DNA of 64,000 nt from a virus. The notes beneath the pieces are model-generated. The model was not told the origin of the DNA and ran no database searches. It worked only from the letters and a program-made list of their open reading frames with translations. The position numbers and the translations under genes are program-made. This document shows, piece by piece, positions 1-64,000 of the stretch; within the stretch, counting starts at the first letter, position 1, and every line of letters starts with the position of its first letter. The DNA lies in IMG/VR virus record IMGVR_UViG_3300046491_000313, positions 3,684-67,683 of that record; one strand, written 5' to 3'.

Positions 1-290
1 GCAGACTTTTCGTCCATATCGCCTGGAAGAAATCCTTGATCACGAATACTTACAGCATTACGGATATAAATGATTTTGTCATACGTTCCTTTTTCAACTT
101 CGTAAGCTCCGCACATAAGTGCAACACTGGTCTTGCCCGTACCCGCTGCCGCCTCACAGAAAACGGCTTGTACGATATCAGTCGGAGCAAATAACGATTG
201 AGTGTAAGCGTACTGGTGATTATCAGCTAATACATTAAACCCTTTTTCAGCTAACCATTTATATCTCATTTCTCCCATACCTTTTCCCAT
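1..290 (-). CDS. phoH: PhoH-like ATPase, N-terminal part (runs off window start)
   Basis: Hand translation from ATG 290: MGKGMGEMRY...VFCEAAAGTGKTSVA...IIYIRNAV...QGFLPGDMDEK. Has Walker A and the PhoH GFLPG motif. Confidence 0.85.
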   Translation of the reverse strand, partial: MGKGMGEMRYKWLAEKGFNVLADNHQYAYTQSLFAPTDIVQAVFCEAAAGTGKTSVALMCGAYEVEKGTYDKIIYIRNAVSIRDQGFLPGDMDEKS

Positions 291-320
291 TTCAATCTCT
301 CCTTAAAGTTAGTAAACTAC

Positions 321-491
321 TTAAATTTGACCTTTTTCAATTAATTTACGAATAGACTTACGAATAACTTTACGAGCGAATTTCCCTTTGTACTTGCTTT
401 TCGCCATCATTTGCTTTGTGTAATATTGATATTTTGCGTGTTTCTCCTGTGCTTTCGTTGGACCTACGTAGAATTTTTCTTCTGGAATCAT
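321..491 (-). CDS. small basic hypothetical protein (56 aa)
   Basis: Hand-found ORF MIPEEKFYVGP...KGQI* with GGAGG RBS; below the ORF track cutoff. Confidence 0.6.
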   Translation of the reverse strand: MIPEEKFYVGPTKAQEKHAKYQYYTKQMMAKSKYKGKFARKVIRKSIRKLIEKGQI

Positions 492-504
492 GTTAATTTC
501 CTCC

Positions 505-1122
505 TCAAATAAATTCGAATCTAATTTTTTTAGTGGAGAAGCCTGCGTTATTAGCTAAATAAGAAACGTTTCTTCTTTCGATTCCGTAATGCCTCGCCGC
601 TTCCGCTACACTTTCAAAAAACAATTCGCTACCATCTTCAGAAATTGATTTTACTTTCTTTTTTCTTTTTTTGTTGTTTTCGATAGCGCTTATCCTTGTG
701 TTTTCTTCTCTTTCGATAATACGTAAATTCCCTTCTTCATAATGCTTCTTAACGTCAATGCGATCAACAGAAGGGGTAAGACCTTTTTTGATAAATTCAG
801 CAATTTCTTCATAAAAGTTTGTTTCTAAAAATTCTTTAACTTCTTTTCGATTAGTCCCAATTAAACATTTTATACCTTTCTCAAAATAAGCAGGATAAGA
901 CTTTTCAGCTACTTTAGGGTTTGTTCTACCTAAAATGTTATTTGCCATTCTATCAATACAGTGATTAATAGGGTCATTTTCTTTACTTTTTCTATAACGC
1001 TGTCTCTCTGACTCGTTATAACAATCGATACATCTAGCTCTCCTACCATCTACTTTATTTTGAGTGTTTTTATGGAAATCTGTAAGGGGTTTTTCAACCC
1101 CGCATTTACTACAAGTTTTCAT
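505..1122 (-). CDS. free-standing HNH-type homing endonuclease (Zn ribbon, HNH-like core, NUMOD1-like C-terminus)
   Basis: CxxC...CxxC; SVDRID..KHY..GNLR.I...EN; C-terminal F.SV.EAARHYGI. Confidence 0.75.
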   Translation of the reverse strand: MKTCSKCGVEKPLTDFHKNTQNKVDGRRARCIDCYNESERQRYRKSKENDPINHCIDRMANNILGRTNPKVAEKSYPAYFEKGIKCLIGTNRKEVKEFLETNFYEEIAEFIKKGLTPSVDRIDVKKHYEEGNLRIIEREENTRISAIENNKKRKKKVKSISEDGSELFFESVAEAARHYGIERRNVSYLANNAGFSTKKIRFEFI

Positions 1123-1141
1123 TTAACATCACCTCTTCTAA

Positions 1142-1169
1142 ATGATAAAAGGTAATACACTTTTGTCAA
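1142..1169 (-). promoter_or_regulatory. sigma-A-like promoter for the HNH gene
   Basis: TTGACA-N16-TATCAT on the minus strand, followed by AGAGGTGA RBS. Confidence 0.5.
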
Positions 1170-1176
1170 CAATTTA

Positions 1177-2214
1177 TTACAAGTCATCAAAACCATTGTC
1201 GTCTGAAATTTTCGCATAAGAGCGAGGTTTTGTTTCGAAGAAGTCAGCTTTACTTTCGTTAACATCTTCGTAATACTTAATCCAAGGAATCGGATTTTTT
1301 TCGATACGATCAAACGGCTTTTCGACACCTAATTGGCTAGCTCGTTGATTTGCACGGAACTTTACGTATTCTGAAACGTCATTGATGTTTATACCATCGA
1401 ATTTATTTCCGATAATATGTTCGCTCCACTTAATCTCAAGTTCAGCACCTCGTTTAATCGTTTCTGTTACCCATTTCATATTTTCAGGCGTGTTAAGTTC
1501 AGGGTAATCTTCGAGTAATGCTTGAAACGTTTGAACGAATAAGTTAACGTGAATTAACTCATCTTTATTAATGTAATTAATCATCTGGCTTGTTCCAGAC
1601 ATTTTTCCATTTCGAGCAAGGTTGTAGAAAAATGCGAATCCTGCGTAAAAAAAGAGCCCTTCGAGAAGTACGTCATATACGATTGCTTTCATGAACGTTT
1701 CAGGCGTCTTATTATTCGTGAACTCTTCGTATCCTTCAGCGATGAAATCGTTTCGCTCTCGGATAACAGGATCATGCTTCCAAAATTCGAACACTTGTTC
1801 TTGTTTGTGTTTCGGTACAAGCGATGATAATACGTAAGAATAACTTTGATTGTGAACGACTTCTTGGAATGCAAGAATCGCCATTAATGCATTAAGCGAA
1901 CTATCTGTTAAAAACTCGCTTACTTGCGTAGAGAAATCGGTTTGGATACTGTCAAGGAACGCTAGTAATCCGATTATCTTTAAAAACGTGTCTTGCTCGT
2001 CTTCGGATAATTCGTTCCATTGCTTGATGTCATTCGACATGTTGATCTCACTCGGAATCCAAAAATTCGCTAACATCGATTTATACATCGGATAACTCCA
2101 TTGAAATCGAACATCGTCCCAGTTAAGAACGTTCGAGCTTTCTCCGTTTACAATTTTCGTAGATTTATTAGGCGCTGTGACATCATACAGTTTACGCTTG
2201 TTTAATTCAGTCAT
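1177..2214 (-). CDS. nrdB: ribonucleotide reductase class I beta subunit
   Basis: FWIPSEI, QEVVHNQSY, EGLFFYAGF, DELIH, DFFE motifs. Confidence 0.95.
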   Translation of the reverse strand: MTELNKRKLYDVTAPNKSTKIVNGESSNVLNWDDVRFQWSYPMYKSMLANFWIPSEINMSNDIKQWNELSEDEQDTFLKIIGLLAFLDSIQTDFSTQVSEFLTDSSLNALMAILAFQEVVHNQSYSYVLSSLVPKHKQEQVFEFWKHDPVIRERNDFIAEGYEEFTNNKTPETFMKAIVYDVLLEGLFFYAGFAFFYNLARNGKMSGTSQMINYINKDELIHVNLFVQTFQALLEDYPELNTPENMKWVTETIKRGAELEIKWSEHIIGNKFDGININDVSEYVKFRANQRASQLGVEKPFDRIEKNPIPWIKYYEDVNESKADFFETKPRSYAKISDDNGFDDL

Positions 2215-2579
2215 TATTCGTTTCCTCCGTTTTCATCTGTTCCCCAAATATAAAAGTCTCCGTCTTCTTTAAAAATGACGTCTCCTTTTTTCGGTGGATC
2301 CATCAACATTCTTATACGATCTTTCTTTTCGTGAAGCCAGCGTTGGTTTGTTTGTACGAGCCACATTCCGTTTGGTGTTTCTAGCGTAACGAAAGGACTT
2401 GTATCGTGGACGGAAAGTTCAACGCCATCTACAACGTATTTAAACGGATACTTTTTTATAAAGGTTTCTTCTTCTATTTCGTTTGTATATTCTATTTCCG
2501 CTTCAATCGATGAAACATTCGCTAATAACTTACCATTAGCGTAAACGTGCATTTTTGTTCCGTTTACTTCCATAACCAT
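2214..2579 (-). CDS. hypothetical protein
   Basis: ORF track; start moved to ATG 2579 after AAGGAGTGG RBS. Confidence 0.6.
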   Translation of the reverse strand: MVMEVNGTKMHVYANGKLLANVSSIEAEIEYTNEIEEETFIKKYPFKYVVDGVELSVHDTSPFVTLETPNGMWLVQTNQRWLHEKKDRIRMLMDPPKKGDVIFKEDGDFYIWGTDENGGNE

Positions 2580-2629
2580 ATTCGACCACTCCTTATTTAG
2601 TATGTAGAGGAGCCGAAGCCCCTCGTTTA

Positions 2630-3544
2630 TTAACTTGCACAACTCTCACATTCATCGATGACTACCGCAGTAGAACGAACATAATAGGTCGTTTTCAGGC
2701 GGTTTTTCCACGCTGCAAGGTGTAAGTCGAGTAAATCTTTCGCTTTAATATCGTTTTTCACGTAAATATTAAATGATTGCGATTGATCGACATGTCGTTG
2801 TCTTGCTGCGTTTTGCTTAATCGACCAGTGTTGATCGACTTCATACGCATTTTTGTAAAACCAAAATGTTTTCGCTGAAAGATGAGGTGCAGTGACTGGG
2901 ATCTTAAAATCTTTCTTTTCTTCCGTGTACTGACGCTTGAATACAGGATCGATTGAAGCAGAACCGCCCGTCAGAATACTCGTACTTGCATTTGGCGCCA
3001 CGGCAATTAAATAGCCATTACGAATACCGTTTTCTGCAATTTCTTTCGAAAGGTTAGCCCATTTTTCGTCAGCATATCCTCTTCGTTCGAAATACTTGCC
3101 TGTTTGCCATTCAGAACCTTCAAACATCGGGAACGATCCTTTTTCTTTCGCTAGATTCATTGAAGCTTGAATCGTTAAGAATGCGATACGTTCGTATAGT
3201 TTGTCAGCATATTCGACAGCTTCTTCGCTTTCCCATTTAATACCTTTAACTGCAAGAAGTTCATGCCAACTAAACGTACCTAAACCAACAGCGCGGTATT
3301 TCTGATTCGTTAATTGCGCTTGTAATACTTCAATCGTATTTAGTCCGATTACATTGTCGAGCATTCTCACTTGAATCGGAATTAAACGATCTAACACATC
3401 TTCCTGACCTACTGCTCGTCCTAGGTGAACCGAAGATAGATTACATACGACGAAATCTCCTGGGTTTTTCGTGATAACGATTTTACCATCTTCCGTCTTC
3501 TCTTCGATAACCGTTGTAGCGGACATATTTTGTAAAATTTCGCT
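2630..3544 (-). CDS. nrdA: ribonucleotide reductase alpha subunit, exon 4
   Basis: SEILQ...VCNLSS...AVAPNASTS...KTTYYVR...ECESCAS. Joins in frame to SNLC of exon 3. Confidence 0.95.
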   Translation of the reverse strand, partial: SEILQNMSATTVIEEKTEDGKIVITKNPGDFVVCNLSSVHLGRAVGQEDVLDRLIPIQVRMLDNVIGLNTIEVLQAQLTNQKYRAVGLGTFSWHELLAVKGIKWESEEAVEYADKLYERIAFLTIQASMNLAKEKGSFPMFEGSEWQTGKYFERRGYADEKWANLSKEIAENGIRNGYLIAVAPNASTSILTGGSASIDPVFKRQYTEEKKDFKIPVTAPHLSAKTFWFYKNAYEVDQHWSIKQNAARQRHVDQSQSFNIYVKNDIKAKDLLDLHLAAWKNRLKTTYYVRSTAVVIDECESCAS

Positions 3545-4557
3545 CATTTGTGTTCAACGAGATTCGCTACTTCTCGCCCGACTGCTATTAGCAATCCGCT
3601 GTATATCACTATACAGATCAGACTATATCACGTTCTCATTGAGAACCCTACCGTTTCGGAACGCTTGTCCCTACTCTCTTTCGAGATAGTCGTTGCACGT
3701 TTTTCTTTGCTAGAAATCGTAATTTTTCGATACATGTAACCATGTATTTTTATATTTTATACTCTCTACTAAACCCGTGTCCTTTAGATTTAGCAAGCGT
3801 GTTATCTCGATATTAGATTTTCTTTTCTCTAACAACCTACATACACTTTCCACTAACTCTACTGAGTAAATGGAATTAGGGTGTTCTTCTCCAATTTTAA
3901 ATAGGTTGTTCTTAATAGCGTGATCAATATTTTCTTGATGACTGACCCACTCTAAGTTAAGAAAACTATTGTCTTTTTTGTTGCCGTTTAAGTGATTTAC
4001 CTGTAACTTTTCAGAATCCGCTATAGGATCGAAAGCCAGTAATACAAGGCGATGTACCAGATATTTTTTCTCTGTTTCACCGTAAAGAGTTACAGTACTG
4101 TATCCGTGATTATTAACATAAGGCTTTAATAGCGTATTCGTTTTCGTATTAATTACTCTTCCTTTGTTACTCACTGAGTAGTCACCGTAAGATAAAGGTA
4201 AACTTACCAACTGTTCATCTTCCATAGGTTCAAAGTTCAATTTCTTGCGTTTTAAACCGAGTTTTTTAAGCTCAGTTGCTACTTTCGCGGATCCAACACC
4301 GAATTTTTCTGCTAATTCTTTATTAGTCATGGTTTGAAAATTATCTTTAAGAAAAACTAAGTCAATAGGTTTTCTTTCCTTCCTTTTGTGCATTTTATCA
4401 CCTCCTTATTTTAGTAGGACACTAGCAAAGAAACTTCGCTCAAGATTGTCTTTTTCATTATAATGTATTTTAGATACTTTATTAAAAATAAAAAAGATTT
4501 TCCTTGAATTAGATAGGTTATTCGATACGGATCGCTCCGTAAAGGTGCTAGCATTTA
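3545..4557 (-). ncRNA. group I intron 3 of nrdA (1013 nt) carrying an HNH homing endonuclease
   Basis: Exon ends ...UGU, P1 GUGU/GCAC with U.G pair; core CAACGACUA and GAUAUAGUC (P7); terminal G at 3545; splicing restores SNLC|SEI. Confidence 0.93.
3710..4393 (-). CDS. intron-encoded NUMOD4/HNH homing endonuclease
   Basis: YSVSNKGRV, LVHRLV, VNHLNGNKKDN..NLEWVS..EN; own AAGGAGGTGA RBS; looped out by 12-bp stem 4422-4433/3702-3713. Confidence 0.9.
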   Translation of the reverse strand: MHKRKERKPIDLVFLKDNFQTMTNKELAEKFGVGSAKVATELKKLGLKRKKLNFEPMEDEQLVSLPLSYGDYSVSNKGRVINTKTNTLLKPYVNNHGYSTVTLYGETEKKYLVHRLVLLAFDPIADSEKLQVNHLNGNKKDNSFLNLEWVSHQENIDHAIKNNLFKIGEEHPNSIYSVELVESVCRLLEKRKSNIEITRLLNLKDTGLVESIKYKNTWLHVSKNYDF

Positions 4558-5004
4558 ACACAAGTTACTAGAATAAATCATTCCTGCGTGTTTTAAAGGA
4601 TTCATTCGATTAACTTCGTCCCTGTATAGCATGTACGGAGTTCCAGTTTCAAGCTGTGAACGCATAATACGTTTCATGATCTCAATCGCTGGAACACGTT
4701 CCTTTGATAAGTCGTTGTTGTTTACGCATTCTTCATACTTTTCTCGGAAACTACCTTTACCGCGTTCTTCATCGTAGAAGTCTTGTAAGTAGTAACCCAT
4801 TTTCGTTTTTACTTCGTGAGGATCGAATAAATAGAAATCTTCACGTTTTTCGACTTTTTCCATGAAAATATCAGGAAGGCAAACGCCTGTGAAGATATCG
4901 TGGAATCGTTGTCTTTCGTCACCGTTGTTTAATCGACCATCTAAGAAAGAAAAGATATCTTTGTGCCAGATGTCGAGGTAAACAGCGATACTACCTTGTC
5001 GTGA
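4558..5004 (-). CDS. nrdA: ribonucleotide reductase alpha subunit, exon 3 (149 codons)
   Basis: SRQGSIAVYLDIWHKDI...ETGTPY...IYSSNLC. Confidence 0.93.
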
Positions 5005-5254
5005 CCTTGTGTTCGATTAAGTTCGCTACGCTTAACCCGTTCATTTAAGAACCGCTGTATATCGCTATACAGAGCAGACTATCTCTTTACCTTTTCAGGT
5101 ATCCCCCGTTTCGTGCTGCTTAGCACTACGTCTTTCGACTAGTCGTTACACTTTTTCTAGCTAACTAGAACTTAGCTCGGTATTGTCTTAAAAAGATTTT
5201 CACCGAATTAGAGGGATTTTCGATACGAGTTTCTTCGTAAAGGGGCTACGTTTA
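5005..5254 (-). ncRNA. group I intron 2 of nrdA (250 nt, ORF-less)
   Basis: P1 GGGU/GCCC; UAACGACUA and GAGAUAGUC core; terminal G; splicing restores DQLG|SRQG. Confidence 0.92.
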
Positions 5255-5381
5255 ACCCAACTGGTCCACGCTAACAGCTGTATTGTTGAGCTGCTTTATC
5301 CACGGCGTTGTTCCTGAAGATACGCCTTTAAATCCTTTAATATCGCTTCCTCGTGACCTTACAAAACCGAGGTACATACCA
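5255..5381 (-). CDS. nrdA: ribonucleotide reductase alpha subunit, exon 2 (127 nt, missed by ORF track)
   Basis: (I)GMYLGFVRSRGSDIKGFKGVSSGTTPWIKQLNNTAVSVDQLG, the specificity-site region. Confidence 0.92.
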
Positions 5382-5642
5382 CATTACCTTCGCATAAGTT
5401 CGCTACACTTACACCGCTTTCGCTGCTACGTGTCACCACGCAGATGAGACTATATCACGATCTCTTATGAGACCCCCTGCTTTTCGAATACCAATCGCTT
5501 GTATTCTACTCTCTTTCGAGATAGTCGTTAGACATTTATGTTTTTCAACAATTTAGTACGGGATTGTCTTAAAATTTTAAGAGTTTCCCCGTTTAACAGG
5601 GTTATTCGATACGGATCACTCCGTAAAGGCACAGGTTAATTT
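5382..5642 (-). ncRNA. group I intron 1 of nrdA (261 nt, ORF-less)
   Basis: P1 GGCAU/GUGCC; UAACGACUA and GAUAUAGUC core; terminal G; splicing restores GGG-I(AT|T)-GMY. Confidence 0.92.
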
Positions 5643-6424
5643 ATGCCGCCACCGTTTTTACTAAGGTTCGCTACATCTGTATTGCTGTCGTAAATGCCTC
5701 GTAAACTATCGTCAACTGTATCGATAAAACAACTCGATAGCTGTCCGTATGATAAACCTGCTGATTTAAGCGTTGGAGTAGCGACTGTCATATACATATT
5801 CGATAACGCCCAGTACGCTTCTTTTACGAGATTTAAACGATCATTCTTTTCTTCTCGCATAAGTGCCATTGCGATAACCAACCAACGTTCTTGAGGTAAC
5901 TCATATACGTTTTTATCGTGGTCTGTTGCAAGATAACGATCAGCTAACGTTCGCAGTCCGATATAGTTGAAAAGAAGATCACGTTCAGGTTCGATAATCT
6001 TACCGATTTCCTTAATCTCTTCTTTATTATAATCGCGAAGAAGTTTTCCATCGTAGATTCCTTTTGTTGCGAGTGTTTTAATTAACCCGTAGAAATCTCC
6101 GTACTTTTCAGAAGAATCGTAGCTTCGATTTTTACTCGCTTTTTTGTAAAGAGAACGAAGGAACACTTGTTCTGCTACGTACGTCCAATCGGGGTGTTGT
6201 TCGGTGTCTGTTCCGATGTAATCAAGCGCGTTTAAGATCAAGTTGTTCGTGATTACACTTGCCTTTACTTCGCTTTTACCTCGAATGGCGTTTAAGTTCT
6301 TTTCGATATACTCATCTTTATTTAAATGAGGGAAACGTCCTGTAATCTCTTCGATAAAACTAATTAATCTCAGTTCATCGAAAGGGAGTTGACGTGTTCC
6401 GTTGTTTTTAGTAATAACGGTCAT
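5643..6424 (-). CDS. nrdA: ribonucleotide reductase alpha subunit, exon 1 (spliced protein 756 aa)
   Basis: ATP-cone-like N-terminus, ELPQER, ATPTL, QLSSCF, SKNGGG. Confidence 0.95.
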
Positions 6425-6460
6425 TTTCGTATCTCCTTCTCTCTTTAAAATAAATAAAGT

Positions 6461-6478
6461 AAGGAGCCGAAGCCCCTT
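6461..6478 (-). terminator. GC hairpin with UUCG loop; near-identical copy at ~2607-2624 after nrdA
   Basis: AAGGGGC-TTCG-GCTCCTT followed by U-rich sequence on minus. Confidence 0.5.
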
Positions 6479-6494
6479 AACTGCCTTTCTATAA

Positions 6495-6525
6495 TACTAA
6501 ACACCGAGGTGATCAATATTATTCA
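6495..6525 (-). promoter_or_regulatory. putative phage-sigma promoter, copy 1 (upstream of nrdA)
   Basis: TGAATAA-N13-GGTGTTTAGTA, exact in four places. Confidence 0.75.
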
Positions 6526-6529
6526 GTTT

Positions 6530-6685
6530 TTAAGAAAATAATTTAGATAAAATTTCTTGAAATAAAAACGCCCAAGGAATCGCTACTAAAATGAAACCAA
6601 GTGTTGCTCCTTGATTACCTAAAAAAGCGTTTAAAACAACGGAAATTAACATAACGGATAAACAGATAAAGGATAGTGTCAACAT
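6530..6685 (-). CDS. small membrane protein (51 aa)
   Basis: Hand-found hydrophobic ORF MLTLSFICLSVMLISVV... with GGAGG RBS. Confidence 0.55.
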   Translation of the reverse strand: MLTLSFICLSVMLISVVLNAFLGNQGATLGFILVAIPWAFLFQEILSKLFS

Positions 6686-6696
6686 CGTTTTTCCTC

Positions 6697-7191
6697 CTAG
6701 ATATCAATTAAGTTTTCTTTAATTAACATGGCGATCACAACGCCTACCGCATCGGACTCATCATCGTTAGCGAATACTTTTTGTTTAATATTGAGTATTT
6801 CGCATACTTTCTTTTGAACGTCTTGTTTACTTGCGCGTCCGTTTCCAGTTACGAGTTTCTTTAAGCTGCTCGGTGCTAATTCTTTTATTTCGTGATCATG
6901 AAGCGCCATTTCAACGGCACCATGCGTTTTATATAATTTTTGTGTTTCTGTCGGAAAACGTGAAAAACCTTTTTCTTTATAGATTTCTTTAATTTCTCCG
7001 AATCTGTCGATATTTCCAATCATGAAGCTTTTTAATTCTTCGCAGATGTGCATTAAACGTTCGCCGTCTCGTTTTTTTGGCGTTGTTTTTGTGTGGGATA
7101 CGTCAAGAAGGTAAGGCTTGCGTTTATCCACTCCGATAAACGCGAACCCAGGTGAAGTTAATGAGAGGTCAATTCCAAGATAGTATTCCAT
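6697..7191 (-). CDS. ruvC: RuvC-like Holliday junction resolvase
   Basis: YLGIDLSLTSPG, KKLVTGNGRASK.DV, DDESDA. Confidence 0.85.
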   Translation of the reverse strand: MEYYLGIDLSLTSPGFAFIGVDKRKPYLLDVSHTKTTPKKRDGERLMHICEELKSFMIGNIDRFGEIKEIYKEKGFSRFPTETQKLYKTHGAVEMALHDHEIKELAPSSLKKLVTGNGRASKQDVQKKVCEILNIKQKVFANDDESDAVGVVIAMLIKENLIDI

Positions 7192-7192
7192 G

Positions 7193-7507
7193 TTATTCCC
7201 CTTTTTCATCTTTTTCTGTAAATATTTTAACCGCTTCTTTTAATTTTTCCGTGAACATTTTCCATTCTTCTTCTGATTCAACGCTGAATTTCTTTTCTTC
7301 TTCTTTACGTTTTTTCGCTTTACGAAAATCTAAAATTGTATCAATTGCAATCCAACCTGCTAACACTTTCCAAAAAGCGATTGAAACGCCTCCTAACGAA
7401 AGTAAATACCAAACAACTGCAGGAATTGCCATAATATAAGCAGCGAAAATTCCAATAATAAGCGTAGCGATAAGTGTACCTGAAACGAGTAATAATGATT
7501 TTTTCAT
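7193..7507 (-). CDS. membrane protein
   Basis: ORF track; hydrophobic N-terminal half. Confidence 0.65.
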   Translation of the reverse strand: MKKSLLLVSGTLIATLIIGIFAAYIMAIPAVVWYLLSLGGVSIAFWKVLAGWIAIDTILDFRKAKKRKEEEKKFSVESEEEWKMFTEKLKEAVKIFTEKDEKGE

Positions 7508-7809
7508 TATTTATTCTCCTTTAAAAATGATAAGTCGTTATCTTTTAAAAATTGATGAAGAATAAGTCCTACACGACGGATCTCTTCTTCCTCTTGTTCT
7601 TCGTAACCTGCTTCGAAAAAGATGGCGTGTAATACTTCGTGAACGAACACTTGTTCTTTTCTTTCTCGAGGTAAGTTCGCTTCTAGTTCGATTTCACAAT
7701 CAACATACGTGACTTGTCCGAAAAGGTTATGATGATCCGTTAACTTTTCCGTTTCTTTAATCGTGTAAACTGCTCCGCCGACTTTAACATCTTTCGGTAA
7801 TTTCAGCAT
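7507..7809 (-). CDS. small HExxH metallopeptidase-like protein
   Basis: VFVHEVLHAIF motif. Confidence 0.65.
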   Translation of the reverse strand: MLKLPKDVKVGGAVYTIKETEKLTDHHNLFGQVTYVDCEIELEANLPRERKEQVFVHEVLHAIFFEAGYEEQEEEEIRRVGLILHQFLKDNDLSFLKENK

Positions 7810-7810
7810 A

Positions 7811-8788
7811 TTAGTTACCTCGCAATTCTTTTAATATTTGGAAGTTTTCGAATGCTTGGTCTTTTTTGTATTGAGGAATGTTCGATTTGATAACGGCTTT
7901 TACGTACTCTTTTACTTCGTTAAATTCGTTATCTGTGAGTGATTTAGCGGTTGCTTCTTTGAAGTTATTAAACGTAAACTTGTCGATGTTCATCTTAGGA
8001 GGCGTTTTCTTGTTTGCTGCGTCTAGTACTTCGACTAAACGGTCTAGCAAATTTTGGCGGTCTGAATCGGTAATATGACGATGGAATACACGAAGATCAG
8101 GATATTTCTTGTATTCTTCTTCCGACATAATCCAATTCTTTTTCGACAAGTTTCCGTACACGATTAAATAATCGTCAATACCGAACATAATCGAATAGGC
8201 AACGCACTGTAGGAAATGTTCTTCCGTTGGTTCTTTCATGGAGTATTCTGAAGTTTTACTGTGTGAAGTTTGTTTACTTTTGATTTCGATTCCAATCGGT
8301 GTACCAGAGGAATGCGTAAGAAGTCCGTCAGGGGTACCGAATAAGTTAACGGTATGACCTTTATGCGTAACCGTTTTTAACGTTTTAGCAAAGTCTTCCC
8401 ACATTGGATAACCTTCAGGTGTTCGTTGAGGTGTAAAGGCGGGCTTTTCTCCCGTTACCTTTTCGTAGTGTTTTTCGATAAAAAGAAGTTGTCGTTGAAG
8501 CATATCACCATAAGCTGTTCCCATAAGCGTCCATCGTCTTTGGTATGAAAGGTGCGTTTGTTCGTCTTTTTTCGCTCCTGTTAATTTAAGATACAATTCA
8601 CGCTGACAGCTCGATACTGACGAAGGAGAAAAGTATTTCGTACCATACGGCGGAAACTTTAACTTAGGATTGCGTTTAATAGCGGCTTGTTGTTCGAGGA
8701 TCTCGATATCTAAATCGTCGTCCCATACTTCTTTATACGATTGATACGTTTCAATCATGTCGAAAAATTCTTGTGCGAAATTCGTCAT
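7811..8788 (-). CDS. PD-(D/E)xK (Cas4/RecB-like) exonuclease
   Basis: FSPSS, GTPDGLL, IEIKSK, QCVAYS motifs. Confidence 0.75.
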   Translation of the reverse strand: MTNFAQEFFDMIETYQSYKEVWDDDLDIEILEQQAAIKRNPKLKFPPYGTKYFSPSSVSSCQRELYLKLTGAKKDEQTHLSYQRRWTLMGTAYGDMLQRQLLFIEKHYEKVTGEKPAFTPQRTPEGYPMWEDFAKTLKTVTHKGHTVNLFGTPDGLLTHSSGTPIGIEIKSKQTSHSKTSEYSMKEPTEEHFLQCVAYSIMFGIDDYLIVYGNLSKKNWIMSEEEYKKYPDLRVFHRHITDSDRQNLLDRLVEVLDAANKKTPPKMNIDKFTFNNFKEATAKSLTDNEFNEVKEYVKAVIKSNIPQYKKDQAFENFQILKELRGN

Positions 8789-9093
8789 TATCGTTTTCCC
8801 CCTAATAAATGAATAAAGTTTGTGTTCGTTTTAACGCCTTCTGTTAGGAAAACGGTATTAGGTCCCCCTACACGTAAAACGCATTCGTTATGCCACGCTA
8901 AATCTCTTGCATTTTTTATTTCGTATTGGCATATAATAAGGTGCGGACGTTCAGAGCCCTTACGATATCCTCTGATCTGCCGCCCTTTTATGATAACCTC
9001 CACAAAGGTATCATCATGTCGAGAAGTTCGAGGAAGAGACGATCCAATAATTTTCTGTTCTTTCGAACTCTCGACTAACACTAAAATGTACAT
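8788..9093 (-). CDS. hypothetical protein
   Basis: ORF track, GGAGGAG RBS. Confidence 0.6.
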   Translation of the reverse strand: MYILVLVESSKEQKIIGSSLPRTSRHDDTFVEVIIKGRQIRGYRKGSERPHLIICQYEIKNARDLAWHNECVLRVGGPNTVFLTEGVKTNTNFIHLLGGKR

Positions 9094-9135
9094 AACGATC
9101 TCCTCCTCGGAAAGGGTGATAAGATGATTTTTGTT

Positions 9136-9516
9136 TTAGGCTTGATCGTGTTTCTCATCGCTAGCTTCTATCACGAGCATACCTGACTTTTTCATTTGCT
9201 CCATTTCAGTAAGCGAAAATAATGTACCGACAAAAGGAATTTTTTTAGGGGTTTCTTCGTATAATTTTTGTTGAAGATTGAATCCGCATAATTCCCATAA
9301 TTTATTTTTAATTCGATTTAAACAAATTTCTTCGCCAATTTCCTTAACGAAGTTTTCAGGATCTACTGCGCAGCTTTGTTCAGTTACAACGAATCCATTC
9401 GGTAGTTGAACGGAAACAATCGTACATTTACCAAACTTTTCTTCGACTTCAATCGTGGAACTACTTAATAATGCGTCAATTTCTTCTTGGGTTACGGTTG
9501 TTTTTCTCTCTTCCAT
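9136..9516 (-). CDS. Gp49/66-family protein, Tad1-like signal sponge candidate
   Basis: LPNGFVV..S..VDPENF..EIGEEIC...I.NKLWEL.GF.L pattern. Confidence 0.7.
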   Translation of the reverse strand: MEERKTTVTQEEIDALLSSSTIEVEEKFGKCTIVSVQLPNGFVVTEQSCAVDPENFVKEIGEEICLNRIKNKLWELCGFNLQQKLYEETPKKIPFVGTLFSLTEMEQMKKSGMLVIEASDEKHDQA

Positions 9517-9528
9517 GAGGTGACCTCC

Positions 9529-9783
9529 TTATAACTTATATTTAATAAGTTCGATTAAATTTTTCTCAATACTGTCGTATAAGTCGATTGTATGTTCAGC
9601 TTCGTTTAATTCCTTTTCGTAACCTGGTATTTTATGAGCAAAACCTCCACCATTCGCTTCACTTACCGAACGCTCACGAGAAAGTCTTTCATAACTTCTT
9701 CTACGTTTATCACTTCGTTCTTCTTTTTCTAATCGTACTTCTTCCAAGAATTTCGCTAATGCATTTAATTCCAACACGATCAC
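9529..9783 (-). CDS. hypothetical protein
   Basis: ORF track, coupled to upstream gene. Confidence 0.55.
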   Translation of the reverse strand: MIVLELNALAKFLEEVRLEKEERSDKRRRSYERLSRERSVSEANGGGFAHKIPGYEKELNEAEHTIDLYDSIEKNLIELIKYKL

Positions 9784-10157
9784 TCCTCTTCTTCGATATC
9801 TAACACTCCGTCATTATGCTTTTCAGGCGAATAAATTTCTGCTAAATGTTCTTTTACAAGTAGTTCGTTGATATTCGTTTCACCATCGAAAAGTGTTCCT
9901 AACCAACGCTTGTAGTAATCTTTTCCTTGTAATTCGACTGTCACCGTTTTCCCTTCGATACGATCCTTTAACCATGCTTTCGTTTTCACACCCATAGGCG
10001 CTTCGACTCCATGAATTTCTGGAGCGTCAATTCCTACCATTCGAATGTTAAGCGTTTGGGAGAGCTTTGTTTCGAAAAACTCCCCGTACACTTCAACTTT
10101 AATCGTATCTCCATCGGTTACTTTTACTACTTTACCTTCATACTTCTGTGTTTTCAT
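9780..10157 (-). CDS. thermonuclease (SNase family), no signal peptide
   Basis: VVKVTDGDTI, IRMVGIDAPE, DYYKRWLG, NINELLVKE. Confidence 0.88.
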   Translation of the reverse strand: MKTQKYEGKVVKVTDGDTIKVEVYGEFFETKLSQTLNIRMVGIDAPEIHGVEAPMGVKTKAWLKDRIEGKTVTVELQGKDYYKRWLGTLFDGETNINELLVKEHLAEIYSPEKHNDGVLDIEEEE

Positions 10158-10175
10158 AGGTGTCTGTTCTCCTTT

Positions 10176-10424
10176 TTATTTAAAAATCTTTTTAAAAATA
10201 TTTGATTTAACGGATAATGGGTTTGTTTCTTTTGTAATTTCTACTCCGTTTTGAAAAATCGTTAATTCAATAATTTCGACAGACGGCATTAATTCTTTTA
10301 CTTGGTCTATTTCTTTGGAATCAAGGTGTAAAGCTTTTCCTAAATCAGTCGTAAAATCAATAGCTCCTGATAGGTAAAAAACATTTCGTACATACATATT
10401 GTCGATTTTCCCTACATAATGCAT
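10176..10424 (-). CDS. hypothetical protein
   Basis: ORF track. Confidence 0.55.
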   Translation of the reverse strand: MHYVGKIDNMYVRNVFYLSGAIDFTTDLGKALHLDSKEIDQVKELMPSVEIIELTIFQNGVEITKETNPLSVKSNIFKKIFK

Positions 10425-10428
10425 CGTT

Positions 10429-10731
10429 TTATTCCTCCTCGATCATTTCTAAAATCGCTTCAGCGGGCAAAAATCCCATGTGTCGTTTCTTTTCTTCGTT
10501 TTCTTTTACGAGAATTAGTTGAGGAACTTTCATAATACCGAATCGTTCAGCTAAATCGGTATGAACTTCTGCGTCCACTTTGATAATCGGAACATCTGTT
10601 CGTTCTTCGATCTCTTCAAGTTGAATCGTTAACGTTTTACATACACTACATGTTCGCGTATAAAAATCAAGAAGAACGCTTTCTCCGCTTTCTAATAACT
10701 CACGTAATTGCTCGCTCTTTAATTCAATCAT
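10429..10731 (-). CDS. thioredoxin
   Basis: LLDFYTRTCSVCK, IIKVD, FGIMKVP. Confidence 0.88.
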   Translation of the reverse strand: MIELKSEQLRELLESGESVLLDFYTRTCSVCKTLTIQLEEIEERTDVPIIKVDAEVHTDLAERFGIMKVPQLILVKENEEKKRHMGFLPAEAILEMIEEE

Positions 10732-10912
10732 TTGTTTTTCTCCAATCGTTAAAGTCATAAGTTGTTAATTCGTTATTTTCCAAAAAATCAATAATTTCAG
10801 CGATTTCTCTGTATGTGACGACAGTAGGTGAACACTCTTCTCCTACTCGAACACAAGGCACGTTTTTAATTAGATACTTCCCATATTTAACATCAATTAA
10901 GGTAATAGACAT
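10724..10912 (-). CDS. hypothetical protein (IKNVP motif; similar to 63118-63306)
   Basis: ORF track. Confidence 0.55.
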   Translation of the reverse strand: MSITLIDVKYGKYLIKNVPCVRVGEECSPTVVTYREIAEIIDFLENNELTTYDFNDWRKTND

Positions 10913-13095
10913 TAGTTAAACCACTCCTCTATAGTTACTCCTTCGCTCCATTTTTTCGGATAAATTTCAACGTCTGATTTTAATGGAACAGATAATCGAA
11001 TGCAGTTTTCAATTGTCGATTTAATTAGCAGTACTTGTTCTTTTGTAATCGTCTCAGGTACGTCAAAGATTAATTCGTCGTGAATTTGCAACAAGATATG
11101 AGCGTCAATAGACGGCAATACTTTTTGAAGTTCAACGATCGCTTTCTTTAATACGATACCTGCTGATGACTGAACGGGGAAGTTGTTACCTTGACGATAA
11201 ATTCCGTATCTTTCGTATTCGTTTGCTTTCTTTAGTTGCTCGTGAAAACGTCTTTTTCTACCGAACATATCCGTTGTATAACCGTTACGAGCGATTAACT
11301 CTTTGTTGTCTTCCATAAACTGCGCAATAGCGGGATACCCTTGGAAAAAGTTATCGATATACACTTGCGCTTCTGCTGACGTACATTCAAGCATTTCTGC
11401 AAGACCTTTCGCTCCAATTCCGTATAACACACCGAAGTTTAACGTTTTGGCAATCTTACGCCATTTCCATTCAGGCGTTCCTGCCGTGTCTTTAAACTGT
11501 TCGATTCGCTCATAAGGAATTCCACTAGCGGCTGAAGCTGTCGTACTATGAAGATCTCGTCCTGCATTAAAGGCGTCAATCATCGTTTGTTCACTTGCCA
11601 TAACCGATACAACACGAAGTTCGATTTGTGAAAGGTCCGCTCCGATTAAAATACGACCGTTATCTGCTTCGAATAGTTTTCGTATTTCATCACGTTTACT
11701 CGGAATTTGCTGAGTGTTTGGGTCTTTACACGTAAAACGTCCTGTTTTCGCCCCAAGTGTATTATGAGAAGGGTGAATCTTTCCGTCGAATTTTACTTCG
11801 TTAGGTAATTTAACTGTGAAAGATGTACGAAGTTTCGACAATTCCCTGAACTCTAAAATCATTGGAATAGACGGGTGTTCTGATTTAATTTTCTTTAACG
11901 TTTTAACGCCTGTACTTCCTTTATCAGGATTGTGTACACGAAGCTCTTCGAATAAAACTTTTGATAACTGAGCGGGACTTGAAAGGTTGATTTCTTTCCC
12001 TAACGCTTTGTAAATATCTTTTTCAAGTTGTTTTTCTTCTTGCTCTAGTTTCAAATCTAACGTTTTCGCTTCAGTTGAATTAAATCGAATACCACGTAAA
12101 TCAGCATAAATGAATTCTTTTAATACAGGAATTTCGACATCAAACGTTAAGTTTTTTAACGTTTCTAAATCTTCTCGTTTATTAAACCAATTCATGATCC
12201 ATTTATAAAGAGAAAGAGTAATAGCGGTATCTTTTCCTGCATAACAAAGGGCTACATCAAGCGGAATTTGATTAAACGGTGTTTTTCCGAACAGTTCATC
12301 GAAGTTATCCGAAGGAATACCTAACCAATCAGTCGCTAAATCTTTTAATCGATGGCTTCTTGTTTCGTCTAACATAAACGCCATCACACGCGTATCAGCT
12401 AAAAGATTCTTTACCATATCGATTCCGAAACGAACATGCATGAATTTACAATCAAAGGGAGCGTTATGAAAGATAAACGGTGTTTTCTCTAAATAAGGCT
12501 TTAAATGATGGATAATTCGTTTTTCTGTTAATTTTTCGAATCCTTCTCCGATATTTAATGACGTTTTTTCGGTATGACGTAGCGGGAGGTAAAAGTTGTA
12601 ATCCTCTGTTGAAATCGAGAACCCAGCGATAAACCCTTTCCAAGGATCAAGCGCGTCTTCTATATCCTCTTCTCCATACGTTTCTAAGTCGAAGGAAGCT
12701 AGTTCCGCTTTTTCTAATTCTTGCTTTAGAAGATCTAACGTTTGATTGTCTTTTACGAGAATGTAATTAGCTGGCGTTTTCTTTACCATTTCGGCTAACT
12801 TTTCTTCTCGCTGACTTTCCATTAACGTTTTGTATAATCGAAGCGCTTCTGCTTTTGAAAACTTCTTACCTACGAACGCATGTTCTCTTTTAATCTCGTT
12901 GTTTAACATAGCGGACTGAACTTCACGTAATCGTTCGGTGTCTTTTTCGGTGTTATTCATGCTGAAGATACGTTCCCAAGCTTCGGAGATTGTTTCGTTA
13001 GCGGCTTTCTTTTTTGAGGTAACGTCTTTTACTTTCTCGTTTACCATCTTTCGTTTGTCATCATCGTTATTCAAATTTAATCGTAGTTCTACCAC
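10912..13095 (-). CDS. polA: family A DNA polymerase (3'-5' exonuclease + polymerase)
   Basis: FDLET, HNAPFD, TGRFT..PNTQQIP, ADLSQIELR, AKTLNFGVLYG, QIHDEL. Confidence 0.95.
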   Translation of the reverse strand: MVELRLNLNNDDDKRKMVNEKVKDVTSKKKAANETISEAWERIFSMNNTEKDTERLREVQSAMLNNEIKREHAFVGKKFSKAEALRLYKTLMESQREEKLAEMVKKTPANYILVKDNQTLDLLKQELEKAELASFDLETYGEEDIEDALDPWKGFIAGFSISTEDYNFYLPLRHTEKTSLNIGEGFEKLTEKRIIHHLKPYLEKTPFIFHNAPFDCKFMHVRFGIDMVKNLLADTRVMAFMLDETRSHRLKDLATDWLGIPSDNFDELFGKTPFNQIPLDVALCYAGKDTAITLSLYKWIMNWFNKREDLETLKNLTFDVEIPVLKEFIYADLRGIRFNSTEAKTLDLKLEQEEKQLEKDIYKALGKEINLSSPAQLSKVLFEELRVHNPDKGSTGVKTLKKIKSEHPSIPMILEFRELSKLRTSFTVKLPNEVKFDGKIHPSHNTLGAKTGRFTCKDPNTQQIPSKRDEIRKLFEADNGRILIGADLSQIELRVVSVMASEQTMIDAFNAGRDLHSTTASAASGIPYERIEQFKDTAGTPEWKWRKIAKTLNFGVLYGIGAKGLAEMLECTSAEAQVYIDNFFQGYPAIAQFMEDNKELIARNGYTTDMFGRKRRFHEQLKKANEYERYGIYRQGNNFPVQSSAGIVLKKAIVELQKVLPSIDAHILLQIHDELIFDVPETITKEQVLLIKSTIENCIRLSVPLKSDVEIYPKKWSEGVTIEEWFN

Positions 13096-13103
13096 ACTCT
13101 CAC

Positions 13104-13481
13104 CTACTTAAAAGGTTTTAGCTTTTTCCATTTTGTTTCTGCTTCATGAGGCTTACTCCAATATTCCTGCTGTTGTTTCGTGTTATCGATCATGTACACT
13201 TCATCGTTATACACACCGATAATCACATCTGCCTCTTCTTTCGTATATGATTTACCGTTTCCTTTACGTGAAAAGACGACATAGTACGGGTGTTTCTTAT
13301 CTGTTCGTAGGAGAATCGTTTTCACTTGTCCTTTTAAAAAGAGACCTGTTTCACGATCTTCGATTACTAAATCGTGTGATTCTTCTACTAATGGACGCGA
13401 AACACTATACCCATTATTTAATAAAGCAGCACTTGCGATTAATTGCGATTGTTCCCCTGTAATAGACGTTTGACTCGCCAT
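13104..13481 (-). CDS. free-standing PD-(D/E)xK endonuclease (I-Ssp6803I-like)
   Basis: GE......ALL..GY.VS.P....HDLVI.....L.K.QVKT. Confidence 0.7.
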   Translation of the reverse strand: MASQTSITGEQSQLIASAALLNNGYSVSRPLVEESHDLVIEDRETGLFLKGQVKTILLRTDKKHPYYVVFSRKGNGKSYTKEEADVIIGVYNDEVYMIDNTKQQQEYWSKPHEAETKWKKLKPFK

Positions 13482-13531
13482 AATATCACTCCCATGATGT
13501 AAATAGAAGAGAGGACGAACCTCTCATTCTT

Positions 13532-14296
13532 TTAAAAATTATATTCGCCCTCTGTAAACACATCATCAATATCTTCATCAGTAATCGTTACTTCTTCTGT
13601 TTCCGCTGCAGGAGTCGGAGCAGGAGTTGAAGCAGGTTGACTTACTTTTAACACAGACGTATCCATTCCGTATTTCGTTAAGTCTTCGATTTGTTCTGAT
13701 TCATTTCGCATTGTAAACACTTTACCGAATGCGCTTTTATCGAATTCTTTTTCCGCTAATTTAGCGAAGTTCTCAGATTCACTTGATTTAAGGTCGTCCA
13801 TATCAACAATCGGATCTAACGAAACAATTGTGTTTTGACCTTTACCTGATTTCGAAATCTCAAACGCAAACTTTCCGTATTTACCATCATACTTACTAAT
13901 CGTTTTTAAAAGCATAGTCGCTTGTTTTTGCGTTACGTCGATGATAATTTCTTCACCTGTTGTTAAGTCGAAGAATCCGAACATATAACGTTCTTTTTTC
14001 TTTAACTCGTACCCTTTTTGACGAAGCTCTTCGCTTTTCTTTTCATCGCTTTCTTGTTTTGCTAATTCGTAGAAATGATTACTTGCTTGGCAATAAAGAT
14101 CGCCTTCACTGTGTACAGTCGTATAAAATTTACCGAATACGCTGTGACAGAAATACTGAGCGAATACTTGACGTCCTGGAATTTTCACGCGATAAACAGA
14201 TCCGTCTTTAAATTTCGCTAATAGCTTTGAATAATCTTTCTTTTCTGCAGTCATTGCTTCTTCGGCTGCTTGTCCTACTTTGATTTCGTAACTCAT
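13532..14296 (-). CDS. single-stranded DNA-binding protein (gp32-like)
   Basis: Position in replication module; acidic tail ending DDVFTEGEYNF; start moved to ATG 14296 after AGGAGTGA. Confidence 0.65.
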   Translation of the reverse strand: MSYEIKVGQAAEEAMTAEKKDYSKLLAKFKDGSVYRVKIPGRQVFAQYFCHSVFGKFYTTVHSEGDLYCQASNHFYELAKQESDEKKSEELRQKGYELKKKERYMFGFFDLTTGEEIIIDVTQKQATMLLKTISKYDGKYGKFAFEISKSGKGQNTIVSLDPIVDMDDLKSSESENFAKLAEKEFDKSAFGKVFTMRNESEQIEDLTKYGMDTSVLKVSQPASTPAPTPAAETEEVTITDEDIDDVFTEGEYNF

Positions 14297-14442
14297 AAAA
14301 TCACTCCTAATTAAATGTATAAAATCATACTCAAGGGTTTTCTCACCCATAACACAACACCAACGAACCGAGGGGATTCGGAAAAAGCGGGGGAGGGGTT
14401 CTATATAAATCGTTGATGTTGCGTTATCGAAGAGAAAGGGGA

Positions 14443-14820
14443 TTAAATCATAATCCCTAAACTCAACAATAATGCTTGATCGATTTGTTTCATTACTTCT
14501 TTGTTTTTCGATAAATCTCCGACTTTTTCTTTTAGGCGAATTTTGTCGGTTGTATGAATTTGCTCGAGTAAGATCGTGCTGTCTTCATATAAGTGACTAA
14601 CATCTCGTTTTAAATCGACATGCATCGGGTACGAAGAATCTTGACGCTGAGTTGATATAGCTGCGACAATCGTTGTCGGACTGTACGCGTTTCCTACATC
14701 GTTTTGAATAATGATTACAGGACGGTTTTTACACTGTTCAGAACCTGTACCTTTTTTAAATTCGCAGATATAAACTTCTCCACGTTTGATTTGTCTCGGT
14801 TTTGATTTTTGTTTTTTCAT
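14443..14820 (-). CDS. PemK/MazF-family endoribonuclease (orphan)
   Basis: KRGEVY, GSEQ..RPVIIIQNDVGNAYSPTTIVAAIS, DSTILLEQI.T.DK.RL. Confidence 0.9.
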   Translation of the reverse strand: MKKQKSKPRQIKRGEVYICEFKKGTGSEQCKNRPVIIIQNDVGNAYSPTTIVAAISTQRQDSSYPMHVDLKRDVSHLYEDSTILLEQIHTTDKIRLKEKVGDLSKNKEVMKQIDQALLLSLGIMI

Positions 14821-14872
14821 TATGTACTTCCTCCATTTAATAGTTTCATTGTTCGATAATCGGGTAAATGAA

Positions 14873-15568
14873 TTATAGATACGTTTCGATATCTCCGAAT
14901 TCAAGTACCGCTTCTTCATTATAGTAATCTTTTAATTTCATAATACGACGACGAGCGGTTGAGTTTGAAATCCCTAAACGATTAGCAACTTTCAAAATAT
15001 TCTTGTCACTACCGTCATCATTTAACCAGTTTTGAACGATTTTCGTTGTTATTTCATCGCCTGAGCATTCTACTAAATACGTAATAATCGCTCTTCTTGT
15101 ATCAGCGTTTGCATGTTTAACGAAAAGTTCTTCGTCACCTTTAACGGCTTGTCCTGAAAGTTTTGTAAGCGTATCTGTTTCGCTTGTGTCGTTATCTCCT
15201 TTTTTAGAAGAAACGGTATCAACTAATCCTACGCGTTTGCTTTTGCGATTATTATTTCGAAGTAAGTTTTTACGTAAATTTTTAGCAGCGTTAGAATACA
15301 TGTTAACGAAATCTCCGCCTCTAAACTTTTTAATTACGTTCATAAACGTATCGGCGTATAATGCTTCTACGTCCCATTGATCAGCTAGTAATCCTTGTGC
15401 TGTTAGGTGGTAATCGCGTTTTAATGTGTTGTGAATAAGTATGTAAAGTTCGTTTTGAAGTTCTTCTTTTCTTTCTGGTAAAGTCGTTTCTGAAATAATT
15501 TCTTCTGCCATTGGATTGATGATCCCTTTTAATTTTGTTAATTTATTACTCAAAATTGTTACCCCCAT
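14873..15568 (-). CDS. phage sigma-70-like factor
   Basis: Region-2-like D.EAL..DTF...I.KF...DF and C-terminal HTH ILKVANRLGISNSTARRRI. Confidence 0.6.
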   Translation of the reverse strand: MGVTILSNKLTKLKGIINPMAEEIISETTLPERKEELQNELYILIHNTLKRDYHLTAQGLLADQWDVEALYADTFMNVIKKFRGGDFVNMYSNAAKNLRKNLLRNNNRKSKRVGLVDTVSSKKGDNDTSETDTLTKLSGQAVKGDEELFVKHANADTRRAIITYLVECSGDEITTKIVQNWLNDDGSDKNILKVANRLGISNSTARRRIMKLKDYYNEEAVLEFGDIETYL

Positions 15569-15752
15569 AAAGTTGTTTTAATTTATTTTCTCTTTCTATG
15601 TTTTTATTTTATAACTTTCGTCAACAAATGTAAATAAGGTTTGAAAGCTAAAATAAAAAATATTTTTTTATTTTTCAAGAGAGGAGAAGGGCTCAAGAGA
15701 GGAGTGAATTGAGTGTGGTTTTTATTTGTTCTATTTAGCAGCCCTTCTAATA

Positions 15753-15783
15753 TACTAAACACCACACTTGCCAAAATTATTCA
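15753..15783 (-). promoter_or_regulatory. putative phage-sigma promoter, copy 2 (upstream of sigma gene)
   Basis: TGAATAA-N13-GGTGTTTAGTA. Confidence 0.75.
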
Positions 15784-15784
15784 C

Positions 15785-16741
15785 TTAAAATGAAATTTTT
15801 TCTACTTTTTTTGAAGAAGTGATAATTTTCTTTATTTCTTCTTTGTTCCGCACATCGTTCATATCTTTATACGGTTTTGGAATGGTTGTCGAATATAATG
15901 TTTTGTATAAAGAAAGTTTTTGAATTAATTGGCGTTTAATTTTGTTTCCTGTCTCATCGTTATCCGTTGCGATATAAAAACGTTCAACAGGCGACTTAAT
16001 TAATAACTCCGCTTTACGGTTAGAAAGACTCGCTCCTCCGATAGCAATCGAAGGGATCCCGTGTGTCATTAACGTCATGCTATCGATTTCAGCTTCTGTA
16101 ATAACGGCATAATCGCATCTTCTCTTATTAATAATATTTAATCCCCAAATCATATCACGTATAGGAATTCCGTTTTTCGCATACCAAAATTGTTTTGTTT
16201 TTGTTTTACGATATTTACAGTTTGCGAAGTTTCCATTTACATCGAACCAAGGAATCAAAATACAATCCGTTTTCTCGTTGTAGCGGATCTGACAAAGAGA
16301 TTGAACGCTTTCCGATACACCTCTACTAGAAAGGTATGTCGGATCAAAAATATTCTCCTCTAATAATGTATTGTCGAGAAAATGGTGTTTTCCTTCTTCA
16401 ACAAAGTCTAAACTTAGTGTTAATTTTTGGTAGCCAACATCTCCTCCGTAAACCGTTAACAGATAATCTTCCGATTCTTCTACGCTTTCATTACGAAGAA
16501 AAGCAAGCAATTGAGCGAAAGAACCGCTTGCATATTCGTCATCTATCGCTGAACTATCTCCCCAAACGCCTTCATCATACCCATCTTCTGCGATTAATCG
16601 ACAAAAGAACGAAGGGTGATGATCTAATTTAAACGGTGAGGAAGCGATTAATTTATTGCTCGTCCAGTTTGGGCGCTGCCAATCGAAGTTTTCTAATTCG
16701 GTTTTTACATCTACGGTAATTTCTTGTCCTCTAATTCGCAT
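15785..16741 (-). CDS. DNA primase (Toprim)
   Basis: ITEAEIDSMT, ATDNDETG, KDMND motifs. Confidence 0.88.
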   Translation of the reverse strand: MRIRGQEITVDVKTELENFDWQRPNWTSNKLIASSPFKLDHHPSFFCRLIAEDGYDEGVWGDSSAIDDEYASGSFAQLLAFLRNESVEESEDYLLTVYGGDVGYQKLTLSLDFVEEGKHHFLDNTLLEENIFDPTYLSSRGVSESVQSLCQIRYNEKTDCILIPWFDVNGNFANCKYRKTKTKQFWYAKNGIPIRDMIWGLNIINKRRCDYAVITEAEIDSMTLMTHGIPSIAIGGASLSNRKAELLIKSPVERFYIATDNDETGNKIKRQLIQKLSLYKTLYSTTIPKPYKDMNDVRNKEEIKKIITSSKKVEKISF

Positions 16742-16750
16742 AGTAGCCTC

Positions 16751-18106
16751 CTAGAATATTTCGTTAAATTGATTTTCTCGTTTTACTTCTGCAGACGGTT
16801 CCGTTACGATTCCATAAGACGGGTGGTAAATTACTTCCACGCGAATATTTTCACTAGAAGAAGAACGCGATTTGTTTATCTCAATCGCACCTAATCCATC
16901 TGCTGTATCAATTGCAAATAATTGGGAGCAATCTTCTAGTAGTGCTTTTGTTTTCTTTACTTCCGCACGTTCAGGTACTTGAATACTACGTTTTAATTCT
17001 TCTTGCTTTTTCTCCGACTTCACTTCGTCTGCTTGTGTAATCGCGAAAATAACTGTTTTTGTTTTTCCTGCTAATGCGCGAAGTCTTGAACTTGTAGCTG
17101 CTGCGTCTCCTCCGACTGTTCTCGATGTATTTTTTTCGTAGTGTAAATAATAAAATGGATCCACGACAACAACATCAGCTTTCGTTTCTTCAATGTCTCG
17201 CTCTAGTTCGTCTAAATCACGTTTTGAAAAATCTTCGTGATCAACACTTCGTACGATAATGTTTCCTGGAATCACGTCGTTAATGTTTTCGAGGAAATCA
17301 CGGAACCCTTCTTCGAATTGAGGAGGAAGATTACCCATCGATAAATCTTTTGTTGCAAAACCCGCTTCCATATCGATACCGTCGATTTTCGCAATTACTT
17401 TTCCTAATTTAGCGGATACCATTGAATACATACGTACGAATACTTCGAACCAACTCATTTCCATCGCCCAGATTAAAACAGTTGCTCCTTGGAAGGCTGC
17501 TTCTACTGATTCTCTTAACGTGAAAACAGATTTACCTCGTCCTGAACGCCCGTAATACACATACATATTTCCGCTAAAATAACCACCTAGTTCATCATTA
17601 ATCGTTTTAAATGCACTCTTCCATAAACGAAAACTTTCGCCTTTTTTACGACGATCATATTCCGATAAGAAAGCTTGCGTACCTGACTTCATTGAAATAC
17701 CAACCGTTTTACGTGAATCATTTGAGCGAATGATTGAATCTAAATTATCGATAACCCATTTCGCATAATCTAATCCTTCGCTATCACTTCCGTTAAAACG
17801 AGGTACAGCTTCTTGTTGAAGGAAGTTTCGAATTTGAATGCGTGCTGCATAATTTTTCAGTTCTCCTGATAAGTATTCAAGGCTATCCGTTACGTTTTCA
17901 AAATAGGTAAAGGAAGGGTAAGCCCCGACAACTGTACGAATGTCGGGAGCATTTCCTTTGTTAGTTTCTGCGTACTCTTTAATAAACGAATATACGTTCT
18001 GTTCGATCGATGTTGGAAAGTGTTCTTTTTCGATACCAAAACGTCGTAGCGCTGGTGCATCGTTATTATCACAAACTTTAGAAAGAATCATTTCGCCATA
18101 ATTCAT
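16751..18106 (-). CDS. DnaB-like replicative helicase
   Basis: GRSGRGKS, WAMEM, VVVDPFY, FAITQ. Confidence 0.9.
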   Translation of the reverse strand: MNYGEMILSKVCDNNDAPALRRFGIEKEHFPTSIEQNVYSFIKEYAETNKGNAPDIRTVVGAYPSFTYFENVTDSLEYLSGELKNYAARIQIRNFLQQEAVPRFNGSDSEGLDYAKWVIDNLDSIIRSNDSRKTVGISMKSGTQAFLSEYDRRKKGESFRLWKSAFKTINDELGGYFSGNMYVYYGRSGRGKSVFTLRESVEAAFQGATVLIWAMEMSWFEVFVRMYSMVSAKLGKVIAKIDGIDMEAGFATKDLSMGNLPPQFEEGFRDFLENINDVIPGNIIVRSVDHEDFSKRDLDELERDIEETKADVVVVDPFYYLHYEKNTSRTVGGDAAATSSRLRALAGKTKTVIFAITQADEVKSEKKQEELKRSIQVPERAEVKKTKALLEDCSQLFAIDTADGLGAIEINKSRSSSSENIRVEVIYHPSYGIVTEPSAEVKRENQFNEIF

Positions 18107-18726
18107 TATTCTTTTCCCCCATTTAAAAGCTTTAATTGTTCGATTGCTTCTTCGGCTAATTGCAGATATCCTTCATCTTTCGTTGTTTCGTAAAGGAATT
18201 TTGCGGTGTTGTATGAATCGAGAAGTGTGTTTACATCTTGCATATTTAGTTCTCGCTCAATCTCTTCAATGTGTTCGATGAAGAACCATTCTGCGTCATC
18301 TTCATCTGCTACTAAAATAACATTCTCTTGATTTACCATTTTCTCTTCTTCCGAACCAGCTTTTTGTATGCGGTAAGAGATTTGTGCCGTTTGTTCATTT
18401 CGAATATGAGACATAAATGTTGTTAATTGACAACCAACAATCACCCAATACCCTTTTTCATCTTGTACTTCGATAATGGATCCTTCTGAATAAAGTTGTT
18501 CAACTTCAATCGAAATAATATCCTCATCTTTTACATCAGTTAAAAAGTCTTCTTCATCAAAATCATCTGCAAGCGCTAAGCAATTAAGCGGCACATACCC
18601 TAAGTCTTCCGTTTCAAGGTGAAGGATCTCGGCTACTTCTTCAATAATTCCTGTAATTTCGTAAGGACCATCTACAAATTCTCCGTCATAATTTACAATG
18701 TTTACGATATCTCCGATTTTTAACAT
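18106..18726 (-). CDS. acidic hypothetical protein
   Basis: ORF track, translationally coupled. Confidence 0.65.
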   Translation of the reverse strand: MLKIGDIVNIVNYDGEFVDGPYEITGIIEEVAEILHLETEDLGYVPLNCLALADDFDEEDFLTDVKDEDIISIEVEQLYSEGSIIEVQDEKGYWVIVGCQLTTFMSHIRNEQTAQISYRIQKAGSEEEKMVNQENVILVADEDDAEWFFIEHIEEIERELNMQDVNTLLDSYNTAKFLYETTKDEGYLQLAEEAIEQLKLLNGGKE

Positions 18727-19493
18727 TATCTCATTCCCCTTTGTGAGTTTCCTTCGAAATCTAATTCTAATGTTTGGTCTCGCATTCTATCGAACAAACG
18801 TTCTTCTCCGAATACTTCAGGCAAACGACTGATCGGAATGTTACTTGTATAAACTGTAGGCATACAGTTGTTAACGCGGTGATTAATTAACGAGTGTAAA
18901 TCTCCTCGATGACCTTCCGTAATCGTACGAACTGCCACATCATCTAATACGAGAAAAGGAACGGTTTCAGCGATCTTTTTCATATTGTAGTATTTTTCCC
19001 ACGCGTCTTCTGCAATTTCTTTCGGTACATTTTGACGAGTCGCTTCGTTGTAAATCGTCTGCCATTCATTCGCATCTAAAAAATAAGCAGGAAAGTGGTG
19101 AGGCGTTTCTCCTTTTTTAGACGCATTGATAAATGACTTTACGATATACGTATTTAAAATCGCTGAAGCGGTTGATGTTTTTCCAGTACCTGGGTTTTCG
19201 GAATAAAGATAAAGCGATAACTGCTCGTCCTTTAAATCACGTGGTTCGAACAATCGCTTTAAATACTTGTCAATGACTCTGTACGCGTTTTCTTGGCGTT
19301 GCCTTACGTTGGTATTCGCAGTCGTAGAAAGGCGGTGAGAACGAGGCGTATTGCCTGTACCGACCCTTCCCGTATCTCCACTAACACCATGCATCTGAAT
19401 AAACGAAAAACATAGTCGATTACACGTTCCTTCTTGTCCTGCAAAATTACATGCTCCGTGTCCTAAAATACAGTTCTTTTCATTTGTCGCCAT
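18726..19493 (-). CDS. DnaC/IstB-like helicase loader ATPase
   Basis: PGTGKTS, LVLDDVA, PTVYTSN, RLFDRM. Confidence 0.88.
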   Translation of the reverse strand: MATNEKNCILGHGACNFAGQEGTCNRLCFSFIQMHGVSGDTGRVGTGNTPRSHRLSTTANTNVRQRQENAYRVIDKYLKRLFEPRDLKDEQLSLYLYSENPGTGKTSTASAILNTYIVKSFINASKKGETPHHFPAYFLDANEWQTIYNEATRQNVPKEIAEDAWEKYYNMKKIAETVPFLVLDDVAVRTITEGHRGDLHSLINHRVNNCMPTVYTSNIPISRLPEVFGEERLFDRMRDQTLELDFEGNSQRGMR

Positions 19494-19504
19494 ATCACGT
19501 CCTC

Positions 19505-19690
19505 CTAGTTCTTTTCGATAATTAATAAGCTGTTTACACCTGACGGATTTACACTGTTTCGATAAAGGTATTCTTTTAGCTGATTTTCGTCAATACGAAA
19601 AGGTGTATCTCCTGTACGACTTTTTTGTACTGTGATAATACCGTTTTCAATTTCAATAACTGTTGATACGTATTCCCAATATTTTTTCAT
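19505..19690 (-). CDS. hypothetical protein
   Basis: ORF track. Confidence 0.55.
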   Translation of the reverse strand: MKKYWEYVSTVIEIENGIITVQKSRTGDTPFRIDENQLKEYLYRNSVNPSGVNSLLIIEKN

Positions 19691-20067
19691 TAGATTCTTC
19701 CTCCTGAAAGTGAGATCCCAAAATAACTTTTAGGTTCATGTCCTTCTTTCCACATTTCAAACGCTACTTTTACCCCGCTTTTGAAAACTACTTCAATACA
19801 AGGTGTCGCCCAATAACTAGCGAAGTAAGGATCTCGAGGTAATCCCTCTACAAGTTCTTTCGGATATAAACCCATCTGACAATCCCAAATCGGTGTTGAA
19901 GTGTGCTTGTAATCTTCTGCTAAACCCGCTGATATCGTATGCAGTGCTTCTTCATTTTCCTCGATAAACTTAGTTACCGCTTCCCAATCCATCGTTTTTG
20001 ATACATCGTTCTTTGGTTTAATCATTCCGAAGTAAGGTGTTGAATAATCCGTTTTAATCGTTTTCAT
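19690..20067 (-). CDS. hypothetical protein
   Basis: ORF track; start moved to ATG 20067 after GGGGG RBS. Confidence 0.6.
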   Translation of the reverse strand: MKTIKTDYSTPYFGMIKPKNDVSKTMDWEAVTKFIEENEEALHTISAGLAEDYKHTSTPIWDCQMGLYPKELVEGLPRDPYFASYWATPCIEVVFKSGVKVAFEMWKEGHEPKSYFGISLSGGRI

Positions 20068-20080
20068 AATCGTTTCCCCC

Positions 20081-20476
20081 TTAAAGTAAGTCGAGCATGT
20101 CATCGACAGATAATTTTTCATTTTCACGTTTCTTCGCTTTTTGTTCATTTACACGAGTTTTTAATACACGTGGAAGAAAACGTTGTTCTAAATACACTTT
20201 CATAAACCAAAAGTTTAACCCAGGATAATCAGCGCTTGCTTTATGGTTAGCAAAGCAATAGTCGATAAAATCTTTTGTCGCTTGCTTTCCGTTAGCATCG
20301 ATGAATTTCTTGATCATACCTTTTTCTTGCATGAAACCTCCGCGAGAGTGTACGTATTTAATTCCGTAAACCTCTTCGTGTTTTTCTTTTAAGTAAGCGA
20401 GAAACGTATCGGTGTTCCAATCGTTTAATTCTCGTTCTCTCCATAAATAAGCTTTCGGTAGTTTTTGTTTCGCCAT
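20081..20476 (-). CDS. phage replication-associated protein (possible loader partner)
   Basis: ORF with strong RBS, upstream of loader/helicase. Confidence 0.55.
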   Translation of the reverse strand: MAKQKLPKAYLWRERELNDWNTDTFLAYLKEKHEEVYGIKYVHSRGGFMQEKGMIKKFIDANGKQATKDFIDYCFANHKASADYPGLNFWFMKVYLEQRFLPRVLKTRVNEQKAKKRENEKLSVDDMLDLL

Positions 20477-20506
20477 GCTTACTCCTCCTCGTAAAATTAG
20501 CGCCTC

Positions 20507-20764
20507 ACCGTATTCAGGTTTTCGGACGGGGCTGTTCGTAATTACTCTCTCTCTTTTTCTTCAGCAAAGAATATCATTACCTTTTGCTTGAATAAATGAA
20601 CGAAGTGTCTTTCTATCGCGAATTGTATTACTTGTAATACGGTTCGCAATATATTATTACTACATTCAGTTATTACTACATTCAGTCGTTACTACGTTTA
20701 GTTATTACTAATATCGCAGTTTTGCGTATTCGTGAAAACCGTATCCGTGAAAACCGTATCCGTG
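20507..20764. repeat. iteron/hairpin element, copy A (origin-like)
   Basis: 15-bp CGTAT(C/T)CGTGAAAAC repeats, 16-bp GTTATTACTACATTCA-type repeats, hairpin GCGAA-TTGTATTAC-TT-GTAATACGG-TTCGC; second copy at 45668-45931. Confidence 0.85.
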
Positions 20765-21093
20765 TTTCCTGAATGCGGTGACTTTAAATTGTTTAAATTT
20801 GGATTTTCAAAGATATAATAGTTGTATCCGCTGAAGTTTCCGTCAATTCGAATCTCTTCTCTAAAGATGTATCCCGCTTCCATTAATTCCTTTATTCCGC
20901 TATAAATAGAAGAACGCCCCTCGGTACAATGTTTAACAATATCATTTACTTGTAGTTTCCAATAATCAGGTTTTGTTAGAAGATAACCTAGGATCCCTTT
21001 TGCTTTCATTGATATGCGACTGTCTTCAAAAAAACTGTTTTCCATTCGTGTATAAGTTGTATCTTGCTTTGAAACGCGTGTAATTAACTCCAC
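20698..21093 (-). CDS. replication initiator-like winged-helix protein
   Basis: YT.MEN..FED.RIS.KAKGIL.YLL.KPD.W...EL..AGY pattern; ends in iteron-encoded TDTVF repeats. Confidence 0.75.
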   Translation of the reverse strand: MELITRVSKQDTTYTRMENSFFEDSRISMKAKGILGYLLTKPDYWKLQVNDIVKHCTEGRSSIYSGIKELMEAGYIFREEIRIDGNFSGYNYYIFENPNLNNLKSPHSGNTDTVFTDTVFTNTQNCDISNN

Positions 21094-21156
21094 TTTCTCT
21101 TCCTCCTTGTTCGATTTCCCGTATGCGGTTTTTCAAACGGGTCAACCTTTATACTC

Positions 21157-21187
21157 TACTAAACACCAACATTTAAAAAATTATTCA
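21157..21187 (-). promoter_or_regulatory. putative phage-sigma promoter, copy 3 (replication operon)
   Basis: TGAATAA-N13-GGTGTTTAGTA. Confidence 0.75.
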
Positions 21188-21227
21188 CTTTTATTGAAAA
21201 AATTTAAAATAAAAAAAGTACCCGCGA

Positions 21228-22079
21228 TTAAAACCACGAATACTTATTGAAACTTGTCTCTTTCCATGCAATCATCTTTAATTCTTCAACTGTCAAATAA
21301 TGTAAGCTTTTAAATTTACGACCTGTCTCCTTTTCAAATTTTATAATAATCGAAATATAATGCTCCTGTACTTGTTCGTTTTGGAAGATAAAAAACACTT
21401 TGCGATCTAAATAATGTAACTTCCATAATTTCATCATAATTACTTTCTCATTCCGTTTTTTCCTTTCTACTTCGATAAACGATTGTTTTTTACATCTTTT
21501 TAATTCATATAGTACAAAATCTGGTATGATGTATTTAGGCAACTGATCGTTACCGAACAAACGTTCCCATTCCTCTTGTACTTTTTTAGATCCGAGTGCA
21601 ATGCGTCGTTTATCATCAGGATTCGGTTGAACTTCGATTTCATACTTTCGCGGTTTGAATATTCGTTGAATGTCTTTTATGATATCCAAGAATAAATCCT
21701 TTTCGCGGTTAATCTTTTCGATTCCAATCGCTTCTCGCCAAACGTTCACTACTTTCATTGTAGGACGATAATTGAAAAGCTGATCCGATACAATAACGCC
21801 TAACGGCTTTCCAGGTTCCGCTCCTTCAACGGTAATAAAAATAAATGGCTTTGTATTCTCCGTTCCTACTAAACGGAATTCTGCGTATGTACACATCGCA
21901 TAATCTAATTCTTTAAATCGGTTATCTTTTACGTTAATTGACTTGACGAATTCATATACGTGTCTATTCTTCTTACTAATAATCGTCATTCCTCGCCAAC
22001 TATACGTAGGGAGCATTTCATCTTCGCCAAACTCATAAAACTCGTTGTTTGTAAATGTCGTAACGTGTGTCATAATCAT
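21228..22079 (-). CDS. hypothetical protein with C-terminal PD-(D/E)xK-like motif (replication-relaxation-like)
   Basis: IIPDFVL...FIEVERK. Confidence 0.5.
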   Translation of the reverse strand: MIMTHVTTFTNNEFYEFGEDEMLPTYSWRGMTIISKKNRHVYEFVKSINVKDNRFKELDYAMCTYAEFRLVGTENTKPFIFITVEGAEPGKPLGVIVSDQLFNYRPTMKVVNVWREAIGIEKINREKDLFLDIIKDIQRIFKPRKYEIEVQPNPDDKRRIALGSKKVQEEWERLFGNDQLPKYIIPDFVLYELKRCKKQSFIEVERKKRNEKVIMMKLWKLHYLDRKVFFIFQNEQVQEHYISIIIKFEKETGRKFKSLHYLTVEELKMIAWKETSFNKYSWF

Positions 22080-22384
22080 ATCGATACACCTCCCTCTTTT
22101 AACAAATTATAACAGATGTCCGCTATATGTGTAGAAAATTCTGGCGAATTTTTTCGGTATATAGTCTCCGCTACCGCTACGTTCTAATACCGATAGTTTT
22201 TGAATATCGCGCATAGCGTAAAGCAGCAGTATGTCAACAAAAGAATGAGTTTTACACAAAAAGAGGTATCTGATTTTATAATATGTTTAATTTTAAGCGA
22301 CGAACTCTATGTCGGGAGCGAATCTAAAAGTTTAAAAATGAGGGCATTTTGCTAATATTCCATATTCCTTATTTTAATTTATAC

Positions 22385-22524
22385 CTAATCAGATATTTGA
22401 TTTTTATAAAAAGTGCTAAATAGATATCTAAATTAGAAAATCCTTGAAATAGATATCTTATTTACTAAATGGCATAAATCAGATATTTAGTTTACGAAAA
22501 ATCAAAAAATCAGATATTTATTTT
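22385..22524. repeat. five imperfect palindromes (AAT(C)AGATAT(C/T)T) at ~30-bp spacing
   Basis: AGATAT cores at 22391, 22422, 22451, 22481, 22512. Confidence 0.8.
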
Positions 22525-22563
22525 TACACAAATGGAATTTTTCTGGTATCATTTAGAAAAGGG

Positions 22564-22986
22564 GTGATGGAAATGGCAAAAAATAATAATAACAAAATTG
22601 ACTCAAATAGTGTAGCTTGGAAACAAAACTTTTTAAATGTTTTCAAAGGAATTAAGCAATGGAATTTTTGGGGAGGTTCTAAACAATCGTATCTTTTACA
22701 TCTTCCTGAAGAAGTACATACATTAGCGAAAAAGGATTTAGAAAAAATCTTCGCAAACTTTTCCGATATGGATCCGAAAAAACGAGAACTAACACTTCGT
22801 AAGTATTTTACGATTCACATTATGGTTTCGATGGGTATGACGCACTATAACGATAAGGAAAAGAAATTTGAACGATTAAATAAAACGGACTTGATGGAAT
22901 CGTTTCTAAAAGTACATTCGAGTCAGCTTGAAGATGATTTTGGTTATGTCCGCGATCGTTCTCGTAAAAAAGATAAAAGCGAATAA
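22564..22986 (+). CDS. hypothetical protein, candidate DNA-binding regulator
   Basis: Lone plus-strand ORF with AAGGGGTGA RBS downstream of the palindrome array. Confidence 0.65.
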   Translation: MMEMAKNNNNKIDSNSVAWKQNFLNVFKGIKQWNFWGGSKQSYLLHLPEEVHTLAKKDLEKIFANFSDMDPKKRELTLRKYFTIHIMVSMGMTHYNDKEKKFERLNKTDLMESFLKVHSSQLEDDFGYVRDRSRKKDKSE

Positions 22987-23078
22987 CACTCGCTTTTTTT
23001 TTCTGTACTATAACACAAAAAAAAGACACCGACTATTTTCTCTCGGTATCTTCTACTTACGTATCCAACTTATCCATT

Positions 23079-23291
23079 TTACACCTTTTCCGTTTCGTAT
23101 TTAAATTCTTGTTGAAGTCGTAGCAATGCTGCTTCATATGCAATCGCTTGGGCTTCGTAAAACACTCTCATTCCGTTTTCTGCTTCTCTCGAATTTTTTC
23201 GCATATCTTGCGCCATCTTTTCGAAGTGTTTAATCGTATCCTCTATTTTCGCTCCTCTGAACGCTCTTTCTCTAAATGGTCTTGAACTCAT
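23079..23291 (-). CDS. hypothetical protein
   Basis: ORF track; start after GGGAGG. Confidence 0.55.
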   Translation of the reverse strand: MSSRPFRERAFRGAKIEDTIKHFEKMAQDMRKNSREAENGMRVFYEAQAIAYEAALLRLQQEFKYETEKV

Positions 23292-23323
23292 GGTTATCAA
23301 CCTCCCTATTTTGTATAAACTTA

Positions 23324-23581
23324 TTATACCATACAATTAACATTTGTCAACAATTCCCTTAATATTTCCTTTTTATGTTTTTCTAACGACTTCTCACGCC
23401 TCATGATGTACTCTGTATCGCTAATATCAATTTGTCTATAAATATGATATGGTTCGGTATAGTTTTTAAACGTTAATATAAAAGTATCCTTATAGTTATC
23501 GCCAATCTCGAACAGAATTTCTACCTCTCCGTCAATCGGGTCAACTTCGCATATTTCAACGTTTCGTAATCGGAATTGCAT
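23324..23581 (-). CDS. hypothetical protein
   Basis: ORF track; start after AAGGAGG. Confidence 0.55.
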   Translation of the reverse strand: MQFRLRNVEICEVDPIDGEVEILFEIGDNYKDTFILTFKNYTEPYHIYRQIDISDTEYIMRREKSLEKHKKEILRELLTNVNCMV

Positions 23582-23751
23582 GTGATCTGCCTCCTTAATT
23601 TTTATTATAATCATCATTTTATATTTGTAAACAAAAAGATAACTTTTTTAGCATATCCTTGTCAACAACTGCATATACTATTAATAACTCCGAGGATAGG
23701 GGCGGTTCATTCCGCCTTCTTTTTATATAAAAAAGTCCTCACAACGAGAAC

Positions 23752-24108
23752 TCATTGGAGGATAGTTATTACATCGTTTAATTCTTCAATTCCAGCACTG
23801 TATAAAAAACGAGCGAAAACAAGCTTTTGTTCAAATGATAGTTCGGGCGTTTCAATTTGATAAACAAAATAATCGAAAAGTAAATAGGTCTTTTCTAATG
23901 GGATAAAAGGCTTAACCTTATCCAACGCTACTTCTACATAGGACTTTCGAAACAGTTCGTAATCATACGTATGTAAAAATGAATGTTCTTGTAATTTCGT
24001 TTTTGCTCGCTCAATTGTTCCCGAAAACCTTTCTTCCATTCGTAAAATTTCTTCCGCTTGTTCTTTCGTTAAATTCGTAAGATCTAATAAAAAGTCTTCT
24101 ACTGTCAT
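23752..24108 (-). CDS. hypothetical protein
   Basis: ORF with AGGAG RBS and TTGACA/TATAAT promoter upstream. Confidence 0.65.
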   Translation of the reverse strand: MTVEDFLLDLTNLTKEQAEEILRMEERFSGTIERAKTKLQEHSFLHTYDYELFRKSYVEVALDKVKPFIPLEKTYLLFDYFVYQIETPELSFEQKLVFARFLYSAGIEELNDVITILQ

Positions 24109-24167
24109 TTGTATTCTCCTAATCTCTTTTTTCTTTATTATAGCATAATCTTAACAAATGTCAACAC

Positions 24168-24198
24168 AAAAAAAATACCTACCTCAAAAAGAGGTAGG
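24168..24198 (-). terminator. intrinsic terminator ending the late operon
   Basis: CCTACCTC-TTTTT-GAGGTAGG followed by T-run on minus. Confidence 0.7.
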
Positions 24199-24379
24199 CT
24201 TCAACTTGGAGTGTGTGTCGAGGGCTAATGCCTCTCGCTTCCGATTTATATTAAATGTTTAGTAAATTACTTAATCCGTCTAGTACTCCTCCGATTGCGT
24301 TACTTGTTTCGCTTTTACTTGTTTCAGAAGGGGCAACCGAGGTTTGTTCGTCATTGCTTAGCGGTACTCCGTCGTCACT

Positions 24380-26593
24380 TCAGGAAATAATCACACGAAG
24401 AGTTGCGCTAGCACTACCGTTATTCGTAATCTTAACGCTTCCAGAAGTCATCGTTACGTCAATTAAATCGCTATCTTTTACATTGCGATATTCTCCTGCC
24501 GTTGCCGTTGCGACTTGAATCGAAACTACAGGGTTGGATTTCGTTGTCGAAATCGATACATTTCCTGCTGCTGCAATCGTTTGTGTACTAACTTCTTTCG
24601 CGCCGATTTTAATCCATTTACCAGCTGTTGTACCATAAACGTTAATATCTTTAAAGTACGGTTTATATGATGATAAATGCGTAGCCGTTACGTTAAAACG
24701 AATATCTTTTGCTTTAACAGGAGTCCATGAGAACGTTTTATACGCACCAGAAGTCCACGTTTCAGCCGTATTGCTATAAACAGTTACCCAAACATCAGAC
24801 TCGTTTAAAATAGAAATACTCCAGTTCTTCGCGTTATATCCCGCTGAGTCAGCTCCGTACGCCAAAACGTCACATGAGTCGATTGTCAACACGTTTCCGC
24901 CAAAAGTCAACCCTACGTACTTCATTCCCGAACCTGTGTTCGCCGCAGGAGCGAAGAAAGTTGTTGTCGAGTTATCGAATGCTTTATAACTTTCCGTCCC
25001 CGTATTCTCTGAGTTCGAATACGCTGTGAATCCGCTAGCAGGATCAGCATTAGCCGTCATTGTCGGAGACTTTTCTACTTTAACAGGATCCGCCGTGCTA
25101 TCATATACATAAATATCACTAGCGTTTGCTGTAACGAGTGTTCCGTGTGGAGCCGTTTCAGGAAGTAAGCTTGAGTTTGCGTAGTTTTTAACGCCTTGTG
25201 TATCGACTGCTGTTCCGTTTAATAACAGTTTTCCATTTCCGTCTGTCGATAAGCCGTCTAACACTGTTTTATTGCTGTGCGTGTGAAGTTCAGCATGCGT
25301 ATGATTCCCTTCTGAAACCGTTCCAGCAGCCGTACCGAAATTTTTATTAAATGCCGTACCTTTTGTCGCAATTTTTGGTTCGTATAAAGCGTCTGCTTCC
25401 GTTTGTGTTAAACCATCAGAAGTACCAACGCTACCGCCACTACCAGATACTTCGATAAAATTATACACAGCGCCAGGTAATAGTTGAATTTCATCAACGA
25501 TAACACGACCTTTCGATACACTTTCTACACTCGTAACGACTAATCGAAATTCTGTCGCATTCACTTGCGTAGGTAAATCGAATGTTTTTTGTTCCATATC
25601 TCCCCAAACTGCGTGACCTAAGTCGTAGTTACCTGCTACTTGCCAAATTCCATCAGCGTCTTTATACTCAAAGCGGAATGTGTTCGGGCTACAACTATCG
25701 TCTGTACCTGAAGCACGAAGAGACAATTGTCCTACAGTTTTAGCGGTAGGCACTTTAATATAGAAGTAAAGCGGTAATGTTTGAGATAAAAATGCATCAG
25801 CGTGAGCAGACGAAGGAGCGTTATCAGCAAATGCTTTATAAACCGCACCAGGAGCGCCTGTATCTACGTTTGCTACCGTCATCGCTTCATCTGAATAAGC
25901 GCCTACTACATAACCATCTTGACTGTTTGACGTTAACGCAGGCATAATATCAGTCGTACTTTGACCTTGTAGTTCGCTTACGTACAATTTATGCGTATCT
26001 TCTGTATGAACGAATTGGTTTTCACCTGTCGCTTGAACATCAGCTAATGTTGCATACGTTGTGATTCCTCTGTCGCCTAAATCTTCTAAATCAGTAAGAC
26101 GAGAATTGTGTTCGGATAATTCCGTTTGAATAGCCGAATCATCGAAAGGTGTTGCTGCAGGCGCTCCTTCTAATGTCGTAATACGTTCGTCTAAATCTGC
26201 GTGCGTATGATCAACTGCTGCTTTTCCGTTTAATGCTTCCGTTAAACCAGTCACGTCTCCTAATGTATGTGTATGAGTCGTATTAGCTTTTTCGCTAATT
26301 AAACTTTTTACCGAAGTATCATCATATACTTTCGTTTCCACACCGTCAATAAGTACGTTTCCGTTTGTACCTGAAGCTTGGACGGTTGAACCGCCTTCTC
26401 CTGTTGGACGAGCCTCTAAATCCTCAATACGATCTTTTAATCCCGTTTCATCATAAACTTTCGTCTCTTCTCCGTTTACTTTGATATTACCGTTAATATC
26501 TGAAGGAGTAACGGAAGAGCCTCCCCCTACGGAAGCTCCTTCGCTTTCTAGAATGTTTTGAACAATACTTTTAATACTCGGTCTGTACCCCAT
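24380..26593 (-). CDS. fibre/appendage protein with two discoidin (F5/8)-like domains
   Basis: Repeated NGN..V.G.ETKVYD units, HxH motifs, coiled coils, two P.(L/M)T.N...YKAF domains. Confidence 0.65.
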   Translation of the reverse strand: MGYRPSIKSIVQNILESEGASVGGGSSVTPSDINGNIKVNGEETKVYDETGLKDRIEDLEARPTGEGGSTVQASGTNGNVLIDGVETKVYDDTSVKSLISEKANTTHTHTLGDVTGLTEALNGKAAVDHTHADLDERITTLEGAPAATPFDDSAIQTELSEHNSRLTDLEDLGDRGITTYATLADVQATGENQFVHTEDTHKLYVSELQGQSTTDIMPALTSNSQDGYVVGAYSDEAMTVANVDTGAPGAVYKAFADNAPSSAHADAFLSQTLPLYFYIKVPTAKTVGQLSLRASGTDDSCSPNTFRFEYKDADGIWQVAGNYDLGHAVWGDMEQKTFDLPTQVNATEFRLVVTSVESVSKGRVIVDEIQLLPGAVYNFIEVSGSGGSVGTSDGLTQTEADALYEPKIATKGTAFNKNFGTAAGTVSEGNHTHAELHTHSNKTVLDGLSTDGNGKLLLNGTAVDTQGVKNYANSSLLPETAPHGTLVTANASDIYVYDSTADPVKVEKSPTMTANADPASGFTAYSNSENTGTESYKAFDNSTTTFFAPAANTGSGMKYVGLTFGGNVLTIDSCDVLAYGADSAGYNAKNWSISILNESDVWVTVYSNTAETWTSGAYKTFSWTPVKAKDIRFNVTATHLSSYKPYFKDINVYGTTAGKWIKIGAKEVSTQTIAAAGNVSISTTKSNPVVSIQVATATAGEYRNVKDSDLIDVTMTSGSVKITNNGSASATLRVIIS

Positions 26594-26608
26594 TTTTTAT
26601 CCCCCTAA

Positions 26609-26911
26609 TTATGCGAATAATAGAACAACGATAGGCGAAGTTCCTACTGCTTCTACGTTGATTACTAATTCTCGTAAATTATTAAATGAACCGAAACCTT
26701 CTCCTTGTTCAATCGGAATAACATCAGGGTATCCGTTAACGCGCATACTAGCTTTTACAGGGACTGTTTTTAAAATGACTTGATAAGCGCCGCGAGGAAT
26801 AGCGATTGTTTTTTCTCCTGTTGTCGCTGTACTTACGTTTACTACATGAATGCGTTCTAACCCCTCCTGAATGGGAGTTCCGTTGTCATCAATCTTTACT
26901 TGGTAGCTCAT
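26609..26911 (-). CDS. hypothetical beta-rich virion protein
   Basis: ORF track. Confidence 0.6.
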   Translation of the reverse strand: MSYQVKIDDNGTPIQEGLERIHVVNVSTATTGEKTIAIPRGAYQVILKTVPVKASMRVNGYPDVIPIEQGEGFGSFNNLRELVINVEAVGTSPIVVLLFA

Positions 26912-26931
26912 CTATATTCCCCTCACTCTAC

Positions 26932-27849
26932 TTATTTATTTAACTCTTTCTCTAAAGCAGTTTTAGATTTTGGACCATATACACCATCAACGCTTAACCC
27001 TGCTTGTTTTTGGTAAGCTTTTAACGCTTCTTCCGTTTTGTTGCCGAAAATACCGTCTGCTGTTCCGCAGTTATATTTCAACGTATTTAACGCATTTTGA
27101 ACGGCTTTCACATCATTACCTTTGTCGCCTTCTTTTAAAACGCCAGAAGGAAGAGTTACCGTTTCTTTCGCTTTAAGTTTGATTACTTGTCCTACTTTTA
27201 GTTTCTTTGGATCCACTTTCGGATTTAATTTCATGATTTCTTCGTACGTCACACCAGCAGTTTTACGAGCGATACTATAAAACGTATCTCCTTCTTGGAT
27301 AGTGTATTCGTTAGGAAGCGGAGAAACAGTAGTTGCCGTTTTAGAAGTCGAAGTCGGAACGTCTGTTCCCGCCACAACTGTACGATAATCCCAGTTATCT
27401 CCAGGACAGTTTTTCCATGAGTAACCAGGACATTCTTGGTGACCTAGTACTTTTGACACAGAAGGAACTTCTTTTTTCAATTCTTTTACTAAAAGATATA
27501 AACTTTCTTTTTGAGCGTCAGTTGGTTTTTGATTACCTTTTCGGAAGTCTCCTGTTAAACAAATTCCGATTGAACGAGCATTCGAATTACCAACGTGGTA
27601 ACTTTTGATGTTGTTATCGTGACATTGTTTAATTGTACCGTCTTTTTCGATAACATAGTGATAACCAATCCCAGCCCAACCTAAAGATGTAACGTGGTAT
27701 CTTGCGTATGCTTCCGCAGAACCTTCAAGTGTTAATGAATGGTGAATAACGATCCAATCTTTTTTCGAAATAGCTACCGTTGAATAACTACCTTTAGATG
27801 TTAATTTTCCACGCATATCCTTATATTTCGGTAAATTTTTGACTGCCAT
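26932..27849 (-). CDS. endolysin: N-acetylmuramoyl-L-alanine amidase + LysM + PG-binding domain (XlyA-like)
   Basis: IVIHHS, GWAGIGYHY, SIGICL.G, GHQE..CPG; YTIQEGDTF; DGIFG. Confidence 0.92.
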   Translation of the reverse strand: MAVKNLPKYKDMRGKLTSKGSYSTVAISKKDWIVIHHSLTLEGSAEAYARYHVTSLGWAGIGYHYVIEKDGTIKQCHDNNIKSYHVGNSNARSIGICLTGDFRKGNQKPTDAQKESLYLLVKELKKEVPSVSKVLGHQECPGYSWKNCPGDNWDYRTVVAGTDVPTSTSKTATTVSPLPNEYTIQEGDTFYSIARKTAGVTYEEIMKLNPKVDPKKLKVGQVIKLKAKETVTLPSGVLKEGDKGNDVKAVQNALNTLKYNCGTADGIFGNKTEEALKAYQKQAGLSVDGVYGPKSKTALEKELNK

Positions 27850-28316
27850 TATTTTTCCTCCTCGTTTTTATCTTGATCTTTTTTACCTGTTAAAGGGTTA
27901 TCGTTTTCGTCAACGAATCCCTCTAAACGCTTTTTGATGAATGATGGTATAGGAATGCCTAGGCGTGTGAGGTTTTCTAAAATAGAAATCCCTTCCGTAC
28001 CCACGATGAAAAGCAAACATGCATTTCTCGCAATATCGCCTTGTCCCGTTATCATATCGATTTGTGTCGCTACAATAATAAACGACATCATTCCTGCTTT
28101 TTTCGCTACTCCTTTAAATCCTGTTTTCGATGACCACTTCTTCTCAGAGAATGACGCCAACATTCCTGTAGCGTAGTCGATAATCATGAAAATAAATACG
28201 GCTGTTAACATTTGGTCGATTCCCCCGAACAAATACGCAGCAGCAGCGAACGACCCACCAGTAAGCCACGTGATAATATCATTTACTCTCAAACACTCAC
28301 CCTCTTTCGCTCCCAA
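27849..28316 (-). CDS. phage holin (probable start TTG 28292)
   Basis: IIDYATG, SS..GFKG..KK, EGISILEN..LG.PIP. Confidence 0.88.
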   Translation of the reverse strand: MGAKEGECLRVNDIITWLTGGSFAAAAYLFGGIDQMLTAVFIFMIIDYATGMLASFSEKKWSSKTGFKGVAKKAGMMSFIIVATQIDMITGQGDIARNACLLFIVGTEGISILENLTRLGIPIPSFIKKRLEGFVDENDNPLTGKKDQDKNEEEK

Positions 28317-28353
28317 AAGAAAAGACGAGGTTTGCTTCCTCGCCTCTATTTTG

Positions 28354-29022
28354 TTAGTTGCTGATTTTTCCCCACGTAATAAACGTTCCGTTATGTTCAG
28401 TTACGATTGCATTAATTGTAGAGTAAATTCGGAATTGGACTTTATCTCCCGTTTTTAATCGGAGTTGAGTTGTTCCCGCTACTTGAGGACCAGCAGGAGA
28501 CGTATAATAGTTTTGTTGACCTAGTACACGTTCAGAAACGTAACCGCTACCTCTATCAACGAATACCGCAATATAGCAATATACGTTTGTACTAGCTGTT
28601 AATCCCGTTAAGATAACGTTTGGAGAGAACGTCCATACACCGTCAGACTTTGCGATAAAGTTCCAGCTATTCGCTGCGGTATTCCATTCTTGCGCTTGAT
28701 CTGTTTGAAGCGAGTTGAACGGAATAGGTGTAGCCGTTCCTCCAGCAAAAGAGTAATCTCCGCCTGTTTTCTTCACATATCCGTGAGACCAAGCCGTGTA
28801 ATCGACTTTATCAACTTTTGTCGCAAGCTTTGTATCCATCGATGTTTTGTTATAAACATCGTCTGCGTTTGCTTTTGTCGTTTGAAGAGAAGTGATATTA
28901 TCCGCACTCGCTTTCATTTGTGTATCGATAATATCCGAGTTTTGGTTAAACTCTTCACGAATAACCTCGTCGTCTCCCGTCCATTTATTCAATTGATAGT
29001 TCGTTGTTTTTTGCGAACTCAT
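28354..29022 (-). CDS. short tail fibre / receptor-binding protein
   Basis: KTTNYQLNKW...REEFNQN..IID N-terminus; C1q-like beta C-terminus. Confidence 0.7.
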   Translation of the reverse strand: MSSQKTTNYQLNKWTGDDEVIREEFNQNSDIIDTQMKASADNITSLQTTKANADDVYNKTSMDTKLATKVDKVDYTAWSHGYVKKTGGDYSFAGGTATPIPFNSLQTDQAQEWNTAANSWNFIAKSDGVWTFSPNVILTGLTASTNVYCYIAVFVDRGSGYVSERVLGQQNYYTSPAGPQVAGTTQLRLKTGDKVQFRIYSTINAIVTEHNGTFITWGKISN

Positions 29023-29024
29023 GA

Positions 29025-29636
29025 TTATGCCTCCCCGTTAAAGAATGTCGTTTCTAATTCGTTCCAAGTGCGTCTTGAACCGTCATCTTTATACGCAATG
29101 TCACGCCACGTTCTACGAACACCATTTGTTTTATCTGCGTATTCTAATTCGTCCCAAGTCACATACGTAAACACGAAATCAACTGCAAGATGAGCAGGAA
29201 CCATTTCTCGAAGTGCTTTTTGCATAACTGTAATATCTGTCGGCACTCCTCGAATACCTAGAATCATAATTGTGATTCGGTAGTTCGCTGTATCTTCTTT
29301 TATTTCCGTGTTATAAAAGCTATCCGCTAAGTTTTTCAGTCGTTCAACCGTTACCGTACCAATCCCTTTTATCTTCGTTTTAATCGCGCCTCTTCTATCT
29401 AAAAGAGTTTTCGTTTCATCAGTGGTTATTCCACACGCTTCTTCCCACTTCTCCAAACCCCAAGTCGCTCTATCAACGTAAAATTGGTTTAGTACCTCTT
29501 CGATTTCCATTTGATAATCTTGAAATTCCGTAGCTTCATCTTTTATTACTTCCATTACTTCTTTAATATCGTAGTAGTACGAAGGAAGGTAATCTTTCAA
29601 TACCTTCTCGTAATCTCTACTTTCTGACCCTATCAT
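29025..29636 (-). CDS. baseplate wedge protein (XkdU/YmfQ-like)
   Basis: YLPSYY, ATWGLEKWE, PAHL motifs. Confidence 0.85.
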   Translation of the reverse strand: MIGSESRDYEKVLKDYLPSYYYDIKEVMEVIKDEATEFQDYQMEIEEVLNQFYVDRATWGLEKWEEACGITTDETKTLLDRRGAIKTKIKGIGTVTVERLKNLADSFYNTEIKEDTANYRITIMILGIRGVPTDITVMQKALREMVPAHLAVDFVFTYVTWDELEYADKTNGVRRTWRDIAYKDDGSRRTWNELETTFFNGEA

Positions 29637-30700
29637 GTTAACGTCACCGTCCCAATAACAGGAACTTGCTCTTCTGTTACGGTAATATTCGATGTCCCAC
29701 CATTTACAGTTAACGTATCGTAATCTAGTACACTATCACATTGAAGGATTAACGCTGAGATATAATGGAATCGAACAAGTGTTTCATCAAAAGCAAGCGC
29801 TGCTAAATAATAACCAACACTTTCGTTAATTTCCGTTTGAGCTTGTGCAAGTGTACGACCTTCTTCTAAGATTAATTTCGCTGTAATATTAATCGGTACT
29901 TCAGCAGCCCCGACAACCGTAACTGACGCCCCAACAGGACGAACCGTTTCGATATAAGTCGCTACTTCCGTTACTTTTTCAGGAGTAGGCGATTGTTTTG
30001 TACTATCGATTACTACAACTTTAACCGTCCCATTTCCGTTAAATAACGGGAAGCATTTCGCATCACCGATACCATCAACTTCTTGCGCCCATTTAATATA
30101 GTCGTTTACGTTCCCGCTTGCTTGAGGCGATTGTAAAATTTCTAAATAGCGTTTTAATAAATCTTCGTCTGATTCAATCTCCGTACCTCCGTCAAAACCT
30201 TCAGGGTTCGTTACCGAAACAGTACCCGCTAAATCCCCGATTACAATCGTCGCTTTATCCATTGCGATATTTCCAAGAACACCAGCCGTTTGAGCTTCAG
30301 CAGGAACCGTTACTTTGCCCGTTGAATCAATCGTTGCTTCTTCAGTCGTTAAAAAGTAAACAGGTTTTACGTGATTAGTCGATACTTTCGTACCAAAAGG
30401 AATAAGTTTTCCTGCTGTACCTGTAAACTGTAACTTACCGATTGCTTTTGTCGCACTTTTACGAGTTAATCCCGCTTCACCCGCGCGCAAGTCTAAAAAC
30501 TCACCGTATGTCGATTGAGCGAACCCAAAGTTTAATACGTTTTGAAGTTCTAAATACGAGATAGCAAATTCAGCTGCAGCAGGAGCTACCATATCATACG
30601 CAACCGAACCTTCTCGCTTATCTACATCAGATGGAAGACGATCTAGCATTCGTTTTAAAATTGCTTGATACGTTTGATCCGTATATCGTTCTGTAGCCAT
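29633..30700 (-). CDS. baseplate J protein (XkdT-like)
   Basis: DKREGS, GLTRK.AT.A.G, GG.E.ESDE.L..R, GN..DY..WA. Confidence 0.9.
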   Translation of the reverse strand: MATERYTDQTYQAILKRMLDRLPSDVDKREGSVAYDMVAPAAAEFAISYLELQNVLNFGFAQSTYGEFLDLRAGEAGLTRKSATKAIGKLQFTGTAGKLIPFGTKVSTNHVKPVYFLTTEEATIDSTGKVTVPAEAQTAGVLGNIAMDKATIVIGDLAGTVSVTNPEGFDGGTEIESDEDLLKRYLEILQSPQASGNVNDYIKWAQEVDGIGDAKCFPLFNGNGTVKVVVIDSTKQSPTPEKVTEVATYIETVRPVGASVTVVGAAEVPINITAKLILEEGRTLAQAQTEINESVGYYLAALAFDETLVRFHYISALILQCDSVLDYDTLTVNGGTSNITVTEEQVPVIGTVTLT

Positions 30701-30701
30701 C

Positions 30702-31118
30702 TTATACGCTTACCTCCTCGATTAGTTCCACCCCATCAACGGTAGTAACTGTAAATGTAATATATAAATTCCCTTTTTCTTTTACGATTTCGAAATTGGT
30801 TACATCTTTAATTCTGTCATCGTAAACAAGTGATTCTTTAATAACACGAGGAATTTCTTGTTTTAATAGTTCAAGAGAAACATCATGCCCGATTAATTCT
30901 TCCAATTCGCAGCCGTATTCTGTCGAGTAAATCATGAAATGAAAACGAGCTGTACGGATCGCTTTTTGAATAAATTGACGTAATGCATCTTCTCCTTCGA
31001 TCATTTTGTTTGAAATAATTCCGTTATCAAAATCGAGGTAATACGTTTTAGAAGGATGAGACGTTCCTGTATCCCCTCCAATTTCAACGGTACCTGATTC
31101 AAGAGGCGTAAGTGCCAT
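30702..31118 (-). CDS. baseplate protein XkdS-like (DUF2634)
   Basis: AL.Q.I.KAI.T.R, IYS..YG.EL, E.L.YDDRI. Confidence 0.85.
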   Translation of the reverse strand: MALTPLESGTVEIGGDTGTSHPSKTYYLDFDNGIISNKMIEGEDALRQFIQKAIRTARFHFMIYSTEYGCELEELIGHDVSLELLKQEIPRVIKESLVYDDRIKDVTNFEIVKEKGNLYITFTVTTVDGVELIEEVSV

Positions 31119-31387
31119 TAAAACTTCACCGCCTTATCTATAATAAAAAACACGTTGTTATCCGACATGACAATCACTTTATCGCCAGCCGTTAACTTAT
31201 CGGATACACCGAACGCGACAAAACAATCTTGTTTATCGAGTTCTAATCCGCTTCTATCAAGTTCAATCAATAGCTCGGGAGGAGCTTTTTTGACTGTTCC
31301 GATTGTAATATCGACATCTTTGTTATAGCCGTGCTCTCTAATAATCTGCAACATTTGACTAAATCCATTACCTTCTAACTTCGCCAT
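31118..31387 (-). CDS. XkdR-like spike protein (DUF2577)
   Basis: IGTV...PP.L.I, L.AGD.V; synteny. Confidence 0.8.
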   Translation of the reverse strand: MAKLEGNGFSQMLQIIREHGYNKDVDITIGTVKKAPPELLIELDRSGLELDKQDCFVAFGVSDKLTAGDKVIVMSDNNVFFIIDKAVKF

Positions 31388-31398
31388 TTTACTCCTCC

Positions 31399-32652
31399 TT
31401 ATCCTACCCAGTTTTTAAAGTCTTTCCACCAAGAGCCCGCATACCCCGAACCTTCATCTAATGGATCTCCTGAACCTGATGAACCTGTATTTCCGCTTCC
31501 ACCTGATCCATCGCCCGATCCATCGCCTGAACCGTCACTACCAGATCCGCCTGAACCACTTGATCCACTCGAACCAGATGAACCACTTGAACCGCTAGAG
31601 CTTGAGTTACCTGCTTCATCACTAGGAGGTTCATACTCAATTTTCGGTAAATCGTCAGTAAGAGAAAGCGTTAAACTCATCGTATGTGAACCGTTTGAAA
31701 AGGTATGCGTATCAGCTGTCACGTAATAAGCACCTAACATATTTGTCATCGCTTGAGCGACATAAACCGTTTTACCACTTATAATATCTTCGATACCTAA
31801 CGCTTCTAGCGATAATTGTTCTTCGACTTTCCCATGTTCTTTTAACGCTTCTGCTGCTTTTTGGTTTAATGCGGATTGCGTCGTATCGTCACTCGATGTC
31901 TCTACTTGCGTCATAAGTCCGTACTTATTAATCAAGTCTGCATCGGAAGCTATAGCTGTTAGCGTTGTTGTCGTATCGCCACTTGACTTCTCATTAACGT
32001 ACACAATCTTTGTAAACATGTTTTCGATTGATTGCGAGAAACTTCCTCCTGTGATATTCGCGCCGTCTTCTAGAACCCATTTTACTAATTGCGTTTTACG
32101 TTCAAGTAGTTCGAGTTTTCCTACGTTATTTGAAATCATGAATGAACGACCATTTTGTTTTTTACTTTCAGTTAAAGCCGTTACCATCATATCCCAAACC
32201 GTTGCATTTTCGAAAATCATACTCGGAATATAGTAGCCAGTATCATCTACCGCACCGTGTGGAATTTCGAACTCCTCGCAAAGTTGAACAATAATATCAC
32301 TTGCTCTCATATTTCGATACTTCTTTTGGATAGCGCTATTTTTCGTTAAATAAATATTTGTATCGTAAGCCGTAACGGAAGAAGTTCCGTCATACGAAAT
32401 ATCATTCGAAAAAATAACTCCTCGAAATAGTGTCGTACCGTAGTTCTTTAGTACGACTTCGTTCCCATTTTTTATATTAATCGCTTTTGTACGTCCATTA
32501 ATCGTATTCTTTAGAGATAAACCCAATTGTCTCCCTGATTGCTGCGTATCACCCGACCAAGTTACGCTTGTGACGATAGGCGTAATATCGTACTGAGTTC
32601 CCCCGTCTCGATACCACACTTCTATTTTCGATTTACCAGAATAACTAGGCAC
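31399..32652 (-). CDS. baseplate hub protein XkdQ-like with Gly/Ser tail
   Basis: WSGD....R.L, F.G.IF, AYD...YL.KN, KYG.M, HTF..G.H.M.L.L. Confidence 0.85.
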   Translation of the reverse strand: MPSYSGKSKIEVWYRDGGTQYDITPIVTSVTWSGDTQQSGRQLGLSLKNTINGRTKAINIKNGNEVVLKNYGTTLFRGVIFSNDISYDGTSSVTAYDTNIYLTKNSAIQKKYRNMRASDIIVQLCEEFEIPHGAVDDTGYYIPSMIFENATVWDMMVTALTESKKQNGRSFMISNNVGKLELLERKTQLVKWVLEDGANITGGSFSQSIENMFTKIVYVNEKSSGDTTTTLTAIASDADLINKYGLMTQVETSSDDTTQSALNQKAAEALKEHGKVEEQLSLEALGIEDIISGKTVYVAQAMTNMLGAYYVTADTHTFSNGSHTMSLTLSLTDDLPKIEYEPPSDEAGNSSSSGSSGSSGSSGSSGSGGSGSDGSGDGSGDGSGGSGNTGSSGSGDPLDEGSGYAGSWWKDFKNWVG

Positions 32653-33301
32653 TTGGTATCACCAAAACTTGACCTGGTTTAATTAAGTTCGGATTCTTTC
32701 CTATTTTCGCAACGTTAGCGTCGTAAATCTTTTTCCACTTCGTCGCATCTCCGTATAAAGAACGAGCAATACCCCATAAACAATCATTCTTTTTTACGGT
32801 ATATGTCGAAGGTAATGAGGAAGAACCAGGGCGTTGTGTCGGAGAATCTCCAGGGTTTGTACTATCTGAAATTGTACGAAATGTTAAAAAGCGAAATTCT
32901 TTCAAAGTCATATCGAAATAAATATCTTCAGGACTACCAGCTCGTTCTTTTTCATAAGAGAAATCGCGAATGGTAACAGGTATATTAACATCTGTTCCCG
33001 TAATATTTAGTCGAATAGGTAGGCGCGTATCTCGCCATTTTTCAATTTGTTGGATTGCCGTTTGAGGATCAGGAATATTCGTATATTCACAAAAAGAAGA
33101 GTTGTAGTATTTAGGGAAAAAAGAAGAGAGGGATACTTCTTTAAGTCCTCTCTCTTTAATAATTTGAATTTCACCTAACTGAGAAACTTCAACATCTTCG
33201 AACCCAAACGGGCTAGTGATAGCTATCGTACTAGGGTTAACAGGAAGTTGAATTCGTTCTGTTCCATTATCATACGATAACCAAAACTCGACTCTACCCA
33301 T
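32645..33301 (-). CDS. LysM-containing tail initiator (XkdP-like)
   Basis: LPVNP, SSFFP, LKEFR, YTVKKNDCLWGIA...NPNLI.PGQ. Confidence 0.88.
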   Translation of the reverse strand: MGRVEFWLSYDNGTERIQLPVNPSTIAITSPFGFEDVEVSQLGEIQIIKERGLKEVSLSSFFPKYYNSSFCEYTNIPDPQTAIQQIEKWRDTRLPIRLNITGTDVNIPVTIRDFSYEKERAGSPEDIYFDMTLKEFRFLTFRTISDSTNPGDSPTQRPGSSSLPSTYTVKKNDCLWGIARSLYGDATKWKKIYDANVAKIGKNPNLIKPGQVLVIPSA

Positions 33302-33315
33302 TTGTATTCACTCCT

Positions 33316-35847
33316 TTATGCACCGTTATTTGCCGCACGATTTACCTCGCGAGCAAACGCAGCAGCAAATTTGTCGATGTCTGCATCTTCTCTGATGATG
33401 ATTGTTCCTGCTAATGAACCGATGTTCACGCCGCCTCCGTAACTTCCAGAGTACTTCCAATCGCTATAGTCTTTATTTTCTTGAGCGGTTAGTACGCGTT
33501 CGCCTTTATGAAGCGTCGCTTGGTATCCATCAAAAGGAATACTAGCGCGTCCGAATCGGTGAGAACCGTCCGTTTTACTTTTTACTTTCGTGCTGGCGTC
33601 GTCTAATGAAGGTTTACTAGCGTTAACAAGACCAATTTTTTCAAGAACATCTTGCGCTTTCGATAACATTCCGCTTAGGAAACCCGTTACTTTTTCATAA
33701 GCGCTTTGGAACGGAGCAGTAATCTTGCTAGTTAACCCAGCCCATGTTTTTCCAAAAACGTCTAACATTCCTGTTGAAAAATCGAGTGCGTTCGTGATTA
33801 AATCATTGAACAATCCGCCAAGATTCTCATACATGTCATTTCCCCATTTACCTAAAGAGTCGAAAACTGTCGAGAAAAATCGAGCGAAACCGCCAATCAT
33901 ATTATCAACAAACCCAGTAACTATCGACCATAATCCGCTGAAAAATCCGCTCCAATCTCCGTTAAATAACGCACCCCAAGCATCAAAAATTCCTGAAATT
34001 ACGTCAGTTATCGTTTTAAAGGCGTTTTCTATTGTTACAGCCAAAATAGGTAGTAAATCGACAAAAGTATCCCACAAAGAATCACCGAGGAAACCTAAAA
34101 TCGAGAATACTCCGCTTATCGCATTTGTAACGTTTAAAACCATCATATCAAGTGCGCCTTTAGCTACAGTAGTCACGTTAGACCACATATCGCTCCAGCT
34201 TTTTTGCTTTTCTGGATTAGAAAGATGATCCATCATTCGGTCCCATGTATCAGTAATATACTTTGTAAAATCATTCCAAATCGGAGAAACGTCTTCACCC
34301 ATTTTTTGAAAAATTTCTTTCAGTCTATCTTTTACAGGTCCTAGCTTTTCGTTAAATGCCTTAGCCCACGCTTCTACTTTTTCTTTGTTATCTGCTAACC
34401 AGAAACCAACTTCGATAAGAATCGAAATAATTAATCCCCAACCTGTACCTGCGAATAACTTAGAAACAGAACGAAGACCAGCTTTTGAGAATACACGTAG
34501 GAATTTCGCTACTTTACCTTCGGCGAATGCATAACGAAGTAATCCTCCCCACTTTTTCATTCTCGCTAACATCGCTCCACCAAAGATAAACGCCATTGGT
34601 CCAACCATTCGTTTGAACATGACGTCAAGCCCTAGTTTTTTACCTAGTCCTTTAAATCCTTTAAGTACGAGTAATGTCGCAAGGAAAGGAGCTAATACTT
34701 GCCATACTTTACCTACCGCTGTATCAGTGTCGCCTAATTGTTTATTGAAATCTTTTAAAACAGGAATAAAGTGCGTACTAATGAATTTCCAGATTTCTTT
34801 CATAAGGTCTCGCCAATCTTTTAATCTACCTACGAAAGGAGTTAACGTTTTCCGCATATCGTTAATAAACTCTTTAAACGAAGAGCCTGTTAACCAATCA
34901 TTAACGTCTTTTCCTAAGTCGATAAAACCGTTGATGATGTAAGCTAATCGTTTACCCCACGTTTTAGCGATTTTATCCATACGTTCAGGCGTAAACCATT
35001 TATTAACTTCTCCTAACGCTGGTTTTAAATATTTAAGCGTATAGTCACCCATTTTCATAAGCGCCGTTTTCGATTTATTCTTGATTTGCGTCCATAAACC
35101 GACAGATGTCGCCATTTGACGATTGATAAACTCTTGTGTTGCACCACGGTCTTCTAACGCTTTATTTACTACGAATAAGTTCTTTTGTTTTCCTGTTAAA
35201 CCTAATGCATCGGCTTCTTCACGCGCTTGTCGGATAACGGCTTTGTTTAACTCGAAACGTTCTTGTAATGAACGGAATGCGTCCATTGAATCGTCAGACA
35301 TTGCCTCACGCATCGCATACGCCGCACCTTGGATCCCTTGTTCAGGATCGAGCGTAGCTAATCGTTCAACTTGTCCTACCGCTTCTTTAAATCCGTCGAT
35401 ATTATCTTTAAACGTAGAAGCCATACCTTGACCTGCAGCGTAGAAATCTTCAAGCGTAAACATCGATTTTAACTGCTTTGATTCTAAGAAGTCGGTTGCT
35501 TCTTTTGTGATTTCTTTTGTTGGGAATATCGCGCTCATCGCACTTTGAGAGAACTCTTTACGAGCTGCTGCTCCAACGGTTGCATCAAGCAATTTCGCAA
35601 CTGCTGCCGCTCCACCGATCGCCGTAGCTAACGTACCAAACATTTTAATGGAATCACTTAAACCGAAATTCATTTTATGAACTGATGTCGTCAACTTACT
35701 AGATTCTGTCGCAAACTGACCCATTCTATTTCGCGTACGATCCGTTGTACGTTGTAAACTCGTCATTCGGTTATTTAATTGCCCGAGCTGATTCATACCT
35801 TGTACACGAACCATAATACGCGCCATCAAGTTCAAACTATTCGCCAT
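33316..35847 (-). CDS. tape measure protein
   Basis: Helical Trp/Phe repeats; C-terminal DGSH..G...PFDGY.A.LHKGERVLT. Confidence 0.9.
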   Translation of the reverse strand: MANSLNLMARIMVRVQGMNQLGQLNNRMTSLQRTTDRTRNRMGQFATESSKLTTSVHKMNFGLSDSIKMFGTLATAIGGAAAVAKLLDATVGAAARKEFSQSAMSAIFPTKEITKEATDFLESKQLKSMFTLEDFYAAGQGMASTFKDNIDGFKEAVGQVERLATLDPEQGIQGAAYAMREAMSDDSMDAFRSLQERFELNKAVIRQAREEADALGLTGKQKNLFVVNKALEDRGATQEFINRQMATSVGLWTQIKNKSKTALMKMGDYTLKYLKPALGEVNKWFTPERMDKIAKTWGKRLAYIINGFIDLGKDVNDWLTGSSFKEFINDMRKTLTPFVGRLKDWRDLMKEIWKFISTHFIPVLKDFNKQLGDTDTAVGKVWQVLAPFLATLLVLKGFKGLGKKLGLDVMFKRMVGPMAFIFGGAMLARMKKWGGLLRYAFAEGKVAKFLRVFSKAGLRSVSKLFAGTGWGLIISILIEVGFWLADNKEKVEAWAKAFNEKLGPVKDRLKEIFQKMGEDVSPIWNDFTKYITDTWDRMMDHLSNPEKQKSWSDMWSNVTTVAKGALDMMVLNVTNAISGVFSILGFLGDSLWDTFVDLLPILAVTIENAFKTITDVISGIFDAWGALFNGDWSGFFSGLWSIVTGFVDNMIGGFARFFSTVFDSLGKWGNDMYENLGGLFNDLITNALDFSTGMLDVFGKTWAGLTSKITAPFQSAYEKVTGFLSGMLSKAQDVLEKIGLVNASKPSLDDASTKVKSKTDGSHRFGRASIPFDGYQATLHKGERVLTAQENKDYSDWKYSGSYGGGVNIGSLAGTIIIREDADIDKFAAAFAREVNRAANNGA

Positions 35848-35874
35848 AAGTATATCCCTCCCCCTTGTTTACTG

Positions 35875-36108
35875 TTAGTTTCCGCTTCCCATTCGGTTCG
35901 ACAAGTCTTTTAACGAAGCGCCTTCGAGCAAATTCGTTCTACCCTTGTTCGCTTTTTTATTCGCTTTATCTTCTTCTTCAAAACGTAATAACATACTCGC
36001 ATACGCGACTTTTCGGGAATAAGGATCCCAACTAAGTACGGTATGAGGCGGAATATGATGAAGTTGAAATATTGCGTGGAGGAGCGACAGTTCGCCGCCC
36101 TCCTTCAT
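35875..36108 (-). CDS. tail assembly chaperone, -1 frameshift extension
   Basis: In the -1 frame directly after slippery A AAA AAC (36117-36111). Confidence 0.7.
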   Translation of the reverse strand: MKEGGELSLLHAIFQLHHIPPHTVLSWDPYSRKVAYASMLLRFEEEDKANKKANKGRTNLLEGASLKDLSNRMGSGN

Positions 36109-36506
36109 TAGTTTTTTATTTCGTCTTCTTCATCATAGAAACCCGATAGATCAAGGATTTCGTTTGTTAATCTTGCAAGTTCACCCGCAAGTAAACGTTT
36201 TTGAATGATATCAGCTGTTGTCGGACATTCAGGATAACGTTCTTTTAATTCTTTTGCGTTCCAGTTCGGATTAACGCAACCTTTTTCGATGATTAACGAT
36301 TGAAACTTTTGCTCGTCAAGGATCTTTTCTCTGTTTTTACCTTTACCTTGAAAGAATGTTGCTTGATTCTGGATAGAGTTGATTAACGCGCCATCTAACG
36401 CTTTGATCGTAAAATCTACACCAAATCGTTTCATTGTTATATCTTGTTCTAATTTATCGTCAACTGCTAAAAGAGCTGCTAATACATCGTTTTGATTTTT
36501 TGCCAT
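36108..36506 (-). CDS. tail assembly chaperone (XkdN-like)
   Basis: FTIKAL, V.PNW...EL, LLAGE, LSGF, ends IKN. Confidence 0.85.
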   Translation of the reverse strand: MAKNQNDVLAALLAVDDKLEQDITMKRFGVDFTIKALDGALINSIQNQATFFQGKGKNREKILDEQKFQSLIIEKGCVNPNWNAKELKERYPECPTTADIIQKRLLAGELARLTNEILDLSGFYDEEDEIKN

Positions 36507-36608
36507 TACACACGACCTCCAAAGTCAAATTAATATTTTTTTTATTTTTTTAGTGTTTTTTACAAAAATAAAAAGAGCAGAGGGATTAACCCTCGCCCTT
36601 CTTACTTA

Positions 36609-36928
36609 TTAAGGAGTAGCGTTTGTGTCTCCATGAATTGCGTCAACGATTTCGAATCCGCTAAACTGGAACTCCCACTCTTCCTCAACTAGGGAGCCCA
36701 CTTCGAAATTCATTACAGGAATACCCGTAAATTGGACCCCTTTCAATCTGACGCGATAAACTTCAGCATTATATGCCTCAGGATCTGCGATCTTCGCCAT
36801 GATTTCGCAAACGTAAGGTTTACCTGTGTCAGACATGATTGAACCTACTTGCTCGATTAATTCAGAAGATACGCGGTACCCTGAAATCGAACCTGAACCT
36901 GTTAATGAAGTGGTTTTGTATCCAATCC
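36609..36928 (-). CDS. tail tube protein (XkdM-like), exon 2
   Basis: (W)IGYKTTSLTGSGSISGYRVSS...DPEA...L.GV.F...VEEE..F. Confidence 0.9.
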
Positions 36929-37169
36929 CAAATTTGTTATCGCTAGGCTTTTTATCCTAACTTCTACTAGTCGCCTAGTAGTTCGGCGTACATTTTATTC
37001 CTGTAAGGAATTCGGACACTCTTGGGAGAATTATCGCTTCCATAACGCTCATCTCCTACGCTCTACAATGCTAGCGGTCTGCTAGTTATCTCGGAGTTGT
37101 CTTCGTGAGATTTTCTCCGATTTTGCCCGATTATCATTAGTAAATTACTCTACTAAGCGGCAGATGTTT
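36929..37169 (-). ncRNA. group I intron in tail tube gene (241 nt, ORF-less)
   Basis: P1 CGGU/GCCG; variant P7 GCGUA/UACGC; terminal G; splits a T|GG Trp codon; spliced protein 152 aa. Confidence 0.88.
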
Positions 37170-37308
37170 ACCGTGTTCCACTTCGTTGAACTTCTTCAGT
37201 ATTGATTTCTACTTTTGCTTCGATAGACGTGATGTTTGTCAACCAAACTCCGTCCATCCAAACTTCTCCAAACGACCCATTGAGTACGCGAGTTGCGTCC
37301 ATTGCCAT
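37170..37308 (-). CDS. tail tube protein (XkdM-like), exon 1 (missed by ORF track)
   Basis: MAMDATRVLNGSFGEVWMDGVWLTNITSIEAKVEINTEEVQRSGTR with GAGGGG RBS. Confidence 0.9.
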
Positions 37309-37334
37309 GTTATATTACCCCCTCGGATTAGTTA

Positions 37335-38390
37335 TTACAGATTAATAGAAAGTAAGATACGTTCTACAGAATCGATATCGTCATACGCTACGTCTAAGAA
37401 GATTGAATCTCCCGTAGAAGCAGTTGCATCAAGCGCTACTTCGATGTTTGTTAGAACGTTGTTCGCTTCTAACTCTTCTAGATACGCTTTAATCGCTGCA
37501 GATAACGCTTTTTGTCCGTCTGCGTTGTTGTTGATTTTACCAACGTAGCTATCCTCACCTGTACGCTGAATATCAGTCGCAACGGCTTGTCTAGTTTTCA
37601 CAGAACGGATTTTCTTACCGCTAGTTGCTAAACCTTGAACGATTTTTACTTTTTGTCCGTCGTGTACGAATACTAACGAACCTGCTAGTAAAGCGTCGTT
37701 TACTTGTGTGTTTGTTAAACGTAAAGTCACATCGTCAACAGGTAAAACTGTGTACGTAAGTGAACGGTTTAACGCAACACTTGCTACAACACCCGCGATA
37801 AACGGAGCATAAGCAGAACTTGTATATTCAACACCCGAAATTTCAACGCCGTTAATCAAGTTAATGATGTAGTCGTCAGAGTTTAGTGTTGTTCTTGCGT
37901 TACCTAATGCTGGGTCTGCGTCAGTAGTAGCGTCTCCACCTAATACAACGGAGAAGTGTTTACCAATTTCACGTTGAGCTTTTACCCATACAAGCGTTTC
38001 GTCATGTTGAGGAATCATCTCACCGTCAAATACGAATACATCAAACGGACGAGCATCGAATGCAGCGCGTGCTTTGTTGTACACTTCTGCTTCAGTCGGA
38101 CCATTTGTTGCGTCGATTGTAGCTAACGTGTAAACAAGAACTTTACTCGCTCCACCTTGTAAAGCGAATTTAATCGACTGAGTATTGTCAGCTCCGAAAA
38201 GTTCGATAGCTGCGTTTTCGTTATCGATTTCATACACCTTATCTGCTACTGCTGTTCCGCTGAATGTTTTTAAAGGAATCGCTACGATACCGCGTGTTCC
38301 GCCAACAATCTTTTCTTTTGCAGTTTCTACGAAGTTAATATATAACCCTGGTGTTTTAGGCGGGTTATTTACGTCCCAATTTCCTGCCAT
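37335..38390 (-). CDS. tail sheath protein
   Basis: PGLYINF, AG..A....NRSLTY, YVGKINN..DG, D..ERI. Confidence 0.9.
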   Translation of the reverse strand: MAGNWDVNNPPKTPGLYINFVETAKEKIVGGTRGIVAIPLKTFSGTAVADKVYEIDNENAAIELFGADNTQSIKFALQGGASKVLVYTLATIDATNGPTEAEVYNKARAAFDARPFDVFVFDGEMIPQHDETLVWVKAQREIGKHFSVVLGGDATTDADPALGNARTTLNSDDYIINLINGVEISGVEYTSSAYAPFIAGVVASVALNRSLTYTVLPVDDVTLRLTNTQVNDALLAGSLVFVHDGQKVKIVQGLATSGKKIRSVKTRQAVATDIQRTGEDSYVGKINNNADGQKALSAAIKAYLEELEANNVLTNIEVALDATASTGDSIFLDVAYDDIDSVERILLSINL

Positions 38391-38407
38391 ATCTTCATTA
38401 CCTCCTG

Positions 38408-38860
38408 TTATTTAATCACTGTCGAAACACTCATAATCTTATCGAATGTATCTTGAGAACGCGCTTCACGAGTTTCTGTAACAAGTACACCCATGATAGC
38501 GTCTATTTTATTTTCAGTTTGAAAAGGTTCGGAAATTGCGAAAGTATTAATCCGAATGTATCTCAAACTGTCCTTTATCGGTATCACAATTCGAGCATCT
38601 AATAACGTTTTTGAAAGCTTATCCATTTGATCGAGTACATCTAACGTACTTTCTCCGAAATAAGCAAACTGCCATTCTCGTTCTAATTTCGTATGGAAAC
38701 GAGTTTCAGTCGTTCTTATTTCATTGTGAAAAGATACGACGAAAAGATTCGGGGAAACGTCATCAGGAATATTTTGTCTTTCGAACGTTGCTGTAGGGAA
38801 AATGTTTTGAATGAACAAAACGACACTTTCAAGCTCATTTGAAATACTCATGATTACCAC
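38408..38860 (-). CDS. tail terminator / completion protein
   Basis: Synteny and size. Confidence 0.65.
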   Translation of the reverse strand: MVIMSISNELESVVLFIQNIFPTATFERQNIPDDVSPNLFVVSFHNEIRTTETRFHTKLEREWQFAYFGESTLDVLDQMDKLSKTLLDARIVIPIKDSLRYIRINTFAISEPFQTENKIDAIMGVLVTETREARSQDTFDKIMSVSTVIK

Positions 38861-39300
38861 CCCGCCCCTCTTAATTCGCGTAATATCTCTTGTTCAATAA
38901 CGTTAAGGTATTTCCGTTGGTTCGCTGTATTTTCAATAAAAGCTTTTTCTAAATAGTAAGGCGAAGTTCCTGGTGTTGTTGGCTTATCATACGTTCTTTT
39001 TGGGAAGGCAGCTGCATGAAAATACGCATAATCGAATCCTTTATCATTTCTTGCTTTGGAGCGTAGAGTACCTTTTACTTCACCTTTACGAGAAAGATTT
39101 CCCGTAATAATACTATCGGGACGAATCCCTTTACGAAGTTCGCCTGTGTCTTTTGGAGCGACTTCACGCGCATCATCACGCATGAGTTTAAGCGCTTCTC
39201 TAACACCGTTTTTAGCTCCTTCGTCCATCGCTTGAGGTAAAAGCCTTAATGCAAGTTGGAAACGATCAATTCCGCCTATATCGACTGACATACTGATCAT
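38854..39300 (-). CDS. HK97 gp10-like neck protein
   Basis: APKDTGELR, DYAY, YLEKA. Confidence 0.8.
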   Translation of the reverse strand: MISMSVDIGGIDRFQLALRLLPQAMDEGAKNGVREALKLMRDDAREVAPKDTGELRKGIRPDSIITGNLSRKGEVKGTLRSKARNDKGFDYAYFHAAAFPKRTYDKPTTPGTSPYYLEKAFIENTANQRKYLNVIEQEILRELRGAGW

Positions 39301-39626
39301 ACTAACACCACCGTGAACATAGGTTTTCCGTTTAACCAACGAATCACGTCAATGTTTCTCGGTTCAAACGAGTGAACAATTCCGTGTTCATCTGTGAATT
39401 CTAATCGGTCTTCTAACGTAATTTCGGGATACTTGTCGAAGATAAACTTTCCGTTTAAAACTAAGTCGTTCATGTTGTATCGTAAGCTTTCTTCCCTGTC
39501 GATTCCTTCTTGATAACGGCATTTAAGCGTCATAGAAGGCGTTTTTCCGACTGTTTTATGCCCCCAACCATCAGAAACTTGTTTTTTATATACATCAACG
39601 GATTGCTTTAAAGGAATAACTGCCAT
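39297..39626 (-). CDS. head closure protein
   Basis: Synteny; DGWG, KCR. Confidence 0.65.
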   Translation of the reverse strand: MAVIPLKQSVDVYKKQVSDGWGHKTVGKTPSMTLKCRYQEGIDREESLRYNMNDLVLNGKFIFDKYPEITLEDRLEFTDEHGIVHSFEPRNIDVIRWLNGKPMFTVVLV

Positions 39627-40013
39627 TTAAAGCACCGTATCCGTTACGACTTTTCCCGTTAATTTAACATCGTTTGCTTTACCGATTAATTCTTTTGCTG
39701 TTCGTGGGATTAAATCGTATATATCGTTTGTTTCGCCTTGTTTGAACGTGAAAGAAGCTACGCCTGTAATACCGAAACTAGCGACACCATACTGTTGCAT
39801 TTTGTTTGTATCATTGAAAAACACAGCTAATACAGCAGAAAATTCGAAAATAGCTTCGTGTGGAATTGTGTAGTCAGGATATGTTTCTCCTAGTACGCGT
39901 TCTGCGACATTTAGTAATCTTCGCTTTTTACTGTCGTCGGAATCTTGCCAATCTTCAATATCAATTATTTGGTTTTCCATATAGTAATCAGCTTCTGATA
40001 ACAATATCGTCAC
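39627..40013 (-). CDS. head-tail connector
   Basis: EADYY..., GVASF; synteny. Confidence 0.7.
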   Translation of the reverse strand: MTILLSEADYYMENQIIDIEDWQDSDDSKKRRLLNVAERVLGETYPDYTIPHEAIFEFSAVLAVFFNDTNKMQQYGVASFGITGVASFTFKQGETNDIYDLIPRTAKELIGKANDVKLTGKVVTDTVL

Positions 40014-40027
40014 GACTAATCACCCCT

Positions 40028-40255
40028 CTATTGTTTAGCCGAGGGCTTTTTTCGAGAAGTAGCAGGTTTTTTCTCTACTGTTTCCTCCGCTTTTTCTTCT
40101 ACCTTTTCTTCGACTTCTTTTTCTACGAAATCCATCTTCTCTAAAATTTCGATTTCTTTTTTATCGTCAGTATGATAAACTCCGTTAAAGAAGTTTTTTC
40201 GTGTACCATCGACATAGAAGCCCAGTTTAGCGAATTTACTTGTAAATTTCGCCAT
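40028..40255 (-). CDS. small head-associated protein
   Basis: F.NG.Y.TDD..EI..L, lysine-rich tail; follows capsid gene. Confidence 0.6.
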   Translation of the reverse strand: MAKFTSKFAKLGFYVDGTRKNFFNGVYHTDDKKEIEILEKMDFVEKEVEEKVEEKAEETVEKKPATSRKKPSAKQ

Positions 40256-40289
40256 TCTATCATCTCCTCGTCTCGTATTATCAAAAATA

Positions 40290-40320
40290 AACCCGTAGCC
40301 CCTTTAAAGGACTACGGATT
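40290..40320 (-). terminator. terminator after major capsid gene
   Basis: CCGTAGTCC...GGGCTACGG stem then TTTATTTTT on minus. Confidence 0.6.
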
Positions 40321-40331
40321 CTTCGTATCTA

Positions 40332-41426
40332 TTAACCTAAGTTACGGATACGAGCGTGAGCTTCTTCTTGAAGGAATTCAAGCGTGTACTCACCAGTGAT
40401 CATACCTTCTACATAGTCACCTTTGTCGCCTAGGAATTTGTGGAAGAATTCGCGGTTAGCAACTGGACGAATTGTAGCACGGTTAGCGTCAAGTAAGATG
40501 ATTTCGTTAGGATCTAAGTTCGGGTTCATAACGATTTCGAAATCGCCGAAGTCAGAAGTATAGTGATCTACTACTTGTCCGCGTCCGTTATCTTGACGAG
40601 TTAAGCGAATTTCAGCTTTACCGAAATCAGAGATAAGACGTTTTTGTTTTGGTGAAACGATTAACTTGTAGTTACCGCCTGCAGCTTCAACGCCAGTAGC
40701 ATCGAATACTGATTGAGCTAAATCGTTAATCATGTCGTCAGTAAGAGTAGCGCCAGCACCTTCAACAACGTTTGTTTGAATGAAGTCACGAACTCCACGC
40801 ATATAACGTTTTTCACCGTTTACATATTTAACGCCGTTGATAACAGCTTTTTCTAACTCAAGCGCTTGTCCTAATTGAACTTTCGCTTTTTCGTAAGAGT
40901 AAAGATCAGTAATACCGTATTGAGCGATCTCTTGTGCTGTTCCTGAAAGTCTGATAGAATCAGAGAAAATTTGAGTAACGTTGTCTTTAGGAACACGTTT
41001 TTTGTAGCGGCTAGAACGAGCGTCCATACCTTCTTCAGTATCAGAGAACATTACTTCAGCAACAACGCCAACAGCGTGAGCAGCAGCAGTTGTACCAGCA
41101 TAACCACGTTGTACAGCAAGTTTTTTGCCAACAGTGTCAACCGTTAAAACTAAAATACGCTCTTCTTCAACTTTGATTACTTGGTTTGTACGGAAAGGCT
41201 CTACGTCTTCAACTGTTAATTCAACAGCAGCAGCGTCAACAGCACCAGCTAGTTTAGTTTTGTCAGCGAAAATAGCATCTTCAAACCATTGGTGTTGAGT
41301 TTGAGCAATAGCAGGTCCGAAACCTAAAAGATTGATCATTGGTGTTTTTGCAGGTGATAAAAGTAAAATCTCATCAACTACGGATTGTTTTACTCCTACT
41401 AAATCTGTAGAAAAGATTTGTTCCAT
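40332..41426 (-). CDS. major capsid protein (SU10/DUF5309-like)
   Basis: TPM..L, HQWFED, N.TQIF, LE.A.I.G, YTSDFG, GEYTLE. Confidence 0.88.
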   Translation of the reverse strand: MEQIFSTDLVGVKQSVVDEILLLSPAKTPMINLLGFGPAIAQTQHQWFEDAIFADKTKLAGAVDAAAVELTVEDVEPFRTNQVIKVEEERILVLTVDTVGKKLAVQRGYAGTTAAAHAVGVVAEVMFSDTEEGMDARSSRYKKRVPKDNVTQIFSDSIRLSGTAQEIAQYGITDLYSYEKAKVQLGQALELEKAVINGVKYVNGEKRYMRGVRDFIQTNVVEGAGATLTDDMINDLAQSVFDATGVEAAGGNYKLIVSPKQKRLISDFGKAEIRLTRQDNGRGQVVDHYTSDFGDFEIVMNPNLDPNEIILLDANRATIRPVANREFFHKFLGDKGDYVEGMITGEYTLEFLQEEAHARIRNLG

Positions 41427-41464
41427 TTTGTATTTCCCCCTAGTAATAAATAATTAATGTAGGC

Positions 41465-42202
41465 TTAAAGCCCTAGTTCTTTCTTCTTTCGCATATAAGC
41501 AACCATGTCTTCGTGTTTATTGGTACGTCTAGCGCGATCCGCGTACTCTTTCAGTACTTCTTGTTTTGATTTATTATTTACTGGGTTAGCCGTCGGATTG
41601 CTAGGTTCCCCTATTTCATGAGGTTTTGCTTCTACTTGGTTTAGTAAAAAAGGCTTAGATTCAATAAGCTCTTTTACGATGTCTTCAACTCCGTTTACCT
41701 CGCCGTTTTCTGCTACTTCTAAAGAAGAAATTTTGGCTTTAGAAAGTTCGAAAGCGTCCTCTAAATACGCAATACCTTTTTCTCGCGCTGCTTTTTCGAA
41801 AGCGCCTCTAATTTTTTGCTGTTTGGACGTTTCGTTCATTAAACGTAAGTTGTCGTTTAATGAAGTAATCGTTTCGTTAGCTTTCGCTAAGTCATTTTGT
41901 AGCTTTTCGATTTCTGACATTTCTCCGCGCTTACGTTCTTCCTCTTTAGCTTGTAGGTCTTTAGCCGTAGTCGCAAACTCTTTTAAACTATCGATATTGT
42001 CAAAACCTAGTTCTTTTAACGTAGTAGTAAATGTGTTTACTTCATCTACTTTTGCCTTGAAACGATCGTATGGAATCGTTTTAGCTTCTCCTGTGCTAAC
42101 GGGGTTTTGTGTCTGGTCCGCACCAGTGTTCGGATTAGCTTGCGTTTCTTGAATAGGGTTTGTTTCTTCTGTATGTTGAACTTGCGTGTTTTCGTTTTCC
42201 AT
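41465..42202 (-). CDS. capsid scaffolding protein
   Basis: IPYDRF..K, MSE.EK, L.ESKPFL; start after GGAGG. Confidence 0.82.
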   Translation of the reverse strand: MENENTQVQHTEETNPIQETQANPNTGADQTQNPVSTGEAKTIPYDRFKAKVDEVNTFTTTLKELGFDNIDSLKEFATTAKDLQAKEEERKRGEMSEIEKLQNDLAKANETITSLNDNLRLMNETSKQQKIRGAFEKAAREKGIAYLEDAFELSKAKISSLEVAENGEVNGVEDIVKELIESKPFLLNQVEAKPHEIGEPSNPTANPVNNKSKQEVLKEYADRARRTNKHEDMVAYMRKKKELGL

Positions 42203-42343
42203 TTTAATTTCCTCCATTTACGAATTTTACGTGTAACGCCACGATAGGATTTTTTAATAGTATTTTAGTAATAGAGGTAAGGGTAAAAAGTACCTCCTTA
42301 CAACCAAAAGCATGACAAATGCGAAGTATTTTTCACCTTTTCG

Positions 42344-43162
42344 TTAATTTTCTATATCTTTTTCAGAAATACCTCGAATGTAGTGATGACAATTGGGGTG
42401 GAAGCATTCTTTGGTTGCTTTTATACTTTCGTACGTCGGATAATTTCCTGGAATACTTTCATCTAGTTTTACGATTCTCCCAATCCAATCGTTGCAAGCA
42501 TCTTTTGCTGTTGGTCCTGCGATAATCCCGAATTTGTTTCCTCGAGCAATTCCTTCGTTAATCGCTGCTTCATTTAATGCTGTCATTACTTTCGTTTGAG
42601 CAACTACTCTCGCATACGTCTCTGGTTGCCACGTTCTACCTACCTTATCGACGAACCCGCTTTTAACAGACTGTTTAACGGCTTCTGCGATACGCTGGCG
42701 CTGTTTTTGTAGCTCTGGAAGGTCTAAGGGACTACCTAAAAAACGACGTCTTAGAGAGGCATTTACAGCTTCTCGAAGGGCAGCATCTGTTTTCGTACTC
42801 ATTGTTCGAATAATTGTACGGAAATCGTTCTTCATTTCGCGTGTTAATCGTTTGATTAAACCTTTTTGCAAGTGGTTAAGTGTAAGTTCTCCAACCGTAA
42901 TGCTTAGTGAAGCAAGATAAAGTAAAACCCCTGCTTCTACAACTGCAGGGATTAACTCATCTGTTTTTTCATCTAAGTCTTTAATAGAGACCTCAAGAAT
43001 ACGATTGATTTCTCGAATCGTTTTATCGACATCCCCATTGTTGATGGAAAGAAGGTCTAACGCATCGATTTCGCCCAAAATTCTTTGAATGCTTAAACCG
43101 AATACTTGTTCGATTTCACGTATTTGTTTATCGTATTTTTGTTGGAAATCTAATTCATTCAT
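42344..43162 (-). CDS. minor capsid / head morphogenesis protein
   Basis: FVDK.GRTW..ETYA, C..W.G, FHPNCHH. Confidence 0.8.
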   Translation of the reverse strand: MNELDFQQKYDKQIREIEQVFGLSIQRILGEIDALDLLSINNGDVDKTIREINRILEVSIKDLDEKTDELIPAVVEAGVLLYLASLSITVGELTLNHLQKGLIKRLTREMKNDFRTIIRTMSTKTDAALREAVNASLRRRFLGSPLDLPELQKQRQRIAEAVKQSVKSGFVDKVGRTWQPETYARVVAQTKVMTALNEAAINEGIARGNKFGIIAGPTAKDACNDWIGRIVKLDESIPGNYPTYESIKATKECFHPNCHHYIRGISEKDIEN

Positions 43163-43173
43163 ACGCTATCCTC

Positions 43174-43872
43174 CTAGTTTGTTTTTTCGTCCGATCCCGA
43201 CGAATTCGAATCCTGCGCAGGTTCCGCTGGAAGTTCGTTAAAAACGTCAGGAGTTGCGGCTAACGCCTGCTCCTGTCTCGCTTTTTTCTCTACTTCGATA
43301 CGATCTACGATTTCTTGTGCTTGATCATCATTTAAGTTGTCCGAGCGTTTAATCGCAGAAAGAGTATCAAGCGTAGTTGCTCCGTTTGTACGAATCGCCA
43401 TGATTTCCGCTTCTTCTTTCTCGTCTTTTGGAATACCGTCTTTCCACGTTACCTTTGGATAAACTGCTTCGTAAGATTCGAACCCTTTTACGTTCTCATT
43501 CGCTTTAATTTCAAGTAATTGAGCAGCATAAAGAGCATCTCGAACCGTTTTATCGAGATGTAGTCGAATACGATTTACTTTTGATGTGATTGGCATGAAA
43601 CGAGCACGAATAGCAGATCCATCACTATGCGACGTACCTGAACCCCCTGTATCAGCTGTTAATACCGTTCCGAATAACCACTGAGGCGTTTCTGCTTTCA
43701 TGAATACAAGACCTAATAACGTATCTAATTCACGGAATGCTGAATCAAGTTGCGCTTCCCAAACCATATAACCAGGTTTTTGGTCGTCTTTATCAAGCGG
43801 AATGTATTTACCACCCCACGGCGTTCCCGCTGTTCCGTTTGCATTTGATAAATCAGGTCCATAAGCTGTAGG
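43174..43872 (-). CDS. portal protein, exon 2
   Basis: PTAYGPDL...PGYMVWEAQL...ETPQWLFG...W.DG.P.D. Confidence 0.88.
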   Translation of the reverse strand, partial: PTAYGPDLSNANGTAGTPWGGKYIPLDKDDQKPGYMVWEAQLDSAFRELDTLLGLVFMKAETPQWLFGTVLTADTGGSGTSHSDGSAIRARFMPITSKVNRIRLHLDKTVRDALYAAQLLEIKANENVKGFESYEAVYPKVTWKDGIPKDEKEEAEIMAIRTNGATTLDTLSAIKRSDNLNDDQAQEIVDRIEVEKKARQEQALAATPDVFNELPAEPAQDSNSSGSDEKTN

Positions 43873-44192
43873 CTTTACCTTCGAGTAAGGTCGTTACCCT
43901 TACCCCGTTCCCTAACGAACCGCTACAAGCTTTCCTTGTAGAAGAGACTATATCTTCGGTAAGCTTCCTTATACCGTCTCCCGTTTCGAGTTCACTTGAA
44001 CCCTACGTCTTTCGACTAGTCGTTGAACGTTCCTCATATCTCGTCAGACTTAGAGGCTTCGCTGCTGATTTCCCATCGTGCCTATCCTTTTTATTTTTGA
44101 CCATCACGCTTGTCGTTTCCAACTACGTTGTGGTTAAAAAGTTTTTAGGGTGTTCCAGCAATTAGAGAGATTTAACGCGAACCAGTGTGTTA
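43873..44192 (-). ncRNA. group I intron in portal gene (320 nt, ORF-less)
   Basis: 7-bp P1 CGCGGAU/GUUCGCG; CAACGACUA and AAGAUAUAGUC core; terminal G; splicing restores KHAD|PTAYGP. Confidence 0.92.
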
Positions 44193-45161
44193 ATCCGCGT
44201 GTTTCCAAAGAATGTATGAGATTTGTGTAAGACGGTCATTAATCGCAGCAAGTAAATCCGAAATAACCTCTACTAAACTCATACCTTGCCATTCTGTATC
44301 AATCGCAGAATAAGGTGCATGAAATAAAAGCGGCATTGGTACGCCTGTTTCGACAATATTCTTCTTGTTTTCTGCTTGGCGTCCAGTATCGACTAAATCA
44401 CCGATTTTATAAACAGGGATCTGAATACCATAATCCATGTTAAGGTCAAACTCGTTTAATTGGAATTTGTGGAAGAAGATATACCCTGGAATATGGCGCT
44501 CTACGTAAAGGTAAGGCGTTCTTCCTGTTGTAATCAACTGGATATTGTTCTTTTCCAACGCTTCATCACGTAAATCGAAAGGATTATACGGATCAGCGAT
44601 TCCAAGTGAATCTTCGTATTGAACATAAGCAACGTTTACCGCTTTAAAACTTTTCGCATTCTTCCCGCTTTCTTCAGGGAATACGTAGTTTGGGTTAACT
44701 GCTTCGATGATACTTTCCATTGGAACCGTGTCGGGAATTTCTCCGCCGAATGCTAATAGCTCGGAAAAGTCTTGTCGATACCCATAACGTACTTTTAACC
44801 ACATATCTCCACGGAATGCTCCGCTTGTCCCAATATCGTGTAAAAGACTCGTTAAATCGTTTTCTTCTGCTAAGCGATTGACAGCGTCCTGAGAAGCTCC
44901 AGATTGCCCGCTCTCGAACACAGGAGGCTCGCCAACTAATAGGTCTGCAGGCTTCTGGGAAAGCATCTGAACGACGTTTACAGCCGTGTAGAGCTTACGT
45001 AACTGAGGAGCATGCTTCGACTCTTTTAAAAGTGCTTGTGCGCGGTTATATAAATCTTGTAAATCCTTCCCTTTGTAAATACGTTCACCTTTTTGATATT
45101 TAGCGATACGTTCGATATCTTTTTGTGGCGGGAACTGTTTACCCGTTTCGAATAATGCCAT
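44193..45161 (-). CDS. portal protein (SPP1-like), exon 1; spliced protein 555 aa
   Basis: FPP...ERI..Y, ADLLVGEPP, G.S......L..INDRLTQ...IL.KHAD; synteny. Confidence 0.88.
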
Positions 45162-45652
45162 TATTTCTCCTCCTCAAAATCCTCTAGTAATAAAGTATCT
45201 GTGTCCGCTTCTTCTTTTTCCCCTTCTTCTTCGGGTGCTTCGATTAATAGGTCGAGTTCTTTCATACCTAGCAAAATATCTTCGTTAGAACGGTTGATTA
45301 CTTCCGTTTCTACTCGGTGGACTTCACTTAATAACCCGAATCTCTTAAAGTATAAATCTAACGCCTTTACGGACGGCTGATCGCCACTGATTGATTTCAT
45401 TAACTGACGATAAGCGAAAGAACGTTTTGCTTCGAAGAAATCATCGGCAATCAAGTTTACGTAATCGATAAAATCCTTGTCTTGTGTACGCCATCTATAC
45501 AAAGACATTCGGGATACTTTTATTTCTTGAGCCAATTCCTCCAAAGACATACGCTCTCTATCAGGTAACTCCAAATCGTTTTCCACTAACAAAACGGCAG
45601 CCTTTCGTTGCTGCAGTGTTAATCTCGCTTCTAATTCTTTTTTTGTAGCCAT
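45161..45652 (-). CDS. HTH protein, putative terminase small subunit (phBC6A51-like)
   Basis: L...QRKAA.LLV, ELAQEIKVSRMSLYRWR, PSVKALDL; start after GGAGG. Confidence 0.7.
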   Translation of the reverse strand: MATKKELEARLTLQQRKAAVLLVENDLELPDRERMSLEELAQEIKVSRMSLYRWRTQDKDFIDYVNLIADDFFEAKRSFAYRQLMKSISGDQPSVKALDLYFKRFGLLSEVHRVETEVINRSNEDILLGMKELDLLIEAPEEEGEKEEADTDTLLLEDFEEEK

Positions 45653-45667
45653 TCCATTTCCTCCCAT

Positions 45668-45931
45668 ACCGTATTCAAGTTTTCGGACGAACCGTTCTTT
45701 GTTACTCATTCTATTTCTTTTCTTTTAGCATTTTATATAACCTTTTGCTTACATACGTTCGTATGATATTTAATGTTTTCTATCGCGAATAGTATTACTT
45801 GTAATACAGTTCGCAATATATTATTACTACATTCAGTTATTACTACCTTTAGTTATTACTACACTTAGTTATTACTAATATGGCACTTTCACGTATCCGT
45901 CGAACACGTATTCGTGAAAACCGTATCCGCG
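45668..45931. repeat. iteron/hairpin element, copy B
   Basis: 45778-45931 aligns ungapped to 20611-20764 (135/154 identical by hand count); 22-mer at 45668 matches 20507 with one mismatch. Confidence 0.85.
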
Positions 45932-45945
45932 AAACTGAGATACGG

Positions 45946-47700
45946 TTATAGCCAATCAGGTTTTTCGAGCAGCTTCGCTTTAGGTTTCATTACGATTGAT
46001 GTCGCTATTTGAAGAGCATCGATTGAATCGACGTAATCGCCAAACGGGTACTGCGCCATTTGGTCGAGTAATGTTTGGTGCGATGAGTTAAACACAAGTG
46101 TTTTATTCGCTACAAGCGGTTCTAAACTTTCGATACGTTCTTCTTTTGAAGACTTGTGCGATTTAACATCTTTTAATCGAGTTTGGTAGATTCCTTCAAC
46201 GCGTAGCCTTTCTTCCAGTTGTCGATAAAACTCATGGTATGCGTTAATCGTTTCAACTCCGAATTGTTTCGGTCTCCAGTAGCGGATTTTCTCAACAACT
46301 TTATTCATGAAGATGTGCGGTTGCTCTTTTGAAGCATACTCGTCCAAAACGAACATTAATCCTGTTAATTCATCGCGTCCTACAATCAAACACGAGTTAA
46401 AACAAGAACGACTCGTACGTCCCATCGCAATATCCCACGCACCTGTTACGTATAAACGAGAAATCGGGATTTCTTCTCCTTCATAGAAGATTACTTTCTT
46501 TCCAAAGTCGTAATTAAATCGGTAATAAGCGAAATTTTCAGGTAAGAAGTATTGCTCGTCTTCTGAGAACGCTAGATTACGATATTCCGAGTTAAACGAC
46601 TTCGTTCCCATGTTCGCTTTTTTGTGCATAAGTTCACGATACGTCCAACGCCAAGACCATGCCGTTTCTACACCTTGTTCGAGAAGTGGTTTATTCTTTT
46701 CATAAAATTCGTTCACTTCGTCCATCTCATCAGCGCGTGAATATAACTCGATATATTGCTGCCATAAATCAGGATACGCTGGTTCGTTTACGATAGCGCT
46801 ATGGAACGACTTCTTGAAATCTTTACGCGACATACAGTGATTTAATAGCCCCGATTGTGATACAACCGTTCCTACAAGAACGATCGCCGTTGATTCAGAA
46901 CCAATCGGTAGTACTACAGAGTTAAACCACGAAATTAGCTTGTCCCTAGCGTCCTTAGTTCCTTCATTATTCATACTAGATGGGTCATCAATGCATACAA
47001 GATCTGGACGAAGACTGCCATGTCTTTTTCCTCGTAATTGCTTGCCCGAACTTGACGCTTCACAGAGTGCATTCGTTAACGTAATAAAGCTTTCTTCGTT
47101 ATCTTTCTCGTTTTGCGTTGATTTCGGGTGAAGAAGTACACCAAAGTCATTTCGAAGCTTTTCGTTAAATTTCAACTGCTTATTTACCCAACCAATTAAT
47201 TTTTTCGAAAGTGTATCCGTTTCTGAGATAACGAGAATATAGCTTCTTTTTCGAAAAACAAGTTGATGAAGCGGTAAGATGTTCGAAAACGTTCCGCTTT
47301 TATTGTGTCCTCGTGGAGCAGCGATAGCTAAGTTCGTATTTCGCTCTACATGATCAACGTAATCACATAAATCAAAAAAGTCTCGATGTAGTTTCGCCAT
47401 ATCTTCCATTTCTTGATGTGCTTCGCCGTTATCCCGATTTCGGATAATATTATCTTCATTGTCAGGATTAGCTCCATCGGATAAATATTCATACGCAAAA
47501 TAAGCGACATCTTCAGACGCTCTGTGTACGCGGTTTAGTTTTTTCAGTTCTTCTTTATCGGATAATAGCATATCTATGTGATGATCCGTCGCTTTACCAG
47601 CGTCATATATTAATTTTAATTTTCGTAAGCGCTCTTTTAATAGTTTCATACGTTCAATGCGTTCATTCGCATTAAGAAACTTACCTTCAATCCAAGCCAT
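45946..47700 (-). CDS. terL: terminase large subunit
   Basis: APRGHNKS, LRG.R....RPDL..IDD, IVLVGT, F.SEY.N, GAWDIA, D.IDAL. Confidence 0.93.
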   Translation of the reverse strand: MAWIEGKFLNANERIERMKLLKERLRKLKLIYDAGKATDHHIDMLLSDKEELKKLNRVHRASEDVAYFAYEYLSDGANPDNEDNIIRNRDNGEAHQEMEDMAKLHRDFFDLCDYVDHVERNTNLAIAAPRGHNKSGTFSNILPLHQLVFRKRSYILVISETDTLSKKLIGWVNKQLKFNEKLRNDFGVLLHPKSTQNEKDNEESFITLTNALCEASSSGKQLRGKRHGSLRPDLVCIDDPSSMNNEGTKDARDKLISWFNSVVLPIGSESTAIVLVGTVVSQSGLLNHCMSRKDFKKSFHSAIVNEPAYPDLWQQYIELYSRADEMDEVNEFYEKNKPLLEQGVETAWSWRWTYRELMHKKANMGTKSFNSEYRNLAFSEDEQYFLPENFAYYRFNYDFGKKVIFYEGEEIPISRLYVTGAWDIAMGRTSRSCFNSCLIVGRDELTGLMFVLDEYASKEQPHIFMNKVVEKIRYWRPKQFGVETINAYHEFYRQLEERLRVEGIYQTRLKDVKSHKSSKEERIESLEPLVANKTLVFNSSHQTLLDQMAQYPFGDYVDSIDALQIATSIVMKPKAKLLEKPDWL

Positions 47701-47760
47701 AAGGTATTTCCTCCTTTTGAATTACTCTGTCAAATTATTGAAAAATTTGACAAAAAAATG

Positions 47761-47789
47761 TTGACAAAATGTAACATCTCTACTACAAT
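47761..47789 (+). promoter_or_regulatory. sigma-A promoter for recombinase
   Basis: TTGACA-N17-TACAAT. Confidence 0.65.
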
Positions 47790-47862
47790 AAGTATAACGA
47801 GTAGGGGTAATTTTTTACTTTTACGTGTATTTACTCATAAAATTGACTGGGAGGTGGTAGAT

Positions 47863-48675
47863 ATGAGTACAAAAAATGAAACACAAGAAATGATGACACT
47901 TTTAAGTGAAATGATGACGAAGTTAAACGCGATGGAAGAGAAAAACATGAAGCTCCAAGAGGAGCTTGAGAAAATTACAGTTAAAAAAAGTCGAAATAAG
48001 TCAAAAAAAGCAAAAAAGAATAAATCAGACATACGCAAAACGCAGCCGATTAAAGATCTCGATACATATAATAACTTTTTGAACGTATTAAAGCCGAGAG
48101 ACCGCTTAATGTGCTTAATCGGTATCGCTTCTGCTCTTCGTATTGGCGATATCATCATTCTTCGCCGCAAAGATGTAGTAGATGAGTCGGGAGTAATTCG
48201 TATTACAGAATACGGGCAAGAAAAAACGTATAAAGAAACGAATGTAGTGTTTGGTGATGAGTTTTCCGCAGAAATTCGCGACCTGCTTGATGAGCTTTCG
48301 ATTACCGAGGATAATCAGTTATTGTTCGCAAGTCAAAAGCTTGATGAGTTCGGTAATCCAAAACCAATTAGCCGTCAGCAAGCGTGGAACATTATCACCG
48401 CCGCCGCTATTAAGATTGGTGTAAGAAAACGTGACAGCGACGGTAAGTTAGTTGGACTTCGTTTAGGTTCGCATAGTTTACGTAAAACATTTTCATTTTG
48501 GTTTTATACGGTTAATTCGGAAAAAGGTAGAGCAGCTGAAGCTCTTGCGTATTTAACGAAGATTTTGAACCATTCAGATCCAGCGGTAACTCTTCGTTAT
48601 ATTGGAATCGAGCAAGAGAAAATCGAGGAAGGTCAAGTTGCAACGCACAACGCATTAAAGCGTACAAGAGGTTAA
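47863..48675 (+). CDS. tyrosine recombinase (catalytic domain with N-terminal coiled coil)
   Basis: LRIGDI, EKT, ISRQQAW, HSLRKT, LNHS...TLRY; start after GGGAGGTGG. Confidence 0.9.
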   Translation: MSTKNETQEMMTLLSEMMTKLNAMEEKNMKLQEELEKITVKKSRNKSKKAKKNKSDIRKTQPIKDLDTYNNFLNVLKPRDRLMCLIGIASALRIGDIIILRRKDVVDESGVIRITEYGQEKTYKETNVVFGDEFSAEIRDLLDELSITEDNQLLFASQKLDEFGNPKPISRQQAWNIITAAAIKIGVRKRDSDGKLVGLRLGSHSLRKTFSFWFYTVNSEKGRAAEALAYLTKILNHSDPAVTLRYIGIEQEKIEEGQVATHNALKRTRG

Positions 48676-48678
48676 GGT

Positions 48679-49236
48679 CTATTCGTCCTTGGCTTCTTTT
48701 TTCGGTTTATACCAAGGTTCTACATCGCTATCTCTCTCCGTTTCTTTCATTTTTTCGTTGAATATTGCGATAACTTCAGGATACTTTGCTTTAAACTCGG
48801 CTTCTGTCAAAATATGTCCGAAATTGAACTCGGTATGCTTACGTCCGCCTCTGTAAAAGCGACGAATACGCAATAATCCGACATTTTCTAGTATCGTTAA
48901 GTGCTTAGCGCATGTTTTTCGATTGATTGCAAGTTTAAGAGCGAGACGTTCGATACTAATCCATGCTTTCCCGTACATTTCGCTATCGTCCGAGTGATTT
49001 TGATGTTGTTTTAGCGCGCGGTACACGTCTAACGTTGCAGGAGTTACTCGAATCGAAGGATCTTCAGAATATCCTAGCAAGTTATACAGCAACAATTCAT
49101 TTTCCATCGTTACAAATCCTCCGCTATAAATAAGCGTTGCTTTGTCGTTCTTTTTTCGTTTTTGGAATCTCTTCTCGTAGTAGTTTGTCATTTTATTTAT
49201 TCTCCTTACGTTTATTTTCTTGTCTTTGTTTCGCAT
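48679..49236 (-). CDS. winged-helix DNA-binding protein
   Basis: VY..L..H......AW.SIERLA..L.INRKT..KHL..LE.VGLL. Confidence 0.75.
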   Translation of the reverse strand: MRNKDKKINVRRINKMTNYYEKRFQKRKKNDKATLIYSGGFVTMENELLLYNLLGYSEDPSIRVTPATLDVYRALKQHQNHSDDSEMYGKAWISIERLALKLAINRKTCAKHLTILENVGLLRIRRFYRGGRKHTEFNFGHILTEAEFKAKYPEVIAIFNEKMKETERDSDVEPWYKPKKEAKDE

Positions 49237-49528
49237 AACGGACGAACTCTTCTATAGATAATCCTCCGTGTAGAAATTCGAAGTGTAAAGCAAAAATATC
49301 GTCATCTTCGTGGTCTAATCCAAAGCAATCGAACGCTACCTTTTCGATTCTCGTTAATTCCTCTGTTAAAAAGTCGGGAGAGTGTGTTGAAACGTTTAAA
49401 CCGAAGAAATCTCCTACCTCATCAATTCGTTTAGCAAGCGACTTTCCTATCGCAAGACATTCATATCCGATTCTTTCTTTATAACGACTATCAAAATCGA
49501 TTATTTTCGCAGTAGTAGATAAAGTCAT
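49193..49528 (-). CDS. hypothetical protein
   Basis: ORF track, AAGGAG RBS. Confidence 0.6.
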   Translation of the reverse strand: MTLSTTAKIIDFDSRYKERIGYECLAIGKSLAKRIDEVGDFFGLNVSTHSPDFLTEELTRIEKVAFDCFGLDHEDDDIFALHFEFLHGGLSIEEFVRYAKQRQENKRKENK

Positions 49529-49594
49529 CGTAAAAATCTCCTTAAATTAAAAATACGCCATTTTAGGCGTTATTTACGTATGTATAATTCTATA

Positions 49595-49625
49595 TAAGGG
49601 ACACCCTGAGTTTTAAAAATGATCA
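49595..49625 (-). promoter_or_regulatory. variant of the phage-sigma promoter motif
   Basis: TGATCAT-N13-GGTGTCCCTTA, same spacing as the four exact copies. Confidence 0.5.
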
Positions 49626-49811
49626 GAAAATTTTTTAAGAGAGGACTTTCGAGTACAAAAAAAGCCGCCTGGGTATCTAACGATACTAGACGGTTTACAA
49701 AGGGGTAAGAATAAAGAGAAAATCGGAAAGACACTACGTATATAATTGTTAACAGTATTTAACAGCGAACAACACGAGTGTCACACTAGAGATTTCGTTA
49801 AAACACCTTTC

Positions 49812-49945
49812 CCTTACGATAAGACTTCGGAATTATTCATTCGGAATCAACTACGATAAGACTTCGAGATAACTGCTTCGAGATAACTGTCGAAATTATC
49901 AAGATTATCGGTAAGACTACGTTAAGACTTCGAATAGACTTCGAT
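49812..49945. repeat. degenerate short tandem repeats (AAGACTTCG / GAGATAACTG)
   Basis: Five (A/T)AGACT(T/A)CG units plus duplicated CTTCGAGATAACTG in non-coding DNA. Confidence 0.65.
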
Positions 49946-51171
49946 AGGAGTAACGATAGCAACCCCCTGAGTTCGAAAATACTACGTATTATTTTTCTAC
50001 AGCAGAGAGCGGGAAATGGGTGCCGACTTGGGGGCGAAAAAATTTTGTCGAAAAAATATTAAAAATTTCGTGTTTTTTGCGCCATTAATCATTATAAAGC
50101 AAAATTAAAAGAAAGTCAAGAAAAATTTAAAACTTTTTTTATTTATCTTGTTAAAACTTGACAAAATTTGATTTAGTCAAATTAATTTTATTTATTTATG
50201 CAACAATATGATCAATATGTCAATACCCTCACGCCTACTCGATACAATATCAAGGGTATGTTATGCCGTCAATGTGTACGGGTAGAATGTGGCGGGGTAC
50301 CCCCTCGAGTTTATAGACACACACCCAGCGGAAGAAAGCAAGTGTTTAAACGATAACCAATCGACACCCTCAACGCTACCCAATCGCCATCATCTCGACA
50401 CCAGCACGCCACCCCTCCCCTATCTCTCGATATATTCGCCACCTTATCGCCTACCCTCTCGCCCTCTCCTCTCGGTATATATCCCGCTACCCCCGTTTAT
50501 GTAGCTCCGCCCGTTTATGTCACTCTTCGAAACGATACCGCATCTCTTTTCGATACCCTCACGAATAAGGGATCGTTTAACCTTCTTTTATATAACGAGG
50601 AGAAAAGCATGATCGCCTTTTCGTTTCCCTCTCGTTCTCCTCTCGATTCTTTACGATGTTACAAATCGTCGCCATCAAGTCCCGATCTTTTCTTTTGTTT
50701 TTTCTCTTTCTTTTCCTTTTTTGCTTGGTCTTGTTTTACATGATTCTTTTTTATTTCTTTTCTATTGCATAATGAAGAAATGAAATTTCGAATTTGCGAT
50801 CTTTTATGTTTTTATTTGTTTATATTTATTCATTTCTTTGTATATTTATAAGGTCTTGCAATATATATTTTTTCTTATGTCTTTCGTTATTATGTCGGTT
50901 AATTTTATTTAATGAGTATAAAGCGGATCACCTTTCGGAAAAAAACGGTTTTACTCAAGGAAATTTTTACTCTTACTCACCCATAAGCATGTAAAATGCC
51001 CGTATATTTTCACCGTTTACTTATTTTTTGATCTTTGTTTTTTCGGTGAATTCTAACCCGTTTTTTATCCTAAAAATGGAAAAATGAGCCCTTTTCGTTG
51101 TGTCGTTTTTTGTCTAATTTTTAGTACTATTTACATATTGACTTTTTTATTTTATTTTTAACTTTTCAAAA

Positions 51172-51268
51172 TGTCAAAAATAAAATACTACTTTTTTACT
51201 ATTTATTGTTGACAATTGTTAAAAACTGGCTATAATGAAAGTATGAAAAAGGGAGAGTGATAAAAATG
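51172..51268 (+). promoter_or_regulatory. early promoter/RBS cassette 1
   Basis: UP-like AT tract, TTGACA 51209, TATAAT 51231, GGGAGAGTGA RBS. Confidence 0.88.
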
Positions 51269-51607
51269 AATAACAATTTAAAATCATTAAAAATAAAAAA
51301 TTTACGTGTAAGCGTAAAAGAGAACGAAAGCGGAACGAAAAGCGTTTTTTATAGATTTCGAACAATTGACGAAAACGGGACCATCGATAAATATAACGAA
51401 TATGCGCAAGTTATCATTAATAACGAGGTAAAGGCGGAAAAATTAGACGTTCTTGATCGATTCTTTTATAAATATGACAATATAAACGAAATAGACGAGG
51501 AAAAGCGCGCGTTTATCGATACATTGAAACGAAAAGCATTTTTAAAGCGTTTTTACGCGGCGGCGCGTTCTATTAAAAAAGGAGATGTTAAAAATGCAAA
51601 CAATTAA
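51266..51607 (+). CDS. early hypothetical protein
   Basis: ORF directly after cassette RBS. Confidence 0.7.
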   Translation: MNNNLKSLKIKNLRVSVKENESGTKSVFYRFRTIDENGTIDKYNEYAQVIINNEVKAEKLDVLDRFFYKYDNINEIDEEKRAFIDTLKRKAFLKRFYAAARSIKKGDVKNANN

Positions 51608-51791
51608 AAAACTTTTAAAAAAATACGGTTTAATTATCGGAGGCGCGATCGGTAGCGTGGCGATCCTTCTCGTATTTATGCACTTTTTACCAATCGAAGA
51701 AATACGCGCGGGACATCTTCCGATCGTTTGTCTCTCGTCTCTTCCGATTATATCAGCGCTATTGTATAAGATGAACAAAAACGAAAAATAA
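51594..51791 (+). CDS. early small membrane protein
   Basis: Two hydrophobic segments; AAGGAG RBS. Confidence 0.6.
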   Translation: MQTIKKLLKKYGLIIGGAIGSVAILLVFMHFLPIEEIRAGHLPIVCLSSLPIISALLYKMNKNEK

Positions 51792-51821
51792 AAGGCTTAA
51801 ACGCCTTTTTTCTTTTTAAAA

Positions 51822-51918
51822 AGTCAAAAATAAAATACTACTTTTTTACTATTTATTGTTGACAATTGTTAAAAACTGGTTATAATAAAGATATATAAAA
51901 GGGAGAGTGATAAAAATG
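51822..51918 (+). promoter_or_regulatory. early promoter/RBS cassette 2
   Basis: TTGACA 51859, TATAAT 51881; near-identical to cassette 1; preceded by terminator. Confidence 0.88.
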
Positions 51919-52125
51919 AAAACTTATAAAATTATTGACAAAGATACAAAAACGAAAGACTTGTTATTAATTATTAAAACGGAAGCGACAAAAAAAGAGG
52001 TAAACGAAATTGTAAAACAAGTACAAAAAATTGACGGTTATACGGTTGATGAATTAATAGAAGCATTCGAAAAACACGAAAAAACTTTTATTATTGATGA
52101 AGATATCGAAGAAATTAACTTTTAA
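51916..52125 (+). CDS. early hypothetical protein
   Basis: ORF after cassette RBS. Confidence 0.7.
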   Translation: MKTYKIIDKDTKTKDLLLIIKTEATKKEVNEIVKQVQKIDGYTVDELIEAFEKHEKTFIIDEDIEEINF

Positions 52126-52143
52126 AAAGGGAGAGTGATAAAC

Positions 52144-52320
52144 ATGAATAAACAAGTAAAAAAACAAATTAAATACACTAATTATAAAACTATGTTAATG
52201 ATGGGTTATGCAGGATTTGACAAACAATCGGGCAAATACTGGGCGATTTATTTAACGGAGAACGGTACAACGTTAGATCCTGATGTTGAAATCGTAAACG
52301 AAGGAGGCGATCAAAAATGA
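52144..52320 (+). CDS. early hypothetical protein
   Basis: Same GGGAGAGTGATAAA RBS. Confidence 0.65.
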   Translation: MNKQVKKQIKYTNYKTMLMMGYAGFDKQSGKYWAIYLTENGTTLDPDVEIVNEGGDQK

Positions 52321-52460
52321 ATGTAAAAGATATCATTATTAATATTATCGCAATTATCGAGATCGGCGTGTTCTCTTACATGTTTATTCAAGTCGTAAAA
52401 GACGAGAGAAAACAAAAACGAGAAGACAACGAAACAAAAAAGGGAGGCGATCAAAAATGA
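52317..52460 (+). CDS. early small membrane protein (47 aa)
   Basis: Hand-found MNVKDIIINIIAIIEIGVFSYMF...GGDQK*, ATGA overlaps at both ends. Confidence 0.6.
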   Translation: MNVKDIIINIIAIIEIGVFSYMFIQVVKDERKQKREDNETKKGGDQK

Positions 52461-52813
52461 AAAACAAAATCATGAAAAAATTACTTTATATTATTATAGG
52501 TTTAATTATTGGGCTAGCATTTGGCGTTTTATTCGGTCACAATGAAAAGGGTTTTATAAAAAATAAAAAGGAAGCGTTCGAGAATCAAACGAAATTTTAC
52601 ATAGTAACGGGCGAAGGTTTTAGCAAATTTTATAACGAAAATTCGATCGAAACGCAAGGCATCGGCGAAAAAGATAAATTTTATTTACTGGATACGGATC
52701 CAGGTGTTGAAAAAATGAATCTAAAAAGCGGTGACATAATCAAGGTAAAATTTGGGACATACGAAGACGAGATCAAAAAAGTCGAAAAAGTGAAAGTTAA
52801 AGAAGCGCAATAA
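52457..52813 (+). CDS. early membrane-anchored protein
   Basis: N-terminal TM/signal segment. Confidence 0.7.
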   Translation: MKNKIMKKLLYIIIGLIIGLAFGVLFGHNEKGFIKNKKEAFENQTKFYIVTGEGFSKFYNENSIETQGIGEKDKFYLLDTDPGVEKMNLKSGDIIKVKFGTYEDEIKKVEKVKVKEAQ

Positions 52814-52878
52814 ACGGCGCTTTTTTCTTTTTGTTTAAATTATTTTCCATAGTACGATTTTACTATATTATTTCAAAA

Positions 52879-52975
52879 AGTCAAAAATAAAATACTACTT
52901 TTTTACTATTTATTGTTGACAATTGTTAAAAACTGGTTATAATAAAGATATATAAAAGGGAGAGTGATAAAAATG
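52879..52975 (+). promoter_or_regulatory. early promoter/RBS cassette 3
   Basis: TTGACA 52916, TATAAT 52938. Confidence 0.88.
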
Positions 52976-53494
52976 AATAACAAATTTTTAGAATTATTAA
53001 AAGAAAAAAATGAAAGTGTATATAAAAAACAACGCGTTAAGCTTATCAGCCAATTTGATTTAAACGAAATCAACGAAAAATTAAACGGAGACTTTAAGCA
53101 GAAAAACGATATCTTTAACATTTTGAGTTTTTTAAAAGAAGACGGCGAAAACTTAGCGGAAATTATGGAAGCTATCGAAATTTATGTAAACTTTAACGAA
53201 GAAGACCGTGAGATCCTCGAATGTTTCCTAGATTATAACAATATTTTAAACGCGGTATTTAAAGTAAAAAACGAAGATTATCATTATTATTATGATAAAA
53301 TACACTACATAGAAAGTTTTATCTATAACACGGCGGGAGACTTAGAGCAAACACTCGAGGAGACTTTCGGATCGTTTATTGGTTATTTTATATTTCAATC
53401 GGTAGATCTCAAAGACTTAGCCGACGAGACGATCAAACACTCAGAGGGCATATATGCGCTGAGCGGCGGGAGAGTGATCGATCTTTGCATTTAA
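52973..53494 (+). CDS. acidic early protein, possibly ArdA-like antirestriction
   Basis: D/E- and Y-rich; C-terminus resembles ArdA ending by eye. Confidence 0.45.
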   Translation: MNNKFLELLKEKNESVYKKQRVKLISQFDLNEINEKLNGDFKQKNDIFNILSFLKEDGENLAEIMEAIEIYVNFNEEDREILECFLDYNNILNAVFKVKNEDYHYYYDKIHYIESFIYNTAGDLEQTLEETFGSFIGYFIFQSVDLKDLADETIKHSEGIYALSGGRVIDLCI

Positions 53495-53538
53495 AAAAGG
53501 TTTAACCGCCTTTTTTTCTTTTTCTCAAATTCTCAAAA

Positions 53539-53636
53539 TGTCAAAAATAAAATATAACTTTTTTACTATTTATTGTTGACAATTGTTAAAAACTGGTTAT
53601 AATAAAGATATATAAAAGGGAGAGTGATAAAACATG
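53539..53636 (+). promoter_or_regulatory. early promoter/RBS cassette 4
   Basis: TTGACA 53576, TATAAT 53598. Confidence 0.88.
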
Positions 53637-53954
53637 AAATATAAAAATAATGATGTATTAGAAAAATTTTTAAACGGTGAAGAAGCGACAAACGGGCGAA
53701 ATTTACATAGCGAAAAAGACGGAGACGCGATCCGCCTCGTTAATTATTCGACAATTATAGCAAAAATAACGATCGACGGCGTTTTATTGATTAACGAGTT
53801 AAAATATAGTGTGACAACGACAAAGCATCAAAATTTTTTAAAACGAAACGGCGGCGCATTTATCGAGTTATCCGAATACGATGTACGCATGATCAACAAT
53901 TGGAAAAAAGAACGCGTTCGATTAATCTTTAAAAATGGTGGTGTAAACGTATGA
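53634..53954 (+). CDS. early hypothetical protein (L.NY.T.IA...YS.TT.KHQ type)
   Basis: ORF after cassette RBS. Confidence 0.7.
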   Translation: MKYKNNDVLEKFLNGEEATNGRNLHSEKDGDAIRLVNYSTIIAKITIDGVLLINELKYSVTTTKHQNFLKRNGGAFIELSEYDVRMINNWKKERVRLIFKNGGVNV

Positions 53955-54268
53955 ATATAAAAAACAATTTCGAAAAAATACATATTGCAAAAACTGAAAA
54001 AGGCGCTTTAATCAAATATAAGCGCCGCCAAATGTTGATCGATTCTTTCGAAGAGTTAACACATAAAGAGTTATTAAAAAGACTTTTCGAAGAGGCGGAG
54101 GCATACGATCAAAAAATGGATTTTTCGACATTTTGCGAAAAATATAACTATAATAGTGATTCTATTAACGATCTTTCGATTTATAACGAATTTTTAAAAA
54201 ACGGTTACAAATTAAAAAAGCTTTTCGCCAATGATTACGAAGAGATCCGAGAAAAAGCGTTGAAATAA
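53951..54268 (+). CDS. early hypothetical protein
   Basis: ORF track, coupled. Confidence 0.7.
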   Translation: MNIKNNFEKIHIAKTEKGALIKYKRRQMLIDSFEELTHKELLKRLFEEAEAYDQKMDFSTFCEKYNYNSDSINDLSIYNEFLKNGYKLKKLFANDYEEIREKALK

Positions 54269-54508
54269 GACGGCGCTTTTTTCGTTTCCTCAAAAAATTA
54301 TTTTCGATAGTATCATTTTAACACTATTAAAAACAGGCGTTCGAAAATACCTTATTTTTACATTTTTATTGATCGTTTAAGGTGTTTATATGTTCCCTAA
54401 AATATGGCAAAAATTTACGTTTAAACGCTTTATTTTTCAAATTTAACAAATATAAAAAGGCGTTTTTTAACGTTTTTTCGTTGTTTTATCGATTGAATCA
54501 CGGGAAAA

Positions 54509-54606
54509 AGTCAAAAAGAAAATAACACTTTTTTACAATTTATTGTTGACAATTGTTAAAAACTGGGTATAATTAAAGTATAGAAAAGGGAGAGTGATAA
54601 AACATG
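54509..54606 (+). promoter_or_regulatory. early promoter/RBS cassette 5
   Basis: TTGACA 54546, TATAAT 54568; most diverged copy. Confidence 0.85.
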
Positions 54607-54951
54607 AAAAAAGAAAAAGAAGCTTTCAAAATTAATTTTTGTAAAACGTGGGGAAAAGATGGATCCGTGTATAACGGATATATAAGAATGAATCAAGATC
54701 TTTTCGATGAGGTTATAAACTACATAAAAGAACAAGACGGCGAGGCGTGGCATTACTATAAATTTCATATTTTAGAAAATAAAGATTTTACACACAATGA
54801 AGAAAAGAATCAAATGATCTATTTTACATCTTTAGAATTTTTAACGGTATTTTTTGGATACGCCAAGCATAAAAAAGGGTTACCTTTTAACGAAAAAAGA
54901 TTTTTTGCATTAAAAAACGCTTTTATCGTTGTCGATTTAGAAAAGGCTTAA
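54604..54951 (+). CDS. early hypothetical protein
   Basis: ORF after cassette RBS. Confidence 0.7.
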   Translation: MKKEKEAFKINFCKTWGKDGSVYNGYIRMNQDLFDEVINYIKEQDGEAWHYYKFHILENKDFTHNEEKNQMIYFTSLEFLTVFFGYAKHKKGLPFNEKRFFALKNAFIVVDLEKA

Positions 54952-55169
54952 ATGCCTTTTTTTTGATCTTTTTCTTGCATTTTTTTCTTTTCATGTTAAA
55001 ATTAAACTATAAATAAAAAACTAGGAAAAGCGATCTTTCGTTTTCTCCTGGTTTTCGTCGTTTTAAGGGTAATGTCAATTTTAAAAAATCAATTTTTGAC
55101 AATTTTAAACTTTATTTTCGATAGTATCATTTTGATAATATCAATTTAACACTATGAAAAAAATTAAAA

Positions 55170-55700
55170 TTTGAATTTGTCGAATTTTGTCGAAAAAATC
55201 GATATTTTTTGAAATGAAAATTTTTGAGGTTTTTCGCAGATCGAGGGAAAGGTTTCACCACCACCATGATTTCTCCTATAAAAAGCTGCCTCAGATCTAT
55301 AGGGGGGAGGAGAGGAAGAAGGTCGAGGCTACCTCGGCTCTTATAAATAAAAAGACTTTTATCACAAACCTTTTTCGATAAGAAAGTCGATGAAAAAATC
55401 GTTGGCTTTCTTTTTTATTTTGTCGAACTTTTTTCGAAAACTTTTCGGTGAAGTCGATTCAACTTTTTTTTCGAAAACTTTTTTCGTTTCTCTGTCAAAA
55501 ACCATCGAACTTTTTTCACTCTTTTTCGGTGAAAACTTGCTAAAAACTCGACCATTTTTCGATTTATTTTTCGGTGAAATTTGTCTCGAAAAGTTTTCGA
55601 ACTTTTTCCGAACATTTTCTCGGAGTTTTGGCGAACATTTTGGCGAACATCTTCTGCAATTTTTCGATGAATTTTTACATAAAATCGAAACGATATGGCG
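55170..55700. repeat. non-coding tract of phased T/A-runs and TCGA/CGAA units
   Basis: Many TTTT(T)CG(A/G) units about 11-12 bp apart, e.g. TTTTGGCGAACA x2. Confidence 0.65.
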
Positions 55701-55753
55701 GGGGTCTTTTCAGGATCAGTGCCTTGGGATCTTGGAATCGAAAAAGCTTCGTA

Positions 55754-56083
55754 TCATAACGATACAAAGCCTTGTTTATCGAAATCAATATGCAGCGAAC
55801 TTACATCTATCTTAGTCGCTAGAGGACTTTGGTTTTCACCTCTTTCTGGGTCATCGAGAATAGGTTTCACTTGACCATACGCTTCTTTAATAATATGTAC
55901 GTCAACATTCGTTAATAAACTTTCCAACTCACCGCGAACAAACTTATCTACATGGTATAACTTCCCTTCTTCGTTCACATAAGCGAATAAAGCTAAGCTC
56001 ATTTCTGTATTAATTTCCATATAAGTCGATCTACCTTTCTTTCTAAATAAAATAAGTGCTTTTGTTTCTTTCATTATAATCAC
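55754..56083 (-). CDS. hypothetical protein
   Basis: ORF with GGGAGTGA RBS and own TTGACA promoter. Confidence 0.65.
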   Translation of the reverse strand: MIIMKETKALILFRKKGRSTYMEINTEMSLALFAYVNEEGKLYHVDKFVRGELESLLTNVDVHIIKEAYGQVKPILDDPERGENQSPLATKIDVSSLHIDFDKQGFVSL

Positions 56084-56163
56084 TCCCCTTTTTGTATATT
56101 CTTAGTATAATCTATTTCCAACAATTGTCAACAAAAAAGAATAAAAAAAAATAACGATTATTT

Positions 56164-56757
56164 TCAATCGTTATTCTTGTCGTTTAGCAATTTTAATCGA
56201 ATGTTTTTATGGCTTCGAATTTTCTCGATTAACTCTTCATGAAAATCAAGCGCATAGATATCAGTAGCAAGCGGTATGTAAAAGTTCTCCCCTAATAACG
56301 CTAAAGACTCGTCGTTGTTTCGTTTATTTATGCGATAAACAAATTTTGCTCCAAGTTTTTCGATTTCAAAAGAGATCATCTTTTCGCTTTCACTTTCTTG
56401 CATACGAATTTTTCGAATCACGATATCGGAAATTTGGTTTACCTTTTCGAGGATAAGCGCATAATGCATGATACTCGTTTTTAAATAACGATACCCATAC
56501 ATTTCGTTTAATTCCTTCCTAACCACTTCTTCCGAAACGCTCGGTAACACACCTCCATAAAAGACTTCTTCGTGTCTTTCCATTGTTTTCGTATTTACGA
56601 TAAAATTTACTTCGAATAAATCCTCTACGTAATCATGTTCGCTTTCTTCGTTTTCTGCTTCGCTTCCCATTACGATATATTCCGCTGAGTAAACACCTTC
56701 CGCTAACTTTCTGTATGGTTTTAAATCCGCATAATCGACATCAAAATAATAACTCAT
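56164..56757 (-). CDS. hypothetical protein
   Basis: ORF with RBS and own TTGACA promoter. Confidence 0.7.
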   Translation of the reverse strand: MSYYFDVDYADLKPYRKLAEGVYSAEYIVMGSEAENEESEHDYVEDLFEVNFIVNTKTMERHEEVFYGGVLPSVSEEVVRKELNEMYGYRYLKTSIMHYALILEKVNQISDIVIRKIRMQESESEKMISFEIEKLGAKFVYRINKRNNDESLALLGENFYIPLATDIYALDFHEELIEKIRSHKNIRLKLLNDKNND

Positions 56758-56837
56758 TGTATCTCCCCCTTTATATACGTTTATTATAACAGGATAATAA
56801 CAATTGTCAACACGTAAACAAACAAAAAAAAGACGAA

Positions 56838-57056
56838 TTATTTTTCGCCTTTTGTTTTGTCATCGATATTTTTCAGCGCTTCTCCTAACGCTTCAAAATC
56901 TTTTCCCTCTAAAACAACGTGGAAATCCGTTTCTCTTTTGTCTTCTTCGATAGCAAGAATGTAATAAATATATTCTTTCCCATCGATTTCTTGCATTCTT
57001 TTCGTTACGTTAAACTTACCTTTTCCGAATGTATGTACGTTAATTGACGTTCTCAT
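56838..57056 (-). CDS. hypothetical protein
   Basis: ORF track. Confidence 0.6.
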   Translation of the reverse strand: MRTSINVHTFGKGKFNVTKRMQEIDGKEYIYYILAIEEDKRETDFHVVLEGKDFEALGEALKNIDDKTKGEK

Positions 57057-57307
57057 TTCGCTTCACTCTCCTTTATCCATGTATTCGTTAAATTATAAAC
57101 CAAACCTTTTAATAACGACTTTCGATTCATTAACTGTTCACCTGTCTTTAAATCGAATAGCGTTGTGCAATCAAGATCTACACGATTATGTAAATGCGTT
57201 AAAATCAAACATACGTTTCTATTATCATCTAAAACTACATCAAATAAAACCATTTTACCTTCTTTCGTTTTCAATAAAACTTTTGTTTCGTTAATTTGCT
57301 TAACCAT
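57053..57307 (-). CDS. hypothetical protein
   Basis: ORF track. Confidence 0.6.
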   Translation of the reverse strand: MVKQINETKVLLKTKEGKMVLFDVVLDDNRNVCLILTHLHNRVDLDCTTLFDLKTGEQLMNRKSLLKGLVYNLTNTWIKESEAK

Positions 57308-57313
57308 TCTACA

Positions 57314-57655
57314 TCACCCCTTTTCATTTAAACTTTCGTAATAAGAAGTATAGCGAGCTTTTTTCCACGCTTTCCAATTTTCAAGAACCGCTTTTATACG
57401 CAACTCCTTAACTTCTTTAATTTTTTCGATTGTCTTATGTATAATCTCTAACTCTTTTTCTTCCCCAAAATGAATTACTTTTTCTTTATCATTGATAACG
57501 ATAGATATAAAAATATAGTTTTCCGCTAGTCCGCCTTTCCATAACTCAGCATAATAGACTTTCTTTTCGTCTTCAAACGATATATAAAACTCTATTATGT
57601 CGTTTAACGTGTTGGTGTCGTACTCAAAATCTACTATTTTAATCACTGTTAACAA
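57314..57655 (-). CDS. hypothetical protein
   Basis: ORF track. Confidence 0.6.
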   Translation of the reverse strand: MLTVIKIVDFEYDTNTLNDIIEFYISFEDEKKVYYAELWKGGLAENYIFISIVINDKEKVIHFGEEKELEIIHKTIEKIKEVKELRIKAVLENWKAWKKARYTSYYESLNEKG

Positions 57656-57838
57656 CTCCTTTATTTATCTACTTCCATTATAAGGAAATAAAAACATTTG
57701 TCAACAAAAAAGATCAGAAAAAATAAAATAAAAAAAAGTATAAAAAGTAGTTGACAATTGTTATTTATTGATTATTATGTAGTCAGTAACAAAGGAAAAG
57801 ATAAAAATAAAAAAATAAAAAACTCGGAGGAATGTCAA

Positions 57839-57991
57839 ATGACAAAATATCAAGTAATTTATAAAAAGGTTGTATCTTCTTCATCTAATCAAGTAAAGAA
57901 ATTAGAAAACTCTCTCAAAAAAGAAGAAGGTAAACAACTAAAAAATTATACTCACCCTTTAAATGATATATACGCTAGTATCCGTAAATAA
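57839..57991 (+). CDS. small hypothetical protein
   Basis: ATG after GGAGG; followed by bidirectional terminator AAGACGAC/GTCGTCTT. Confidence 0.55.
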   Translation: MTKYQVIYKKVVSSSSNQVKKLENSLKKEEGKQLKNYTHPLNDIYASIRK

Positions 57992-58019
57992 AGAAAAGAC
58001 GACCATAAAGTCGTCTTTT

Positions 58020-58199
58020 TTACTTATTTAAAAAGCGTAATACTTTGTTGTAGTTCTCGATGTTTTTCTCAAATGGTCGCTCTGTTTGTAGAATCGAAAA
58101 CACTTCGTTTATAATATCATCGAACTGCCAATCCATTCCGTCTAACTCTTGGTACTGTTTCTTACACTTCGCTAATCTTTCTTTATTATATGTATCCAT
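58020..58199 (-). CDS. small hypothetical protein (59 aa)
   Basis: Hand-found MDTYNKERLAKCKK...LRFLNK* with AAGGGG RBS and TTGACA promoter. Confidence 0.55.
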   Translation of the reverse strand: MDTYNKERLAKCKKQYQELDGMDWQFDDIINEVFSILQTERPFEKNIENYNKVLRFLNK

Positions 58200-58325
58200 A
58201 ATTAATTCCCCCTTTTTGATATACTCTTATTTTATTAAATTTAAAAACAATTGTCAACAAAATTCTTTACTTTTTTCTTATGACTGCTATACTTATATTA
58301 AAAGAGAACCAGGGGGAAAATAAAA

Positions 58326-58616
58326 ATGAAAATCGAAATCGTGTCGTTTAGAAAGGTAATCGAAATGGGGACGAACCCACTGTTTGATATATCGTTTAAA
58401 TCGGACGGAAAAGTAAAGCGCATAGCTATCGAAAGAAGTGTTAGCTCCGAGCAAAAGCCGTTCACTATCCTTCGTTCAGGTTATTCGTTTAAAGTAATCG
58501 CATTAGAAGAGGAACACTTGTTCGAAAAATTCCTTATCCAAAAGCGAAATGTTCACCTATATTTTCTTCAAATTTTGCTCGATGTTCCGCAGCTTCGAGT
58601 TAAGCTTATCGTCTAA
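58326..58616 (+). CDS. hypothetical protein
   Basis: ORF with GGGGG RBS. Confidence 0.6.
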   Translation: MKIEIVSFRKVIEMGTNPLFDISFKSDGKVKRIAIERSVSSEQKPFTILRSGYSFKVIALEEEHLFEKFLIQKRNVHLYFLQILLDVPQLRVKLIV

Positions 58617-58666
58617 TTAACGAAATTACATACGAAAAAAACGAGGGTTATCGGTCCTCGTTTTTC

Positions 58667-59089
58667 TTATAGATAGAACGATTGGATTCGTTTAAACTGT
58701 ACTAGCGTGCAATAGATATGTACGTCCCATTCACGGTTATTAAATCGAATACGTAAAACAGCATGCGATTGATCTTTTCGTTTTTTCTTCGCACCTAATG
58801 CGCCTCCTACAACCATTCCGATAGGTCCCGCAATAACGCCGCCTGTTATCGCTCCTACTGCCGCTTTTCCTACGTTTCTTTCTGACGTAATGTTTTCGTA
58901 CCACTGAATATCAAGAACGGTACACGTTAAATCTGACGCAAATCCGTACTGCAATATTAACTTCCCTTTCTTATCGTGTTGGTAAATATCGATTGTTTCA
59001 CGGTTATGATCGAAATACTTTACATTCGGAAACCCTCCGATGTATCCAACCGTTTCTCTTTTTCTCGTAAGCTCTTTCCAAATTCCCAT
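58667..59089 (-). CDS. glycine-zipper membrane protein
   Basis: GKAAVGAITGGVIAGPIGMVVGGALGA. Confidence 0.65.
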   Translation of the reverse strand: MGIWKELTRKRETVGYIGGFPNVKYFDHNRETIDIYQHDKKGKLILQYGFASDLTCTVLDIQWYENITSERNVGKAAVGAITGGVIAGPIGMVVGGALGAKKKRKDQSHAVLRIRFNNREWDVHIYCTLVQFKRIQSFYL

Positions 59090-59169
59090 AATTATCACTC
59101 CCTTTTCCATAACTTAATCGCATTGTTGCTTTTTGTCAAGAAAAAAGATCAAAAAAAGAAGACGAAGAA

Positions 59170-59640
59170 TTACTCCTCGTCTTTTCTCGGTAGTTTATCG
59201 GTAGGCTTTAACTTCTTAAATACGCCTTCTACGTATAAAATTTCGTACATTGAACGCCCTCTACGTAGTGGAATGTTGTACTTTTTACCGTCTGAACCTA
59301 TGAAGTGTTCGGCGAATGAATCCGAGGACTCTTTTAGCAATCTTCGCTTTATTTGAGCTTCGGATAAGAACGGGTGTTCTTCTTTTCTTACCTTGTATGG
59401 GTCCGTATCCTTTATTTCTTCCATTAAAATATACTGCGTTAAGCGCGATAGTAGATTCGAAGGTGGTCTTAGCTCTACTTGTTCAACATAAGCGTCAATC
59501 AACTCTTCGATTTTCTCTATACGTTTTTCTCTGTCACCAATTCTTGCGTCAATAAGGCGCTGTGTGTACTCTTCTAATTCTTTTACGTAATCACCTTTAG
59601 GATTAAAGATATACATCGTTGTCATACCCCCATGCTGCAA
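59170..59640 (-). CDS. hypothetical protein
   Basis: ORF track; overlaps end of HTH gene. Confidence 0.65.
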   Translation of the reverse strand: MQHGGMTTMYIFNPKGDYVKELEEYTQRLIDARIGDREKRIEKIEELIDAYVEQVELRPPSNLLSRLTQYILMEEIKDTDPYKVRKEEHPFLSEAQIKRRLLKESSDSFAEHFIGSDGKKYNIPLRRGRSMYEILYVEGVFKKLKPTDKLPRKDEE

Positions 59641-59929
59641 ATACTGCTGCGATTTTTTCTACGGCTTTTTCTTTTCGTTTATATACCATTGATACCGCGC
59701 AATCCATTTCTTTCGCAACGATTGTCTGCGTTTGATCCTGGTAGTACAAACGTTCAACTGTTTCATGTTCAAGCGGCGTTAACTTCGCTTTTTTAATCGC
59801 TAATTCTACGTCCGATAACAATTCACTCGCTTCTAAATCCGATTGGTAATAACGTCTTGAAGCAAAAAACGGTAAATTTACTAAGAATCTTTCCATACCT
59901 TCTTTTGTTGATAATGATTTTTTTGTCAT
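59603..59929 (-). CDS. sigma region-4-like HTH transcriptional regulator
   Basis: LTPLE.E....YYQD.TQ..VA.EM......V......A..KI. Confidence 0.75.
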   Translation of the reverse strand: MTKKSLSTKEGMERFLVNLPFFASRRYYQSDLEASELLSDVELAIKKAKLTPLEHETVERLYYQDQTQTIVAKEMDCAVSMVYKRKEKAVEKIAAVFAAWGYDNDVYL

Positions 59930-59977
59930 GATTTCCTCCAGGTTTTGTTTTTCCCCCTGAAGAATCCCCTCATGAAA

Positions 59978-60511
59978 TTAAATACGTTTATCCATCATTA
60001 AATCGATTTGTTTATAAAGCTCGTTCAATTCCCCATAATTGTAAAGCTCATAATCTACTTCAAACGTATCGATATAAGATTCTGTTTCGTGTTCTAAATC
60101 TTCTTTTGAGAAAGAATCGTTTCGTTCAATCATACGTTTTAAACGGATATCATCATCACAGTTTACTCGTACGATTTTAAACCCTTCTGCTTTACATCGT
60201 TCATACTCGTTAGGCTGACGAAGATCTGTTATTAAAATCTTTGTCGCGCCGCAGTACTCGATTGCAAAGTTTACATCTTCGAATAAATGATGTACCCATA
60301 TATCAGGAGCACGCTTTCTCATCGCTTGTCCGAAAAACTGGTATAATTCTCTAGGCTTTTCTCCGTCTAGTAATTCGAAATAAAATAATTCATTCGCAGA
60401 CTTCTTTAACTTATCCCCGAAAGCATAGCAAGGAAAATGATAATAATCGTAAAGGTATCGTGCAACCGTATCTTTCCCGCTTCTCATCTTCCCCGTTAGC
60501 GCAATCTTCAT
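59978..60511 (-). CDS. deoxynucleoside monophosphate kinase
   Basis: GKMRSGKDT, AF.D.LK, RELYQ..G, ITDLRQPNE, HETE. Confidence 0.85.
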   Translation of the reverse strand: MKIALTGKMRSGKDTVARYLYDYYHFPCYAFGDKLKKSANELFYFELLDGEKPRELYQFFGQAMRKRAPDIWVHHLFEDVNFAIEYCGATKILITDLRQPNEYERCKAEGFKIVRVNCDDDIRLKRMIERNDSFSKEDLEHETESYIDTFEVDYELYNYGELNELYKQIDLMMDKRI

Positions 60512-60519
60512 TTATCGCT

Positions 60520-61107
60520 TCACCCTTCCGTACTTTTTTCTTTTACATACCGATATCTACTAATAAGGTCAAACGCATCTTCTAATGAAATATCGCCTGC
60601 AAGAATCGCTTTTTCCGTTTCATCAAAACGATCTAAAATACGTTGATTAATCGAACCTTTTTTATGATACGGCTCGATAGCAATATACTCGCCATACCAG
60701 ATGATAACGACTTCTCCTGCTTCATTTTCGGCTTGAACACATTCCCCGTTCACTCGTTTTACTAAAAGCGTTTGTCCTGATCGGAGTTCTTTTCGTTCAT
60801 TGTTTCGAATAACAACAATAAGGTCGCCTTCTTCTACTTTACTTTTTTCGCTGTACTCCGTATTTTCAAGCATAATAATATCGGTACTTTCTAACACGAC
60901 GTAATCCGTTTCGTCTAAGAATATTGATGAACCGCTTTCGCTTCGAACGTATGTTCCTTTATCGGTTTCAATCGTTAAGACGTCACCTAAACTAAGTCCT
61001 TCATCTTCATATACATCGGTTAATAGTTTAATTGATTCGAATTGTTTTGCTTCTCTTGCTCGCTCTTTATAAAAGCGAGTTAATCCATAGCTATCTTTAT
61101 CCCACAT
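60520..61107 (-). CDS. hypothetical protein
   Basis: ORF track; start moved to ATG 61107 after AAGGAGG. Confidence 0.65.
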   Translation of the reverse strand: MWDKDSYGLTRFYKERAREAKQFESIKLLTDVYEDEGLSLGDVLTIETDKGTYVRSESGSSIFLDETDYVVLESTDIIMLENTEYSEKSKVEEGDLIVVIRNNERKELRSGQTLLVKRVNGECVQAENEAGEVVIIWYGEYIAIEPYHKKGSINQRILDRFDETEKAILAGDISLEDAFDLISRYRYVKEKSTEG

Positions 61108-61127
61108 AGGAATAACCTCCTTCAATA

Positions 61128-61158
61128 TACTAAACACCAATATCCGACTTTTTATTCA
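61128..61158 (-). promoter_or_regulatory. putative phage-sigma promoter, copy 4
   Basis: TGAATAA-N13-GGTGTTTAGTA. Confidence 0.75.
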
Positions 61159-61160
61159 AT

Positions 61161-61877
61161 TTAATTCAAAATTTCGACAGCTAATGTTCGTCTTCCAAAG
61201 TTTCGCGCTTCTGTTAAATCGCTGATGAAAAGGTCCAATCTATTTCCTGTAATAGCGGAACCTGTATCGGTACAAGTTCGAATACCCACACCTTCAATCT
61301 TCATTTTTGTACCGAATGGAAAACGCGTCGGACATGATAACGTCACGCCATTTTTTGTTCTATCGCCAGAAGCTGTAACTCCGTAAGCAGGATCACCGCT
61401 TGTCTTACCCGTACTTTCGGCTCCATTCGTATATGCCGTTACAACGAATGTTTCCGTTTTTGTTGTCGTTTGTACAGGCGTCTTAACAACTTTTTTAACA
61501 CTCGTTTTTACGTCATTTGACGAAATCTTAGCAGGAACGGCTTGTTTTTCAACTTTAGCCGTCTCCGCTTTCTTCTTACCTTCCGCTTCCTTTTTTAATG
61601 CGTTTATTTCTGATTGTAGCTCGTTTACTTTTCGTTTGTTTTCTTCTGTTAAGCGATTTAGTTCATTTTCTTTTTTCAATATGATCGTATCTTTATCTTT
61701 TATTACTTTATTTTTACTTTTCAGTAAAAGCGATTGATACGTGTTTGCTACTTTGTAATCGTGCTCTTTTTCTTTTAACTTCGTAATCTCTTCTTCTTTA
61801 TTGTACACGCAATACCCTAACGCAGCATGCGAAATAACGCTAACAGCTACGAGCGCTACGGTTATTGTTTTCCTCAA
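61161..61877 (-). CDS. secreted/anchored 3D-domain cell-wall protein
   Basis: Signal segment, coiled coil, TAYT...YGVTASG...PFGT...DTGSAI.GNRLDLF. Confidence 0.85.
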   Translation of the reverse strand: MRKTITVALVAVSVISHAALGYCVYNKEEEITKLKEKEHDYKVANTYQSLLLKSKNKVIKDKDTIILKKENELNRLTEENKRKVNELQSEINALKKEAEGKKKAETAKVEKQAVPAKISSNDVKTSVKKVVKTPVQTTTKTETFVVTAYTNGAESTGKTSGDPAYGVTASGDRTKNGVTLSCPTRFPFGTKMKIEGVGIRTCTDTGSAITGNRLDLFISDLTEARNFGRRTLAVEILN

Positions 61878-61892
61878 AAAACCAGTCCTTCC

Positions 61893-62378
61893 TTATTCTC
61901 GTTCGTACGTTGATACGATCAAGTTTTTGTATAAACGATTTTTTCTAAAGATAACGAGCATACTCGGAAATGGAGCGGTGCCTCGTTCGTTTCCTTTTTC
62001 ATCGGTAAACTTTAAACGTCCTTTGATAAAGCGAATTTCGTCAGCTTTCATACAATAGTCGTGGAAGTATTTTGTGTCGGGGCGGGCTGGGATCAGTACG
62101 ACGATAGAATCAGCGTTACCACTTTCAACTTCCTCGTACGCTTTCTTTAACCAAGCGGCATTATTCGAATAAGGAGGGTTCATATAACAAGAACCCGTCC
62201 ATTTTTGCGCCAACCCATTCGTCTTTTCATCGAAATAGTTCGCACATTTAGCGTTATGACTACTTGCACAAACATCGATCGTAAACGAAAACTCTTTATC
62301 TAGCTTATCGAATAAATTTTGAGGCGTTCCCCAAACGTCTGAATTATTACTCATCATACCAGCGTTTACTTTACTCAT
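61893..62378 (-). CDS. phage N6-adenine DNA methyltransferase (T1 Dam-like)
   Basis: W.TP..LF..L..EF.F..D.CA, NPPYS, LIPAR.DT..FH, IRFIKGRLKF, APFPS. Confidence 0.9.
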   Translation of the reverse strand: MSKVNAGMMSNNSDVWGTPQNLFDKLDKEFSFTIDVCASSHNAKCANYFDEKTNGLAQKWTGSCYMNPPYSNNAAWLKKAYEEVESGNADSIVVLIPARPDTKYFHDYCMKADEIRFIKGRLKFTDEKGNERGTAPFPSMLVIFRKNRLYKNLIVSTYERE

Positions 62379-62388
62379 TTCTTTCCTC

Positions 62389-62559
62389 CTAGTTTTCGTT
62401 TGTAACGGGTCTTACAATGAAGTCTTCTTTCGAATCAAATTCGGGGTTGTTCGTTATTTCTTCGACTGTTTGAAAATATCCTTTAAACTCATAGCGTGGT
62501 TTTTCAAATGTGGAATTAATTTTTCGGAACCAACCGTACGTTTTCTGTGTTTTGTACAT
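62389..62559 (-). CDS. small hypothetical protein (56 aa)
   Basis: Hand-found MYKTQKTYGW...TNEN* with GGAGG RBS. Confidence 0.55.
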   Translation of the reverse strand: MYKTQKTYGWFRKINSTFEKPRYEFKGYFQTVEEITNNPEFDSKEDFIVRPVTNEN

Positions 62560-62571
62560 AGTTACGACCTC

Positions 62572-62856
62572 CTAGTATTGTTCGTTGTAAGGTCCTTCAA
62601 TGATGGGGTAAATTCCTGATAGTATGCGGACACGTTCGTTCATGATAAAGTTGTTGAAATAGCGATCTAAATTTTCGTGACGTAATTCGTACATTTCTTT
62701 TTGTTTAAACTTTTTATCGAGGTGGAGGCAAAAGGTTCCGTTCCAACCTAGAACTTCACCTATTACGACATACCCTTCTTTTTCTCGGTAAACGCGTTGA
62801 ATTAATAAACTACTTTTTTCTTCGATAAGAGATTGATATAAGTCATCTAATAACAT
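62572..62856 (-). CDS. hypothetical protein
   Basis: ORF track; start after GAGGAGTGA. Confidence 0.6.
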   Translation of the reverse strand: MLLDDLYQSLIEEKSSLLIQRVYREKEGYVVIGEVLGWNGTFCLHLDKKFKQKEMYELRHENLDRYFNNFIMNERVRILSGIYPIIEGPYNEQY

Positions 62857-62861
62857 GTTTC

Positions 62862-63131
62862 TCACTCCTCGATCAGTATCCAATAGTCAGGAGGAATGAT
62901 TTCTTCCCAACCACAGTGATGATAGTAGAAATAACTTTTACCGTTTTTCTTTTGGAGAATATCCCCTTGTTCAGGGAAAAAAGAGCGTATCCTTGTAAGC
63001 TGATCTTGTTCATCGTAAATTCTTATACGAAATAATTTAATCGCTTCTTCATACGACCAATACACGCCTCCGTAGGACATGCATTGAATCCGTTCGATTT
63101 CGTATTTCGTAGCTCTGTTAAGCTCGATCAT
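62862..63131 (-). CDS. hypothetical protein
   Basis: ORF track. Confidence 0.55.
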   Translation of the reverse strand: MIELNRATKYEIERIQCMSYGGVYWSYEEAIKLFRIRIYDEQDQLTRIRSFFPEQGDILQKKNGKSYFYYHHCGWEEIIPPDYWILIEE

Positions 63132-63306
63132 GATGATTATCCTTTAAATTAAACCAACCTTGGAAATCTATCTCTTTCTTTTCAGCGATAGATAAAAATA
63201 ATAGAATCATTCCTACCTTTTCACCGTGAAGCATTTTATCACCTTCGTGCGGAACATTTTTAACGATCATATTCTCGAAATAAACATCTTTTAACGTTAT
63301 ACTCAT
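63118..63306 (-). CDS. hypothetical protein (VKNVP motif)
   Basis: Start MSITLKDV after AAGGAGG. Confidence 0.55.
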   Translation of the reverse strand: MSITLKDVYFENMIVKNVPHEGDKMLHGEKVGMILLFLSIAEKKEIDFQGWFNLKDNHHDRA

Positions 63307-63317
63307 GAATATCCTCC

Positions 63318-64000
63318 TTAAATAGTTTCGAAAAACGATTTCGTCCAAGGCTCGACAGATACAACGGCTTCTTTTAATGCTTCTGCTAAATCGGTAATTT
63401 CCGCTTGTCCTCCTCGACCTTTTTGGCGTTTACTGTAAAAATCAAGTAAAGCGCGGAAGTTAGCTGTCATCGTTAAGTTAGTCGAACTAGCGTTCGGTAA
63501 TACAGCGCGACAATCCTCTTGCGGGATACCTAATGCTTGCAGTGAATCGTACGCTTCTTGTAGTTGTGCCATCACGTTTTCGAAATAGACGTTAGCAGTT
63601 GCGTTTCCTTCAATCGTTTCAGGCGTGACGTAATCGAAACCTTTGCTTCTATTACCGCTACCAAACGGAACGTATCGCTGACTTTGTACCGAGAAACTAA
63701 ACATACGATGTCTTGTTAACTGTGCAAGACAAGCGCGGCTAATTCCTTCGATAGCAAACGTAAAGGTCATGTGTTCTAACGTACTCGTGTGCTTACTGTT
63801 TACGATAAAACGGATTAAACGATCAGCTTCTGTTCCTTCTTCACCATCAGTCGCTTTTTGATTGAAATACTTGTTCGCTTCTTTACCGATAATTTCAGAC
63901 GGTTTATTCGGTGAATAACACGTACGAATAGCGGTAAGTGAGACACCTTTTCCGTTAATCTTTTCTTTTACAGATTGTTCGATTTCCTTCTGGAATTCGT
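63318..64000 (-). CDS. thyX: FAD-dependent thymidylate synthase (5' end outside window)
   Basis: H.S.LEH, QLTRHRMFSFSVQSQRYV, R.VLP, QAEI. Confidence 0.93.
   Translation of the reverse strand, partial: EFQKEIEQSVKEKINGKGVSLTAIRTCYSPNKPSEIIGKEANKYFNQKATDGEEGTEADRLIRFIVNSKHTSTLEHMTFTFAIEGISRACLAQLTRHRMFSFSVQSQRYVPFGSGNRSKGFDYVTPETIEGNATANVYFENVMAQLQEAYDSLQALGIPQEDCRAVLPNASSTNLTMTANFRALLDFYSKRQKGRGGQAEITDLAEALKEAVVSVEPWTKSFFETI

Follow-up and report, generated by a model that had tools for sequence, protein, structure and literature searches.

A compact group I intron in the portal gene of a Bacillales-like phage, probably a sporadic selfish insertion

Why does a phage genome rated 100% complete appear to carry its portal gene in two pieces, and is the element between them a switch on virion production or a parasite? 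The locus lies in a 64,000-nt stretch (hereafter the window; positions 3,684 to 67,683) of IMG/VR record IMGVR_UViG_3300046491_000313, a metagenome-assembled 67.7-kb myovirus-type phage from soil whose relatives are of Bacillales type. Gene callers break its portal into a 323-aa and a 197-aa ORF, both labelled 'hypothetical'. An earlier note, made from the letters alone, placed a group I intron between them and proposed that splicing acts as a physiological checkpoint, with selfish persistence as the null explanation.

On the minus strand of the window, the Rfam group I model RF00028 matches positions 43923-44217 with 78.4 bits (gathering score 50, E=3.1e-18) over its full length, model positions 1-253, and a whole-genome Rfam search recovered the same match. 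The score lies 28 bits above the curated cut-off, and all core segments align at high posterior probability. No other Rfam family appears in the region at E≤0.1, and IStron features (a TnpB/OrfB gene or RNA remnants) are absent. Neither strand of 43873-44192 contains an ORF of at least 40 aa; the intron accordingly has no homing endonuclease ORF and stands outside the endonuclease-bearing mobile introns.

The anatomy of the element is collected in Table 1, where we take the core helix names from the Rfam consensus and from group I nomenclature; the 3′ region is drawn from the end of the Rfam alignment and a local fold of intron positions 262-320. Two extra hairpins, P7.1 and P7.2, separate P7 from P3 3′; such hairpins are typical of subgroup IA, and by them the intron is of the phage IA type. 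The exact subgroup (IA2) is not certain, P2 being absent from the Rfam alignment, and Rfam holds no subgroup models for group I introns. Among group I introns of viruses, the majority are IA2 according to one published account (PMC11835236).

The 5′ splice site is marked by P1, which is found in the minimum-free-energy and centroid folds alike. All 8 of its 8 positions pair (10 bp when two intron-internal pairs are included), with the final exon U opposite G; the pairing in the earlier note holds, and its length of 7 bp becomes 8 bp here. At the other end, the join after the terminal G (omega-G) at 43873 is in frame. For P10, a helix that many group I introns can do without, inspection suggests a weak pairing of 1-3 possible base pairs; the 3′ splice site is therefore placed by the terminal G and by homology. 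Two other 3′ ends were rejected: G 43879 would add two residues (VK) carried by 0 of 124 relatives' loci, and G 43923, where the Rfam model ends, would put the exons out of frame. As judged from sequence, this is confirmed as a genuine group I intron whose boundaries are set by P1, the terminal G and a gapless join, and the 320-nt length, canonical core and terminal G first described for it all stand. We would expect it to splice in vivo.

Table 1 Features of the intron, the interrupted portal gene and other genes named in the text (window coordinates)
Feature	Position	Strand	Remarks
Group I intron	43873..44192	-	320 nt, between codons Asp323 and Pro324; terminal G; placed by Rfam RF00028, P1 and gapless join
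In-frame UAA (TAA) stop	44190..44192	-	First codon of the intron; ribosomes on unspliced RNA would terminate here, at the 5′ splice site
P1 helix	44175..44200	-	Exon strand ACGCGGAU (44200-44193) and internal guide GUUCGCGU (44182-44175)
Catalytic core	43946..44170	-	P3, J3/4, P4, P6, P7, P8, P7.1, P7.2; RF00028 alignment
P3	44165-44170 / 43977-43982	-	
P4	44155-44159 / 44064-44068	-	
P5 extension, long hairpin	44094..44140	-	Intron positions 53-99; insertion in the Rfam alignment; local fold
P7	44017-44021 / 43946-43950	-	
P7.1 hairpin	44007-44016	-	GUCGAAAGAC; between P7 5′ and P3 3′
P7.2 hairpin	43988-44003	-	GGGUUCAAGUGAACUC; between P7 5′ and P3 3′
3′ region	43873..43941	-	P9 hairpin 43923-43941; two more hairpins at about 43883-43920; terminal G 43873
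Portal exon 1	44193..45161	-	ATG at 45161; 323 codons; C-terminal end ...ILWKHAD; ORF listing
Portal exon 2	43174..43872	-	232 codons and stop; N-terminal PTAYGPD; translation
Upstream neighbour	45164-45709		HTH_Tnp_1_2 / terS-like protein
Downstream neighbour	42347-43162		Minor capsid protein
HNH_3/NUMOD4 gene	3713-4393		One of the only two endonuclease-like genes in the window
PDDEXK_5 gene	13107-13481		The other endonuclease-like gene

Both flanking reading frames belong to a portal protein. Exon 1 matches Pfam PF05133 (SPP1_portal) with 30.6 bits (cut-off 25.5) and the portal family phrog_533 with E=4e-15, and shares 42-45% identity with proteins annotated as portal in three phage records. 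Exon 2 matches phrog_533 with E=1.3e-14 over profile positions 323-486 of 495 and is 50-63% identical to C-terminal portal fragments; alone, it scores 15.9 bits against PF05133, below the cut-off. Joined in silico, the exons give a 555-aa SPP1-type portal that aligns gaplessly across the junction with two portals lacking the intron, those of Bacillus phage KLEB27-1 and Sporosarcina phage Lietuvens (ILWKHSDPTAYGP / ILWKHSDPHMYGP). The predicted 555-aa product and the in-frame TAA at the intron start, both proposed earlier, are correct. The predicted ligated-exon junction reads ...AAACACGCGGAT/CCTACAGCTTATGG... (...GCGGAT/CCTACA...) and the predicted protein junction ...ILWKHAD-PTAYGPDLSNANGTAGTPWGGK (ILWKHAD/PTAYGP), slashes marking the join. 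Both exons are open, and each retains residues that are invariant in the family, for example D 0.97, P 1.0, G 1.0 and P 1.0 near the junction. Membership among SPP1 Gp6-like portals (PF05133) is indicated by the exon 1 profile score and by the portal fold of a homologue model: the AlphaFold model of the homologue P0003 (50% identical, pLDDT 69.3) matches the solved portals of 80alpha (8v8b, E=8e-12), phiCD508 (9gb3) and SPP1 (7z4w) with probability 1.00. A PDB profile search with portal homologues gave only a weak match, to 9gb3 (E=0.0014) that begins just past the junction.

We then turned to the distribution of the intron. A survey of portal homologues had been suggested with the checkpoint idea, and among 126 related loci, 124 of which span the site (two end before it), none holds an intron or any other insertion there (0/124). 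The spanning loci represent 118 of 120 distinct records, six contigs being counted twice. At the protein level, an effect of the intron is absent from all 119 homologues among the matches listed (the best 119 non-self matches of 434); 118 of these are at least 496 aa long, and the single 423-aa protein reads through the site. Two short C-terminal ORFs, P0139 and P0140, were considered as split portals and rejected; their loci run uninterrupted across the site, so the short ORFs are gene-calling artefacts, and both begin at an internal Met, as does the 197-aa ORF of the window. The site itself is strongly conserved: a 12-aa window on the junction ranks 15th of 544 (top 3%), with a conservation of 0.919 against a mean of 0.689. 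The guide sequence fits its own exon at 8 of 8 positions and fits fully at the sites of 8 of 124 relatives.

Nearer material was scarce. No close relatives of exon 1 were found in viral_contigs or metagenome_contigs, and a megablast of the portal gene against phage records returned 55-144-nt stretches of intron core only. None of seven sequencing runs listed for the stretch is an RNA run. Contigs from four DNA sequencing runs were short, none bridging the intron or joining the exons across the site. Run X1 contains identical stretches, among them 151 nt of intron interior, and may be the source sample; run X3, of soil and rhizosphere material, contains a relative about 90% identical, whose coverage excludes the junctions.

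Related ribozymes are widespread. Core stretches 66-79% similar to the portal intron occur in 357 phage records, and at least 103 viral contigs contain one 18-nt word of the core. The best full-length phage match, in Enterococcus phage EF1, is 71% identical over 91% of the query and adjoins an HNH gene; in Bacillus phage BpSp, a 68% match lies in a topoisomerase/gyrase gene. Introns of 73-77% identity over intron positions 30-177 were found in metagenomes, and the 26-nt core of the P5 extension recurs exactly in 44 metagenome loci with related introns. Of 40 ORFs upstream of the metagenome introns, 23 belong to phrog_16088, and all four of those tested against Pfam are flagellin. Group I introns in flagellin genes have been published in Geobacillus. 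These bacterial introns share the same exact 26-nt word with the portal intron; they differ in residing in a bacterial chromosomal gene, their 3′ halves cannot be aligned with that of the portal intron by blastn, and tblastn gave 0 matches linking the flagellin-type metagenome introns to a portal. Neither phage records nor metagenome loci yielded an intron above about 77% identity over more than half of the portal intron's length, and therefore no donor can be named. The introns elsewhere in the same genome were also considered as donors and rejected, as none is close to the portal intron.

A portal gene is absent from the 108 ORFs that flank related introns (68 viral and 40 metagenomic). Likewise, no 'portal' feature underlies an intron-like match among the best 60 of the 357 phage records; most introns in such records lie in unannotated gaps, so missing 'portal' features say little. 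Phage IA-type introns include those of T4 td, Twort nrdE and the SPO1 DNA polymerase gene, and Twort nrdE is itself among the phage-record matches (H103). The portal intron shares with this type the RF00028 match, P7.1 and P7.2 between P7 and P3 3′, and a conserved coding site. The classic phage IA introns sit mostly in genes of DNA metabolism, and many of them encode a homing endonuclease; the window intron lies in a structural gene and has no such ORF.

Closer parallels come from Bacillus cereus-group prophages, for which group I introns have been described in tape measure, large terminase and tail tube genes (Tourasse & Kolsto 2008, PMC2504315). Those introns, like the one in the window, are small, mostly ORF-less and in frame within virion or packaging genes of Bacillales phages; they are sporadic among related phages, and many open with a stop codon, a described trait of the group (PMC2504315). 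The tail-tube intron of the window phage adds to the likeness. A portal as host gene sets the window intron apart from those of the survey, in whose text the word 'portal' occurs 0 times (PMC2504315).

The earlier note had called the portal an unusual host gene. The flanking ORFs bear this out, and our searches of the literature turned up no validated case of such an intron in a portal; the wording was nonetheless too strong, since split portal genes are reported for the Silviavirus phages Remus/Romulus, KSAP7 and StAP1 (PMC7497331). The portal of Jug phage is also described as fragmented, which may or may not reflect an intron. In the Silviavirus phages too the portal gene is broken by a mobile element that needs removal at the RNA level. 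In StAP1, the portal halves (PF04860 profile positions 49-192 and 200-319) lie 627 nt apart, and the insert gives a sub-threshold RF00028 match (28.9 bits, E=3.8e-5) and a RAGATH-18 RNA (60.6 bits). In Romulus, an IS605 OrfB gene interrupts the region annotated 'similar to portal protein', where Rfam finds no group I intron. The Silviavirus portals differ from that of the window in family (PF04860 against PF05133) and insertion site, and their inserts either contain a TnpB/OrfB transposon module or originate from one, in contrast to the clean, compact, above-threshold ribozyme described here. The portal is a rare host gene for group I introns, yet not unprecedented.

This small, temperate-looking phage carries five introns: besides the one in the portal, the gene for the large subunit of ribonucleotide reductase (RNR) has three and the tail-tube gene has one. 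Two of the RNR introns match Rfam with 81.1 bits (5055-5264) and 66.8 bits (5426-5652); the third has weak Rfam halves and contains the HNH_3/NUMOD4 ORF. The RNR exons cover positions 1-32, 33-74, 75-212 and 222-523 of Pfam Ribonuc_red_lgC. In the tail-tube gene (PF09393), exon 1 at 37171-37308 covers profile positions 2-45 and exon 2, within 36612-36956, covers positions 45-139, with a weak Rfam group I match of 21.4 bits between them. Exon coverage and Rfam matches together show the proposed tube and RNR (nrdA) introns to be real, the tail-tube match being the weak one. They also support the reading that head, tail and dNTP-supply proteins are gated by splicing, in that full-length portal, tail-tube and RNR large-subunit proteins would form only after ribozyme removal of the introns. 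The five are weakly alike; between the portal and RNR introns, the best match is 48 nt at 83%.

Taken together, we consider it very likely that the portal gene of this 67.7-kb Bacillales-like phage holds a 320-nt, ORF-less, IA-type intron acquired as a sporadic selfish insertion into an SPP1-type portal. Absence from relatives, a conserved target and the described leading-stop trait fit such an insertion, and neither its placement in a conserved block nor the stop codon at its start is more than a generic feature among mobile group I introns. We infer both the chemistry and the mode of acquisition as follows. The portal gene would be transcribed together with the intron, and ribosomes on unspliced RNA would halt at the intron-opening UAA and so be kept off the ribozyme fold. 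The ribozyme would then fold, guanosine attacking the 5′ splice site that the U·G pair of P1 marks, after which the freed exon 1 would attack past the terminal G to leave a ligated mRNA for the 555-aa portal. The intron would have been gained in the lineage of the host phage alone, in a part of the gene under strong conservation, where the stem helix is predicted to end and the clip region to follow. Lacking an endonuclease of its own, it would now be stranded or would move only with help in trans, be it an endonuclease supplied by a co-infecting phage, recombination, or reverse splicing.

An intron without an ORF, at a target among the most conserved stretches of its gene, such as homing endonucleases recognise, in a genome with HNH_3/NUMOD4 and PDDEXK_5 genes, could also have been copied in once a co-infecting phage's free-standing endonuclease had cut the WKHxD/PTAYGP site, and could now protect the portal gene as an orphan or immunity device. 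The collaborative homing model pairs an ORF-less intron with an adjacent free-standing endonuclease, as in psbA/F-CphI of cyanophage S-PM2. Here, however, no endonuclease gene adjoins the portal gene, and with 0 of 124 spanning loci holding an intron at the site, no donor population is in view; we regard this origin as improbable.

The checkpoint would tie splicing of the portal, tube and RNR transcripts to guanosine/GTP, Mg2+, temperature or translation rate, throttling virion production in a poor host. Three functional modules do need splicing, and splicing of T4 introns is reported to be linked to translation and host growth state (Sandegren & Sjoberg 2007; Ohman-Heden 1993). A review argues for co-evolution of introns and hosts (PMC3073962). 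Against this, the portal intron is missing from 124 of 124 spanning loci and from 119 of 119 listed homologues, so that selection has not retained it in the portal family, where it does not count as a conserved regulatory element. Beyond the standard core no sensing element turned up, and five introns that are only weakly alike look like separate arrivals, not one system. The checkpoint is thus unsupported and, in our judgement, highly improbable; selfish persistence, once offered as its null, is the better reading given the sporadic distribution and the generic mobile-intron traits.

For a single 68-kb genome, five introns spread over three functional modules are nonetheless a heavy load, which a purely neutral view leaves unexplained. 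Conceivably, they form a co-adapted set, whose common reliance on guanosine, on Mg2+ and on the traffic of ribosomes would tie nucleotide supply, tail and head assembly to host physiology, the portal UAA coupling translation to splicing; this is hard to credit, and if true it would make the set a ribozyme-based late-gene checkpoint rather than five independent parasites. A ribozyme that has lost splicing within a portal pseudogene, as a weak P10, a missing P2 and a metagenome-assembled record might hint, can practically be dismissed in view of the core aligned throughout at high posterior and 28 bits over the cut-off, the open exons with their invariant residues, the genome rated complete, and the inability of a tailed phage without a portal to form DNA-filled heads.

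The portal intron opens no new mechanism. A checkpoint, if shown, would matter much more, and nothing here points to one. What the selfish intron adds is a clean, above-threshold group I ribozyme in the portal, a host gene seldom documented with introns. Split gene calls mask this essential gene and make the phage seem defective; recognition of the intron restores a 555-aa portal.

On the minus strand of the window, the portal gene is interrupted by an ORF-less group I intron. An Rfam scan of the whole window gives three matches above the curated group I cut-off of 50 bits, and one of them, covering the full model, lies in this gene (78.4 bits, E=3.1e-18). The first exon ends at an in-frame TAA with which the intron begins, as the earlier note had described. 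The eight exon bases before this stop, ACGCGGAU, pair at all eight positions with GUUCGCGU, 10 nt into the intron, and the U at the exon end faces a G. This P1 helix is present in both the minimum-free-energy and centroid folds, which upholds the helix first proposed but corrects its length from 7 to 8 bp. At the 3′ end, the Rfam model stops at the P9 hairpin (43923), followed by two further hairpins and a G at 43873, after which exon 2 reads PTAYGPD... Joined in silico, the two exons yield the predicted 555-aa portal, which aligns with no gap at the junction to its intact counterparts in Bacillus phage vB_BauS_KLEB27-1 and Sporosarcina phage Lietuvens (ILWKHAD/PTAYGP in the window, ILWKHSDPTAYGP and ILWKHSDPHMYGP in the relatives). 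Alternative G residues nearby are either out of frame or add VK, which is found in no relative, and the intron is therefore 43873–44192, matching the 320 nt originally suggested. No ORF of at least 40 aa lies inside it. The intron is probably active.

The alignment to the Rfam consensus covers every core segment at high posterior probability. P2 is missing from this alignment, and P10 comprises one to three pairs at most, as judged by eye. P7 is separated from the 3′ strand of P3 by two hairpins that we take to be P7.1 and P7.2 of subgroup IA; Rfam has no subgroup models. According to a database paper, IA2 makes up more than half of viral group I introns (PMC11835236).

Features of the window and elements of the portal intron
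Feature	Coordinates	Strand	Remarks
Portal exon 1	44193-45161	-	ATG 45161, TAA 44192-44190; 323 aa
Portal exon 2	43174-43872	-	stop at 43174
Portal intron	43873-44192	-	320 nt
Rfam group I match	43923-44217	-	full model
P3			UCUCUC / GGGAGA
P4			GCUGG / UCAGC; 1 pair altered on both sides vs consensus
P7			GACUA / UAGUC
Two hairpins			between P7 and 3′ strand of P3
P9 and long P5 extension			located
Portal insertion, residues ~209-238	44460-44540	-	~25 residues
RNR large-subunit gene	2633-6424	-	4 exons: about 5639-6424, 5255-5383, 4558-5016, 2633-3547
Third RNR intron	about 3548-4557	-	weak Rfam halves, 29.6 and 27.7 bits
HNH_3/NUMOD4 endonuclease ORF	3713-4393		in third RNR intron
Tail-tube gene (PF09393)	36609-37308	-	exon 1 37171-37308, exon 2 within 36612-36956
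Tail-tube group I match	36964-37179		weak, 21.4 bits
PDDEXK_5 ORF	13107-13481	-	directly downstream of family A DNA polymerase gene
PemK/MazF-like toxin ORF	14446-14919	-	full domain, E=1.3e-28; amid replication genes
Tyrosine integrase gene	47758-48672	+	Phage_integrase, E=1.4e-18

Both exons belong to a portal. Exon 1 scores above the Pfam SPP1_portal cut-off, and PHROG 533 (portal) is matched by exon 1 (profile 15–159 of 495) and exon 2 (323–486 of 495). The minus-strand gene order of large terminase, terS-like HTH protein, portal, minor capsid protein and scaffold is the same in KLEB27-1. The terminase–portal slot holds a terS-like HTH_Tnp_1_2 gene in these two phages and an HNH endonuclease gene in Lietuvens (2082–3014), where it overlaps the portal start. 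Compared with its KLEB27-1 and Lietuvens counterparts, the portal in the window also carries a short insertion (…LGIADPYNPFDLRDEALEKNNIQLITTGRT…). The window comes from an IMG/VR virus record that is 67,683 bp long and has a completeness rating of 100%, and Pfam identifies a contractile-tail phage (sheath, tube, baseplate J and SU10-type capsid) with a family A DNA polymerase, ribonucleotide reductase (RNR), thymidylate synthase ThyX and a tyrosine integrase. The integrase gene adjoins the large terminase gene divergently, and the phage may be temperate. An ORF with a PemK/MazF-like toxin domain is also present, and the PD-(D/E)XK endonuclease ORF may represent a free-standing homing endonuclease. 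Named portal relatives come from Bacillus, Paenibacillus, Peribacillus, Neobacillus, Fictibacillus and Brevibacillus, and the host is probably a member of the Bacillales.

We searched 5.8 billion proteins with exon 1 (lengths restricted to 177–566 aa, E<=1e-10), obtaining 434 matches, the best 120 of which were examined, one being the window's own. Among the matches listed, 118 of the 119 non-self homologues are 496–561 aa long, and the remaining 423-aa protein reads through ILWKHSDPTAYGPD. Exon 2 retrieved 25 non-self fragments, several with an internal-Met start like that of the window's 197-aa ORF call, so the DNA around relatives of two fragments was examined. The resulting set comprised 126 loci, including three phage records, from 120 distinct records (six contigs are present twice). 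When eight full-length portals were compared by tblastn with these loci and the window, 124 of the 127 sequences gave a single unbroken match; the remaining three were the window, interrupted by its gap of 320 nt, and two loci whose match came in abutting pieces because of frame shifts, with nothing inserted. The junction motif is intact in 95 loci and variant in 29 more. Two loci (L028 and L030) begin downstream of the intron site and were left out of the site-spanning count. An insertion at this site is absent from all 124 loci that span it, and within the data reached only this phage carries the intron.

The intron occupies a conserved site. When the joined product is aligned with 118 full-length homologues, the 12 residues across the junction have a mean conservation of 0.919, versus 0.689 overall (rank 15 of 544), and the junction falls within one of the three best-conserved blocks of the portal. 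An AlphaFold model (mean pLDDT 69.3) of P0003, a homologue with 50% identity, corresponds to solved portal structures with a probability of 1.00. In this model, a long helix (296–316) stops two residues ahead of the junction (D318/P319), and a low-confidence stretch (318–353) precedes the next long helix. By analogy with known portals, we infer that the junction would mark the transition from stem helix to clip. At the DNA level, the sites of the 124 relatives form 89 distinct 30-mers with 15–26 of 30 bases in common with the window site, and all eight P1 pairs are possible at only eight of the 124.

By blastn, the intron core is 66–79% similar in 357 phage records. The best matches are in Enterococcus phage EF1, next to an HNH gene (71% across 91% of the query), and in Bacillus phage BpSp, within a topoisomerase/gyrase gene (68%). 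At least 103 viral contigs contain an 18-nt core word, and 80 of these loci supplied 68 upstream ORFs of at least 40 aa. Pfam names 25 of them (large terminase 11, DNA polymerase A 3, RNR 3, Pol III alpha 2, AAA_24 2, and amidase, capsid, primase and HNH 1 each), and PHROGs names 24 of the 43 left (one unknown family 7, Sak4-like 6, scaffold 3, DNA polymerase 2, RNA polymerase beta 2, sheath 1, capsid 1, other unknowns 2); the final 19 have no match. None of the 68 is a portal. A 26-nt word from the P5 extension occurs at 44 metagenome loci, where introns share 73–77% identity with positions 30–177 of the portal intron or the word alone, and none of these loci encodes the window's portal family. 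Upstream of these introns, 23 of 40 ORFs (metagenome contigs L231–L272) are phrog_16088, and all four tested by Pfam are bacterial flagellins; the other 17 comprise helicase, RNA polymerase beta, FtsK-like, GtrB-like and HNH proteins (1 each) and 12 without a match. In these four flagellins the interruption falls in the C-terminal helical domain (Flagellin_C profile 1–53 of 86). Within the same genome, the best match to another intron is 48 nt at 83%. By similarity, the portal ribozyme is drawn from a common phage and Firmicute pool, and no donor could be named among the phage records, viral contigs, metagenome loci and same-genome introns compared.

Full-text literature searches found no demonstrated portal group I intron. 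For the intron-rich crAss-like and Jug phages, introns are reported in capsid and terminase genes, and the portal of the Jug phages is described as 'fragmented and/or highly divergent' (PMC7886860, PMC12880540). In Romulus, an IS605 OrfB gene interrupts the portal region, where Rfam finds no group I match. In Staphylococcus phage StAP1, portal halves (PF04860 profile 49–192 and 200–319), both annotated merely as hypothetical proteins, lie 627 nt apart (22895–23521); between them is a group I match below the threshold (28.9 bits, E=3.8e-5), with a RAGATH-18 RNA downstream above its cut-off (60.6 bits). The portal had been considered an unusual host gene: it is uncommon, given its absence upstream of the related introns, but the split portals of StAP1 and Romulus show that it is not unprecedented. 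The window intron is a clean new example.

Two further genes of this genome are split. The RNR large-subunit gene contains three group I introns, the first two with Rfam scores of 81.1 and 66.8 bits, and in the tail-tube gene an in-frame TAA directly follows exon 1. Since the RNR, tail-tube and portal genes are all intron-split, dNTP supply, tail and head all rely on splicing for their full-length proteins, as anticipated in the earlier note, which further raised the possibility of a physiological checkpoint on virion production. A T4 study has reportedly already linked phage intron splicing to translation and host growth state. Intron–host co-adaptation is discussed in a review (PMC3073962). 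The checkpoint reading is nevertheless unsupported and unlikely: dependence on splicing does not amount to a checkpoint, because the portal intron is unconserved (124 of 124 loci lack it) and the introns of this genome are not one family. The features noted earlier are generic; introns of the B. cereus group, according to a survey, are in frame, many with a stop codon at the start, and are located in tape-measure, terminase and tail-tube genes (PMC2504315). A sporadic selfish insertion into a conserved site best accounts for the portal intron.
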